41,964 nt of DNA, from IMG/VR virus record IMGVR_UViG_3300045988_036397, one strand, 5' to 3'. Made by a program: the position numbers and the translations under genes. Source of the stretch: a virus. Below, piece after piece: positions 1 to 41,964 of the stretch. The notes beneath the pieces are model-generated. The model made no database searches. It worked only from the letters and a program-made list of their open reading frames with translations, and was not told where the DNA came from. The number at the start of each line of letters is the position of its first letter. The stretch's first letter is position 1.

Positions 1-55
1 GGCTTCAATGGTTGCCGCATTACGGTTTTGGTAATTCTTTAGACGTTCAACGTTA
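1..55. repeat. 55-bp terminal direct repeat, identical to 41910-41964; most likely a circular-assembly overlap
   Basis: Base-by-base comparison shows positions 1-55 equal 41910-41964. The repeat sits exactly at both window ends. Confidence 0.9.
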
Positions 56-243
56 TTCATTGTTGATTCCTCCTGTGTTTTCTGATTACAGTAAGAATCT
101 TAACATGTTTTTTATGCCATATCTTCCATTTATTTCCACGGCATTTTTTGAAGAAATATTTCTTTATATTTTCTTGATTGATACGGTAGAAAAATTTTAC
201 CACATTCGAAGTGCAAAACATGTAAAAAATTGAGGGTGATAAA

Positions 244-837
244 ATGGAAAGTAGAGCTGATTTCCGAGAGCGTGAAGGACTTATTCTTTCGCAGTGCCGG
301 TTGGAATCCGGGCTTTCGCAAGAATATGTAGCCAGGCAGATGGATGTGAACATCCGCACGGTGCGCAACTGGGAAGATGGGCTTTCCCCTATCCGAAACG
401 ATGATCTGTTGATGTGGTTCACCGTCTGCAAACAATCCCCATGGCGCTGGCTGCAGCGAATCTGGATGCCGTCTGCATTCAGCGATACTGATACGCCAAA
501 CTGGACGGACGAGCAGGTAGACAAGGCACTTTCTGATTATATCGCCCAGATGCCGAGCCTGTACAAGCGCCGCCTGCTGTATATCCTTTGTGGGGCGCAC
601 GGGAGCGATTGGGCAGGCCAAATAGATTTGCTGTGTGCTAACGCGCATACATCCATGCAAAGCCGTGTACGCGTCTGCCAGGCCGTAATACAGAACTACC
701 GAATAGATACCGTAACTGGGGATGACCCATGCCCGGAAAGCATCAAGCCGGACTTTGACCGCCTGCAAATATGCCTGCAAGCCGGAGAAGCTGCCGTTCT
801 GGCAGGTGACGGCGAATATAACGCAAGGGAAAAATAG
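244..837 (+). CDS. XRE-family helix-turn-helix protein with an unrecognised C-terminal domain, upstream of the integrase
   Basis: 197-aa ORF with SD GAGGGTG just upstream of ATG 244. The N-terminal segment LSQEYVARQMDVNIRTVRNWEDG fits the Cro/CI-type HTH pattern. The C-terminal ~130 aa are not recognised. Confidence 0.75.
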   Translation: MESRADFREREGLILSQCRLESGLSQEYVARQMDVNIRTVRNWEDGLSPIRNDDLLMWFTVCKQSPWRWLQRIWMPSAFSDTDTPNWTDEQVDKALSDYIAQMPSLYKRRLLYILCGAHGSDWAGQIDLLCANAHTSMQSRVRVCQAVIQNYRIDTVTGDDPCPESIKPDFDRLQICLQAGEAAVLAGDGEYNAREK

Positions 838-938
838 AAAATCCCCTGCCGGTGGTGCCACACCAGCAAGGGATAAAGAGCCGTCAACACAAAAAAGTTG
901 ACGGCATTATTATAGCACATACAAAAAGGAGCCGCAAT

Positions 939-2024
939 ATGAAAAGGACAAATACCGCAAAATGGATTGAAAGCGCCGGGCGTTGGCAAATCAATGTGCA
1001 GAAGAACGGCGTGCGCAAGACGTTTACCAGCGCCAAGCCGGGCCGCACAGGCCAGAGGGAAGCTAACAAAAAAGCAGATGAATGGCTTGACATAGGCGTA
1101 AAGACGGAACGCATTAAGGTTTCTGACGCATGGGAACAGCTGCTACAGCAGAAAAAACTTGTGTCTGATGCAGAATACAAAAACATGGCATCGTTCGGTC
1201 GCTCTCATTTGCTGCCAGCCATCGGGATCAAGTCGATAAAAACCGTTACGGAACAGGATTTCCAAAAAATTATAGATTATGCGTTTCGCCATCCACAGGG
1301 GAACAGCAAAGAGCCCTTATCCAAAAAGACGTTACAGAACTATGCCAGCTACTGCAAGCAGTTTGTGAATTTTTGCCGAAAATCAAAATGGACAACGCTT
1401 GAGCTTGAGGAGTTACAGATTCCGGCAGCATCCAGAAAAAAAGGAAAGAACGTGCTGACAGTTGAAGCGCTGAACACGCTGTTAAAAGTAGATACGACCA
1501 TCATGCGCGGAAAATCTGTGCATGATGAATACATTAATTATTATAGGTTCCAAGTGCTAACAGGCATGCGCCCCGGTGAAATGCGGGGGCTGCGATGGGA
1601 AGACGTTGACGGGAATCTGTGCAGACTGAAGCAGGCAATCAATGCGCACGGTCAAATCACGCAGGGAAAAAACGAAAACGCATTGCGCACGGTAGTGCTA
1701 TCCAGACGCGCAGTGGACGTGCTGGAAGCTCAGAAAGCCGTGACTGGAAAGCAGGAGTACATCTTCCCCATGGCATCCATGCACACCTACTACCACCGCT
1801 GGCAGCGCTATCAGCGCTCTAATCACATGCCGGAGCTGAGCCTTTACGAACTGCGCCACACGTTTGTGAGTATCGCAAAGGAGTTGCCGACTGGCGAATT
1901 AAAGCAGCTAGTCGGGCATAGCGAGGATATGGACACATACGGCACATACTCTCACTACATCGCTGGAGATGACGAACGGACAGCACAAAACCTACAAGAA
2001 ATCTTTGATAGATTGGTGGACTAA
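939..2024 (+). CDS. int: tyrosine site-specific integrase
   Basis: ORF 852-2024. The preferred start is ATG 939, preceded by AAAGGAG. The catalytic signature is present: RPGEMRGLRWEDV, LRHTF, GHS and a final YSHY tyrosine. An attP-like site follows directly. Confidence 0.93.
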   Translation: MKRTNTAKWIESAGRWQINVQKNGVRKTFTSAKPGRTGQREANKKADEWLDIGVKTERIKVSDAWEQLLQQKKLVSDAEYKNMASFGRSHLLPAIGIKSIKTVTEQDFQKIIDYAFRHPQGNSKEPLSKKTLQNYASYCKQFVNFCRKSKWTTLELEELQIPAASRKKGKNVLTVEALNTLLKVDTTIMRGKSVHDEYINYYRFQVLTGMRPGEMRGLRWEDVDGNLCRLKQAINAHGQITQGKNENALRTVVLSRRAVDVLEAQKAVTGKQEYIFPMASMHTYYHRWQRYQRSNHMPELSLYELRHTFVSIAKELPTGELKQLVGHSEDMDTYGTYSHYIAGDDERTAQNLQEIFDRLVD

Positions 2025-2048
2025 AAAGTACACACTAAAAGTACACAC
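2024..2048 (+). repeat. two tandem AAAAGTACACAC copies; putative integrase arm-type sites
   Basis: AAAAGTACACAC occurs at 2024-2035 and again at 2037-2048, immediately after the int stop codon. The same GTACAC core recurs at 2221-2241 on the other side of the core. Confidence 0.5.
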
Positions 2049-2148
2049 TTTTTTTCTTAAATGTATGAAATAATAGAAAAAGTATGTGATAGAGCAAAAA
2101 ATATAGCAATATACCGCTATATTTTTAATCACTAAAAGCATTGTGTAT

Positions 2149-2173
2149 AGTTCGAGTCCTGTCACCTCGACCA
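2149..2173 (+). other. attP core candidate matching the 3' end of a tRNA gene (T-loop, T-stem 3' strand, acceptor 3' strand, A73, CCA); tRNA-Pro-like
   Basis: The sequence AGTTCGAGTCCTGTCACCTCGACCA reads as T-loop TTCGAGT, then CCTGT, acceptor CACCTCG, discriminator A, and CCA. The 5' half of a tRNA is absent: the upstream TATAG cannot pair with CCTGT. This is expected for a phage copy of a tRNA 3' end. The G72/A73 combination implies C1:G72, which is characteristic of bacterial tRNA-Pro. Confidence 0.6.
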
Positions 2174-2181
2174 CAACAAAT

Positions 2182-2219
2182 GCCGTAGATTCGTTTAAAT
2201 CTACGGCATTTTCTTTTTC
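2182..2219 (+). terminator. rho-independent terminator downstream of the tRNA-like core
   Basis: A 9-bp stem pairs GCCGTAGAT (2182-2190) with ATCTACGGC (2199-2207) around an 8-nt loop. It is followed by ATTTTCTTTTT. Confidence 0.7.
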
Positions 2220-2220
2220 A

Positions 2221-2241
2221 AGTACACGTTTTAGTACACAC
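2221..2241 (+). repeat. second pair of GTACAC arm-type repeats
   Basis: AGTACACG lies at 2221-2228 and AGTACACAC at 2233-2241. An inverted copy (GTGTAC) lies at 2264-2269. Confidence 0.45.
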
Positions 2242-2245
2242 TTAC

Positions 2246-2383
2246 CTATTTTCTCTGCAAACTGTGTACCAAATCATTATACACATCCGGACGTGCTTCT
2301 TTCAGCGCATCCATAAACTCATCCAGCACACGCCACACTCGCCCGGTATCGGCCTTTTTTACAATCTCCAAAAATTCACTCAT
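2246..2383 (-). CDS. small hypothetical protein (45 aa), paralogous to the C-terminus of the upstream gene product
   Basis: This ORF is below the track cutoff. ATG 2383 overlaps the stop of 2376-2729 (ATGAGTGA). The product segment RVWRVLDEFMDALKEARPDVYNDLVHSL resembles VLDELMSALYVANPKVYNGVMRKL in the 117-aa neighbour. Confidence 0.45.
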   Translation of the reverse strand: MSEFLEIVKKADTGRVWRVLDEFMDALKEARPDVYNDLVHSLQRK

Positions 2384-2729
2384 CCTGTAAACGCTCCAAT
2401 TTCCGCATTACGCCATTATAAACTTTAGGGTTCGCCACATATAAAGCCGACATAAGCTCATCCAGCACGCTCATCGCATCCGTAAGGTTTACATTTGACA
2501 CAGCCCGTAAAAAGTCACTGCTGCCAATAGCAGCCCTTGTAGGCGGCTCTGCCGCTTCGTAGTAGTGCACAGGCTCTTGCAGTTCTGCTTTCTGCGGAGA
2601 ATGGGACGCATCTGCAAGACGCTGATTTTTCACAACATACAGCGCTGCCAAATTTTTAACTCTGGTCATGGTGAGTTCGCTGTTTTCGATTTCGGCTATA
2701 GCGCCGTCAATCTCTCGCACGTCAACCAT
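2376..2729 (-). CDS. hypothetical protein (accessory cluster)
   Basis: 117-aa ORF with SD GAGGTG upstream. No family recognised. Confidence 0.7.
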   Translation of the reverse strand: MVDVREIDGAIAEIENSELTMTRVKNLAALYVVKNQRLADASHSPQKAELQEPVHYYEAAEPPTRAAIGSSDFLRAVSNVNLTDAMSVLDELMSALYVANPKVYNGVMRKLERLQDE

Positions 2730-2746
2730 AGCCCTTACACCTCACT

Positions 2747-3142
2747 TTAACCGTTTCGCATCGTGTCAATGCAGCGCTGGATGACTTCCCTGTCTTTGCT
2801 GTCAGCCCCGCGCATAATATCTTCCATGCGGGAAATCAGAGAATCGCGCCCATCGTCCATGCTGTAATGGCCACGCACATAATGGGAACCGCGCCGCGCA
2901 TAGCTGCTGCCGCGTCCATAATTGCCGCGCATGTTGGCGCTCCAATCACCATCCCGGCTGTAATCTTCATCGCGGCTGTAGCCACCTTCTTCCAGCATGG
3001 TAATTTTGTCGATGTTCTTGATGGTGTCGGTCAGCTTGTGCACAGTTTCCAAGTCACCAGCAGACATTTCGCCTTTTTTGCCGATTTCGTCAAGCTCATC
3101 GCACAGCATATCCTTCAGATCATACAGGGTTTTCATACTCAT
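2747..3142 (-). CDS. hypothetical protein with a Gly/Arg/Tyr/Ser-rich centre (accessory cluster)
   Basis: ORF 2747-3229 trimmed to ATG 3142, which is preceded by AAAGGAGA. The product begins MSMKTLYDLKDML and has a low-complexity centre (RGNYGRGSSYARRGSHYVRGHY). Confidence 0.7.
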   Translation of the reverse strand: MSMKTLYDLKDMLCDELDEIGKKGEMSAGDLETVHKLTDTIKNIDKITMLEEGGYSRDEDYSRDGDWSANMRGNYGRGSSYARRGSHYVRGHYSMDDGRDSLISRMEDIMRGADSKDREVIQRCIDTMRNG

Positions 3143-3155
3143 TTTCATTCTCCTT

Positions 3156-3578
3156 TCAGCCGACGCGCTCGGCAATGAGATTCGAGTTTGCAAAAAGCAC
3201 CGCCTGTGCACTCGTGTTCTTTGCGGCAACCGTCACGCAGCAACCGCGCGGGACGTCCACAAACGCCGCCACAAACACGTTAAAGTAATTTTCCACTGCT
3301 GCAGGCGTAACCGTTGCAGTGGCGCTGGAAAGCGGTTCTCCGTTGATTGTAAGCGCGGAAGTAATTGCACCGACTGTTCCGCCTGTGGGAATCGCAATGT
3401 TCGCGCCAAAACTCACCTTATAACGCGCCTTGCACTGGTTCGTGATGCCGCGCAGTGTAACGATGCCAGCGCCATCACGATGCACAATGCAGCTTTTTCC
3501 GCAAACTGCCGTTTCGGTAAGCGGCACATTCTGCCCTGCGGCAACGTTCACGATACTGGAATTCGTAAATTCAGCCAT
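3156..3578 (-). CDS. C1q/TNF-like (BclA C-terminal-domain-like) beta-rich protein
   Basis: 140 aa with SD AAAGGAA. The pattern RYKVSFGANIAIPTGG..TINGEPL..VPRGCCVTV..NSNLIAERV resembles BclA-CTD jelly-roll domains of Firmicutes exosporium proteins. This was recognised by eye only. Confidence 0.5.
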   Translation of the reverse strand: MAEFTNSSIVNVAAGQNVPLTETAVCGKSCIVHRDGAGIVTLRGITNQCKARYKVSFGANIAIPTGGTVGAITSALTINGEPLSSATATVTPAAVENYFNVFVAAFVDVPRGCCVTVAAKNTSAQAVLFANSNLIAERVG

Positions 3579-3593
3579 AAAATCATTCCTTTC

Positions 3594-3628
3594 AAAAAAA
3601 GATAGTGGCGGGACGATTGCCCCGCCAC
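3594..3628 (-). terminator. intrinsic terminator after 3692-4468
   Basis: An 8-bp GC-rich stem pairs 3605-3612 with 3621-3628. On the minus strand it is followed by TATC and then seven T. A second hairpin lies at 3653-3669. Confidence 0.6.
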
Positions 3629-3691
3629 ATTTTGCACTATCGGCACGGGGCCGAACATGTCAGATGTTCCGACAAGTTGCCGTATTCATTT

Positions 3692-4468
3692 TTAGCATCC
3701 GCAGCCGTTGCAGCCGCCGCAATTCCCGTACTGATACGGTGCGGGAACAGGGAAAGCCGGAACAGGGCGGGGGTTGTAGTAAGCAAGCTGCCCGCTCATA
3801 TAGGCTTTCAGCGTTTCATTCTGCGCAGCCTGACTTGCGGCAAGCTGTGCGGCAAAAAGCTGCTGGTTCTGCTCGGCAATCTTGGCATCTTTAGCCTCAA
3901 TGCGCTGCGCCGTCAGTGCGTCAAGCACAGCGCGGGCGTTCGCGTTCTGGTTTTCGATGATGTCCCGCGTGCCGTTCTGAATGGTCTGGCGCGTGTCGCA
4001 AGCCTGCGTAGCAAGGTTGTAGTTTACGCCCTGGATAGCCTCGCGGGTCTCGCAGCAGCAATTGGCCTGCTGCATCTGCATGGCAAAAAGCTGCTGCATA
4101 AATGCGGCCTGCTGGTTTGCGCGGCTGATTTCGGCGCTCATAAAGCCCTGCTGCATAGCGTTCTGCACACCGTTGACAAGCTGTGCCTGAGCATAGAATC
4201 CGTCACACAGGCCGTTGTTCACGACATCGATTTTGCGTTCGATGTTGGCAAAGTCGCTGGTGAGGATGTAACCATCGACAGCGCCAGCACCATTACCGCT
4301 GCCAAATCCGTTGTTGCCCCAGTTACCGCCCCAGCCGCAGAAAACGAAGAGGAAGAGAATAATAATATACAGCAAACCATCGCCGCCAAAGCCCCAGCCG
4401 TTGTTATTGCTCGTATTCGCGGGCTGAACAGGCATTGTCATAACAGTGCCGTCCGAAGAAAGACTCAT
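3692..4468 (-). CDS. membrane-anchored Gln-rich coiled-coil protein with a Cys-rich C-terminus
   Basis: 258 aa. A Gly/Asn/Trp-rich N-terminus surrounds one hydrophobic helix (LLYIIILFLFVFCGW). The Gln-rich centre contains a CCC motif, and the C-terminus is GNCGGCNGCGC. Confidence 0.7.
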   Translation of the reverse strand: MSLSSDGTVMTMPVQPANTSNNNGWGFGGDGLLYIIILFLFVFCGWGGNWGNNGFGSGNGAGAVDGYILTSDFANIERKIDVVNNGLCDGFYAQAQLVNGVQNAMQQGFMSAEISRANQQAAFMQQLFAMQMQQANCCCETREAIQGVNYNLATQACDTRQTIQNGTRDIIENQNANARAVLDALTAQRIEAKDAKIAEQNQQLFAAQLAASQAAQNETLKAYMSGQLAYYNPRPVPAFPVPAPYQYGNCGGCNGCGC

Positions 4469-4522
4469 GTTTAACTCCTTTCAAAAGTTGAATGTATTGT
4501 TCACCGTGCGCACGGTTTGAAC

Positions 4523-4741
4523 CTATTGTAAAAAGCTCTGAAACTGCTGCGCCATCGCTTGCAGCTGGTTTAGCTGCTGCTGGCTCATCTTGCCGGATTG
4601 CAGCAGCTTTTCCACCTCTTGTTTGGGGTCGCCCTGAAAGTTATTGCGGAACTGCTGAAACTGCTGCATCATTTGCTGGAATTGTCCCATTGCGCCCGGC
4701 ATTTTGCCGCCGCCAAGAGCGTTAAACAGAGGGTTGCTCAT
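4523..4741 (-). CDS. small Gln-rich protein
   Basis: 72 aa with strong SD AAGGAGG. Sequence includes QFQQMMQQFQQFRNNFQGDP...QLQAMAQQFQSFLQ. Confidence 0.65.
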   Translation of the reverse strand: MSNPLFNALGGGKMPGAMGQFQQMMQQFQQFRNNFQGDPKQEVEKLLQSGKMSQQQLNQLQAMAQQFQSFLQ

Positions 4742-5192
4742 TGTCTGCCTCCTTTTTCTTGCGCGTTAAAGGTTTATCTGCCGCCAGCGCGTCAAAGCGG
4801 GCTGTCAACGCGTTGAACTCTTGCCGTGTGACATATTCCTCTTTAGGTTTTTGCGCGGTCTGTGCGGGCTGTTTCTGGCTTGCCGTGCGTTCCGAGTAGT
4901 CAAAAACGCGCAATGGCTGCGGCATACCGCTGGCATCGGTGGACTTAATGTAAAATGTACTGTTTTCGCTGTCCATCAGCAGCACACTATTCCCCGCCGC
5001 CACCATATACGCTTTGGCGCCCTCTTCGCCCTGCACCCAGATAATAGGCGAACTTTGCTGCGCGGGCTGTTGCTGCGGATACGCTGCCTGTCGGAGCTGT
5101 GCGAGTTGATCGGGCATGGCAGACGGCATCTGCTGCCCCATTGGATAATAGTTCGGCATATAGCCGGGCTGATACGGTACGCCAAACGCCAT
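4722..5192 (-). CDS. hypothetical protein with a Pro/Gln/Tyr-rich N-terminus
   Basis: The track ORF 4722-5198 starts at TTG. ATG 5192 is preferred (MAFGVPYQPGYMPNYYP...). The central block IWVQGEEGAKAYMVAAGNSVLLMDSENSTFYIKSTDASG looks like a folded domain. Function unknown. Confidence 0.7.
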   Translation of the reverse strand: MAFGVPYQPGYMPNYYPMGQQMPSAMPDQLAQLRQAAYPQQQPAQQSSPIIWVQGEEGAKAYMVAAGNSVLLMDSENSTFYIKSTDASGMPQPLRVFDYSERTASQKQPAQTAQKPKEEYVTRQEFNALTARFDALAADKPLTRKKKEADNEQPSV

Positions 5193-5198
5193 AGTCAA

Positions 5199-5576
5199 TC
5201 ATCCTTTCTGCCAGTAGTACAGCGGCACTTCATCGCCGCTGTCCCATGTATCCAGCCAGTCCCCATTTTGCACGCACACAACATGCGTAGCCATTGCCAA
5301 AATATATGTGCCGTCCGAGTGGTCTTTTGCAAACTGCGCCACTGTGTAACAATCCGGGCAGCTGTTTGGCAACGTGTAGCGCTTCCAACCACATCGTCGC
5401 AGATAACTGCCCCAGACATAGTTTGCAGACGGCATATCATGCAGTTCAAATCCTGCCAGAACCAGCGCCGCATATACAGCCGCCCACGATTGATGCGTTG
5501 CGGCTGCAATGGCTCTGACGGTACAATCGCCGACGCGCTTTTGTTCCGGGTTTAGGTTGATTTGCTTGTATGCCAT
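5199..5576 (-). CDS. hypothetical protein; possible Cys-His peptidase-like fold
   Basis: ORF 5199-5687 trimmed to ATG 5576, preceded by AAAGGAG. The motifs RVGDCTVRAI (candidate nucleophile Cys) and MATHVVCV...DTWD (candidate His/Asp) suggest a papain/C39-like arrangement. The functional call is weak. Confidence 0.6.
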   Translation of the reverse strand: MAYKQINLNPEQKRVGDCTVRAIAAATHQSWAAVYAALVLAGFELHDMPSANYVWGSYLRRCGWKRYTLPNSCPDCYTVAQFAKDHSDGTYILAMATHVVCVQNGDWLDTWDSGDEVPLYYWQKG

Positions 5577-5606
5577 CCGAACCGCTCCTTTTATCTTAAT
5601 TGTACA

Positions 5607-5654
5607 CAAAAAAACGGCACACTGTGGGCCACCGAAGTGCCAACATTGTGCCGT
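5607..5654 (-). terminator. intrinsic terminator, second of a tandem pair between the lysis cassette and the accessory cluster
   Basis: An 8-bp stem pairs ACGGCACA (5614-5621) with TGTGCCGT (5647-5654). On the minus strand it is followed by seven T. Confidence 0.5.
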
Positions 5655-5664
5655 CTTTGGGACA

Positions 5665-5700
5665 AAATAAAAAAGGCGCGGCCACAAAAGCAGCCGCGCC
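5665..5700 (-). terminator. intrinsic terminator, first of the tandem pair
   Basis: A GC stem pairs GGCGCGGC (5675-5682) with GCCGCGCC (5693-5700). On the minus strand it is followed by TTTTTTATTTT. Confidence 0.7.
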
Positions 5701-5707
5701 CTTTAAA

Positions 5708-5872
5708 TTAGCCTATTTTGTTTTTGATGCTGCGAACGCGCCGTTTTACCGTGCGCTCGCTACAATTCAGTTCTGCCGCAATATCAGCATTGCGCCAGCC
5801 GCGCCGCCGAAGCTGCAAAACATCCGTTTCTTCATCGGTCAGCAAACCACCGACAAAATCAAACTTTGGCAT
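5708..5872 (-). CDS. small sigma-70 region-4 / LuxR-type HTH protein (54 aa), not in the ORF track
   Basis: Manual translation gives MPKFDFVGGLLTDEETDVLQLRRRGWRNADIAAELNCSERTVKRRVRSIKNKIG. The start lies 2 nt after the holin stop. The HTH pattern is ADIAAELNCSERTVKRRV. Confidence 0.6.
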   Translation of the reverse strand: MPKFDFVGGLLTDEETDVLQLRRRGWRNADIAAELNCSERTVKRRVRSIKNKIG

Positions 5873-5874
5873 GA

Positions 5875-6069
5875 TTACTCATCCTTCTTGTTCTTGCTTT
5901 CTGTCTGCGTGCCAAAATAAAAGGCCACAACCATCGTCACAATGGTCATGACCGTGTCAGGCTGTAATTTCTCCCGCAGCGCCAATGCCGCAAACACTGC
6001 AACGACAACCAGCGTCACAATGGTCTTGACCTTGAAAAGCGCTGCAATGTTCTTGATAAAATCACCCAT
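5875..6069 (-). CDS. holin (two transmembrane helices)
   Basis: The track ORF ends at 6084, a GTG that overlaps the upstream stop. ATG 6069 is the alternative start (MGDFIKNIAALFK...). Two hydrophobic helices and a charged C-terminus (ESKNKKDE) are present, and the gene lies next to the endolysin. Confidence 0.7.
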   Translation of the reverse strand: MGDFIKNIAALFKVKTIVTLVVVAVFAALALREKLQPDTVMTIVTMVVAFYFGTQTESKNKKDE

Positions 6070-6080
6070 AGAGCTGTACC

Positions 6081-6332
6081 TCACTTTCCGTCCAAATCGT
6101 GCAAACGCTGCTCATGCCGTTGCAGCGTTTCATCTTGTTCTTCGTTGTGCTCCCACAACCGTTTATGGCTCGCACTGTTGCTCTTGTCGTTTTCCTGCAC
6201 TTGCTTGGCCACGCTGTCAAGCAGCGCTTTCAGCTGCGTGATACTTGTATTCAACTTCAACAGCGGCGTCGTGACCGTTATAATCAGTCCAGCAAGTACA
6301 ACAATGTCCTTGACGATATCCCAATCTGTCAT
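6081..6332 (-). CDS. BhlA/UviB-like holin-associated membrane protein
   Basis: 83 aa with an N-terminal TM helix (IVVLAGLIITVTTPLL) followed by a charged coiled coil. It sits between the endolysin and the holin. Confidence 0.5.
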   Translation of the reverse strand: MTDWDIVKDIVVLAGLIITVTTPLLKLNTSITQLKALLDSVAKQVQENDKSNSASHKRLWEHNEEQDETLQRHEQRLHDLDGK

Positions 6333-6353
6333 CCTTCACTTCCATTCCGGGCG

Positions 6354-7610
6354 TCAGGCCCATTCGCTTTTATACAGTCCGGCATCCGTCAGGCCGCGTT
6401 CCTTGCACAGCAGGTAAATTGCATCCGCATCTCCCTGGCTCACCGGCCCGATGGTAATCACTTGTAGCTTCCTTTCAGGCTTGTCCACCGCAGGCAGGGC
6501 CTTGACCAGATGATTCAAATCAACCACGGCAGTGATGCCCGGCACGTCGCCCTTTGCGGTCTGGCTGTACTGGTGGATGTATCGCGGCAGCGTCTTGTCG
6601 TAGTTCGTGCGCGTGTCGGCCAGCCATCCGATGTAATCTTCACACAGGTAGGCGTAGTCGATGTTTGCGCCTGCGAACGCCGTGAAGGTGTAAATTCCTG
6701 CCGCGAATCCGTGCGCTTTGGCCTTTTCGCAAAATGCCATTGCGATTGCCGTGCGCTGGTCTTTCGTCAGGTTGTCGGCGCGGCCATCGTGAACGCCGGT
6801 CTTGGTTGTGTGTCCCCATTCGCTGTCGAAGAACAAGGGATAGCCTGTCGGGGCAAGGCTTGCGCAGAAGTCTGCCTCCTCGCGGGCTTCGTCCACCGTG
6901 ATGGCCTGCGATAAGAAATAAAAGCCGAACAGCTTTCCACTTGCTTTAGCCCCGGCAAGGTTGGCATCGTACTGCTCGTCTTTCATCAACTTCCCGCTGC
7001 CGTAGCCGCGATATCCGATGCGAATAATGGCGCGGTAGGGAACCTTTGCCCAGTCGATAGTGCCCTGATGGTGGGACACATCAATCAGCACTTCCTCGCC
7101 GCTTGTCTGCACAGGCTGGCCACCGTATGTGCCCGCCTTGTTGGGTATGCCTGCATACGCAGTCGGGTCAAGGCCCTTGCTCGTGGCAGTTGCTCGCACT
7201 TCAAAGTGGCAGTGCGTCCATGTGCCTGCGGCGTTGCCGGTCTGCCCGACAACCGCCAGCACATCGCCGGTCTTTACTTTCTGCCCTACGCTTGCAAGCA
7301 ACTTGGAGCAGTGGCAAAAATACAGGTAGTTCACTGCATCCGGGGTCTGGTTTGCGTCCAGCTTCACGCAGATATAATAGCCCCATTCCCATGTCTTGTT
7401 GCTCTTGTTCGTCACGATGCGGGCTGTAACGACGGTTCCTGCAATGCTCTTGCCGTTGTAGCCGGGCATACGGATTTTGTCGTCATCCATACCGCAAACA
7501 TCAATGCCGCCGTGCCAGGTCTTTCCGCCGCCGCGCGTGTAACCGTAGCAGCTGTACGGGTACTTCACGAGATTTCTCCCACTGAAAATCATGGTATCAC
7601 TTCCTATCAT
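6354..7610 (-). CDS. bifunctional endolysin: M23 peptidase plus GH25 muramidase, with an unknown C-terminal domain
   Basis: M23 motifs are HGGIDV and HCHFEV. The GH25 motif is IDVSHHQGTIDW, with DSEWGH downstream. The last ~60 aa are unrecognised. Alternative start ATG 7592 has SD AGGAAG. Confidence 0.88.
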   Translation of the reverse strand: MIGSDTMIFSGRNLVKYPYSCYGYTRGGGKTWHGGIDVCGMDDDKIRMPGYNGKSIAGTVVTARIVTNKSNKTWEWGYYICVKLDANQTPDAVNYLYFCHCSKLLASVGQKVKTGDVLAVVGQTGNAAGTWTHCHFEVRATATSKGLDPTAYAGIPNKAGTYGGQPVQTSGEEVLIDVSHHQGTIDWAKVPYRAIIRIGYRGYGSGKLMKDEQYDANLAGAKASGKLFGFYFLSQAITVDEAREEADFCASLAPTGYPLFFDSEWGHTTKTGVHDGRADNLTKDQRTAIAMAFCEKAKAHGFAAGIYTFTAFAGANIDYAYLCEDYIGWLADTRTNYDKTLPRYIHQYSQTAKGDVPGITAVVDLNHLVKALPAVDKPERKLQVITIGPVSQGDADAIYLLCKERGLTDAGLYKSEWA

Positions 7611-7873
7611 TCGTCGGTGGTATTTTTAGCGCCGTCAACCTCCGGCACATCCGGCGTCTCCGTAACCTCGTCTGCGCGCTCTCTCTCATCCACCGCATCA
7701 TAATACGCCTGCGCAAGCGTCTCCACCTCGGCAATGTCCTCTTCGGTCAGCAGGCCGTTGTCGTAGTGCGTGTAGGCTTTATCAAGCCAAAATGCAACAT
7801 CGCGTCCTGCTGCAATCTCTCGCTTAATACTGCGCAATGTTAAATCGTGCCGTGCTTTACTCTTGATAGCCAT
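7607..7873 (-). CDS. small XkdX-like protein between the tail fibre and lysis genes
   Basis: ORF trimmed to ATG 7873 with SD AAAGGAG. The segment YDNGLLTEEDIAEV resembles the XkdX-family pattern. The C-terminus is acidic. Confidence 0.55.
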   Translation of the reverse strand: MAIKSKARHDLTLRSIKREIAAGRDVAFWLDKAYTHYDNGLLTEEDIAEVETLAQAYYDAVDERERADEVTETPDVPEVDGAKNTTDE

Positions 7874-7887
7874 AGTGATTTCTCCTT

Positions 7888-10131
7888 TCATGTTTGAGAT
7901 GCAGTTGCATCTTCCAAATCGGTAATCCGTTTAATGGGGTCAGCGCGTCCCGTCACAGTCGCTCTGTCGGCGTCGGTCAGCACGGTGTTCGCTCCTGCAA
8001 GCGCAGGGATGGGCTGTGCGCCTGTGGCTGTGAAGGAAACAGGCTCTGCCAGCTTGTAGCAAATTTGCACAGGGGTTCCCGCCGCGTACTGCGCGGCAAT
8101 GTAGGTGTTTAAGGCATTAACATCTGGAAAATAACGGCTCATAATATCCGCTCTTGTGAAAATATAATTTCCTGTCTGATTCCCACCAAAAGTATTAGCA
8201 GGAAAATGACTACACATTGTAGCATAGCCATTTACTACACAAGGTGCTGTATTGGATTGCATCCTCCAAAATCTATCACTCTGTGTAAACTTGTTGGTTG
8301 TCCCGTCCAGCGTCAGCATTTTCCATGTCTCTTGTCCCTCACCGTTTACCGCGTCCACCTCACCTTCATACACGGTTTCCGGCAGGGTCAGGGTGTTGGT
8401 TTGACCGATATATGATGTGTAGGTGGTGGGAGCGGTGGAGCCAGAGACAATCGCAACTGCGAATTTTGTTGTGAGCGTAAAAGGCTTATTAACATGCAGA
8501 TACGCATTAATTTTGCTCGTATTCTTTACAGTGAGAATTGCTTGTCGTCGTTTAGGTTCCATCAGCGCTTGTACGTCGCCATAAATCCACAAAACGCCGT
8601 TGTCCTGCATACTGTCTCCACCGAACAAATACGCACAATATGTACCAGGCCGCAAGACGTAACCTATTGCAAGCCACAGGTTGCCACCTTGTAATTCACC
8701 ATCAACTTGCAACCAACCATTGTCGTTTTTTATTGTTGGTCTACCAACAATTTCGTTTACCAGTTTTATATTCAGCAGATTCTCCCCGCACCTTTCTACC
8801 GTCACGCTGTCCCTGCCCTTGATGGGACGGATGTTTGCGTAGGGTGCATAGGCTGTTGCAGTGGAGCCCTTTTCGAGCTGCACATTATCCACATCCGTCT
8901 CTTTGTAACAGCTTGCCCGCAAATATGCTGCATTAGCCGGAGCCTTCAATGTAAATGCGCGCTGATATGTGTTGGCCACTCTCGTAAGAATTGTATCCGA
9001 TGCATCAAAGTACGCAAGCACACCGATGTTTCCAGGCGCAGGGGCAAAAGAAGTCGCACATGAAAGTGTGTAATCATCACCTTCAGAGCATGGGATTTTT
9101 CCAGTCGTCTTTGCACCGGAATATCCAGAAGAAAACCCCTGTTGTGATACAAAAGTGTTTTGAATCAGGTCACCCCAGAGGTTCTTCCCGCCACCTGCCG
9201 GATACGGCGTTCCGCTGCCTTCCTGCACGGGTTCCCAGCTGGCCTTTACGCCCAGCGCGTATCCCGCCACAGGGTAGCACACAACAGGGTTGCCGCTTTC
9301 TTCCAGCGGCGGGCAAAGCATGTCAATGATGTGCTTGCTGCTCCACGGCGTGTCCTCGCTCACCGCCGCATCATCAATCTGTACGCCGTCCTTTCCGGCA
9401 GGCCCCTCCGGGCCAATCTCTCCCTGCGGCCCCTGCTCACCGCGCTCACCCTGCGGGCCAGTATCACCCTTGGGGCCAACCGGGCCAGTTTCGCCAACAG
9501 GCCCCTGCGTGCCGGTATCGCCCTTCTCGCCTTGTACACCCTGAACGCCCTGCTCACCTTGGGGGCCGCGCTCTCCGGTGTCGCCCTTCTCGCCCTGGAT
9601 ACCCTGCGCGCCTTGCGGCCCAACAGGCCCCTGCGGGCCGACTGGGCCGATAAACTTCCCGTTGTCGGCGTCCTCCCTCACGCTGTTGGCGACGTCCTCC
9701 GCGTTCGTGGCGCGCTGATCGGCGTCCTTTGCCGCTTCCCGGGCATCCTGCACCGCCTGCAGCACCTGCGCCGCCAGCTCGGGCGTCGGCTCTGCATCCG
9801 CGCCGCCGTATACGCCCGCTTGCTCAAGGATAAGATACTCCACGTTACAACTTGCCCGCTGCACGCCGGAGGCCAGCCCGGCCAGCACAAGCACGCCATC
9901 CTTGGCCTCCTTCGTCACCTCGGGCGGCACGTCCATGGCATCCCCATCCAGCAGAGCCACGCGCAGCGGCTCTTCCCGCCCGGGGATGTGCCACGTTGCG
10001 GTGAGATTCAGCCCGTCCCACCCGGCCCCGCGCTCAATCTTGATACTCTCCGTGCCAAAGCTGGAATTAGTCCCCAGCACCAGCTTTCGCGGGGTGGGGG
10101 AGTAGTTGTCAAGTCTCAAAGTATGTACCAT
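7888..10131 (-). CDS. tail fibre / receptor-binding protein with a collagen-like region
   Basis: 747 aa with SD AAGGAGG. It contains 29 uninterrupted G-X-Y triplets and a large beta-rich C-terminal region. Its position is downstream of the other tail fibre genes. Confidence 0.85.
9388..9648 (-). repeat. collagen-like G-X-Y coding repeat (29 triplets)
   Basis: Residues 162-248 read [34 protein letters not shown]...GPAGKDG. Confidence 0.9.
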
Positions 10132-10191
10132 GCCCTACCTCCTTAACAGTACAACAGTTTCTCGGTGTTGATTACGATTGGCTCTCTCCTT

Positions 10192-11493
10192 TTAGTAATA
10201 AATCAATGTAATCTGGCGGTTGATCACTCCGTTGTCGTTCCATGTAACGCGCACAGTGTTACCCGAAATTGTTAGACTTGCTATCTCGGGACTATCTCCA
10301 GAAGCGGCTATGTTAGAAACGCCGACCAATGTGCCGCTGGGCAACGTGTATGTCCAGTCACCATGTGAAGTGTACATGGTGATTGTCACCGTTTTCAGAC
10401 TCACAGCGGCAACTAATCCGCTCCCATTATGGTAGCCGGAGGGGACGGTTGCCACGCCGCCGGGGGAGAGCGTTGCCCCCCAGCTGCCTCGGTTCGGCAT
10501 TTTTCCTTCTTTGATGGTTTTACCGCCTGCGTAGTATTTCTTTCCGGTCAGCACATCAGTATCTGCGGCGGTGGCCTGTGCCAGCTTGGATGCGCTTAAT
10601 CCACCGCCGCCGTTAAAATCCAGCCGCGTGCCGTCGTATACAAACGTGATCCAGCGCCCGGCAGCCACACAGTCACCGTCCGCCGCATCCGCGCCGCAAT
10701 ACGCAGGCACGGCCACACCGTTGACTGTCCACGTATCGCCCGCACTCCACGCGGCGGGGACTTTAAACCGCCCCACCGCGCCTTCTCCCGTCAGCGCATA
10801 CACGCTGCCGCTCTTGCTGCACTCATATTCCTGCACGCAGACATTTAACCCGCCACCAGACGGGTCATACTGTGCCTTGGTCATCATTGCTGTGCCACCG
10901 TGCAGTTGAGCCAGCTCGGTCTTTACCTTTTCAAGCAATGCGGAAAACTGCGCCTGAATGGTAGTAGTATCAACGCTAACCCAGTCCGTAACAAGCCCAC
11001 ACACATCGGGGTCAAGCCGTTCGTCCGTGATGCTATCCGCAGAAATGCTGCTTACAGCTGCTGCAACGTAAATACGCGCAAGAGAAATTTGCCGTTTTAA
11101 AGTGTTGTTTGTAAGTTCCGTGGCGGTAGGTGCATTATTCGGCGTTCCTTTTAGCACTTCAATACGCGGCTTTTCCGCATAATACACAGTGTCCCAGCTA
11201 ACAACAATCCTGTCAATACGTGGCAAAATGGCATCTGGCAACGGGATTGTCAGCTGCAACTCGCTTCCAGTCTGTTCTTTTGTATCATTCCAAAAAACTG
11301 TGCCGTCCGCTTTGTCGTTCGCCAGCCAGCCCACACCATCTGAAACGCTTACCGTCATATCGCCGTTTGCGGTAACACTTAAATTGCCATCTGCGCCAAA
11401 AACGCCGCTGGAACGCCCATGCAGCCATTTCATAACATTTTCGGCTCCGATGTATTCATCCACGTTATTCGGAAAATTTTTGATTTCTGCCAC
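10192..11493 (-). CDS. tail fibre / baseplate structural protein
   Basis: 433-aa ORF in the tail module. The N-terminal region (NVDEYIGAENVMKWLHG...ITDERLDPDVCG) is of the type seen in Firmicutes prophage fibre proteins. This was recognised by eye. Confidence 0.65.
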   Translation of the reverse strand: MAEIKNFPNNVDEYIGAENVMKWLHGRSSGVFGADGNLSVTANGDMTVSVSDGVGWLANDKADGTVFWNDTKEQTGSELQLTIPLPDAILPRIDRIVVSWDTVYYAEKPRIEVLKGTPNNAPTATELTNNTLKRQISLARIYVAAAVSSISADSITDERLDPDVCGLVTDWVSVDTTTIQAQFSALLEKVKTELAQLHGGTAMMTKAQYDPSGGGLNVCVQEYECSKSGSVYALTGEGAVGRFKVPAAWSAGDTWTVNGVAVPAYCGADAADGDCVAAGRWITFVYDGTRLDFNGGGGLSASKLAQATAADTDVLTGKKYYAGGKTIKEGKMPNRGSWGATLSPGGVATVPSGYHNGSGLVAAVSLKTVTITMYTSHGDWTYTLPSGTLVGVSNIAASGDSPEIASLTISGNTVRVTWNDNGVINRQITLIYY

Positions 11494-11497
11494 TTTA

Positions 11498-12508
11498 TCA
11501 CCTCAAAACTGTTAAAATCGGGTCACCAATAACCAGCTTGACGCTTGATCCGTTTGCATCCTGTGAATACTTTGCTGCCGTGATTCTTGCCTTGTACTTT
11601 ACACCCAGCCGCAAAGAAACGCACCAAACCAAATCGCCAACATTGTATGCCGTGCCAAGCTCGTCACCGTCTGCGCCAATGTCAAATCCGTTTCGATTCA
11701 AATGGCTGCCTAGCTGCAACGCCGCATACTGCTTAACGCGCGTCTGAAACGCAGCGTTTGTCTCGCCATCCTGCTGGCTATCTCCGCTGAAGCTCGCCCA
11801 CAGTTCGCGCCGTTCCGAATCGCTGGCCGTGCCAGCCTGCACCACAAACTTTGTACCGTCTTTGTACTGCGCTTCACAGTAGCACACATTTTTGTATTCA
11901 GAAATGTCCTTGTCAACTATCAGCCCGGGCGCTGTTCCGCGTTCCTGCACAAACAGCACGGCGTCTAATCCCTTTGTGCGGTCAACACCCTTATACAATT
12001 CAAACGTTTCCGTCTTGGCTCTGTAGTCCAAAACCATCCGGTTCCCAATCCCGGCATCTGTCAAAATCGGTTGTATGCAGTTTAACAGTTCATCCCCGTA
12101 CACCTCTGTTGCCGTCACGGTTTCTGTCAAGCCTTTTTTCTCTGCCAGCAGTATAGGAAGCCCGCGCAGATTGGCAGTAATAACGCTGTATACATCCGTT
12201 TCCACGTTGGCAATGCTGGAAGTTGCCGCAATAACACGCCGGTTTAGCTTATTGTTCAGACTGTACCCGTTCAACGTGATTTCGCTATTATCACAATCGA
12301 ACTGTATTTCTTCCACCGTATACGCAAGTCTTCGCTCTACAATGTACAAAACAGCATCCAGCTCCACTATCCCGATGTTGTAATCATCCATCGGCAAAAC
12401 TACCGTAAATTTTCCCACATCGTTATAGTAGTCGCTGAACTCGCTGCTGATAGCGTGCGTGATTTCGTGTCGGTTACTAAGGTCATGGGAGAACAGCTCT
12501 AATCTCAT
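11498..12508 (-). CDS. tail-tip protein (Siphovirus Gp37-like)
   Basis: 336-aa ORF directly downstream of the Dit-like gene, with a 4-nt overlap. Size and position fit the Gp37-like tail-associated family. Confidence 0.55.
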   Translation of the reverse strand: MRLELFSHDLSNRHEITHAISSEFSDYYNDVGKFTVVLPMDDYNIGIVELDAVLYIVERRLAYTVEEIQFDCDNSEITLNGYSLNNKLNRRVIAATSSIANVETDVYSVITANLRGLPILLAEKKGLTETVTATEVYGDELLNCIQPILTDAGIGNRMVLDYRAKTETFELYKGVDRTKGLDAVLFVQERGTAPGLIVDKDISEYKNVCYCEAQYKDGTKFVVQAGTASDSERRELWASFSGDSQQDGETNAAFQTRVKQYAALQLGSHLNRNGFDIGADGDELGTAYNVGDLVWCVSLRLGVKYKARITAAKYSQDANGSSVKLVIGDPILTVLR

Positions 12509-13368
12509 ATTACCGTTACACCCGCACTTTCTTCCGCAAACGAAACGCTCATTTCAACGTTTTCAAGCCCACTGTCCGCAGTAGGTTTCCACGCATTATC
12601 GCCCGTATGAATTCTATACAGTGTACTTTCAAGCGTCAGCGCACCTCGACAGTCACCGTCCTTAGAGCTTGTGACCGTTGTCTTTCCGTGCGATGTCTTG
12701 ATAACAACACGCTCATCTTCCACAAGCGTTTTTTCCAGCCGCAGCACTTCACCTGTCAGCATGTTTTCAATGCCTACGTTTGCTGCCGTCTCGCCGACGC
12801 AATTGATTTCCAGCCTAAAAGGCACATCAAATTGCCCAAAATTCTGCAAAACAATGTATTTTAGCACAATGACTTTGCCAAAATAATACGTTTTGCTAAT
12901 ATTCCATGGGAATTTAAAACCTTTTTGCACGCCGCGCAGCTGCATTGCCTTTCGTTCGCCGCTTTCCCAATACGGGTAGGGGGCAAGCAGGCCAAGTTGA
13001 AACGGCGCACCGCGTTTTGATGCGCCAATGGTAGGCGATGCCGTTACAATAACGTCTATGTGCCAGTCTCCGGCATATAACACCCCGGTCAGGTCAGGTC
13101 GTACAACAGTCATAAGCGCATCTTTCAGCGCTTGTGCATTGTCGCCGATAACTTTACCATTGATGGTAATAGGCCGCGTCTGAATGGCCTTAGATTGCAC
13201 AGTAGCACCTACTTGACCGATGCCCTGCGCCGTGTTGGCAGTGACAGAAATTGTATCAATGCCATCCGGCTTGCTGATAAGATAACCATGCGCGTAGTCA
13301 AACACGATAGACTGCCCCAGCAAGTTGACGTACTTGAAAGTCTTGCTTAAAAAACTCATAACGCCCAC
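12505..13368 (-). CDS. distal tail protein (Dit)
   Basis: 287-aa ORF immediately after the tape measure gene with overlapping ends, which is the canonical Dit position. Confidence 0.7.
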   Translation of the reverse strand: MGVMSFLSKTFKYVNLLGQSIVFDYAHGYLISKPDGIDTISVTANTAQGIGQVGATVQSKAIQTRPITINGKVIGDNAQALKDALMTVVRPDLTGVLYAGDWHIDVIVTASPTIGASKRGAPFQLGLLAPYPYWESGERKAMQLRGVQKGFKFPWNISKTYYFGKVIVLKYIVLQNFGQFDVPFRLEINCVGETAANVGIENMLTGEVLRLEKTLVEDERVVIKTSHGKTTVTSSKDGDCRGALTLESTLYRIHTGDNAWKPTADSGLENVEMSVSFAEESAGVTVI

Positions 13369-15746
13369 CTCGCCCGCTGGAAATACGCCGCTGTGCTTGC
13401 TGCCAGTTCAACCGGTGTCTGCTTTGCCGCGTAAATATTTTGCGTCAGGGTAAAACTGTTGCCGCTGCCCTTACCGCGTCTGTAACTGTCCGCTTCATCG
13501 GCAGTCAGCACCATCTCGCCGCGATGCAGGTTGGCAATGTAGTTGTTATAGGGGACATAATCCATGCCGCCTGCGTGGCTACCGTCAGACCCCGTGTTGT
13601 TTTTCACATCACTTGCATTGATGACAAAAATACTCTTGATGCCATCCCACAAGCCCTGCACGAAGCTGACAAGACCGTCCCAAACAGCCGCAATGCCACC
13701 CTTGATGCCCTCTACAGCGTTTTGGCCGACAGTAGAGAAAAAGCCAAACACACCTTCAAAGATGCCCTGAATCGACTCCCACGCGCTCTGAAAGTCACCA
13801 GACAACACAGCGTCAATCGTAGAAAACACGCCGGTAATCAAATCAAACACAGTCTGGAAAAAGCTTACCGCAACATTCCAGATGCTTTGAATGATAATCC
13901 ACGCGCCCTGAAAGAATCCGCTGATAATCGGTGCAAACGGCGTAAAGATGACCACAATTGACTGGAAGATAGCCTGAAAGAATGCGCTTGCCCATGCCCA
14001 TACAGTCTGTACAAGGCTCCATGCAGCGCTGAACGCTTCACCGATGCTCTGTATAACTGGGGTCAAATCTGTAATGACCTGCGTAACAACCTGCCCAATA
14101 ACCTGCATAGCCGCTTCAACATAAGGCTGCACCCATGCTACAAACTCTTGGATTTTTGCCCAGATGTTTTCAATAACGCCATTTACAGAATTTCTGAAAT
14201 CTTCGTTTTTCGCATACAGAACAGCCAAAATGCCAACCAGTGCGCCAATTGCAACCACAACCAGTGTAATTGGGTTTGCTGCCAAAACCGCATTAAAAGC
14301 GGCTTGCGCTTTTGCCGCTGCCGCCTGTGCCAACGTCATAAGGGAAATCTTCCCTGTAAGCAATCCGGCAAGAACTTCGGATGCCTTTAATGTGCCATTG
14401 AGCGCACCCTGTGCAATTTCCGTGTCAGAAAGTCCCATGCTGAACAAAGAAACAGCAACCTTGGCTTCGTCAAAAGCCGTTACCATCTTTTGAATTTTCG
14501 TCCCGATTTGCCAGCCTTTTACAGCTGCACCAACCGTCACAAGCGCGGGGGCAATTTCTTCAATTACAGGCACGACTTCTTCAACTGCTGTTTTAACATT
14601 GTCAAAAATGTCAAGCAGGAACGAAAAGTCAGAGTTTTCAATCGCGCTTGTCAGCCCGGAAATAATTGCATCGCCAAAAAAAGAAAACACATCAGCAACA
14701 ATGGGCTGCAATTCGCTTGCTACGCTGCTTAACCCGCCGAAAAGTGCCTGCAAGCCCTCTTCAATAGTCGGTTCCAGCTCCATAATCACGCCGCTTACAT
14801 AAGGCGCAAGCTGTGTGACCAGTTCGCTTAAGCCATCAATTAGAGTAGGAACAATCTCTTTGATGCGCGGTATAATGTTATTGCCAGCCGTAATAACGCT
14901 GTCAACAAGGTTGTCCACCAAGGCTTGAAAGTCTTGCTCCGGGTCTGCAATTCCGATCAAAAGATTTTCCCAAGCGCTCTTCATCGACGCTGTACTGCCT
15001 TGAATTGTAGTTGCAGCTTCCTTACTGGTCGTTCCCATGATGCCCATGTTGGCCTGCACGACATGAATCGCTTGTACAATGTTCGCATAGGACATACTGT
15101 TGGAATCGACCGTTACGCCAAGCTCTTTCTGCGTGTCCGTCATAGCAGCAGCTTCTTTGATAAGCCGCTTCATCTCAGCTTGCGTGCCGCCGTACCCGAT
15201 CTTAAGATTGTCGAGCATAGTATAGTTTTGCTTCGCAAATCCGTTATATGCATCCTGTATGGACTGCATATTGGTGCCCATCTTGTTCGCGTTATCGGAC
15301 ATATCCGAAATTGCAGTATTTGCCATTTCAGCGGCTTTTCCTGTGTCACCGCCCAAACTTGAAACCAGAGCAGCCGCAAACGATGTGGATGTTTCCATGT
15401 AATCATTTGCTGAAAGACCTACATTCTTGTATGCGTCTTTTGCGTAGCTCTCTATGATTCCCGCACTATCTTTGTACAGCGTTTCTACGCCGCCTACAAG
15501 CTGCTCATAGTCCGCATAGCTGTCAAGCGATGCCTTGCCAATCGACACGGCCATGTTCGCAGCGGTTTTCCCGATTTCCGTAATCCCATTGGCTACGGTC
15601 CGCAAACCGTCTGAAACGACATTGCCAAGCAGCGTACCGCTGAACACGTCCATCAAAGATGATGCGCCGCCTTTTGCCTTTTCAACGCCTTTTTCATAGT
15701 CGTCTGTGTTCAGACTTAATTTTGCATATAAGTTAAAAACGTCCAA
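13356..15746 (-). CDS. tail tape measure protein
   Basis: 796 aa, the longest ORF in the window. It is helical and Ala/Gly/Ile-rich with hydrophobic segments, and lies downstream of the G/GT chaperones. Confidence 0.9.
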   Translation of the reverse strand: MDVFNLYAKLSLNTDDYEKGVEKAKGGASSLMDVFSGTLLGNVVSDGLRTVANGITEIGKTAANMAVSIGKASLDSYADYEQLVGGVETLYKDSAGIIESYAKDAYKNVGLSANDYMETSTSFAAALVSSLGGDTGKAAEMANTAISDMSDNANKMGTNMQSIQDAYNGFAKQNYTMLDNLKIGYGGTQAEMKRLIKEAAAMTDTQKELGVTVDSNSMSYANIVQAIHVVQANMGIMGTTSKEAATTIQGSTASMKSAWENLLIGIADPEQDFQALVDNLVDSVITAGNNIIPRIKEIVPTLIDGLSELVTQLAPYVSGVIMELEPTIEEGLQALFGGLSSVASELQPIVADVFSFFGDAIISGLTSAIENSDFSFLLDIFDNVKTAVEEVVPVIEEIAPALVTVGAAVKGWQIGTKIQKMVTAFDEAKVAVSLFSMGLSDTEIAQGALNGTLKASEVLAGLLTGKISLMTLAQAAAAKAQAAFNAVLAANPITLVVVAIGALVGILAVLYAKNEDFRNSVNGVIENIWAKIQEFVAWVQPYVEAAMQVIGQVVTQVITDLTPVIQSIGEAFSAAWSLVQTVWAWASAFFQAIFQSIVVIFTPFAPIISGFFQGAWIIIQSIWNVAVSFFQTVFDLITGVFSTIDAVLSGDFQSAWESIQGIFEGVFGFFSTVGQNAVEGIKGGIAAVWDGLVSFVQGLWDGIKSIFVINASDVKNNTGSDGSHAGGMDYVPYNNYIANLHRGEMVLTADEADSYRRGKGSGNSFTLTQNIYAAKQTPVELAASTAAYFQRARWAL

Positions 15747-15761
15747 TCTATCACTCCCTTC

Positions 15762-15790
15762 TTGAATTTCTGCTTTATCTGCTGTATTCT
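15762..15790 (+). promoter_or_regulatory. sigma-70-like promoter for the plus-strand moron
   Basis: TTGAAT (15762-15767), a 17-nt spacer, then TATTCT (15785-15790). It lies about 20 nt upstream of the AGGAGG SD and ATG 15812. Confidence 0.55.
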
Positions 15791-15811
15791 AAGCAATAGG
15801 AGGTGTTTTTT

Positions 15812-16186
15812 ATGGCAAAAGCAAAAAATGCAGTAATCGCCGGTGATTTTATGTGCAAAAAGGTGTCTGTTTCATTTGGCAAAGTCTCTATGGACGTTGG
15901 TGGTCTATCAGCACTTGAACTAAACAGCCGTACTGTTGCCGGTTACTCTGTGGTAGATGAAACTCACAAAACATCTATGGCTTCCGGCGTTATGCGCGGC
16001 ATGGTCGGCGGTGCTTTGTTTGGTGGTGCTGGCATGGTTGCCGGTGCAATGACTGCCAAGCAAAAAGGCGTTTATCAGGTTGTTATACAGCTTATAGATG
16101 ACCCGCAATGGCGTTACAGCGGCAAGCGCTTCCTGTTGGAAGTTGACGAGCCAACCTATAAAGCCATTATCAAAAATTGTTTCTAA
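15812..16186 (+). CDS. glycine-zipper membrane protein; an opposite-strand moron inside the tail module
   Basis: 124 aa from ATG 15812 with SD AGGAGGTG. The central glycine-zipper segment is GVMRGMVGGALFGGAGMVAGAM. This is the only plus-strand gene between 2246 and 40353. Confidence 0.7.
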   Translation: MAKAKNAVIAGDFMCKKVSVSFGKVSMDVGGLSALELNSRTVAGYSVVDETHKTSMASGVMRGMVGGALFGGAGMVAGAMTAKQKGVYQVVIQLIDDPQWRYSGKRFLLEVDEPTYKAIIKNCF

Positions 16187-16188
16187 GT

Positions 16189-16473
16189 TTAGCCGCCCTC
16201 TGTTTGGGCGTCTTTTTTCTCTGCTTCTTTCAATCCATGCCGCGCCGCAAAGTCTTTGAAATCTGCCTGCACCTGTTCCGGTGTCCGCGTATCCACTTTG
16301 GGCGGGTGGATAATGTCAATATATCTCGCTGGCCTGTCCTGTACGCCGGTCACAGCTACCACAAGGCTCCACGCACTATCAGTCATGTACACCTTGTACA
16401 GCTGTTCCTCAAAATCAGCTTTTAAAGCGTAAGGCAGCGCCGACACAAGCGCCTTTGCGCTCAGTTTCGGCAT
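16189..16473 (-). CDS. tail assembly chaperone T segment, probably expressed as a -1 frameshift extension (GT)
   Basis: This ORF is in the -1 frame relative to 16491-16862. That frame is open from exactly the slippery site at 16524-16530 onward. Confidence 0.65.
   Translation of the reverse strand: MPKLSAKALVSALPYALKADFEEQLYKVYMTDSAWSLVVAVTGVQDRPARYIDIIHPPKVDTRTPEQVQADFKDFAARHGLKEAEKKDAQTEGG
16194..16218 (+). terminator. possible terminator for the moron
   Basis: A 5-bp GC stem pairs CGCCC (16194-16198) with GGGCG (16206-16210), followed by TCTTTTTT. It lies inside the convergent chaperone ORF. Confidence 0.4.
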
Positions 16474-16490
16474 TTTCAGCAGTACAGGGA

Positions 16491-16862
16491 TTACTTGTTC
16501 TGCTCGCCACCGAGATACGATTTGAAAAAATCAACAAATCCCTTATCGTTCAGCAGGTCGGCAACTTGCTTGCAGGTGATAAGAAAATTCTGTTTGCCGA
16601 TTTCTTCCACCGTCAGGCCGTTGAACGGTGCGAGAATTTCGTACACGTCCTCGCGGTGCTGTTTCAACGCAATGTTCAGCAGCTTAACAATTTTCGCAAG
16701 GCCGAAACGCTGCATTGCAATGCGGGTCGTTTCGCCCTTCGGCATAGCTTTCTGCATCTCTTTCACAAGCGCTTCATCATCGATCAGGTTTGTGATGGGC
16801 TGCGCGATTTGCAAAACGACTTCCAGCGCTTCGTCAGTGCTAAGTTCAGAAAAAATCCGCAT
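16491..16862 (-). CDS. tail assembly chaperone G
   Basis: 123-aa acidic ORF between the major tail protein and the tape measure region. Confidence 0.7.
   Translation of the reverse strand: MRIFSELSTDEALEVVLQIAQPITNLIDDEALVKEMQKAMPKGETTRIAMQRFGLAKIVKLLNIALKQHREDVYEILAPFNGLTVEEIGKQNFLITCKQVADLLNDKGFVDFFKSYLGGEQNK
16524..16530 (-). other. candidate -1 programmed ribosomal frameshift heptamer T TTT TTC
   Basis: Minus-strand frame 0 reads GAT TTT TTC AAA. In the -1 frame a TGA lies immediately before the heptamer, and the frame then stays open into 16189-16473. Confidence 0.55.
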
Positions 16863-17455
16863 TATGCCTCATCCTCTCCGGCCTTGATATACACCTCACA
16901 CGGCACAGTGTCCTGTGCGGTAATGGAGTAGTGCGCCGTGTATTCAAAGCTCATCTGGCCTTTTTCCTTGTCGCCCGTCTTCAAGCTGAAACCGCCGGTA
17001 GACAGCGTATTCAGCATGTGGATGGCGCAGAAACCGCCATTCGTAGTGCCGTGCTTGTCGGAATAATCGCACAGCAGCCACAAATCGGTAAAATCGCTGT
17101 CTTTCAGGTCGTTGCGCGGCGTGATTTTGGAAACCTTGGAAGTGGTTGTTTCCTCTGCTGCGCCAAGCATACTTTTTACATTGGCAGGGGATGCCGAAAC
17201 ATAAGTGCCACTGCACTTGACTCCCCAAGATTCAATCTGCTTCAGCTCTTTCATGTTCTTGGGGCAGTTGTCGATGTCCTCGCCGAAGTCGGTAAAGCTT
17301 GGCACAGCCGTAAAGTTTATGCCGCCGGTCGTAGCGCCCAGCATCGCACTTTCTTCCGGCGCAGTACCGGCAGCCGGGTCAAACGTAGTTGCAAGATAGC
17401 CCGCGTTCAGGACAAGTTCCTTAAACGCAGATTCAGGAATACGAGTAAATTTCAT
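16862..17455 (-). CDS. major tail protein
   Basis: 197-aa ORF immediately upstream of the chaperones. Composition is beta-rich. Confidence 0.75.
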   Translation of the reverse strand: MKFTRIPESAFKELVLNAGYLATTFDPAAGTAPEESAMLGATTGGINFTAVPSFTDFGEDIDNCPKNMKELKQIESWGVKCSGTYVSASPANVKSMLGAAEETTTSKVSKITPRNDLKDSDFTDLWLLCDYSDKHGTTNGGFCAIHMLNTLSTGGFSLKTGDKEKGQMSFEYTAHYSITAQDTVPCEVYIKAGEDEA

Positions 17456-17464
17456 GCTTTCACC

Positions 17465-17830
17465 TCAATTTAGGCATAAAAATTCGGCGGTCACGTTGAT
17501 GTACCGCCGTTTTAGGTTTTTGTCTGTGTCATCTGCTAGCGATTGGCAGAACGGGGAGCCGGGTTTGAGCCAAATAATTCCATCATCGCACGGCAAAGTC
17601 GGGTCGCCTTGTGTAAGAGCCGTCAAAAGCTCTTGCGCCTTTGCGTTTGGCACAGCTTCGGATGTGGTATGAAACCACATATTTACTGTGATTGATACAG
17701 AATTTGCCCAAGTATCCATCACTGCATCATAGGTCAGGTATGGGAGTACAGCGTCATCCGGCACGGCGTTGCTAGGGTATGCGGTCATAAACCGTCCGAA
17801 AAACTGCTGTAATGCAGCGCCCTTTGTCAT
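17465..17830 (-). CDS. tail terminator / tail completion protein
   Basis: 121-aa ORF between the head-tail joining genes and the major tail protein. Confidence 0.5.
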   Translation of the reverse strand: MTKGAALQQFFGRFMTAYPSNAVPDDAVLPYLTYDAVMDTWANSVSITVNMWFHTTSEAVPNAKAQELLTALTQGDPTLPCDDGIIWLKPGSPFCQSLADDTDKNLKRRYINVTAEFLCLN

Positions 17831-18204
17831 GTAGGCAATCCCTCCCGCAATCGTTCAGCCGTAAAACTTTTTAGGTTTTGTAGCATCGGGGAAGCGCTTG
17901 CAGGGGCTTGCTTTTCTTCCGGGCGGCTCGTAACCCGGAAATATGCCCCGGTAGTAACGTCCTTGTACACGCTGCCATACTCGATGGGCACATCTTTCCG
18001 CACAATGCCGGTATACACGCTGGTCACACCCTGCGCTTCGGCCTGCCGTGCTTCAAGGCTGCTGTCGAGTGCAACGTAATTCGCAAACTCTGCGCCCTCT
18101 CTCCACTCGGTAGCATAGCCGCCCTCACCGTCAGGCTTTGTCCGCTTGTCCATAATGATGCAGCTGTGCGAAAAATCATCTAAAAGGCTCATAGCTTTCT
18201 CCAT
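17827..18204 (-). CDS. head-tail adaptor / head closure protein
   Basis: 125-aa ORF with overlapping ends in the connector block. Confidence 0.5.
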   Translation of the reverse strand: MEKAMSLLDDFSHSCIIMDKRTKPDGEGGYATEWREGAEFANYVALDSSLEARQAEAQGVTSVYTGIVRKDVPIEYGSVYKDVTTGAYFRVTSRPEEKQAPASASPMLQNLKSFTAERLREGLPT

Positions 18205-18614
18205 TTGTTCAGCCGGGACGCAAACACACCCTGCCAGCCCGCCACAGAGCCGCCAGAATTGCCGTTTGCGCTCGATTTGGTGTAACTATACCCCGCAAAG
18301 CTCTCACTCTGGAATGGGCTGTTTGCGGCGTTCTCGTACTGCGTGCGCCACGCCTTGATTTCTTCTTCAAGGCGCAGAAATTCGGCAGGAACGGCCATGG
18401 CCCAGACAGCGCCATCAAACGTTTCATCCCTCAACGAGCAATTGCCGTATTGATACACACCATCGTTCAGAACGCTGCCCATAATGCGGAAATACTGTCC
18501 GGCACGCAAAAAAGGGAGCGCAATGCTCCCGCCCTTGATGCTGAACTCGCCCAGATGGACGCCATTCGGTGTGACAAACCAGTTCCGGCACTCCCTCATC
18601 AATTCCTCAAGCAT
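18189..18614 (-). CDS. head-tail connector-region protein
   Basis: 141-aa ORF directly after the major capsid gene. Confidence 0.45.
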   Translation of the reverse strand: MLEELMRECRNWFVTPNGVHLGEFSIKGGSIALPFLRAGQYFRIMGSVLNDGVYQYGNCSLRDETFDGAVWAMAVPAEFLRLEEEIKAWRTQYENAANSPFQSESFAGYSYTKSSANGNSGGSVAGWQGVFASRLNKWRKL

Positions 18615-18629
18615 TGCACTCCCTCTTTT

Positions 18630-19562
18630 TTACTGTGCTGCCTTGACAGTTTTTGCGCTCCGGGTTTCTGCGGGCGTAATGGTGGCAACGGCGATACCGT
18701 CCAGGTACTCTGCCCAAAGCTTCATGCCCATAAGAGCGTACATATCGCCAGTTGCGCGGCTGTAGTCGCCGTCAACATGCACTCCAATCAGGTTTGTTTC
18801 GCCCTCGACGGTATAGTTCAGGCCCAGCTTGGCGAAATCGCTGTCTGCGGGGTCGATGTAATACAGGTCGATATTCTCAACAGGCACGGCGATAACCTTG
18901 TTCTTTGCAATGTACTTTTCGGGCAGCAGGAACAGGGTGGAATAACCCATGAAATTCTGAACATAGGTCAGGCCGAAGGCGGTCTGCGTGGTGATTTCCT
19001 TGTCGCCCAGATAGCCGTAGAAGTCCAAAATGTTGGCAAAGCCTACAACCTCGGTAACATCACGGTCCATGCTGGCGAACTTGTCCAGCACGTTGCCCTT
19101 TGCCAGAGCAAGACCCTGCTGCCAAGTGGTAGCAGCTACAGCCAGAGAGCCAGTGTTCAGGAAGGTGTAGAAGTCGCCCAGAACCTTGTTCTGCAGGGCG
19201 ACAAGGAACGCCTCGTCGGTCTTTTCAACGGCAACATCTGCGCCGTATTTGGCGACTGCCTCAACGGATACGCTCTTAGCATACTTGGCAATCTCAATGT
19301 CGCCGTAGGTTTTGGGCTCGACCTTCATCTTGGTCAGCGGAATCTCATCGCCTTCGGCAACGGACGTACCGCCAGCCAGAGTGCCGTCAACAGTGGCCTC
19401 ATAGGAGACCAGCTTCGTGCCGGGGGCCTTGCGGATGGGGCGCATAATGCCCATGATGGTGCGCAGCGCGTCCCAGTTCTTGCCAAAGCGGGTGACGAAG
19501 TCAACCTCGCGGGCGTTGACAGTAATCTGGGCGGCGGTAGTCAGGTTAGTTTTTGCAGCCAT
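18630..19562 (-). CDS. major capsid protein
   Basis: 310-aa ORF following the scaffold gene. Size and position fit an HK97-fold capsid protein. Confidence 0.8.
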   Translation of the reverse strand: MAAKTNLTTAAQITVNAREVDFVTRFGKNWDALRTIMGIMRPIRKAPGTKLVSYEATVDGTLAGGTSVAEGDEIPLTKMKVEPKTYGDIEIAKYAKSVSVEAVAKYGADVAVEKTDEAFLVALQNKVLGDFYTFLNTGSLAVAATTWQQGLALAKGNVLDKFASMDRDVTEVVGFANILDFYGYLGDKEITTQTAFGLTYVQNFMGYSTLFLLPEKYIAKNKVIAVPVENIDLYYIDPADSDFAKLGLNYTVEGETNLIGVHVDGDYSRATGDMYALMGMKLWAEYLDGIAVATITPAETRSAKTVKAAQ

Positions 19563-19579
19563 ATTTTGGCTCCTTTCTG

Positions 19580-20218
19580 TTAATCGTCAGATTCGTTTTG
19601 CATGAGGTTCACAAGCGCCGCCTGCCGCTCGGAGGTGGACAGTACATAACGACCCTTATCGTCCGTCTTGTAGATGTCCTCCCGCGTCAGGGCCTTGCCG
19701 CCATTGTTGGCAGGGGGAGTAGACGTGTCTGCGCCTTTGGTGCTGCTCTTGGTGATGTACTCGCCATAATCGGTCTTGAGGCTCTTTTCAAGCTCAGCAG
19801 CGTCTTTGATAGCGCCTTTATCGTCCAGTTCCAGCTTGTCCAGCAGGCCGTCTCCCTTTGCAAGGCGTGCGACAGAGGAAATCCGTTTTTCAGAAATGCC
19901 GATTTTCAGCAGGACGTCTGACAGTGCCTTTTCTTTGGCAGCCGTTGTTTTTTCAGCGTCTACGTTGGCCTTGTAGTCCCCGAAAGCCTTGTGCTCTGCT
20001 TCATACTTAGCCTTGTAACCGCCGTCGCCCTGCGCTTTCAGGTCGTCCAACTCCTTCTGGACGCCCGGCAGCTTTTCTGCATCGGCTTTATACCGCGTGA
20101 CGTCGTCCTTCAGCGGGTCAACAACGCCCAGATGGAGCGCCACCAGCTGATTTTCAATTTCGTCAGTGCAGCTTTCGCCAATAATTTTACGGATTTCAGC
20201 GCGTGTAAATTTTGCCAT
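19580..20218 (-). CDS. scaffolding protein
   Basis: 212 aa, highly charged and helical (KDDVTRYKADAEKLPGVQKELDDLKAQ). It lies immediately upstream of the capsid gene. Confidence 0.75.
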   Translation of the reverse strand: MAKFTRAEIRKIIGESCTDEIENQLVALHLGVVDPLKDDVTRYKADAEKLPGVQKELDDLKAQGDGGYKAKYEAEHKAFGDYKANVDAEKTTAAKEKALSDVLLKIGISEKRISSVARLAKGDGLLDKLELDDKGAIKDAAELEKSLKTDYGEYITKSSTKGADTSTPPANNGGKALTREDIYKTDDKGRYVLSTSERQAALVNLMQNESDD

Positions 20219-20276
20219 GGGGGTTCTCTCCTTTTCTTCGGTGGCGGTTCTTCGCCATTTGAGTTTTATTTATTCA

Positions 20277-20344
20277 AAACAGCAGTGCTTCGCTGTTTTT
20301 GCGTATAAAAATAGCAACCGCCGAGAAAGTCTCGGTAGTTGCTA
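20277..20344 (-). terminator. two hairpin terminators downstream of the lipoprotein moron
   Basis: The hairpin at 20312-20344 (TAGCAAC..CCGAG / CTCGG..GTTGCTA) is followed on the minus strand by TTTTT. The second hairpin, AACAGC/GCTGTT (20278-20297), is flanked by A and T runs and so could act in both directions. Confidence 0.55.
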
Positions 20345-20358
20345 GGTAAACTTGCCTT

Positions 20359-20742
20359 TTACGGTTTCACTTCAACGCTGGGCAGCACATTTGTGTGGAA
20401 ATACAGCTTGTAATGGTACGGGTCTGTGTGTGTTCCTGTAATGTCTTCGACAACATACATAGTGTAGCTGTTTAGGTAGATGTAATTTTTCCTGTAAGTA
20501 TCGGGGCCAACCTTTACAGTGCAGACAAGCTCGTTGCTGGAATTGTTGGAGATAGACATATATCCCTCGGCTTCCATAATGACCTTGTCTGTTCTGGCGT
20601 TGTATACTGTGATTTTTCGTTCGCTCTCAAAGTAATCGGCCTGTTTAGAAATATTGGAGTTTGCTCTATCGGCTTCGGAGCAGCCACATAAAAGCAAAAC
20701 TGAGGCCATAACTGCGATTGCGATATAAATAATCTTTTTCAT
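20359..20742 (-). CDS. lipoprotein (moron inside the head module)
   Basis: ORF trimmed to ATG 20742 with SD GGGAGGAA. It has a signal peptide MKKIIYIAIAVMASVLLLCGC with lipobox LCG|C. Confidence 0.75.
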   Translation of the reverse strand: MKKIIYIAIAVMASVLLLCGCSEADRANSNISKQADYFESERKITVYNARTDKVIMEAEGYMSISNNSSNELVCTVKVGPDTYRKNYIYLNSYTMYVVEDITGTHTDPYHYKLYFHTNVLPSVEVKP

Positions 20743-20775
20743 GTGTTTTCCTCCCAATAAAAAGAGCCGAGAGGC

Positions 20776-21174
20776 TTATTTGCCTTTCAGCTCGGATTCA
20801 ATTATTTTCTTGTACTGGTCTACATGGTCTGCGACAGCGGGCTTGATGTACGGTTTAGCGCGTTGTCCGTGGGTCAGATGCCAATCGCCGTTTTCGTCTT
20901 GATACGTCCACGGTGTTTGTCTGCCGCCGGGGTAATAAACGCCCGTGCCGCACTCCACATAAACTGCATACTCGCTGTTTGTGCCGATATACGCAGCTTT
21001 TTCGCCGTCGTTTACCATATGTGTAATGCTGTTGCGCAGATTGCCAGTGTCAACAGGGCATAGCTTTTTAGCGTGCCCTTCAGCAACAAGCCCGCACTTT
21101 TCGAGCGCTCTTCCAACCGCAGCATCAAGCGCTTCTAGCACCTCGGCGCTGTGGTCTTCAAGTGTGATTTTCAT
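20776..21174 (-). CDS. HK97 gp10-family head-tail joining protein
   Basis: 132 aa. The motif VDTGNLRNSI is typical of the HK97 gp10 family. Confidence 0.7.
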   Translation of the reverse strand: MKITLEDHSAEVLEALDAAVGRALEKCGLVAEGHAKKLCPVDTGNLRNSITHMVNDGEKAAYIGTNSEYAVYVECGTGVYYPGGRQTPWTYQDENGDWHLTHGQRAKPYIKPAVADHVDQYKKIIESELKGK

Positions 21175-21329
21175 TTTAACTTTTCGATTTCGTTTTCACT
21201 GCAATCAATAATTTGATTGTTTTCGTCAAGTTCGATAAGGTAACGCAAAACGTCCGTGCCCCGTATATCTACCACCACACCAATTTTTCCAGATGCAGTT
21301 ACTTTTACTTTATCAAATTCGCGTATCAC
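21171..21329 (-). CDS. DUF4926-like small protein (52 aa); candidate cognate partner of the MuF C-terminal module
   Basis: Not in the ORF track. GTG 21329 overlaps the MuF stop (GTGA), and its own stop overlaps the next ATG (ATGA). The product (M)IREFDKVKVTASGKIGVVVDIRGTDVLRYLIELDENNQIIDCSENEIEKLK fits the SH3-like DUF4926 pattern. Confidence 0.5.
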   Translation of the reverse strand: MIREFDKVKVTASGKIGVVVDIRGTDVLRYLIELDENNQIIDCSENEIEKLK

Positions 21330-22831
21330 TTGTCTGCATCCTTTCTATAGGCTGTTGTAATTCTCGGTTTTCCGTTGCCGGGTTCTTTTATCCAGCAAGT
21401 CAAGAATTGCTTTTTCTCCGTTATCCCCAACTTCATGGGAATCGAATACTTTTTGCTCCCATCTTCCAGCTCTATTACATTTTGAACTTTGCTCTCATCG
21501 TATTGCTTTGCAATATCGTATCGTAGCTGTATCGGGTTTACCTTTGCATATCCAACGTCGAAAAATTCTTTCGCATGTTTTGCGCCGGGCTTCAAAAGAT
21601 ATTCTTTGAATTTTCTTTCCGTCGTTTCGCATTGCGCTTTTTCTACAAACATTGTTTGCCTTTTTAAGGTCTTTAACGCGTGCCAAATTTCAATATCATT
21701 ATACTTTAAATCTTGGAACTTGCAAACTGAATCTGGCACTTTATCGCCTAAAACTTTGCGGTATTCCGCAAATTGTCTTTTGTCGGATGAAAAATTACGC
21801 CCTTTTTTCATATATGTTTCCCACGCATATCTGTTTTCTGCTTCTTTCCAGCTATCCCATTGCGTGTAATTCATATATGGGACAAGTACGCTTCTCCCTG
21901 TTTCTGGGTCTATCGCTCTCCGCAACTCATGCCGCGATTTTGGCACATCTGGCAAATCCGCTATTGTTGTGCAGCGGCAATTATACACTAGGTATCCCGG
22001 CGCAGATTCATCGCCAGGCTTCATGAGCTTATAACCATCAATAATAAACGGCTTTTCCACATCTACCGTTTGCCCGTCTGCCACCGCGTGCGCATGCCGC
22101 GTGCGGTTGTCTAACGTTGCCACCCATTGTTTTTTCAGCTTGATGCCCATGTCTTGTGCGGCACGGTAAGTATCTAGCCGTCCCGCGTTCTCTGCTGCTG
22201 TGACCGCCGTTCTGGCCGTTCGGATAGCGCTTGCGCGGCTCATGTCCCGCATACGGCTTTGCAGGTCATCCGCAATCTTGCCAATTCCCTTGCCTTGCAG
22301 AATGGAGCTTGTGACGCTGGCTGTGATTTGCTGCTTGCCGTACTTCAAATCAATGCCACGCTGCAATGCACGCTTTGGCGGGTAGTACGGCATCAAGTCA
22401 GGCTGCTCCACAATCAGACGTTTCACTGTCTGCTCATCCCACAGCGTAAAATCTGCTTTGTCGGAAACCTGCTCGATTTTGTAAGCAGAGTAATTGCGGT
22501 TCAAGCTGTAAATGCCAGGCGTGGCGTCATTGACATAGGCCACAGCCGTTTCGTTGGCGTTGGTGTATCTTTCTGCCACCTTGTCCCGCAGCGCCGCAAA
22601 ACGCTTCCCGCGCCCAATCTGCGCAAGCCGCCACTGCTTATATTGCTGCTCCGTGATTTCGCCTGCATCGAGCTTTTCTTTCATGGCTGCATCACGCTTG
22701 GCGAACTGCTCAAAATAGGATTTCACCGTGTCGGTCAATTCGTCAGCAGCTTTTTTGTACAGCTTTGCGATGCGCTGTTCCAGCTTTGCAAGCTCGGCAT
22801 CTGTCATTTTGTGGGCGTAATCAGGTTTCAT
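21326..22831 (-). CDS. MuF / SPP1 gp7-family head morphogenesis protein with a C-terminal DUF6883-like extension
   Basis: Residues 1-295 carry MuF hallmarks (ARTAVTAAENAG, DNRTRHAH, NCRC). Residues ~345-400 are the linker type seen in MuF polymorphic toxins (FAEYRKVLG..KFQDLKYND). Residues ~403-497 (KFKEYLLKPGAKHAKEFFDVGY...GKPRITTAY) fit the DUF6883 pattern. Confidence 0.8.
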   Translation of the reverse strand: MKPDYAHKMTDAELAKLEQRIAKLYKKAADELTDTVKSYFEQFAKRDAAMKEKLDAGEITEQQYKQWRLAQIGRGKRFAALRDKVAERYTNANETAVAYVNDATPGIYSLNRNYSAYKIEQVSDKADFTLWDEQTVKRLIVEQPDLMPYYPPKRALQRGIDLKYGKQQITASVTSSILQGKGIGKIADDLQSRMRDMSRASAIRTARTAVTAAENAGRLDTYRAAQDMGIKLKKQWVATLDNRTRHAHAVADGQTVDVEKPFIIDGYKLMKPGDESAPGYLVYNCRCTTIADLPDVPKSRHELRRAIDPETGRSVLVPYMNYTQWDSWKEAENRYAWETYMKKGRNFSSDKRQFAEYRKVLGDKVPDSVCKFQDLKYNDIEIWHALKTLKRQTMFVEKAQCETTERKFKEYLLKPGAKHAKEFFDVGYAKVNPIQLRYDIAKQYDESKVQNVIELEDGSKKYSIPMKLGITEKKQFLTCWIKEPGNGKPRITTAYRKDADK

Positions 22832-23187
22832 TTACGTCTACTTCCACGTCGACTTGCTGTTGCCTTTCTCTGAGCCCGTTTGTTTCCACCCATCTGCGCA
22901 TCCATTGTATTTAAGAAGTTGCTTGTTGCTTTTCTATCAGCTCTATAGGCCTCTTGTTTTTTTTCATATTGCTTTTTATTATATGTTTTTACGCCATATC
23001 CCAGATTTTGCGCGTTTCGCATGATTTGTGATGCTGATAAATTGATAGAATCACCATTTTCGCTATAAACTTTGCCGTTTTTGACAACATACCCAGCGCG
23101 TGCCCCATCCATATCAATATCAAACGCAACAACGCCGCGCGGTGTTCCACTGCCGCCCCTGCCGCTTCCAGAACCTCTACCACCCAT
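22828..23187 (-). CDS. basic Gly/Arg-rich hypothetical protein
   Basis: 119 aa with N-terminus MGGRGSGSGRGGSGTPRG and a basic C-terminus KRAQRKATASRRGSRRK. It lies between DUF4417 and MuF. Confidence 0.65.
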   Translation of the reverse strand: MGGRGSGSGRGGSGTPRGVVAFDIDMDGARAGYVVKNGKVYSENGDSINLSASQIMRNAQNLGYGVKTYNKKQYEKKQEAYRADRKATSNFLNTMDAQMGGNKRAQRKATASRRGSRRK

Positions 23188-23803
23188 TCTTACATCTCCT
23201 TTTTACTTGCTTATAATATGGCTGAATCCTCGTGACATTCCAGTCAAATTCTTCATGGCATTTGCCATACCACAAAATCTCACTGGGTTCAAGCCTTGCC
23301 AATGCCGCCCGAACGCCTTTTTCAAACAGCGCTTGATTCTGCTTGCTTTTCTGCGTTCCCACGCTAGAAATCGCCACAATCGAATGTTGTGGCTCGCCGT
23401 CAAAACACCACTCGTAGCTTTGTTCATTGCTCCAACACAGGGTTGGCACAACGTGAATCCCGCATTGCTGCCAGTATGCCGCCAGCCAGTGCTTGCGATA
23501 GTGATTGTATATCTGCATAGCAAGCGGCATATCTGTATACATTGAGAAATCAGGCGCACACACAGCGCCAAATTTTTGAAGCAACGGAATGTACTTGTCC
23601 GGCTGATTCCACACCCTTTGGAATTGATAATCATCCACGAAAAAGTGAACGCCTTTTGTTGCGCAGTCCGTACAGGTTTTAGCAAAGTTGAACGGAATCC
23701 ATTCCAGATGCCGCACATCAATGTGTTCCGGCTGGATAATCGGCGTATCGTATTTTCCAACTCCTAAAAAGTTGGCTTTGTCGAGGTTTTCAAAATTCAA
23801 CAT
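23177..23803 (-). CDS. DUF4417-like protein
   Basis: 208 aa. The pattern FFVDDYQFQRVWNQP..PDFSMYTDMP..QIYNHYR..W matches the DUF4417 family as remembered. Function unknown. Confidence 0.6.
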   Translation of the reverse strand: MLNFENLDKANFLGVGKYDTPIIQPEHIDVRHLEWIPFNFAKTCTDCATKGVHFFVDDYQFQRVWNQPDKYIPLLQKFGAVCAPDFSMYTDMPLAMQIYNHYRKHWLAAYWQQCGIHVVPTLCWSNEQSYEWCFDGEPQHSIVAISSVGTQKSKQNQALFEKGVRAALARLEPSEILWYGKCHEEFDWNVTRIQPYYKQVKRRCKNGW

Positions 23804-23807
23804 CTTG

Positions 23808-25154
23808 TCACTCCTCGCCGTTGGTCGTGCGGTCTAACTCCTCTGCCGCCTTTCGATTCATCAATTCATCGTACTGGTCTGCGTCGCCAAGGATGGTCAG
23901 CAGCTTTTTGGTGATGTATTCATCATCGTAGTATTCTGCACCCAGCAAGACCGTCTGCGCCTCTTCCTGCTTGTTGATGATTTGGTTGCGCGTGTATGTC
24001 GGATCGTCATCAAGCCCGGCAACCGCCAAAATGCCCTTGATGCAGCGCGTCACGCAGCTTTCAAACTTGTCTGTTTTCAGGTCGAGTGGCACATAACTGG
24101 CCTTGATGGCCGTTGCAGTTTGGTTGCCAGCGCTGACAGCGGCAGAATCAAAGGCCTGAAAGTCCTCGTATAGCTTTTTGGTGAGCATATCAATAGTCGC
24201 CTGCGTGCCTTGGAACGGAGCTTCGATGCTCTGTGGCGTGGCCTTTGCGCCCTCGTCACCGTCAGCATGGGCGACATGGGTCGTCTTAAGACGCTCAATG
24301 AACTTTGTGTCGTCCTGCTCGTCCATGCCTCCGCAGTTGGTCAGAACCCAGAAAATCAGGTTGCCTTCGTCAACGTTGTTTACCATGTTGGAGCTTGCAA
24401 GGTCGAGCGCGTCAATGGTATTCTGTCGCCCCTGTAGCTCGCTGTGGGCCTGCTCGCCGTTTTTCAGCGGGATAATGGGAAATCCGGGATAATTCTCGCC
24501 GTCATAAATTTCTGTTCCGTCTGCCTCGCTGGTGCGCAGCTTCAACTTGTAGGCGCGTTTCGGCTTGAGAATCGCCATATCATCGCTTTTGGGCTTTAGA
24601 TACTCTGTGTAACCGTCAAGCTCGTACAGCGTGGAGCGCAGCGGCTTATTGTCTGCCACCTGCCAGAAACGGATTCCGGCTTTAATGGATCCGTCTTCCT
24701 CGTCGTATAGGGGAACAAATTCCTCTGATGCGAACACCTGCACATGGTCGAGATTCCAAAACACGAAAGACTGCCCGTCAATCAAAGCATGGCGGGCAGC
24801 GTCCATAATATCTTCGTCAAACGTAGCACCCAGCGCCTTTTTTGTCTCCGGCTCCTGAAATGAAACGCCGTTGCCTAACAAATACGAAACTTCTTGGTCT
24901 ACGACAAAGCCAAAGAACTTGCTTGCTATCTTGTGATTTGCCGTGTACATGTCACGGTGCGCCTTGCCCTGCATGTCGTAAATGATTTTCTCGTATTTGT
25001 TGATTGTAGGGTTTTCTCCGTGGTAATACTTGTTGGCGTTCGCTGCAAGGCGTGTGCTATGGTCGGCCTTATACTCATTGATTGCGCCAAGTATGAAACT
25101 CATGCGGGCTTTTTCGTCCTCGCCAACCGCTACAAAATCTTGGTATGTTTTCAC
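23808..25154 (-). CDS. portal protein (SPP1 gp6-like)
   Basis: 448-aa ORF (GTG start) immediately downstream of terL. Confidence 0.85.
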   Translation of the reverse strand: MKTYQDFVAVGEDEKARMSFILGAINEYKADHSTRLAANANKYYHGENPTINKYEKIIYDMQGKAHRDMYTANHKIASKFFGFVVDQEVSYLLGNGVSFQEPETKKALGATFDEDIMDAARHALIDGQSFVFWNLDHVQVFASEEFVPLYDEEDGSIKAGIRFWQVADNKPLRSTLYELDGYTEYLKPKSDDMAILKPKRAYKLKLRTSEADGTEIYDGENYPGFPIIPLKNGEQAHSELQGRQNTIDALDLASSNMVNNVDEGNLIFWVLTNCGGMDEQDDTKFIERLKTTHVAHADGDEGAKATPQSIEAPFQGTQATIDMLTKKLYEDFQAFDSAAVSAGNQTATAIKASYVPLDLKTDKFESCVTRCIKGILAVAGLDDDPTYTRNQIINKQEEAQTVLLGAEYYDDEYITKKLLTILGDADQYDELMNRKAAEELDRTTNGEE

Positions 25155-25169
25155 GTCTTCTCACCGCCT

Positions 25170-26441
25170 TTACACGAAAATGCTCTTGTATCTGGTTTCG
25201 GCGGTGTCCCCCGCCTTGTTTGCCGTGCTTTCCATCGCATAACGCACAGCGTCAATGTGATGGTTGTTCAAATCTGGGTAGCCTTCCAGCACTTCACCAG
25301 TCTTGCTGTCTCGCTCGTACTCGTACTCACTGAATTCCTTTGCTGTGTCCGGGCATCGTTCCGGGTCAATGACAATAGCTTCCAGCATTTGCAGCCACTT
25401 TGTGCCGTAGCGAACCGATTTCGGCCCCTTGCGGGCTGGGAACGTCTTTACGCCGTACTTGTTATAGTCCGCAATAGATTTTGGCTCGGCGCTATCCGCG
25501 CAGACTTTATCCTCTCGCGTCAGCCCTCTATCTAAAAGCAGTTGCGCAGTGTCCCTGTTGCTGGTTCTACGCCGTGTCAGTTCATCGAAGATGTACAGCG
25601 TGCGCCGCGCTGCGTCATAGTGCATTGCATTGTATGCCCATGGGTCAGGATACCAGCCCCAGTCAACGCCGCGCTTGATACGGTCAAAACCTGCAATCTG
25701 TTCATCGGTGATTTTCTCAATGCGCAGATTCTCAAATACCGCTGTGCCGTTGCCGACAACCTCGCCCAGATACTCGTGTCGGTAGGCCGTTTCGTTTGTG
25801 CGCTGCAAATATTCAGCATCGGCCAGAAACCGCTCTCCGAGCCATTCTGCTGGCGTTGTTTTGTAGGTGGAATGATGTACTAGCTTTCCCTTGCGGGGCT
25901 GCAAAGCGTAGCCGTTCGCCCAGTTCCGCGCCATTGCAGGCGGGTTGAAGCTCTTGAACGTGATGAACCAGTCACCGCCGCGCAAGCAGGACTGCTCCAC
26001 GTTTCGGATTTGCTCTTCACCGTCAAACTGGTCAAGTTCTTCAAACCAGCAGATGCCGATATAACCAAAAGGCACTTTAATTGACTTTACCTTGCCGGGG
26101 TCATCAACGCCGAAAAAAAGCACCTTTTGTCCTGTCGGCAAATAGGTGCATTCCATCGGGGAGACTGTGCAACGAAAATGGTCGTGCAATCCAAGCTCAT
26201 TGATTGCCCATACGATTTGCGCATACACGCTTGTGCGCAGTGTGTTTCCGACCTTGCGGAAAACCGCCGCGTGGCATTGCGGATGCTTTAGCAGCTGCAA
26301 AATTAGCTCTATGCTAATATAGCTGGATTTTGTACTGCCGCGCCCGCCCTTTGCGACAAGCTCTTTTACATTACCTGCCTTGATTTCACGGTGGATTTTT
26401 GCGAAGCAAGGGGAAACAACGCCAGATAGCTTACAAGTCAT
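25170..26441 (-). CDS. terL: terminase large subunit (PBSX-type)
   Basis: 423 aa with Walker A KGGRGSTKS. Its start overlaps the terS stop. Confidence 0.9.
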   Translation of the reverse strand: MTCKLSGVVSPCFAKIHREIKAGNVKELVAKGGRGSTKSSYISIELILQLLKHPQCHAAVFRKVGNTLRTSVYAQIVWAINELGLHDHFRCTVSPMECTYLPTGQKVLFFGVDDPGKVKSIKVPFGYIGICWFEELDQFDGEEQIRNVEQSCLRGGDWFITFKSFNPPAMARNWANGYALQPRKGKLVHHSTYKTTPAEWLGERFLADAEYLQRTNETAYRHEYLGEVVGNGTAVFENLRIEKITDEQIAGFDRIKRGVDWGWYPDPWAYNAMHYDAARRTLYIFDELTRRRTSNRDTAQLLLDRGLTREDKVCADSAEPKSIADYNKYGVKTFPARKGPKSVRYGTKWLQMLEAIVIDPERCPDTAKEFSEYEYERDSKTGEVLEGYPDLNNHHIDAVRYAMESTANKAGDTAETRYKSIFV

Positions 26442-26856
26442 CTATGATTAGCACCTCGCTATCCTGCTGTTGTTCCGGCTTATCCTGCCATCCGAAATTT
26501 GCCCGCAAGCTGAACTGTGCGCCGCCGGAGCCGTCTTTGTCATACAGTCTTTCTTCGGCGTACTGTTCACAACGGGTCTTTGCACGCGTAATCGTGTCAT
26601 TGAACTCTGGTTTATTTTGATAATTCAAAAGCGCCTGCCTTGATGCAAAACCAAGTGCAAGCGCCAACCCTGTCACAGTAGGCGGCTTTTTATCGTCATA
26701 GATGATATAGCCGTTTTTATTTCTCATCGGTTCGCCGTTATCGTCTACGAACGGCTGTCCTTTGCAGGCTTCAAAGTAGGCATCAATCTTTTCTTGCATT
26801 GCCTTTACGCTTCTGTATTTAGGTGGTGCGCCCACCGGATTTTTTCTTGATGCCAC
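26431..26856 (-). CDS. terS: terminase small subunit
   Basis: The track ORF 26431-27027 is trimmed to GTG 26856, preceded by GAGGTG. The product begins (M)ASRKNPVGAPPKYRSVKAMQEKIDAYFEAC, a typical small-terminase N-terminus. The upstream extension is not protein-like. Confidence 0.75.
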   Translation of the reverse strand: MASRKNPVGAPPKYRSVKAMQEKIDAYFEACKGQPFVDDNGEPMRNKNGYIIYDDKKPPTVTGLALALGFASRQALLNYQNKPEFNDTITRAKTRCEQYAEERLYDKDGSGGAQFSLRANFGWQDKPEQQQDSEVLIIDDL

Positions 26857-26876
26857 TTTATCACCTCGCCTTACAA

Positions 26877-26906
26877 CACAAAAAGCCCACACAATTTGTG
26901 TAGGCT
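26877..26906 (-). terminator. intrinsic terminator about 20 nt upstream of the terS start
   Basis: The minus-strand RNA reads AGCCUACACA-AAU-UGUGUGGGCU followed by UUUUU. One stem position is a G-U pair on the minus strand but a C-A mismatch on the plus strand, which argues for minus-strand function. Confidence 0.7.
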
Positions 26907-27301
26907 TATATCCTCCAAAACCCCTTTGCGCCGGAGGAGAAGCGCGTTCCCACCCTACCGGTTTATGCTGTGCCGGTCTCACCCGTTGCGGGGAGCAAAT
27001 CCGCAACGCTTTTTTCATCCGCTGCATTTATCCCCGCGTGCGGATTCGCGGTCTCTGCTTTGATGTTATGGGTTTCGGCGATGCGTAACTGCGTCAGTAA
27101 CGGAGTCCACACAAGCAGATGCCGAACGGTTTTCTAGATGTCACCGTCAAAACGTTCCCGAACTTCTCCGCTTTCAAAATCGGTGTGCAATCGGGTATGC
27201 GCCCTCTCGTAGTGGGCTGTGCACCGTCGCTCTTCCGGTGTGTCAGGTTATCTATCGCGTTTCCTGCGCCGGGCTTTCACCGGTGGGAGCGACCCAGCAT
27301 G

Positions 27302-27359
27302 TGCCCTCAGCCGGACTTGAACCGGCACACCAAGGCTCTTGCCATTGAGCTACAAGGGC
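27302..27359 (-). ncRNA. tRNA-like element lacking an anticodon arm
   Basis: The minus strand reads GCCCTTG-TA-GCTC-AATGGCAA-GAGC-CTTGGTGT-GCCGG-TTCAAGT-CCGGC-TGAGGGC-A. It has a 7-bp acceptor stem (two G-U pairs), U8 A9, a D-arm containing GG and a canonical T-arm. Only 8 nt occupy the place of the anticodon arm and variable loop. No CCA is encoded. Confidence 0.55.
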
Positions 27360-27665
27360 ATGTGCGGCTTGCCGTTTGCACGACCATTGTCATCATTTGT
27401 GAGGGATACCGCGCCCGCTCACACAGACAGGTTGCGACCCTGCCCTCTGGTACTGCACATAGGTCTTGCACCTTTGCCGCGCCGTTGCTTCGGAACGCAG
27501 CGCCCTTATTCTTTGTGGATAGAATCGGCTATGCAGCATATAAAATGCCGGTCTTTCCCGGCTGCCAGCTATGAATAGGAGAATTGAAATGGTAAAGAAA
27601 AGAGATTTTAGCTATGCCGTAGGCTGTCCCGTTCCTACATCATCCAGCATATCTATAATAGCAGG

Positions 27666-28097
27666 TTAAAAGTGAACTGGAGTGCACAGATTTTCAATTG
27701 CAGCGCGGTGTAATTTCTTTGCCCATCGCTCGGAAATATTTAGATTTATCGCAATTTTCCACCAATACGGGGTGCCGACAATATACCGCTCCCGCAGAAC
27801 GTCCCGCTGCATTTGGTCTTGAACAGAGTTTATTGCGGTTTCGATTTCTTCCCTTTGCATTTCGGTTTCAACAATCTGCTTGTATAGAGCTTCCTGACGC
27901 TCCATGATTCTGCAAACGGCATCCTCGATTTTGTTTTTCCCGCCAGCAGACACCACCACGGGGGATAATGCTTTAGTGGTCGCTGTTGCCCGTTCACGTT
28001 CGCTTTGTATCTGCTGGCGCAGCTGTCGTTCATGATTCCTGCTGCGTTGGTATCTCCATAGCCACACTTTCTTTTGGTTGAATTCTTCTCTGGTCAT
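27666..28097 (-). CDS. ArpU/RinA-like late transcriptional activator (sigma region-4-like HTH)
   Basis: 143 aa with SD GAGGAG. The C-terminal segment DVLRERYIVGTPYWWKIAINLNISERWAKKLHRAAIENL fits a region-4-type HTH. It occupies the position upstream of the packaging genes. Confidence 0.65.
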   Translation of the reverse strand: MTREEFNQKKVWLWRYQRSRNHERQLRQQIQSERERATATTKALSPVVVSAGGKNKIEDAVCRIMERQEALYKQIVETEMQREEIETAINSVQDQMQRDVLRERYIVGTPYWWKIAINLNISERWAKKLHRAAIENLCTPVHF

Positions 28098-28218
28098 TGT
28101 ATCTCCTCTCTTCCAGTTTCATGCAGCGCGGCAGCGTGCAAATATCGCCATTCTTCCACTCGCATGTCGCGCAAAGATGTTCGCGGGCGTATTCATCAAC
28201 TAGTTGCTGTTTTGTCAT
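28030..28218 (-). CDS. small Cys-rich protein
   Basis: ORF trimmed to ATG 28218 with SD GGAGGTG. Product is MTKQQLVDEYAREHLCATCEWKNGDICTLPRC.... It overlaps the next gene by 68 nt. Confidence 0.5.
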   Translation of the reverse strand: MTKQQLVDEYAREHLCATCEWKNGDICTLPRCMKLEERRYNDQRRIQPKESVAMEIPTQQES

Positions 28219-28278
28219 GGGGTCACCTCCGGGGGGTGTAGATCGGCAGTTCTGTCCATGTTGTAACACCTGTTTAAT

Positions 28279-28728
28279 TCAAGCATAATGTTCTCCGTTG
28301 TATATAACCAGCATAGACGGAAAAGGCGCTGGTGGATACCTGTTTCCGTTATCGTCCTCAAAACGCAGTCTTCCGCGCAGAAAACGGATTTCAGCTTTTC
28401 CGTACACATAATCGTGGAAATATGACGTATCAGTTCTCGCGGGTATCAATAGGACTATTTTTGTTCCGCTCCGCGATTCTTCGTAGGCTTTGCGCACCCA
28501 TAGACCAATCATTCTGCCGTATGGAGGATTGCAAAACACACTTCCTGATTCAACGCTCCACGGCATTTTCAGACCATCTGTTTCCGGCGTGTAAAACCGA
28601 TTGCACTTTGCGCTTTTCTCGGTTGCCGCTGCATCCAGAACGAAATGAAATTCCTCGTTTAACTTGTCAAAAAAGTCCTACGGTGTGCAGTAATCCATTT
28701 TTTTGCTGCTTAAAAGTGCGTCGTTCAT
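28279..28728 (-). pseudogene. Dam-like DNA N6-adenine methyltransferase interrupted by one in-frame TAG (pseudogene or read-through)
   Basis: ATG 28728 (SD AAAGGAAG) opens MNDALLSSKKMDYCTP. A TAG follows at 28678-28680, and the same frame continues as DFFDKLNEEFHFVLDAAATEKSAKCNRFYTPE...VFCNPPYGR...LLIPARTDTSYFH. Together these give the full-length phage Dam pattern. Confidence 0.7.
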
Positions 28729-28755
28729 TTTGTGTTCTTCCTTTCAGCCGGTAGC

Positions 28756-28775
28756 CTGTCTTTAACGCTTATCCA
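28756..28775 (-). repeat. 20-bp direct repeat (copy 1), a duplicated DUF551 5' coding segment
   Basis: CTGTCTTTAACGCTTATCCA is identical to 29006-29025. Here it lies in a 19-aa remnant ORF (28725-28784, MCNWISVKDRLPAERKNTK). Confidence 0.85.
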
Positions 28776-28776
28776 A

Positions 28777-29034
28777 TTACACATAGTATCCTTCCTCTTC
28801 CGGCAATTTTGGCAATGACATCCAATGAGTGACATTTACTCCTGCAGTTTCGTAGGTGAGAGGTTCTCCGTCATTGTTTGTTCCATCATCGAAATAGCCA
28901 CCGCAATCACACCAACCACGTTCCGTGTCGTAAAATGCCAAATAAGTGTCCACACCAGCCCAATGGTCTAAACGCACAAGAACCTTTTCATACGGGTCAG
29001 GCAGTCTGTCTTTAACGCTTATCCATTCTCTCAT
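28777..29034 (-). CDS. DUF551-like protein
   Basis: 85 aa. The motifs WISVKDRLPD and VTHWMSLPKLP are typical of DUF551. Confidence 0.7.
   Translation of the reverse strand: MREWISVKDRLPDPYEKVLVRLDHWAGVDTYLAFYDTERGWCDCGGYFDDGTNNDGEPLTYETAGVNVTHWMSLPKLPEEEGYYV
29006..29025 (-). repeat. 20-bp direct repeat (copy 2)
   Basis: Identical to 28756-28775. It encodes WISVKDR at the start of the DUF551 gene. Confidence 0.85.
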
Positions 29035-29299
29035 TTGCGTTCACCATCCTTTTGCCGCACTCCGGGCAAAAATTATAAGCAGCGAAAGAAATTGCATTAC
29101 AGGCTGAACATACAACATTTGTGCTCCCGGCGCTATCGCTTATCCAATGCGCAGTAGGTCGCAGGGATTCTGGGTCTATGGTCGGCATAATGTCAATTTC
29201 GTAAATTACGACCGCGTCAAACTCGCCGCATTCCGGCGCGTTTGGAAAACACACCTTCACGGCGCGTTTCTTTAATTCATCTGCATCAATCAGTCGCAT
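29012..29299 (-). CDS. hypothetical protein with a C-terminal zinc ribbon
   Basis: 95 aa, with CSAC...CPEC near the C-terminus. Confidence 0.6.
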   Translation of the reverse strand: MRLIDADELKKRAVKVCFPNAPECGEFDAVVIYEIDIMPTIDPESLRPTAHWISDSAGSTNVVCSACNAISFAAYNFCPECGKRMVNANERMDKR

Positions 29300-29651
29300 G
29301 GCTATCTCTCACTTTCTCAAAATAGAATTTGATCGCTTTCGGATTTTCCAGCACATTGCCGTAAACGACGCCGACCTTGTAAATGTAGTTCTCTTGCAGT
29401 TTTCGCGGAATCTCTGCAATGTATCGTCTGAATGTTTCAAGGTCGTGTGCGCGTTTGTAATGGTTGCACATACGGCAGGACGGCATAAGGTTTTCAATGC
29501 CGTCCGTGCCGGAATCCTCTGGGTTCCACGCCCTCTGCGGCTTGAAGTGGTCTACCTGCATATTATTGTAGGCAATGTGGCGGCCACAGTAAGCGCAATG
29601 ACCGTCAAATTTCTTGTACACCGCAACGCGGGTCTTTTTACTGATTGCCAT
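29286..29651 (-). CDS. HNH endonuclease
   Basis: 121 aa with HCAYCG...VDHFKP...NLMPSCRMCNHYK, an HNH motif with zinc-binding cysteines. Confidence 0.85.
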   Translation of the reverse strand: MAISKKTRVAVYKKFDGHCAYCGRHIAYNNMQVDHFKPQRAWNPEDSGTDGIENLMPSCRMCNHYKRAHDLETFRRYIAEIPRKLQENYIYKVGVVYGNVLENPKAIKFYFEKVRDSHATD

Positions 29652-29711
29652 TTATTCATCCTCGCTGTATGTCGTGATTTTATTGTGGATTGCTTCTTGA
29701 AGTTGTGTCAT
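29652..29711 (-). CDS. possible 19-aa micro-ORF, translationally coupled on both sides
   Basis: Product MTQLQEAIHNKITTYSEDE with SD GGAGA. There is an ATGA overlap with the upstream stop, and its TAA abuts the HNH ATG. Confidence 0.25.
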   Translation of the reverse strand: MTQLQEAIHNKITTYSEDE

Positions 29712-30298
29712 TCTGATATCTCCTCTACAAATGCCATGCTCTGGCGCAGATTGAGGGATTCGGGATTGAGAATGCAAGCCGGGGCGACAGCGCCGTTGAG
29801 ACACGCACCAACACAGCCAAACCGACCACCAATATCCGCAGAGCGAACCATAGCCGCGCCGCATCCCGTGTCGGAATCCTCGTAACCGCAAAACCATGGT
29901 GTTGCAGTCCACACCCAACTGTCGTAGCGCCCGATGAACTCACGGTACTTTCTGTACTCGTCACAAGTCAGGATAAAAATAAAGTCCTGTACAGTGCCAT
30001 AATTTCTGTCGCCGTTGTCTGCAACAAGGTCAACGGTATGTGCCAGTAGACATGTTCCACCAAAAACAGCATTATTCATATCAGATAGAACCCCACGCAC
30101 ATTACTGGTGCGGTAGTTGTTCCAGTTGCCCTTCAAGTCGGCAAATTTATCACTTGGGCAGAATTTTACATCTTTTGCCCACGGTTTTGCCATAATGGCC
30201 AGCAAGCCGCCGTCAGGGTGGTTCGGATCAAGGCATACCCACTCAAAATTCTTGAACATGAAGTGTTCGCCGGGGCGCAGGGTTGTGATGTTAGTCAT
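29708..30298 (-). CDS. DUF6273-like protein
   Basis: ORF trimmed to ATG 30298 with SD GGAGG. The product includes FKNFEWVCLDP...FILTCDEYRKY...WTATPW...GAVAPACILNP, a pattern remembered for DUF6273. Confidence 0.55.
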   Translation of the reverse strand: MTNITTLRPGEHFMFKNFEWVCLDPNHPDGGLLAIMAKPWAKDVKFCPSDKFADLKGNWNNYRTSNVRGVLSDMNNAVFGGTCLLAHTVDLVADNGDRNYGTVQDFIFILTCDEYRKYREFIGRYDSWVWTATPWFCGYEDSDTGCGAAMVRSADIGGRFGCVGACLNGAVAPACILNPESLNLRQSMAFVEEISE

Positions 30299-30656
30299 TG
30301 TTGGTAACCTCCGTGAGCCAGTAGTCTTTGCGACACTCCAAACACCCATGTCTATGGCAATGTACGCTATTTATATTTTCTGGGTCAAATTTGCGTGGGC
30401 AAAAAATAAGAATCCCGCTTTCATCCGTTTCCGCATCGGGAAACAACTTCAAAAACTCGCTCTGGCGAGTCTTGATTGGGTTGTCTTTCGCCCATTGCTC
30501 GACTTTTGAAACTGTTTCATCGATGCTTTTAATTGAATCGTCGTCGGCCCTAACCATGCAGCCCATGTCGTCATTTTTATGGATGGGGCATTCCTTGCAG
30601 CATCTTTGATTTTTGCGCAATCTGTTTACCGTCTTGAAAAATTCAACTACGTCCAT
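30291..30656 (-). CDS. Cys-rich hypothetical protein
   Basis: ORF trimmed to ATG 30656 with SD AAGGAG. Confidence 0.6.
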   Translation of the reverse strand: MDVVEFFKTVNRLRKNQRCCKECPIHKNDDMGCMVRADDDSIKSIDETVSKVEQWAKDNPIKTRQSEFLKLFPDAETDESGILIFCPRKFDPENINSVHCHRHGCLECRKDYWLTEVTNND

Positions 30657-30667
30657 AGTCTCACTCC

Positions 30668-31018
30668 TTACCAATCTGCGTTTATAACCACAAAATCGCC
30701 GTTTTCTATGGCGCAATCGACCAGCATCTTAATGCTTACCCAACCGAATACATCGTGTTCTCTTGCAAAAGTTACAAGGTCTTTTGCCTGTTCGGATGTG
30801 AGCGTCATATCTTTTCCATAAAAATCGCGTTCTGGCTCTTTCTCGCGGATTTCATATGGCACATAATAGCCTATTTTTTCGAGATACTCTTTCCAGACAC
30901 GCCCGCAGGAAGACTCATAGTCTTGCATTGTGCCTTTGATTGGCTTTCCGCAGTGCGGACATTTGCCCACATCGTAGCGGCTGACTGTAATATCAAATAC
31001 CATAATATCAAATACCAT
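30668..31018 (-). CDS. hypothetical protein with a CPHC zinc-ribbon motif
   Basis: 116 aa. The N-terminus MVFDIMVFDI is created by a 15-bp tandem duplication. Alternative start at 31003. Confidence 0.6.
   Translation of the reverse strand: MVFDIMVFDITVSRYDVGKCPHCGKPIKGTMQDYESSCGRVWKEYLEKIGYYVPYEIREKEPERDFYGKDMTLTSEQAKDLVTFAREHDVFGWVSIKMLVDCAIENGDFVVINADW
30989..31018. repeat. perfect 15-bp tandem duplication
   Basis: AATATCAAATACCAT occurs at 30989-31003 and again at 31004-31018. Confidence 0.9.
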
Positions 31019-31023
31019 TGCGA

Positions 31024-31335
31024 TTACTCCTTATCCAACCCGCGGGTTACATACTGCCCATAGGTCAAGCCAAGGGCGGCGGCTTCGCGGGTACATTGTT
31101 CTATCGGCTTTATTCTCTTGATTTCTTTTGACACCACGATTTTCTTTGGCTTTTCAGCATTTTTAGCAATGCGCCTTTCCCTGCGCCGCTTTAAAACTTT
31201 CTCGCGGTTTTTGTGATATGCGGCACGGGCGGCGTTACCTTTTATGCGCTTGCACTCTTCGCAAAATCGCGTCTGCCGGTTTACGTTTACCATAATGCTG
31301 TCGCAGCACTGGCATGGCTTTGTTACAAAAATCAT
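31024..31335 (-). CDS. zinc-ribbon / basic hypothetical protein
   Basis: ORF trimmed to ATG 31335 with SD AAAGGAGA. It has CQCC...CEEC and a Lys/Arg-rich centre. Confidence 0.6.
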   Translation of the reverse strand: MIFVTKPCQCCDSIMVNVNRQTRFCEECKRIKGNAARAAYHKNREKVLKRRRERRIAKNAEKPKKIVVSKEIKRIKPIEQCTREAAALGLTYGQYVTRGLDKE

Positions 31336-31676
31336 TTGCTTTTCTCCTTTGCCGCCCAGACTTGCACGCCGTGGTCGGTCAAATAGGCTTTTACCCACAA
31401 ATCGGCGTCCGCGACATTCTGCACATTGTCAAGCTGCTTTTTGTTTTCCGGAGTGTAGATACCATCGAGCTTAGGCAATACAGCTTCGGCGAGGGCTTTC
31501 TGAACGTGGGCAATAGTTCTGGGGGACAGGTTGGCTTGCAGCATGGCGCACCAGACCTCGTTATAACAGCGTGCCGCGATGCGGTCTGACTGCTCCTCTA
31601 GCAGCTGCTTTGTGACGAGCTGTGCAGCGTTCATGGCGTCGGAGGCCAGCGCGTGGCGTTTGGCATAGCATTTCAT
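31332..31676 (-). CDS. hypothetical protein
   Basis: 114-aa ORF with an overlapping stop/start with its neighbour. Confidence 0.6.
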   Translation of the reverse strand: MKCYAKRHALASDAMNAAQLVTKQLLEEQSDRIAARCYNEVWCAMLQANLSPRTIAHVQKALAEAVLPKLDGIYTPENKKQLDNVQNVADADLWVKAYLTDHGVQVWAAKEKSK

Positions 31677-31679
31677 GGG

Positions 31680-32084
31680 TTACACTTCCAATTCTTCGAT
31701 AAAAATTTCTGTGCGAGGGTTTTCTTTGTCGTACATTACGCGGGAGCCGTCCGTTGCTGCTACAATGCTACTGTTGTCGTCCTTCAAAATCCTGGCATCA
31801 ACCAGAATATCCATGATGGCGCTTTCGAGGTTTGTTTTATCAACCTTGCGGCGTGTAGGCATGTAGTACAAGCACTTGACGTTGTAGCGGCCGTCCAGCG
31901 GATTTTTTGGCGCCGGGTTTAAATACATCTTTGCAGCTCTTGCGTACTTCAAGTAGGCTGCGCTTGGCAGAACTTTTGCGTACTTGCCCTTATGGCATAC
32001 CGGGCAGTGAGCGCCTACGTATCCGATGCGGGGGCTGTTCTTTTTTGTGATGGGGGGAAGACTAATGGTGTACTTGCATCTCAT
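31680..32084 (-). CDS. rusA: RusA-family Holliday junction resolvase
   Basis: ORF trimmed to ATG 32084 (ATGA overlap). The segments LPPITKKNSPRI, DKTNLESAIMDILVDARILKDD fit the RusA pattern. Confidence 0.7.
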   Translation of the reverse strand: MRCKYTISLPPITKKNSPRIGYVGAHCPVCHKGKYAKVLPSAAYLKYARAAKMYLNPAPKNPLDGRYNVKCLYYMPTRRKVDKTNLESAIMDILVDARILKDDNSSIVAATDGSRVMYDKENPRTEIFIEELEV

Positions 32085-32761
32085 AAACTTCCCCACTGTT
32101 CTGCCATTGCGGCGGCGATGCCGGGGAATGTTTTGCTCCTCACTTTTGCCGAACGGCTGAAAGTGTCTTCCCATGTTCTTGCTTTTCCGCTCGGCGTCAC
32201 ACCAAACATTGCGGCGTTGTCTGGCTTTGGCAGACCCGTTCCGTGCAGCAGAGGAAGGTTGACAAGCCATAACGACGTTGCTTTTGTGACGTAATTTTCC
32301 GTATCATCTGTGGACTTTGCGAACATATACGGCGAAACCGTTTGGTCTGGCTTGCGATATGCTGTATTCATAAATCCGACGGGGTTTTCGATTGCAATTC
32401 GTTCTGCGTTTGCTGTTAGGAATTGCATAAAAAACACAGCGCCTTTTGCCCTATCTTCCCAACGTGCAACCACTTTTTCTGGAGGGGTACACCGTAGGGA
32501 AAAGCTGCGCGTTGCAACATTGCTAAGATAGGTGCAAGGCGGGTGTGCAATCAGCAAATCCCACTTGCCTACATCATGAGCCTTGCCGTCCATCGTTACG
32601 ATTTGCCCCCCATCGATTGCTTTCAGGGCATCACCTAAAATATGCCATTCCGGGTGTCCTCCAGACGGTTCCTGGATGTCACAGCTGTACGCTTCATGTC
32701 CGCGTTCTCGGAACGCCTTGCAGACTGTCTGCGATTCTTCACAGGCAACTAATACTTTCAC
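32081..32761 (-). CDS. short DNA cytosine-5 methyltransferase-like protein
   Basis: GTG 32761 follows AAAGGAG and overlaps the upstream stop. The motifs are PPCTYLS (motif IV-like) and IENPVG (ENV-like). The protein is shorter than canonical C5 methyltransferases. Confidence 0.55.
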   Translation of the reverse strand: MKVLVACEESQTVCKAFRERGHEAYSCDIQEPSGGHPEWHILGDALKAIDGGQIVTMDGKAHDVGKWDLLIAHPPCTYLSNVATRSFSLRCTPPEKVVARWEDRAKGAVFFMQFLTANAERIAIENPVGFMNTAYRKPDQTVSPYMFAKSTDDTENYVTKATSLWLVNLPLLHGTGLPKPDNAAMFGVTPSGKARTWEDTFSRSAKVRSKTFPGIAAAMAEQWGSL

Positions 32762-32946
32762 GGTGCTATCTCCTTTACTTTCGCGTAAAATTTCTCGCTG
32801 TACAAAATGTCCAGCAGGCGGGGATTTTGGGTGTAACCTGCGGTGCGCAGGGCGGCTTCGGCGTTCCAACGTTTGGAATACAGGCGCTTGGAGTGGGTGA
32901 TGTCGCCGGTAGAGCGGGAGTAGGTGATGATTTCAAAGCGTTTCAT
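32758..32946 (-). CDS. hypothetical protein
   Basis: 62-aa ORF with GTGA coupling to the next gene. Confidence 0.5.
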   Translation of the reverse strand: MKRFEIITYSRSTGDITHSKRLYSKRWNAEAALRTAGYTQNPRLLDILYSEKFYAKVKEIAP

Positions 32947-32948
32947 AA

Positions 32949-33401
32949 TCAGAACGGCAGGTCGCCTTCATCCTCAATGAGGGCAAAATCATCGGCTTGA
33001 CCCTGAGAATAGGCGGGCGGTGCTGCATCAGGTTCACCCTGCGTGCGTTGTGCGGCGTTCTGCGAGGCGGGGCTGGTACTTTCCTTACTGCCGCAGAAAT
33101 TCGCGTTCTGGGCCACGATTTCAACGGCTGTGCGGTTCTGGCCGTTCTTGTCCTGATAGCTGCGGCTCTGCAAGCGGCCATCAATGGCAATCAGGGAGCC
33201 TTTCTGGAAATACTTGCAGACGAACTCTGCCGTCCTGTCCCATGCAACAACGTCCAGCCAGTCTGCCTGGCTCTGGCCGTTGGCGTCACGGCGTCCGCGA
33301 TCACAGGCGATGCGGAACGACGCAACATTCTTGCCCGTCGTAGTCTGGCGAAGCTCCGGGTCACGCGCAAGGCGACCCATGATTGCAACAACATTCAGCA
33401 T
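32949..33401 (-). CDS. ssb: single-stranded DNA-binding protein
   Basis: ORF trimmed to ATG 33401 with SD GAGGTG. It has an OB-fold N-terminus (MLNVVAIMGRLARDPELRQT), a Gln/Pro/Ala-rich linker and an acidic tip DEGDLPF. Confidence 0.9.
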   Translation of the reverse strand: MLNVVAIMGRLARDPELRQTTTGKNVASFRIACDRGRRDANGQSQADWLDVVAWDRTAEFVCKYFQKGSLIAIDGRLQSRSYQDKNGQNRTAVEIVAQNANFCGSKESTSPASQNAAQRTQGEPDAAPPAYSQGQADDFALIEDEGDLPF

Positions 33402-33411
33402 ATTTTTCACC

Positions 33412-33807
33412 TCAACATGAAATTCTTTCTCTATCGCAGTTTTCCAATATCGCCAGCTTGTAGCTTTCTGGTGCGTTATCGCCAAGCTGCACCACGCCAG
33501 CGGAAAACCACTTTGGCAGCGGGATACCAAGCTCTTTGTATCTGTCCCATGCAAGGCGCATAGACCAGTTATCGGATACGTTGTATGCGCTGTATTTGAC
33601 AGCAGCTTCCCGCACCTCGCTTACAGTTGGCTTGAATCGGTGCGTTTTGGAAAGCTCCTGCACAGCCTTCAGCGCGGCATTGTAGGAAATATCAGAAAGC
33701 GATGCCGCCCAAGCTTTCGCAGTTTCCTCGGCGTTCGTTTTGCTGCAAATGTTATCCCAGTAGTTCATAGCCAGCGACAGGAGCGCCGCCGTCTGCTGAT
33801 ACGTCAT
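33412..33807 (-). CDS. G39P-like helicase loader (tentative)
   Basis: 131 aa. The N-terminal pattern LLSLAMNYWDN...AKAWAASLSDISYNAALKAVQELSKTHRFKPTVSEV resembles the G39P N-terminal domain. Confidence 0.45.
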   Translation of the reverse strand: MTYQQTAALLSLAMNYWDNICSKTNAEETAKAWAASLSDISYNAALKAVQELSKTHRFKPTVSEVREAAVKYSAYNVSDNWSMRLAWDRYKELGIPLPKWFSAGVVQLGDNAPESYKLAILENCDRERISC

Positions 33808-34498
33808 CTGCTATGCCTCCTTTCGCGATTTCCCTCAGCTTTTCCTGTGTAGTTTTCATCTGTTGCCGTTGTGCAGCGCCTTTCTGCTGGCTTCTGGCCT
33901 CTTTCTCGGCAAGATACGCCGCGCGGGTGGTAATGTTATTTTTCAGGCAGTCGCGCAAGATTGCCTGCGCATAGCCCCACGAACGCTTATTGTTGATAGC
34001 TGCCTGATTGATTGCCTCGCAAACAAGGTCAGGCTCTACCTGTTCCAGATAGCCCACAATGCTATCAAATGCGGCACGAGGAAGTGCGCCAATGTTCTGC
34101 TCGTAGCAATCTACGCATTGTTGCCAGCTTTCGCGCGCTTGCGCGGTAGTAGTAGTAATATTTTGTTCTTTGTTCTTTGTTCTTTGTTCTTTGTATTGGC
34201 TTGTTTGGCTAACGTTCGCTTGCGAACGCTTGCGTTCGCTAACGTTCGCTTGCGTTCGCTTTTTGGCGTTTTCGGAATTTGCCTTGCATTTCGCGTTGTA
34301 CTGGTCTTGAGCTGCCCTTATATTGCGGGTGATGAACCGATACGCAATCACTTCCTTGCCAGTGAGCGGCTCGGGCCGTTCTGCTCCTTCGCAATAAGCG
34401 CAAAGAGCATACATAAGCCGTCGAAACTCACCGTCCGAAAGGTCGGACGTATCTTCCATATACCCGGGATAAAAAGGGATATATTTCAATTCAGCCAT
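33752..34498 (-). CDS. DnaD-domain replisome organizer
   Basis: ORF trimmed to ATG 34498. The C-terminal half (NNKRSWGYAQAILRDCLKNNITT) is DnaD-like. The central linker is encoded by DNA repeats. Confidence 0.7.
   Translation of the reverse strand: MAELKYIPFYPGYMEDTSDLSDGEFRRLMYALCAYCEGAERPEPLTGKEVIAYRFITRNIRAAQDQYNAKCKANSENAKKRTQANVSERKRSQANVSQTSQYKEQRTKNKEQNITTTTAQARESWQQCVDCYEQNIGALPRAAFDSIVGYLEQVEPDLVCEAINQAAINNKRSWGYAQAILRDCLKNNITTRAAYLAEKEARSQQKGAAQRQQMKTTQEKLREIAKGGIADDVSADGGAPVAGYELLG
34163..34260. repeat. iteron-like repeats inside the organizer gene; candidate replication origin
   Basis: TTCTTTG occurs four times in tandem (34166-34193). GCTAACGTTCGCTTGCG occurs at 34208-34224 and 34238-34254, with related CGCTTGCG/AACG motifs between the copies. 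Confidence 0.5.
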
Positions 34499-34500
34499 AT

Positions 34501-35154
34501 TCAGTTGTCCTTCTCTTGATGGCAGTGCATATAAATGTACTCGGAATGCGCTGTCATGTTCTGGTATAGCCAATCGTCGGCTTTTTCTTTACTCAAATGC
34601 TCGTGCATCACGCGCTTTTCATACACAAACTCGCCGTTAATTTTCTTTTCGGCTATGCGGTCTTTAATGTCCGCTTCTGTGTAGTTGGCTTCGACGAGAT
34701 AGAGATTATAGCCTTTGGCTGTTATTCCGTTCAGATTGTTTGCGTCGGTTGCATAGAACAATCTTTCAACGGGAGGCTGCGGCAGCTCTATATGCCAGCA
34801 GCAATTTTGTACATCATGCTTTGTTTCCTGCGCCTTAATTCTGCACAGATTCTTGTAGTTGTACCAGCGTTCTGTTCGTATCACGTCAATCTGGCTCATT
34901 TTAACGCCAGCATTCACGAGGGCTGCACATAACCACACACAGCACGCAAAACGCAATGTGGGCCGCTCTCTGGCGAGCCTGCGAAGCGTGGAGGGGTTGA
35001 AGTGGTCGCCGTGACTGTGCGTAAGAAGCACGAGCTTCAAATTCTTGTAATCATCTGTCAACCGAGAAAATGGAACGCCGCAATCAATCAATATTGTGTT
35101 TTGAATGAGAACGGCGTTCCCTTGGCTTCCGGTTGAAATTATCTTGCAGTCCAT
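34501..35154 (-). CDS. MBL-fold metallo-hydrolase
   Basis: 217 aa with the motif LLTHSHGDHF (HxHxDH). Confidence 0.8.
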   Translation of the reverse strand: MDCKIISTGSQGNAVLIQNTILIDCGVPFSRLTDDYKNLKLVLLTHSHGDHFNPSTLRRLARERPTLRFACCVWLCAALVNAGVKMSQIDVIRTERWYNYKNLCRIKAQETKHDVQNCCWHIELPQPPVERLFYATDANNLNGITAKGYNLYLVEANYTEADIKDRIAEKKINGEFVYEKRVMHEHLSKEKADDWLYQNMTAHSEYIYMHCHQEKDN

Positions 35155-35155
35155 C

Positions 35156-36088
35156 TCACAGGCTGCTCAAGTCGATTTTCTTCGGCTCGGCGGCTGCGGT
35201 CTGGGCTTCAACGGCCTGTTCGGCTTGCGGCTGTTCAATCTGCGGTACAGGCTGTGCGGCAGCTTCAAGGCGTACATCCTTTGCGGAGGCCACCCGCTCT
35301 GCGATAAACTGGCCGTCGTTGTCATGCGTGATGGTGTCATCATGCTCAAGTGCCGTTTGCATATCAACGCTCATAACGCCCCAGCGGGAAATGAGCTGCC
35401 GCAGCATCGTCTTGCGGGCCATGTCATCAAAGTTCTTGTACCAGAACGAGGAATACTTCCACATTTCGCTCTGCGGAACTTTCCCGGAAAGCAAATCCTC
35501 ATAGCCTTTGCGGCTGAATGCCGGGCTGTAGGTGTCTGCATGGGTCATCATCTTTTCTTTGCTCCAATACAGCACCTTGCGGAATCCGTTCAGGTACTCA
35601 AAGAATGCCATGTAACCGACTGTCGGCAGGGCATCGCGCACATCATCGTCCTCGATGAATTTGAAACGGGCTTTTCCGGTTTCGGGGTCCTTTCCCATGT
35701 ACTCGCCCTGCTTGATAACCATAACATCAAGGTCTTTGTACTGGCCGCTGCGCAATGCAAGCTGGATATAGCCTTTATAGCCAAGCACAAACTGTGCTGT
35801 AACGGTCTGCTGGCGCTTGTTATTGAATGGCACGAGGTAATATTGCCCAAGCTGGGGAGAGGGGGAAAGCTTCAGGCTTTCCCCAAGCAGTGCGCCTGCA
35901 AGAATCGTTCCGGCATCGCACTCCTGTAAAGCGGGGTTCACAGCAACCGCGCTTGTGATGCTGGCGGTAAAGCTGCGTGCGCGGTCTGGGTCTCGCAGCG
36001 TGTTGTTGATTAAGTTTTGGTAGCTCTGCGTAGTGATCATTACGCTGAACTTCGGCTTCTGTGCCAACTGCTGATTAGATGTCGTCAT
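35156..36088 (-). CDS. recT: RecT-family single-strand annealing recombinase
   Basis: 310 aa. The block LSPSPQLGQYYLVPFNNK...FVLGYKGYIQLALRSGQYK is a typical RecT core. Confidence 0.85.
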   Translation of the reverse strand: MTTSNQQLAQKPKFSVMITTQSYQNLINNTLRDPDRARSFTASITSAVAVNPALQECDAGTILAGALLGESLKLSPSPQLGQYYLVPFNNKRQQTVTAQFVLGYKGYIQLALRSGQYKDLDVMVIKQGEYMGKDPETGKARFKFIEDDDVRDALPTVGYMAFFEYLNGFRKVLYWSKEKMMTHADTYSPAFSRKGYEDLLSGKVPQSEMWKYSSFWYKNFDDMARKTMLRQLISRWGVMSVDMQTALEHDDTITHDNDGQFIAERVASAKDVRLEAAAQPVPQIEQPQAEQAVEAQTAAAEPKKIDLSSL

Positions 36089-36965
36089 AGCTCATACCCT
36101 CCTGCATGATGAACTGTTTCAGCTTCTTCAACTGTTCGATGGTGCCGCGAACGGCAAACTTTACTTCATAGACAGTAGGCTGTGTTTCCTCCGGCTCCTG
36201 CACGGCTACTGGCTGTTCTTCCTCAGGTGCAGATACCTCTTCAACAGGCGGCGCGGCGTCCTGCTGCGCTTCTTCGATGGCCTGCTGTACATTTTCTTCT
36301 GCTGCATGCTGCTGTTCCAGTGCAGCGCGGCGCTCGGCGACACGCTGCTTTTGAAGTTCGATCATGGCGTGTCTGGCGCGAACTGTACTCAACGCCAGCG
36401 CAACATTCAGCGATTTTTTGTACTCGACCAGCAGTTCGGCGGCATCTTCATGGCGGGAAAGCTCCTGCACCTCTTCGGCGATTTTAAGAACCGTCGATGT
36501 CAGCGCGGTCTTTGTGCCGTTGACGCTGGTCGAAAGGCCTATTTTCAAATTCATCTGCTCAAAGCGCAGCCACGGCAGGTTGTTCGCCTTGCAAAGCTCT
36601 GCGAAGTAGCTTTGAATTTTCTTTACCTTTTCGGCTTTCAAGCCAGTCTCGACATCGTCAACGCGGCGCTTAAGCTCGGCATCTGCCTTCTTGTACGGGT
36701 CGGAGATGCAGTCCTTATAAACCGCTTCAAACTGGTTGTACGGTTCCATGATGGCTTCTTTGACCCGTTTGCGCTGTTCTTCCATCGCTGCAAACTCTTT
36801 GCCAAGTTCCGCGCGGATTTTCTTCACGTCGCTGCGCGTTTCTTCCGTGCAAACAAGCTGCATCGCGTTCTTCGTGCGGGTCTCTACATCGGCTTTCACC
36901 AGCTGAAGATGCTCCTCAATAATGGGGAGCTGCTTCAACGTGATTACCTGTAATTTCGTTCCCAT
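36075..36965 (-). CDS. DUF1351-like protein (RecT-associated)
   Basis: 296 aa, helical, immediately upstream of recT. The N-terminus reads LKQLPIIEEHLQLVKADVE. Confidence 0.55.
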   Translation of the reverse strand: MGTKLQVITLKQLPIIEEHLQLVKADVETRTKNAMQLVCTEETRSDVKKIRAELGKEFAAMEEQRKRVKEAIMEPYNQFEAVYKDCISDPYKKADAELKRRVDDVETGLKAEKVKKIQSYFAELCKANNLPWLRFEQMNLKIGLSTSVNGTKTALTSTVLKIAEEVQELSRHEDAAELLVEYKKSLNVALALSTVRARHAMIELQKQRVAERRAALEQQHAAEENVQQAIEEAQQDAAPPVEEVSAPEEEQPVAVQEPEETQPTVYEVKFAVRGTIEQLKKLKQFIMQEGMSYDDI

Positions 36966-36968
36966 TTG

Positions 36969-37169
36969 TCAAACCTCCATGTATTCGAATCTGCGCATGC
37001 TCTGGCTCATCCTTGTTTCAGCGGAAAGCGTAAGGTCTCGCATCTGCTGATATTTGATGAAGTCTGGCGTAGAGCGGTCATGTATAATCTGTTGTATGGC
37101 CTGAAAGTGTTTCTGGTATTTATCTGGGGTGTTGTCCTCAAATGCGGTTCTCATTCTCTCGCAAGTCAT
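36969..37169 (-). CDS. hypothetical protein
   Basis: 66-aa ORF with an SD. Confidence 0.55.
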   Translation of the reverse strand: MTCERMRTAFEDNTPDKYQKHFQAIQQIIHDRSTPDFIKYQQMRDLTLSAETRMSQSMRRFEYMEV

Positions 37170-37171
37170 CT

Positions 37172-37375
37172 TTATCCCTCTGCTGCAACCGCAATCGGGA
37201 TGCCGAGCGCGGTCAAAACTGTTTTAACATCCAAATCATCGAAACGGTAAATCGAGCCGTCGAGGTATACAATCTCGTCGCCCTCGTAGTACGGTACGCC
37301 GTCAGCGTCCGTTCCAATCGGTTCATCATCATAGGGCGGAAAGGGGTTGTCTTGATGGCCCCAAAAGCTAGTCAT
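37172..37375 (-). CDS. hypothetical acidic protein
   Basis: 67-aa ORF with SD AGGAGG and an ATGA overlap. Confidence 0.55.
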   Translation of the reverse strand: MTSFWGHQDNPFPPYDDEPIGTDADGVPYYEGDEIVYLDGSIYRFDDLDVKTVLTALGIPIAVAAEG

Positions 37376-37998
37376 TTGTCGGCCTCCTGATTTTCTTCCT
37401 CATCAGAAAAATGCAGCTCCATCAAGTCGGCAATCGCAATGTACTCTTTGGCGTATTTGCTGTCGCCGTGAGTTTTCTTGACGATCTCACGGAACTTCGC
37501 CAAATCACCATAAAAGCAACCACACTGTACGCGGAGAATTTTATCCTTGCATCGGAAAAATGTGGTCGCGCGGAAACATCGACCAAAGCCTGTAACGACG
37601 GAAAAGTCTGCATCGCCGGAGACCTGCGCATTGCCGGAGACCCGCGCATTGTCGGAAACCTGCGCATTGCCGGAGACCAGCGCATCGCCGGAGACCCAGG
37701 CATTGCCGGAGACCAGCGCATTGCCGGAGACCCAGGCATTGCCGGAGACCCAGGCATTGTCGGAAACCTGCGCATTGCCGGAGACCAGCGCATCGCCGGA
37801 GACCCGCGCATCGCCGGAGACCCGCGCATTGCCGGAGACCCAGGCATTGCCATTGTTGGAGAGGTTTTCTTCTTTTTCAACAAAACCTCCCAGTTCGCCA
37901 GCGCTTACGTCGCCAAAAGAGACGAGAGCCTTAATACGGAACAGCTTCTTCCCGAAAACGTTCGTTACAAATTCGGAAATAAGTTCAAATTTCTTCAT
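37372..37998 (-). CDS. hexapeptide-repeat (beta-helix-like) protein
   Basis: 208 aa containing 13 consecutive (N/D)AxVS(G/D) hexapeptides, flanked by unique N- and C-terminal domains. Confidence 0.7.
   Translation of the reverse strand: MKKFELISEFVTNVFGKKLFRIKALVSFGDVSAGELGGFVEKEENLSNNGNAWVSGNARVSGDARVSGDALVSGNAQVSDNAWVSGNAWVSGNALVSGNAWVSGDALVSGNAQVSDNARVSGNAQVSGDADFSVVTGFGRCFRATTFFRCKDKILRVQCGCFYGDLAKFREIVKKTHGDSKYAKEYIAIADLMELHFSDEEENQEADK
37615..37848 (-). repeat. 13 tandem 18-nt coding repeats
   Basis: The units are NAWVSG, NARVSG, DARVSG, DALVSG, NAQVSD and so on. The block DALVSG-NAQVSD-NA(W/R)VSG recurs six units apart, which indicates a higher-order duplication. Confidence 0.9.
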
Positions 37999-38239
37999 GG
38001 CGGGATGCCTCCTTAAAATACAGTCCGCACAGCAGATTCAGCGCCAGCAGGGCGGCGATGGTGGTGGGGATGTTGAGAGAACCGAGCGCAGCCAGCAGCA
38101 GCACCAAATCTGCGGTGATTGCCAGCTTGACGGCGGCACGGGGAAGTGATAGAATACAGTTAGAGCTTTTTGCGATGCTCTGTTTTTTTGCCGTTTCGGT
38201 GGTGGTGCACCGGGGCGGCGTTTTTGTTTTGGTCATCAT
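37985..38239 (-). CDS. small membrane protein
   Basis: ORF trimmed to ATG 38239 (ATGA overlap). Two hydrophobic helices lie in the C-terminal half. Confidence 0.55.
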   Translation of the reverse strand: MMTKTKTPPRCTTTETAKKQSIAKSSNCILSLPRAAVKLAITADLVLLLAALGSLNIPTTIAALLALNLLCGLYFKEASRHEEI

Positions 38240-38841
38240 TCTTTGATTTCCTCCCATTCAAAGCGGCCCTTGCCGCTGTTTCTCCACTGCCCAAGACCGC
38301 GCTTTGCGCCGTAGTCGAGGCACTCACGAACCATGTCTTCAAGCTTAGGGTCGAGACATTCGATTTCAAATTCTGCTGTTGCACCTGCGGGAACGCTCTC
38401 CGACTTTGCGATGCTGACGCGTTCGCCCATCGGAGTTTGCGCCCGCAGGGGGCGCTCGCAAAAATCAACCTTCATGCCGTGCAGGTCGTAGGGAATCTCG
38501 CGCGGGGTTACGAAGATGAGTCCATCAATAGCCTGCTTGTACGCCTTGATGGATGCGCAAGCCTTGCCGCCTGCATAGCCAGCCTTGCCAGATTTGGCAA
38601 GCATTTTGCAGCTGTCCTTGAACATGCCTTTTACCTGATAGTCGTACAGGAACGGTGTGCCGTCAGCGGTTTTGGGGAATACCGTAATGCGGTCTTCGGC
38701 GTTCTGGGCCTTGATATTGTCCACTTCTTCGGTGGTGAGGTCGCTGGTAGGTGCCTTACTGGCAATGTAAGTTGCGAGAAGTTCTTCATTACTTGGGGAA
38801 GAACCGAGAACTTCTTCCAAAAGGGTGATTTTTACTTTCAT
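38236..38841 (-). CDS. conserved-looking early protein of unknown function
   Basis: ORF trimmed to ATG 38841 with SD AAGGAGA. The product MKVKITLLEEVLGSSP...YQVKGMFKDS...ERPLRAQTPMGERV...GLGQWRNSGKGRFEW is not assignable to a family. Confidence 0.7.
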   Translation of the reverse strand: MKVKITLLEEVLGSSPSNEELLATYIASKAPTSDLTTEEVDNIKAQNAEDRITVFPKTADGTPFLYDYQVKGMFKDSCKMLAKSGKAGYAGGKACASIKAYKQAIDGLIFVTPREIPYDLHGMKVDFCERPLRAQTPMGERVSIAKSESVPAGATAEFEIECLDPKLEDMVRECLDYGAKRGLGQWRNSGKGRFEWEEIKE

Positions 38842-38884
38842 GGTGGTTGTCTCCTTTTTAAATAAAATCGGTTGCTTTTCGGCG

Positions 38885-39200
38885 CCTTTGCGTCGCAATG
38901 CAATGCTATGCCTATGCCAAGCAACGTCGTGCCATTCCATGCCGTCGCGTCGCAATGCAATGCCTTCGCGTCGAATTGCAGCACCCTGCCTCTGCCTTGC
39001 GCAGCTATTCCGAGCTATGCCTTTGCTGTGCTATGTACTTCCATTGCAATGCATAGCAATTCCTTATCATTGCCTTGCACATCTATGCCGATGCGACGGT
39101 TTGCGTAACGCCGCGCCGCGGGGAGGCGCATAGCCTCTGCGAAACGACGCGCAGCTGCGCTTGGCCCCTGCTTATCGTTGCCATGCCGCTGCCACGCAAC
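38885..39200. repeat. degenerate repeat array in a 375-bp non-coding spacer
   Basis: GCGTCGCAATGCAATGC occurs at 38890-38906 and 38948-38964. At least seven dispersed (C/T)(T/C/A)ATGCC motifs are present (GGCAT on the minus strand), along with many CATTGC/TTGCC words. Confidence 0.7.
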
Positions 39201-39217
39201 GCCGAGCAAATCCATAG

Positions 39218-39505
39218 CTAAACAAGGATTGCACGGAGTTCTGCAAGCACGTTGTCGATGTGCTCTTCACGGGTAGGCATAGCGGCAGAAGATTTGCGCA
39301 CATCCGCCACCGGGTAATACGTTGCAAATTCGTCAAGCGTGATGCCCAGTGCGGCGCATGCTTTTCCAACCTCTGGCCAGCGCCAATCATTGGCGCCGTT
39401 AATGCGGTTTGACATCTGCGTTTTAGACAAGCCGCAGACATCTGCAAGGCGTTGTTTGTTGTAGCCCTTGCTTTTGATAAGAGCCGTAAAAGCAAGGTTT
39501 GTCAT
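39218..39505 (-). CDS. HTH DNA-binding protein (early regulator)
   Basis: 95 aa with SD AAAGGAG. The HTH-like segment is KQRLADVCGLSKTQMSNRING. Confidence 0.6.
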   Translation of the reverse strand: MTNLAFTALIKSKGYNKQRLADVCGLSKTQMSNRINGANDWRWPEVGKACAALGITLDEFATYYPVADVRKSSAAMPTREEHIDNVLAELRAILV

Positions 39506-39535
39506 GGTGGTTACTCCTTTCTTTCTGCGATCAGT

Positions 39536-39739
39536 TCACTTACAGACGCTTCCACTGTCGTGGTTCGCCTGTTCCAGCAGCCACTTATCCAGCGCGGCAC
39601 GGGGAACGATGAAGCGGCGCTCGGAGATCTGGATTGACGGGAAGTCTTTTTGCTTTATCAATTCATAGGCGCGAGGTTTGCAAATCCCTAAAGCCTTTGC
39701 AAGCTCCTGGACGTCAAGAGTAAGTTTCTCGTTTGACAT
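39536..39739 (-). CDS. excisionase-family (MerR/AlpA-type) HTH protein
   Basis: 67 aa. The segment LDVQELAKALGICKPRAYELIKQKDFPSIQISERRFIVPRAALDKWL fits the excisionase-family DNA-binding domain. Confidence 0.65.
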   Translation of the reverse strand: MSNEKLTLDVQELAKALGICKPRAYELIKQKDFPSIQISERRFIVPRAALDKWLLEQANHDSGSVCK

Positions 39740-39756
39740 AAAATTCCTTTCTCGGC

Positions 39757-39957
39757 TTATTTGCCGCTTTCAAGTAGGTCTGCCACGTCCACGCCCAGAG
39801 CGCGGGCAACGTACCGAGCGCTGTTGTCGTTGACACTTTTTCCGCACCTCATAGCTGAAACCGTCATGCGAGATACGCAAGCCTTTTCTGAAAGGGCTTT
39901 TACAGTCAAGTCTTGCCGCGCCATTTCGGCAATTAGTTTGATTCGGTCAATTCGCAT
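39757..39957 (-). CDS. XRE-family HTH protein
   Basis: 66 aa, with LTVKALSEKACVSRMTVSAMRCGKS. Confidence 0.7.
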   Translation of the reverse strand: MRIDRIKLIAEMARQDLTVKALSEKACVSRMTVSAMRCGKSVNDNSARYVARALGVDVADLLESGK

Positions 39958-39964
39958 ATTTTAT

Positions 39965-40141
39965 TCACCTCTTCCAAGAATCGATGATTTCATCAGCCAA
40001 CTTGTTTACTCCGCGGTTCATCATGAACTTTGCAAAAGTAATGACAATGCGGGCGGTCAGGCAGACCCAGAACAGAACCCAGTAGGTAGTACCCATATTG
40101 AGCTGCTGACCAATCATATAAAGAAAAATGTAGATAAGCAT
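39965..40141 (-). CDS. small membrane protein (58 aa), not in the ORF track
   Basis: Manual translation gives MLIYIFLYMIGQQLNMGTTYWVLFWVCLTARIVITFAKFMMNRGVNKLADEIIDSWKR. SD is AAAGGAA. Two hydrophobic helices are present. Confidence 0.45.
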   Translation of the reverse strand: MLIYIFLYMIGQQLNMGTTYWVLFWVCLTARIVITFAKFMMNRGVNKLADEIIDSWKR

Positions 40142-40158
40142 CGGTTATTCCTTTCTTT

Positions 40159-40353
40159 CTAGTTATCGGCTAGCAAGTAATCAATCGGCACGCCGAAATA
40201 GTCAGCCACTTTCTTTAGCGTCGTGATGCTGGGGCCGTAAGGCGATTTCTCCCACTTGCCAAGTGCGCCGTTTGAGATTCCGGCGCGTTCCTCAAGGATT
40301 GTGCGTGAAATATTGTTTTTTCGGCACAGCGCATCAATTTTCGAAATATTCAC
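40159..40353 (-). CDS. Cro-like XRE-family HTH protein, first gene of the early operon
   Basis: 64 aa from GTG 40353 with AAAGGAG 10 nt upstream. The segment ISRTILEERAGISNGALGKWEK is HTH-like. The gene is divergent from the cI-like gene. Confidence 0.75.
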   Translation of the reverse strand: MNISKIDALCRKNNISRTILEERAGISNGALGKWEKSPYGPSITTLKKVADYFGVPIDYLLADN

Positions 40354-40374
40354 CTAGCAAAAGCTCCTTTCTAG

Positions 40375-40403
40375 TTGACTATTGCTAGAAAATATGCTAC
40401 TAT
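40375..40403 (+). promoter_or_regulatory. rightward sigma-70-like promoter, towards the cI-like gene
   Basis: TTGACT (40375-40380), a 17-nt spacer containing TGCTAG, then TACTAT (40398-40403). Confidence 0.55.
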
Positions 40404-40489
40404 GAACTTGCGAGATTTATAACAGCATATTTTTAGCTAGTCCGCTGAATTTTAGGGGGCTTGGTTCTTTGTTGCCCTCTATGCTATCT

Positions 40490-40518
40490 ATTATACTAGC
40501 ATTTATGCTAGATGTAAA
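40490..40518 (-). promoter_or_regulatory. leftward near-consensus promoter, towards the cro-like gene
   Basis: The minus strand reads TTTACA (40518-40513), a 17-nt spacer, then TATAAT (40495-40490). Confidence 0.6.
40496..40511. promoter_or_regulatory. palindromic operator candidate CTAGCA-N4-TGCTAG
   Basis: This perfect 6-4-6 inverted repeat fills the spacer of the leftward promoter. Related half-sites lie at 40354-40359, 40383-40388, 40526-40531 and 40536-40541. Confidence 0.6.
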
Positions 40519-40568
40519 TAGTTTTCTAGCATTTTCTAGCGAATTGGCAATATGCACAAAGAAACGGT

Positions 40569-40934
40569 GTGATTTGTGTGCGATACGTTGAAAAAGCCAA
40601 GGAAATAGCAAAGAAAAAAGGAATTGCCTTCACGCATATTAGTACAGAGCTTGGAAAAAGTCGTGGCTATTTGTCTGAAATGCTAGCAAACGGGCGCGAT
40701 TTGCCAGAGCATATGCTAGCCGATGTTGCCAGTTTGCTAGGAGTCACCGTTGACGACTTGCGCGGGGATACCGAAAACGAAAAAAAGCCCACCGCACAAG
40801 GCGATGGGCTAATATCTGGTTTGCCGCAAGATGTACAAAAAATTATTTTTCTTTGCCAAGAGAACCCTCAGCTTGCAAGCGCTCTATTAAATCTTGCGCA
40901 GCAGTTACAAAATCGGTCATCTGGTCAGGCGTAA
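40569..40934 (+). CDS. cI-like XRE-family repressor
   Basis: 121-aa ORF. The start is uncertain (GTG 40569 or GTG 40578, both with a weak SD). The HTH segment is FTHISTELGKSRGYLSEMLANG. The gene is divergent from the cro-like gene. Confidence 0.7.
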   Translation: MICVRYVEKAKEIAKKKGIAFTHISTELGKSRGYLSEMLANGRDLPEHMLADVASLLGVTVDDLRGDTENEKKPTAQGDGLISGLPQDVQKIIFLCQENPQLASALLNLAQQLQNRSSGQA

Positions 40935-41012
40935 AGGTTGAAACGATTTCAATAAGCTTTTCTGTGTCCGTCATTGCTGATTCCTCCCAAAAAATGTAAA
41001 GGTGGTTCTATT

Positions 41013-41720
41013 ATGTCTAAAAAGCAAATCGTACGATGGGTAATTGCTGTTTTGTGCATTTTGTTTGTTCCTGTATGCGGCAGCCCAATTTCCGTTGTTT
41101 TACTTCTTGGCGCGGCAATCACCGTCGCGCCTGTCGAAGCAATTCAGCAGCACTTAAAAAAGCCATTAAACATTATTATCCCTGTAGTTTTCTTTGTAGC
41201 CGCTGTAATGGCCGCACCCAATACAACAAGCCAAAAAACTGAAGAGCCTGCGCCAACAGCAACGCCAGAAGCAACCGCTACCCCAGAGCCTACGCCGGAA
41301 ATCACCGCAACGCCAGAGCCTACCGAAGAGCCATTACAGGAAAGCAGCGATAGCACCGATAACAGCGACATGAAGTTTTTTGCCGCAATTGTTGAGTATG
41401 CTGCTTCTCAGTCTTACGCAGAGGATAAATACAAAGTTGAATATGATGATAGCGGCATAACCCTTTCTGTGTGGGGTGACAACCTTGCAATGGGGGCAGC
41501 GCTTGCGTCCTCTGGTGATGAAAACGCAAAGCAAGAATGGGAATCCAACGTTGTTGACCCCTTTGTTGAATTAAACAAACAGCTTGTAGAACAGGCAAAA
41601 CAAAATGGGTTAGACGATGCCGTTATTATGACCAATGTTCTTAATGATGCAAATTTGGACAACACATTACTTAGTGTTCTTAACGGAGCCGTTATTTATG
41701 ACTGTGTAAGCGATTCGTAA
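41013..41720 (+). CDS. membrane protein with a Pro/Thr/Glu-rich linker and an extracytoplasmic domain (lysogeny-module accessory gene)
   Basis: ORF trimmed to ATG 41013 with SD AAAGGTGG. It has three hydrophobic segments, then the repeat TEEPAPTATPEATATPEPTPEITATPEPTEEP, then a ~115-aa C-terminal domain. Confidence 0.7.
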   Translation: MSKKQIVRWVIAVLCILFVPVCGSPISVVLLLGAAITVAPVEAIQQHLKKPLNIIIPVVFFVAAVMAAPNTTSQKTEEPAPTATPEATATPEPTPEITATPEPTEEPLQESSDSTDNSDMKFFAAIVEYAASQSYAEDKYKVEYDDSGITLSVWGDNLAMGAALASSGDENAKQEWESNVVDPFVELNKQLVEQAKQNGLDDAVIMTNVLNDANLDNTLLSVLNGAVIYDCVSDS

Positions 41721-41785
41721 ACCGCTGATTGTATTTTACACAACTTGCAGTTGTATTTCAGCAGTTTCACAAAAATACTTGTTTG

Positions 41786-41863
41786 TCAAGTCTTTATAAT
41801 CCGCTTTTTCGGTCTTCTGCGCCCGTGTCTTGGTGGAGCATCCAAATCAGGCAGTTTCTTCAT
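41786..41863 (-). CDS. possible 25-aa highly basic peptide
   Basis: Product MKKLPDLDAPPRHGRRRPKKRIIKT, with strong SD AAGGAGGG 8 nt upstream. It overlaps the end of the junction-spanning ORF. Confidence 0.25.
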   Translation of the reverse strand: MKKLPDLDAPPRHGRRRPKKRIIKT

Positions 41864-41964
41864 GGTCTGCTTCCCTCCTTGCACGGTCTTGCAGCACAGC
41901 ACGGTACAGGGCTTCAATGGTTGCCGCATTACGGTTTTGGTAATTCTTTAGACGTTCAACGTTA
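41847..41964 (-). CDS. junction-spanning small ORF (40 aa); its ATG lies at 58-60 of the circular unit
   Basis: Reading the minus strand from ATG 60-58 (SD GGAGGAA) through position 1, then into 41909-41847, gives MNNVERLKNYQNRNAATIEALYRAVLQDRARREADHEETA. The ORF is complete only if the ends are joined. Confidence 0.35.
   Translation of the reverse strand, partial: NVERLKNYQNRNAATIEALYRAVLQDRARREADHEETA
41910..41964. repeat. 55-bp terminal direct repeat, identical to 1-55
   Basis: Exact identity with the first 55 bases of the window. Confidence 0.9.

What the first reader, a model, noticed from the sequence alone, without database searches (positions are those of the whole stretch)
27302..27359. 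tRNA-like cloverleaf that lacks the anticodon arm
Seen in sequence (minus strand): there is a 7-bp acceptor stem (GCCCTTG/TGAGGGC, two G-U pairs) and U8-A9. The D-arm is GCTC-AATGGCAA-GAGC and carries the conserved GG. The T-arm is canonical, GCCGG-TTCAAGT-CCGGC, and the discriminator is A. Only 8 nt (CTTGGTGT) stand where the ~22-nt anticodon arm and variable loop should be, and no CCA is encoded. It therefore cannot decode, but it keeps the elements recognised by RNase P, the CCA-adding enzyme, T-loop modifiers and EF-Tu-type factors. Inference: it may be a processing or handle module of the surrounding large RNA. It may be a decoy for acceptor/T-arm-targeting host enzymes or toxins. Or it may be a decayed phage tRNA.
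Basis: partly seen in the sequence, partly recalled or inferred. Interest (0 to 1): 0.65.

Follow-up and report, generated by a model that had tools for sequence, protein, structure and literature searches.

The report
Phage tRNA mimic without anticodon arm
A gut phage carries, just upstream of its DNA-packaging genes, a well-preserved 58-base tRNA look-alike that has no anticodon arm; the same shape recurs in many unrelated phages, so selection is keeping it and it is not simply a broken tRNA gene.

Summary
Window 27302-27359 (minus strand) scores as tRNA in Rfam (40.9 bits, cut-off 29), with the anticodon arm replaced by a few bases. ARAGORN does not call it. It lies in an ~800-nt non-coding leader between a late-regulator-like gene (DUF1492) and terS, in a temperate siphovirus of gut Clostridia.

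In sibling phages the same position is a polymorphic tRNA slot. It holds this element (41 of 80 loci), true tRNAs with encoded CCA (Thr, Trp, Gly), or other degenerate tRNA-likes. The slot element almost always lies directly 5' of a conserved 55-nt block. The element is nearly invariant across 71 different sequence contexts: its diversity is 0.02, against 0.10 at terS four-fold sites. The few stem changes mostly keep pairing, and two are compensatory. No full-length parent tRNA was found.

Anticodon-arm-less tRNA-likes with the same junction (C-UU-G cap) occur in many unrelated phage contigs. They show strong covariation, including the tertiary 15-48 pair.

Best reading (about 45%): a tRNA-derived module kept as a handle for tRNA-processing enzymes (RNase P, RNase Z, CCA-adding enzyme) that cuts the late leader RNA. 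Rivals are a stand-alone decoy or regulatory RNA, a neutral pseudogene, and an uncleaved structural domain. There are no transcript data.

The parts
27302..27359 (-). Anticodon-arm-less tRNA-like element ('ELEM', 58 nt). Acceptor 5' strand 27353-27359; U8-A9 27351-27352; D-arm 27335-27350; linker C-UU-GGUGU 27327-27334; T-arm 27310-27326; acceptor 3' strand 27303-27309; discriminator A 27302.
   Evidence: Rfam RF00005 at 40.9 bits, cut-off 29. Sequence read. Pair counts on 14 variants: 99.1% paired, 2 compensatory pairs. Present in at least 71 IMG/VR contigs.
27243..27298 (-). Conserved block GCUGGGUCGCUCCCACCGGUGAAAGCCCGGCGCAGGAAACGCGAUAGAUAACCUGA. It starts 3 nt after the element and follows the tRNA or tRNA-like of the slot in sibling phages, after 0-5 nt in most alleles.
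   Evidence: Near-invariant columns in alignment A1. The CCGG/CCGG hairpin covaries to CAGG/CCUG in 5 of 32 sequences. Co-occurrence with a slot tRNA or tRNA-like in 71 of 74 loci. No Rfam match.
26857..27665 (-). Non-coding leader between the stop codon of the DUF1492 regulator gene and the GTG start of terS. It contains all RNA parts listed here and is mosaic among relatives.
   Evidence: ORF list and Pfam/PHROG hits. Mosaic blastn coverage of relatives at 72-99% identity with block deletions. The opposite-strand ORF is not conserved.
27547..27562 (-). Terminator-like hairpin GCCGGGAAAGACCGGC followed by AUUUUAUAUG, after the DUF1492 gene. In many siblings a hairpin plus the UUUUAUAUG motif directly abuts the slot tRNA or tRNA-like.
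   Evidence: Terminator scan. Flank sequences.
26945..27008 (-). D12-methyl RNA motif (Rfam RF02950), in the same leader 294 nt downstream of the element.
   Evidence: 93.2 bits, cut-off 57. Found in all 20 sibling loci scanned.
26883..26907 (-). Invariant intrinsic-terminator-like hairpin plus U tract, just upstream of the terS ribosome-binding site.
   Evidence: Terminator scan. Invariant columns in A1. Deleted together with D12-methyl in L007 and L009, where the element lies 62 nt before the terS start.
27666..28097 (-). Upstream gene: DUF1492 / PHROG 'transcriptional regulator/activator'. It has the position of a late-gene regulator.
   Evidence: Pfam PF07374 at 2.7e-8. phrog_36 at 1.2e-19 and phrog_248 at 8e-14.
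26431..26856 (-). Downstream gene: terminase small subunit (terS), followed by terL (25170-26441) and the portal gene (23808-25154).
   Evidence: Pfam GP3_package, Terminase_3 and SPP1_portal. phrog_606.

Best explanation
The element is a tRNA-derived RNA module that lost its anticodon stem-loop but is kept by selection for its tRNA 'top half plus elbow' (acceptor stem, T-arm, D-arm and core tertiary pairs). It sits in the transcribed leader of the phage late (packaging) operon, in a slot that sibling phages fill with real tRNAs.

Inferred mechanism: the host tRNA-maturation enzymes treat it like a pre-tRNA. RNase P cuts at G1 (27359), RNase Z cuts after the discriminator (27302) because no CCA is encoded, and the CCA-adding enzyme may then extend it. 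This would release a ~58-61-nt stable RNA that cannot decode. It would also create the 5' end of the conserved downstream leader RNA (the block at 27298, then D12-methyl and terS) and the 3' end of the upstream RNA. The element would thus act as punctuation or a handle in the leader.

Shown: the fold and its conservation, the shared slot, the link with the downstream block, purifying selection, and membership of a wider family of such elements. Inferred: transcription, cleavage by RNase P and RNase Z, and any effect on terS expression.
For: 1. It has every feature used by RNase P, RNase Z and the CCA-adding enzyme (established biochemistry, own knowledge). These are a 7+5 bp acceptor/T stack, G1-C72, U at -1 in every flank type, the G18G19/U54U55C56 elbow, and no CCA.
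2. The slot is shared. In 80 loci sampled by terS only, the same position holds this element (41), tRNA-Thr/Trp/Gly with encoded CCA (9), or other CCA-less tRNA-likes (21). True tRNAs there must be transcribed and processed.
3. 71 of 74 loci with the conserved downstream block have a tRNA or tRNA-like upstream of it: 0-5 nt away in most, 22-62 nt away in alleles with tRNA remnants or Trp/Gly tRNAs. None of the 6 block-less loci has one.
4. Selection: diversity is 0.021 in the element against 0.103 at terS four-fold sites. The element is identical or near-identical with two unrelated 5' flanks and at least 7 different 3-5-nt trailers. It is a local diversity minimum (0.013 against 0.1-0.4).
5. 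Stem changes keep pairing. D-stem C-G->A-U and T-stem C-G->U-A are compensatory, and there are several G-U<->G-C/A-U changes. Only 2 of 224 cells are unpaired.
6. Leader deletion variants keep the element. In L007 and L009 it lies 62 nt before terS with no terminator between, so it is part of the terS 5' leader.
7. Other degenerate alleles of the slot (L001 against L028 type) show compensatory changes in the acceptor and T stems, while their anticodon arm is vestigial.
8. The shape recurs in unrelated phages with strong covariation.
Against: - There are no transcript or cleavage data of any kind.
- No sigma-70-like promoter was found in 26700-27800. A terminator-like hairpin precedes the slot.
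- The module is dispensable. 3 of 74 block-containing loci lack any tRNA-like, and 6 of 80 lack the whole module.
- RNase P and RNase Z need only the acceptor/T minihelix (own knowledge). Retention of the D-arm, the 15-48 pair and near-complete sequence invariance is therefore more than a cleavage signal strictly requires.
- The 80 loci are closely related, recombining phages, so the counts are not independent. Part of the invariance could reflect a recent spread of one allele.
- The predicted MFE is an alternative fold, 1.6 kcal/mol better than the cloverleaf-like one.
- In some members of the wider class the flanks extend the acceptor helix, which is not typical of RNase P substrates.
Confidence: 0.45

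Rival explanations
1. Stand-alone small RNA. After release, the anticodon-less tRNA mimic itself is the active product. It could act as a decoy or sponge for a host factor that recognises the tRNA acceptor/elbow. Candidates are tRNA-targeting defence nucleases or nucleotidyl/pyrophospho-transferase toxins, modification enzymes, and EF-Tu if the RNA is charged. Lacking an anticodon, it stays out of decoding and is safe from anticodon nucleases.
For: Sequence-level invariance covers the loops, the linker and the acceptor stem, which is more than a cleavage signal needs. It is the majority allele of the slot. The full elbow and core tertiary pairs are retained across a wide family, which has a recurrent C-UU-G cap and a covarying 15-48 pair. 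Family members are mostly solitary and have no fixed protein neighbour, as expected for a trans-acting RNA.
Against: No partner is identified, and the window encodes no tRNA-related enzyme. The element is interchangeable in the slot with ordinary tRNAs and with quite different degenerate tRNA-likes. It is tightly linked to the downstream block, which a free-standing decoy would not need. No G3-U70 or other anticodon-independent charging identity is present (own knowledge of identity rules).
Confidence: 0.2
2. Neutral relic. The element is a phage tRNA gene that lost its anticodon arm by deletion and has not yet decayed. It is common only because one recent allele spread by recombination through a young, closely related phage population.
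For: The slot is a tRNA gain-and-loss hot spot with obvious debris. There are tRNA 5' fragments next to the element in L018, L027, L048, L061 and L070; an L029-type allele with mismatches at 1:72 and in the T stem; and alleles with no tRNA at all. All copies come from related gut phages with terS 88-99% identical. Two variants do break a pair (C4A and G22A). No copy was found in GTDB genomes or in the JGI metagenome scan.
Against: Diversity is five-fold lower than at synonymous terS sites in the same genomes. Flanks immediately outside the 58 nt vary freely, with two 5' flank types and at least 7 trailers. Changes in stems are mostly pairing-preserving, and two are compensatory. No full-length tRNA with the same D-arm and T-loop exists in IMG/VR, and identity to co-occurring tRNAs is only 68-80% in either arm region. 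The same truncated architecture with the same junction recurs in unrelated phages with extensive covariation.
Confidence: 0.2
3. Uncleaved structural domain. The tRNA-like fold stays attached as the 5' domain of a larger leader RNA (element + conserved block ... D12-methyl + terminator). It would act as a folding scaffold, a protein-binding platform or a 5'-end protector against 5'-exonuclease, as part of a cis-regulatory leader controlling read-through into terS.
For: The element is constantly juxtaposed with the conserved block. The leader has conserved hairpins, the D12-methyl motif and an invariant terminator before terS. RNAalifold proposes long-range pairs between the block and the terS RBS region, and between an upstream segment and the D12-methyl tail. 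In some family members the flanks extend the acceptor helix, as for an embedded domain.
Against: The long-range pairs have no compensatory support; they show invariant or one-sided changes only. True tRNAs with encoded CCA in the same slot must be excised. The leader downstream of the block is mosaic and can be deleted while the element is kept. No flank complementarity extends the acceptor stem of this element.
Confidence: 0.1
4. DNA-level site. The element is an attachment-site remnant (a tRNA fragment duplicated by integration) or a pac/terS recognition site, not an RNA.
For: Temperate phages often integrate into tRNA genes and carry tRNA fragments (PMC9897764). One other family of anticodon-less tRNA-likes lies near the genome end of Lactococcus P335-group phages. 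The element lies next to terS.
Against: The integrase gene (852-2024) is about 25 kb away. Both halves of the tRNA are present, not just a 3' fragment. Phages with 99% identical terS carry completely different slot contents, which argues against a pac site. The conserved features (G18G19, UUCAAGU loop, compensatory stem changes, 15-48 covariation) make sense only in RNA.
Confidence: 0.03

Closest known systems
Ordinary phage-encoded tRNA genes (for example in late-gene leaders of temperate phages)
   Same: It has the same acceptor, D and T arms, and the same genomic slot as true tRNA-Thr/Trp/Gly in sibling phages. It passes the Rfam tRNA threshold.
   Different: It has no anticodon stem-loop: positions 27-43 are replaced by 2 nt. 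No CCA is encoded, and ARAGORN does not call it. It cannot decode.
Plant mitochondrial 't-elements' (tRNA-like structures that direct RNase P and RNase Z to make mRNA ends; PMC1920247)
   Same: It is a non-decoding tRNA-like fold embedded in a longer transcript next to other functional RNA or mRNA. The proposed role is a cleavage signal for tRNA-processing enzymes.
   Different: t-elements are organellar, and their cleavage has been mapped experimentally. Here the setting is a bacteriophage leader, the D-arm and core tertiary pairs are fully retained, and no cleavage data exist.
mascRNA/MALAT1 and murine gammaherpesvirus-68 TMER tRNA-like elements (own knowledge)
   Same: These are tRNA-like modules co-transcribed with another RNA. 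RNase P or RNase Z cleavage at the module defines the end of the neighbouring RNA, and the modules are CCA-added but not used in translation.
   Different: They are eukaryotic or eukaryotic-viral, and they keep a (reduced) anticodon arm. There is no sequence relationship.
tmRNA tRNA-like domain
   Same: It is a tRNA 'upper half' without an anticodon that is processed by RNase P (PMC3985003, PMC3929946).
   Different: tmRNA has G3-U70 for AlaRS, no D stem, pseudoknots and a tag ORF, and it needs SmpB. The element has C3-G70, a full D-arm and nothing between the D and T arms. ARAGORN finds no tmRNA.
Bacterial and phage YrlA Y RNAs (PMC4201824)
   Same: It is a tRNA mimic with D- and T-arms and tRNA tertiary pairs. 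YrlA RNAs are also found in phages, and some are cleaved by RNase P and receive CCA.
   Different: YrlA is circularly permuted relative to tRNA (T-arm, closed acceptor-like stem-loop, then D-arm), continues into a Ro60-binding stem, and is encoded next to Ro60/Rsr. The element has normal tRNA order and an open acceptor stem. There is no Y-RNA hit in Rfam, and no TROVE/Ro60 domain among the 30 window ORFs scanned.
Non-tRNA RNase P substrates of phages (precursor of C4 antisense RNA of P1/P7; T4 stable RNAs C and D in the tRNA cluster; own knowledge)
   Same: These are phage non-coding RNAs matured by the host tRNA-processing machinery through tRNA-like acceptor/T features.
   Different: They are different structures with no sequence relationship. 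Their functions (an immunity antisense RNA in P1/P7) are not implied here.
tRNA gene fragments left by integrating elements (PMC9897764)
   Same: They are non-canonical tRNA-like sequences associated with phages that mislead automatic annotation.
   Different: Those are terminal (usually 3') duplications at att sites. This is an internal loss of one arm with both ends intact, far from the integrase, and under purifying selection.

Membership tests
Canonical tRNA (Rfam RF00005 / cloverleaf) | 7-bp acceptor stem, D-arm with G18G19, T-arm with UUCRA loop, discriminator | tested here: met
   All are present. Full-length model match 1-71 at 40.9 bits, cut-off 29.
Canonical tRNA (Rfam RF00005 / cloverleaf) | Anticodon stem (5 bp) with a 7-nt loop carrying an anticodon | tested here: not met
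   18 model positions are replaced by 4 nt in the Rfam alignment, and only 8 nt lie between the D and T stems. ARAGORN makes no call.
Canonical tRNA (Rfam RF00005 / cloverleaf) | 3' CCA, encoded or added, and aminoacylation | not testable with these tools
   CCA is not encoded: A-CAU follows the stem. Addition and charging need experiments.
tmRNA | tRNA-like domain with G3-U70, tag reading frame, pseudoknots | tested here: not met
   Pair 3:70 is C-G. ARAGORN finds no tmRNA, and there is no tmRNA family hit in Rfam.
YrlA / bacterial Y RNA | Permuted tRNA-like domain on a Ro60-binding stem, encoded next to Ro60 (Rsr) | tested here: not met
   The element has normal tRNA order and an open acceptor stem. 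No Y-RNA hit up to E = 5. No TROVE domain among the 30 window ORFs scanned. Topology of YrlA taken from PMC4201824.
tRNA-like processing signal (t-element / mascRNA type) | Non-decoding tRNA-like fold with acceptor/T stack and elbow inside a longer transcript | tested here: met
   Fold and covariation. Position in the terS leader, 62 nt from the terS start in L007 and L009. Transcription itself is inferred.
tRNA-like processing signal (t-element / mascRNA type) | Cleavage by RNase P and/or RNase Z that creates the ends of neighbouring RNAs | not testable with these tools
   The support is indirect only. True tRNAs occupy the same slot, and the conserved block starts 0-5 nt after the slot element in most alleles.
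att-site tRNA fragment (integration remnant) | Terminal part of a host tRNA gene at a prophage or island boundary, next to an integrase | tested here: not met
   Both tRNA ends are present. The integrase at 852-2024 is about 25 kb away. No exact match to the element-specific pattern (D-arm, 7-10-nt linker, T-arm) in 185,579 species genomes.
Neutral tRNA pseudogene | Substitutions accumulate at the neutral rate and without regard to pairing | tested here: not met
   Diversity is 0.021 against 0.103 at four-fold sites. 99.1% of cells are paired, with 2 compensatory pairs. Caveat: the sequences are related and partly ascertained by similarity.
Anticodon-arm-less tRNA-like family of phages (defined here) | D-stem joined to T-stem by ~8 nt (N26, 2 nt, 5-nt variable region), usually C26...G44; acceptor, D, T and 15-48 pairs kept | tested here: met
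   The element has C-UU-GGUGU and A15/U48. Of the 35 aligned members, 34 have different acceptor 5' strands. 97.1% of cells are paired, 13 of 18 pairs have double changes, and 15-48 is G-C in 27 and A-U in 6 (Fisher p = 3e-5).

The most novel reading that the evidence does not exclude
The element belongs to a widespread, so far undescribed family of phage-encoded 'half-tRNAs'. These keep the complete acceptor/T/D elbow and the core tertiary pairs, with the anticodon stem-loop replaced by a 2-nt, CUUG-like cap. On this reading they are made as stand-alone ~60-nt RNAs that act on host tRNA-recognising machinery. For example, they could be decoys for tRNA-directed anti-phage nucleases or toxins, or competitors for RNase P, RNase Z or the CCA-adding enzyme. 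They would not be mere cleavage signals or relics.
Probability: 0.2. Interest if true: 0.85.

Novelty: new variant of a known kind. Interest (0 to 1): 0.62.

Why it matters
tRNA mimicry is a recurring viral strategy. In bacteriophages, however, only full tRNAs, tmRNA-like RNAs and Y RNAs are established.

The evidence here points to a conserved, minimal tRNA mimic that lacks precisely the decoding arm. It occupies the same slot as real tRNAs in the late-operon leader and recurs with the same junction in unrelated phages. This would show that phages use the tRNA shape for something other than decoding. Two uses are plausible. One is punctuation of late transcripts by RNase P and RNase Z, a bacterial-virus analogue of plant mitochondrial t-elements and MALAT1/mascRNA. 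The other is interference with tRNA-recognising host factors.

There is also a practical point. Rfam-based pipelines will annotate these elements as 'tRNA', while tRNA finders skip them, so they are currently invisible or mislabelled in phage genomes.

Finally, the 58-nt RNA with a natural C-UU-G cap is a compact, naturally optimised substrate for studying which enzymes need only the tRNA elbow and acceptor end.

Tried and rejected
1. GenBank phages: blastn of the 801-nt leader gave no match.
2. GTDB species genomes: the element-specific exact pattern gave no match. A terL-based scan found 80 prophage relatives (64-75% identity) in Gemmiger, Subdoligranulum, Faecalibacterium and other Oscillospiraceae. 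These share no leader homology and mostly lack tRNAs or tRNA-likes upstream of the terminase. So the host is only roughly inferred, and no deeper orthologues of the slot were obtained.
3. JGI metagenome contigs: a scan with an ELEM-specific pattern found nothing.
4. Search for a full-length parent tRNA: there was no hit with the same D-arm plus T-loop. Two hits with the same D-arm are unrelated Ile and Val tRNAs of jumbo-phage tRNA arrays. Identity to co-occurring slot tRNAs is generic, 12-20 of 25 nt per arm region.
5. Alternative fold: the MFE pairs the linker with the D region. This is rejected because the L021 double change (C13A/G22U) fits the D stem only, and the linker change U27A would break the alternative.
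6. Coding explanation: the opposite-strand 151-aa ORF has no Pfam hit and is not kept in relatives.
7. Larger known RNA (GOLLD, ROOL, Y RNA, ribozymes, riboswitches): Rfam at E <= 5 over 25500-29500 gave only tRNA and D12-methyl.
8. Long-range leader structure: the RNAalifold pairs between the block and the terS RBS or the D12 tail lack compensatory support. This was not pursued.
9. A fixed protein partner for the wider family: clustering of neighbouring ORFs gave none. A DNA-polymerase-I-like gene is downstream in 5 loci and terL in 4.
10. Literature: full-text searches for D12-methyl, anticodon-less and related phrases found no description of such phage elements. The supplements of the D12-methyl paper are not held.
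11. An initial fuzzy-regex scan timed out and was replaced by blastn-short.
Full report
OBSERVATION. The minus strand of 27302-27359 reads GCCCUUG UA GCUC AAUGGCAA GAGC CUUGGUGU GCCGG UUCAAGU CCGGC UGAGGGC A, followed by CAU. The acceptor stem has 7 bp, two of them G-U. U8-A9 are present, the D-arm has 4 bp with G18G19, the T-arm is canonical, the discriminator is A, 8 nt stand in place of the anticodon arm plus variable loop, and no CCA is encoded. Rfam's tRNA covariance model matches exactly these coordinates from model position 1 to 71 at 40.9 bits (gathering score 29; E = 2e-5 for the 42-kb window). It deletes 18 anticodon-arm positions against 4 nt. ARAGORN calls nothing in the window. 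Thermodynamics alone is weak evidence. The cloverleaf-like fold is -22.6 kcal/mol and the MFE is -24.2 kcal/mol, for a fold that pairs the linker with the D region; the z-score is -1.85. The 151-aa ORF on the other strand has no family hit and is not maintained in relatives.

CONTEXT IN THE WINDOW. The window is a temperate siphovirus-like genome with nearly all genes on the minus strand. It encodes an integrase (852-2024), RecT, SSB, RusA, HNH, a Dam-like fragment, a DUF1492/PHROG 'transcriptional regulator/activator' gene (27666-28097), and then terS (26431-26856), terL and an SPP1-type portal. The element lies in the ~800-nt non-coding stretch between the regulator gene and terS, on the gene strand. 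The same stretch holds three other features. A terminator-like hairpin sits after the regulator gene (27547-27562). An Rfam D12-methyl RNA motif lies at 26945-27008 (93 bits). An invariant terminator-like hairpin lies at 26883-26907, just before the terS ribosome-binding site. No sigma-70-like promoter was found.

RELATED PHAGES: A POLYMORPHIC tRNA SLOT. A terS-based scan of IMG/VR gave 80 loci (terS 88-99% identical), mostly from human-gut samples. An exact pattern for the element gave 71 further stretches. The leader is mosaic among these phages, at 72-99% identity with block deletions. Just 5' of a nearly invariant 55-nt block (GCUGGGUCGCUCCCACCGGUGAAAGCCCGGCGCAGG...; window 27243-27298), the 80 terS-sampled loci carry one of the following:
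- the 58-nt element (41 loci);
- an odd 86-nt tRNA-like without CCA that ARAGORN calls 'His-atg' (10);
- two related degenerate tRNA-likes with a vestigial 3-bp anticodon hairpin (5 + 3);
- a form with a 4-bp stem and tetraloop in place of the anticodon arm (2);
- a 69-nt non-canonical tRNA with CCA (1);
- true tRNA-Thr(UGU/CGU) of 74 nt with CCA (3);
- tRNA-Trp or tRNA-Gly with CCA (6);
- nothing (3).
Six further loci lack the block and also lack any tRNA-like. So 71 of 74 block-containing loci have a tRNA or tRNA-like upstream of the block, 0-5 nt away in most. The exceptions are alleles with a 22-nt tRNA remnant or a ~55-60-nt spacer after tRNA-Trp/Gly. Relatives do have full-length tRNAs at this position, but the anticodon-less form is the commonest allele, not a unique deletion. 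In L007 and L009, which come from two different metagenomes, the D12-methyl motif and the terminator are deleted. The element, with 36 nt of the block, then lies 62 nt before the terS start. This places the element in the terS 5' leader.

CONSERVATION AND STRUCTURE. Across about 110 copies there are only about a dozen variants, and 14 are known once later hits are included. The element occurs with two unrelated 5' flanks (...GCAAGCCGCACAU| and ...hairpin-UUUUAUAU|), always with U at -1. It occurs with at least seven different 3-5-nt trailers before the block. In 71 distinct 600-nt contexts, per-site diversity is 0.013-0.05 inside the element and 0.10-0.40 outside. Among loci chosen by terS only, diversity is 0.021 in the element (10 of 58 sites segregating) against 0.103 at terS four-fold degenerate sites (17 of 39). 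On the 14 variants, 99.1% of pair cells are standard pairs. Two pairs change on both sides (D-stem C13-G22 to A-U in L021; a T-stem C-G to U-A in L261). Several change G-U to G-C or A-U, and two variants break one pair each. The double change in L021 and the linker change U27A both disagree with the alternative MFE fold. There are caveats. The phages are closely related and recombine, and part of the sample was ascertained by similarity to the element. However, the anchor-based census of slot contents shows no diverged ELEM-like copies that the similarity search would have missed.

ANCESTRY AND HOST. No full-length tRNA in IMG/VR shares the element's D-arm and T-loop. The only two tRNAs with the same D-arm are unrelated Ile and Val tRNAs of large phages. 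Identity to the tRNAs that share the slot is generic, at 12-20 of 25 nt per arm region. The element's exact pattern is absent from 185,579 species-representative genomes, and a looser ELEM pattern is absent from the first JGI metagenome scan. One variant with a UUCGAGU T-loop turned up in an ENA metagenome contig (L449). Prophages with terL 64-75% identical occur in Gemmiger, Subdoligranulum, Faecalibacterium and other Oscillospiraceae. They share no leader homology and mostly have no tRNA upstream of the terminase. The slot is thus a feature of the narrower phage group.

A WIDER FAMILY. Three pattern scans sampled the wider class.
Of 116 matches, 49 also have at least 6 of 7 acceptor pairs and 5 of 5 T-stem pairs, against an expectation below 0.1. 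Most are solitary, and a few sit in tRNA arrays.
- A pattern that constrains only the junction and the T-loop (AGCCUUGG-N6-GGUUCGANUCC) gave 29 viral hits. Nineteen have a D-arm directly 5' of the junction, and 15 of those have at least 6 of 7 acceptor pairs, although the acceptor was not part of the query (chance 0.013 each).
Twenty-five are of the anticodon-less type and 18 of those have at least 6 of 7 acceptor pairs; 93 lack an adjacent D-arm and appear to be mostly ordinary tRNAs.
An alignment of 35 members, of which 34 have different acceptor 5' strands, shows 97.1% paired cells, and 13 of 18 pairs have double changes. No shuffle reached the observed value for percent paired, cells with double changes, further pair types or covariation score; for the count of pairs with double changes, 22 of 500 did. 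The tertiary Levitt pair 15-48 was never used for selection, yet it covaries: G-C in 27, A-U in 6, G-U in 1 and other in 1 (Fisher p = 3e-5). The junction is typically C26 - 2 nt (UU, AU or AC) - G44 G45 N N Y48, with C...G in 25 of 34. The 17-nt anticodon stem-loop is thus replaced by a two-base, CUUG-like cap, while the variable-loop positions that form core triples are kept. The comparison with the CUUG tetraloop is my own, not tested. Whether this reflects common descent or convergence, an identical junction on completely diverged acceptor stems is not what neutral decay produces. No protein family is consistently adjacent. One family lies near the genome end of Lactococcus P335-group phages and is unannotated there. 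In several high-GC members the flanks extend the acceptor helix. The family may therefore not be functionally uniform.

HOW IT MOST LIKELY WORKS. The following is shown: a tRNA-derived, non-decoding fold under purifying selection; in the late leader; interchangeable with true tRNAs; and linked to a conserved downstream RNA block. The following is inferred. Because true tRNAs in the same slot must be transcribed and matured, the element is exposed to the same enzymes, and it keeps everything they need. It has the 12-bp acceptor/T stack, G1-C72, U(-1) and the D/T-loop elbow, and it lacks CCA, which in Firmicutes routes 3' maturation through RNase Z (established biochemistry, own knowledge). Cleavage would release a ~58-61-nt RNA and define the 5' end of the block/D12-methyl/terS RNA. 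I put this processing-handle reading at about 0.45. The rivals are as follows.
- The released RNA is itself the effector, as a decoy or regulator (0.2). This is favoured by the sequence-level invariance and the retained elbow and core. It is disfavoured by the interchangeability with other alleles and the link to the block.
- A neutral relic that spread recently (0.2). This is favoured by the tRNA debris in the slot and the narrow phage group. It is disfavoured by the diversity contrast, the pairing-preserving changes and the wider family.
- An uncleaved structural domain of a cis-acting leader (0.1). The RNAalifold long-range pairs lack compensatory support.
- A DNA-level att or pac site (0.03).

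COMPARISON WITH KNOWN SYSTEMS. The element is not a canonical tRNA, because the anticodon arm was tested and is absent. It is not tmRNA: there is no G3-U70 and no tag, and ARAGORN is negative. It is not a YrlA Y RNA: it has normal rather than permuted topology, no Ro60 neighbour and no Rfam hit (PMC4201824). It is not an att-site fragment (PMC9897764). By proposed function it is closest to plant mitochondrial t-elements (PMC1920247), to mascRNA/MALAT1, to the gammaherpesvirus TMER tRNA-likes, and to phage non-tRNA RNase P substrates such as the P1/P7 C4 precursor (own knowledge). Full-text searches of the held literature found no description of anticodon-arm-less tRNA-likes in phages. That is absence of evidence in one library, not proof of novelty.

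VERDICT. I rate it a new variant of a known kind (tRNA mimic or t-element-like module), with moderately high interest (0.62). The main reasons are the evidence for selection and the recurrence of the same minimal architecture across unrelated phages. Everything about transcription and cleavage remains to be shown experimentally.

Noticed in passing
window 26945-27008 (-), with hairpin 26883-26907 (-): An Rfam D12-methyl RNA motif (93 bits) sits upstream of terS, not of a methyltransferase gene. It is present in all 20 sibling loci scanned and is followed by an invariant terminator-like hairpin just before the terS RBS. Both are deleted together in L007 and L009. Its conserved single-stranded 3' tail (AGGGYGGGAACG) can pair with different upstream segments in the two leader types (RNAalifold), without compensatory support.
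   Followed up: partly
window 27243-27298 (-): A 55-nt, almost invariant block starts right after every slot tRNA or tRNA-like. Its CCGG/CCGG hairpin covaries to CAGG/CCUG in 5 of 32 sequences. It matches no Rfam family. Downstream of it the leader exists in two unrelated versions.
   Followed up: partly
window 28279-28566 (-): The Dam-like DNA methyltransferase ORF is only a 95-aa fragment (Pfam Dam positions 57-144 of 169; PHROG 111 positions 110-203 of 345). It is probably a remnant or a frameshifted gene, about 1.3 kb upstream of the D12-methyl motif.
   Followed up: no
L013 2459-2544, L001 2510-2590, L028, L029 1090-1170, L046 2473-2541: Sibling phages hold other non-canonical tRNA-likes in the same slot. 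There is an 86-nt 'His-atg' form without CCA. The L001 and L028 types have a D-arm without GG and a 3-bp vestigial anticodon hairpin, with compensatory acceptor and T-stem changes between the two types. A 69-nt form has CCA and a 4-bp anticodon stem.
   Followed up: partly
L018, L027, L048, L061, L070 (between the element and the block): A 22-nt remnant of another tRNA's 5' part (AGCATTGCTCATCTGGTAGAAA or GCATAGCTCAGCTAGTAGAA) is wedged between the element and the conserved block. This shows repeated tRNA gain, loss and recombination at this site.
   Followed up: no
L349 (Lactococcus phage TP712, AY766464.1 41947-42010); also P335 and bIL309: A different anticodon-arm-less tRNA-like (GGUUCUU...AAGAACC-A) is 100% conserved in Lactococcus P335-group phages. 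It lies 60-200 nt from the record end and is unannotated, and it may be related to the attachment site.
   Followed up: partly
L372, L188, L373, L351, L169, L366 (viral contigs): In several high-GC members of the wider family the 5' and 3' flanks are complementary. They extend the acceptor helix by 4-6 bp, including the discriminator, as if the tRNA-like were a branch on a longer stem.
   Followed up: no
window 27547-27562 (-) and sibling loci: A hairpin followed by (A/C)UUUUAUAUG recurs. In the window it lies 180 nt upstream of the element. In many siblings, where the hairpin sequence is different, it abuts the first base of the slot tRNA or tRNA-like. It could be a terminator or part of a late promoter; this is unresolved.
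   Followed up: no
window 27119-27574 (+): A 151-aa ATG ORF overlaps the element on the opposite strand. It has no family hit, and the stop-free stretch varies from 0 to more than 160 codons in close relatives. It is a spurious ORF that an automatic gene caller might annotate.
   Followed up: yes
window 34501-35154 (-): A metallo-beta-lactamase-fold protein (Lactamase_B_2, the superfamily that also contains RNase Z) is encoded next to RecT and SSB. It is most likely a recombination nuclease, but a link to RNA 3' processing was not examined.
   Followed up: no
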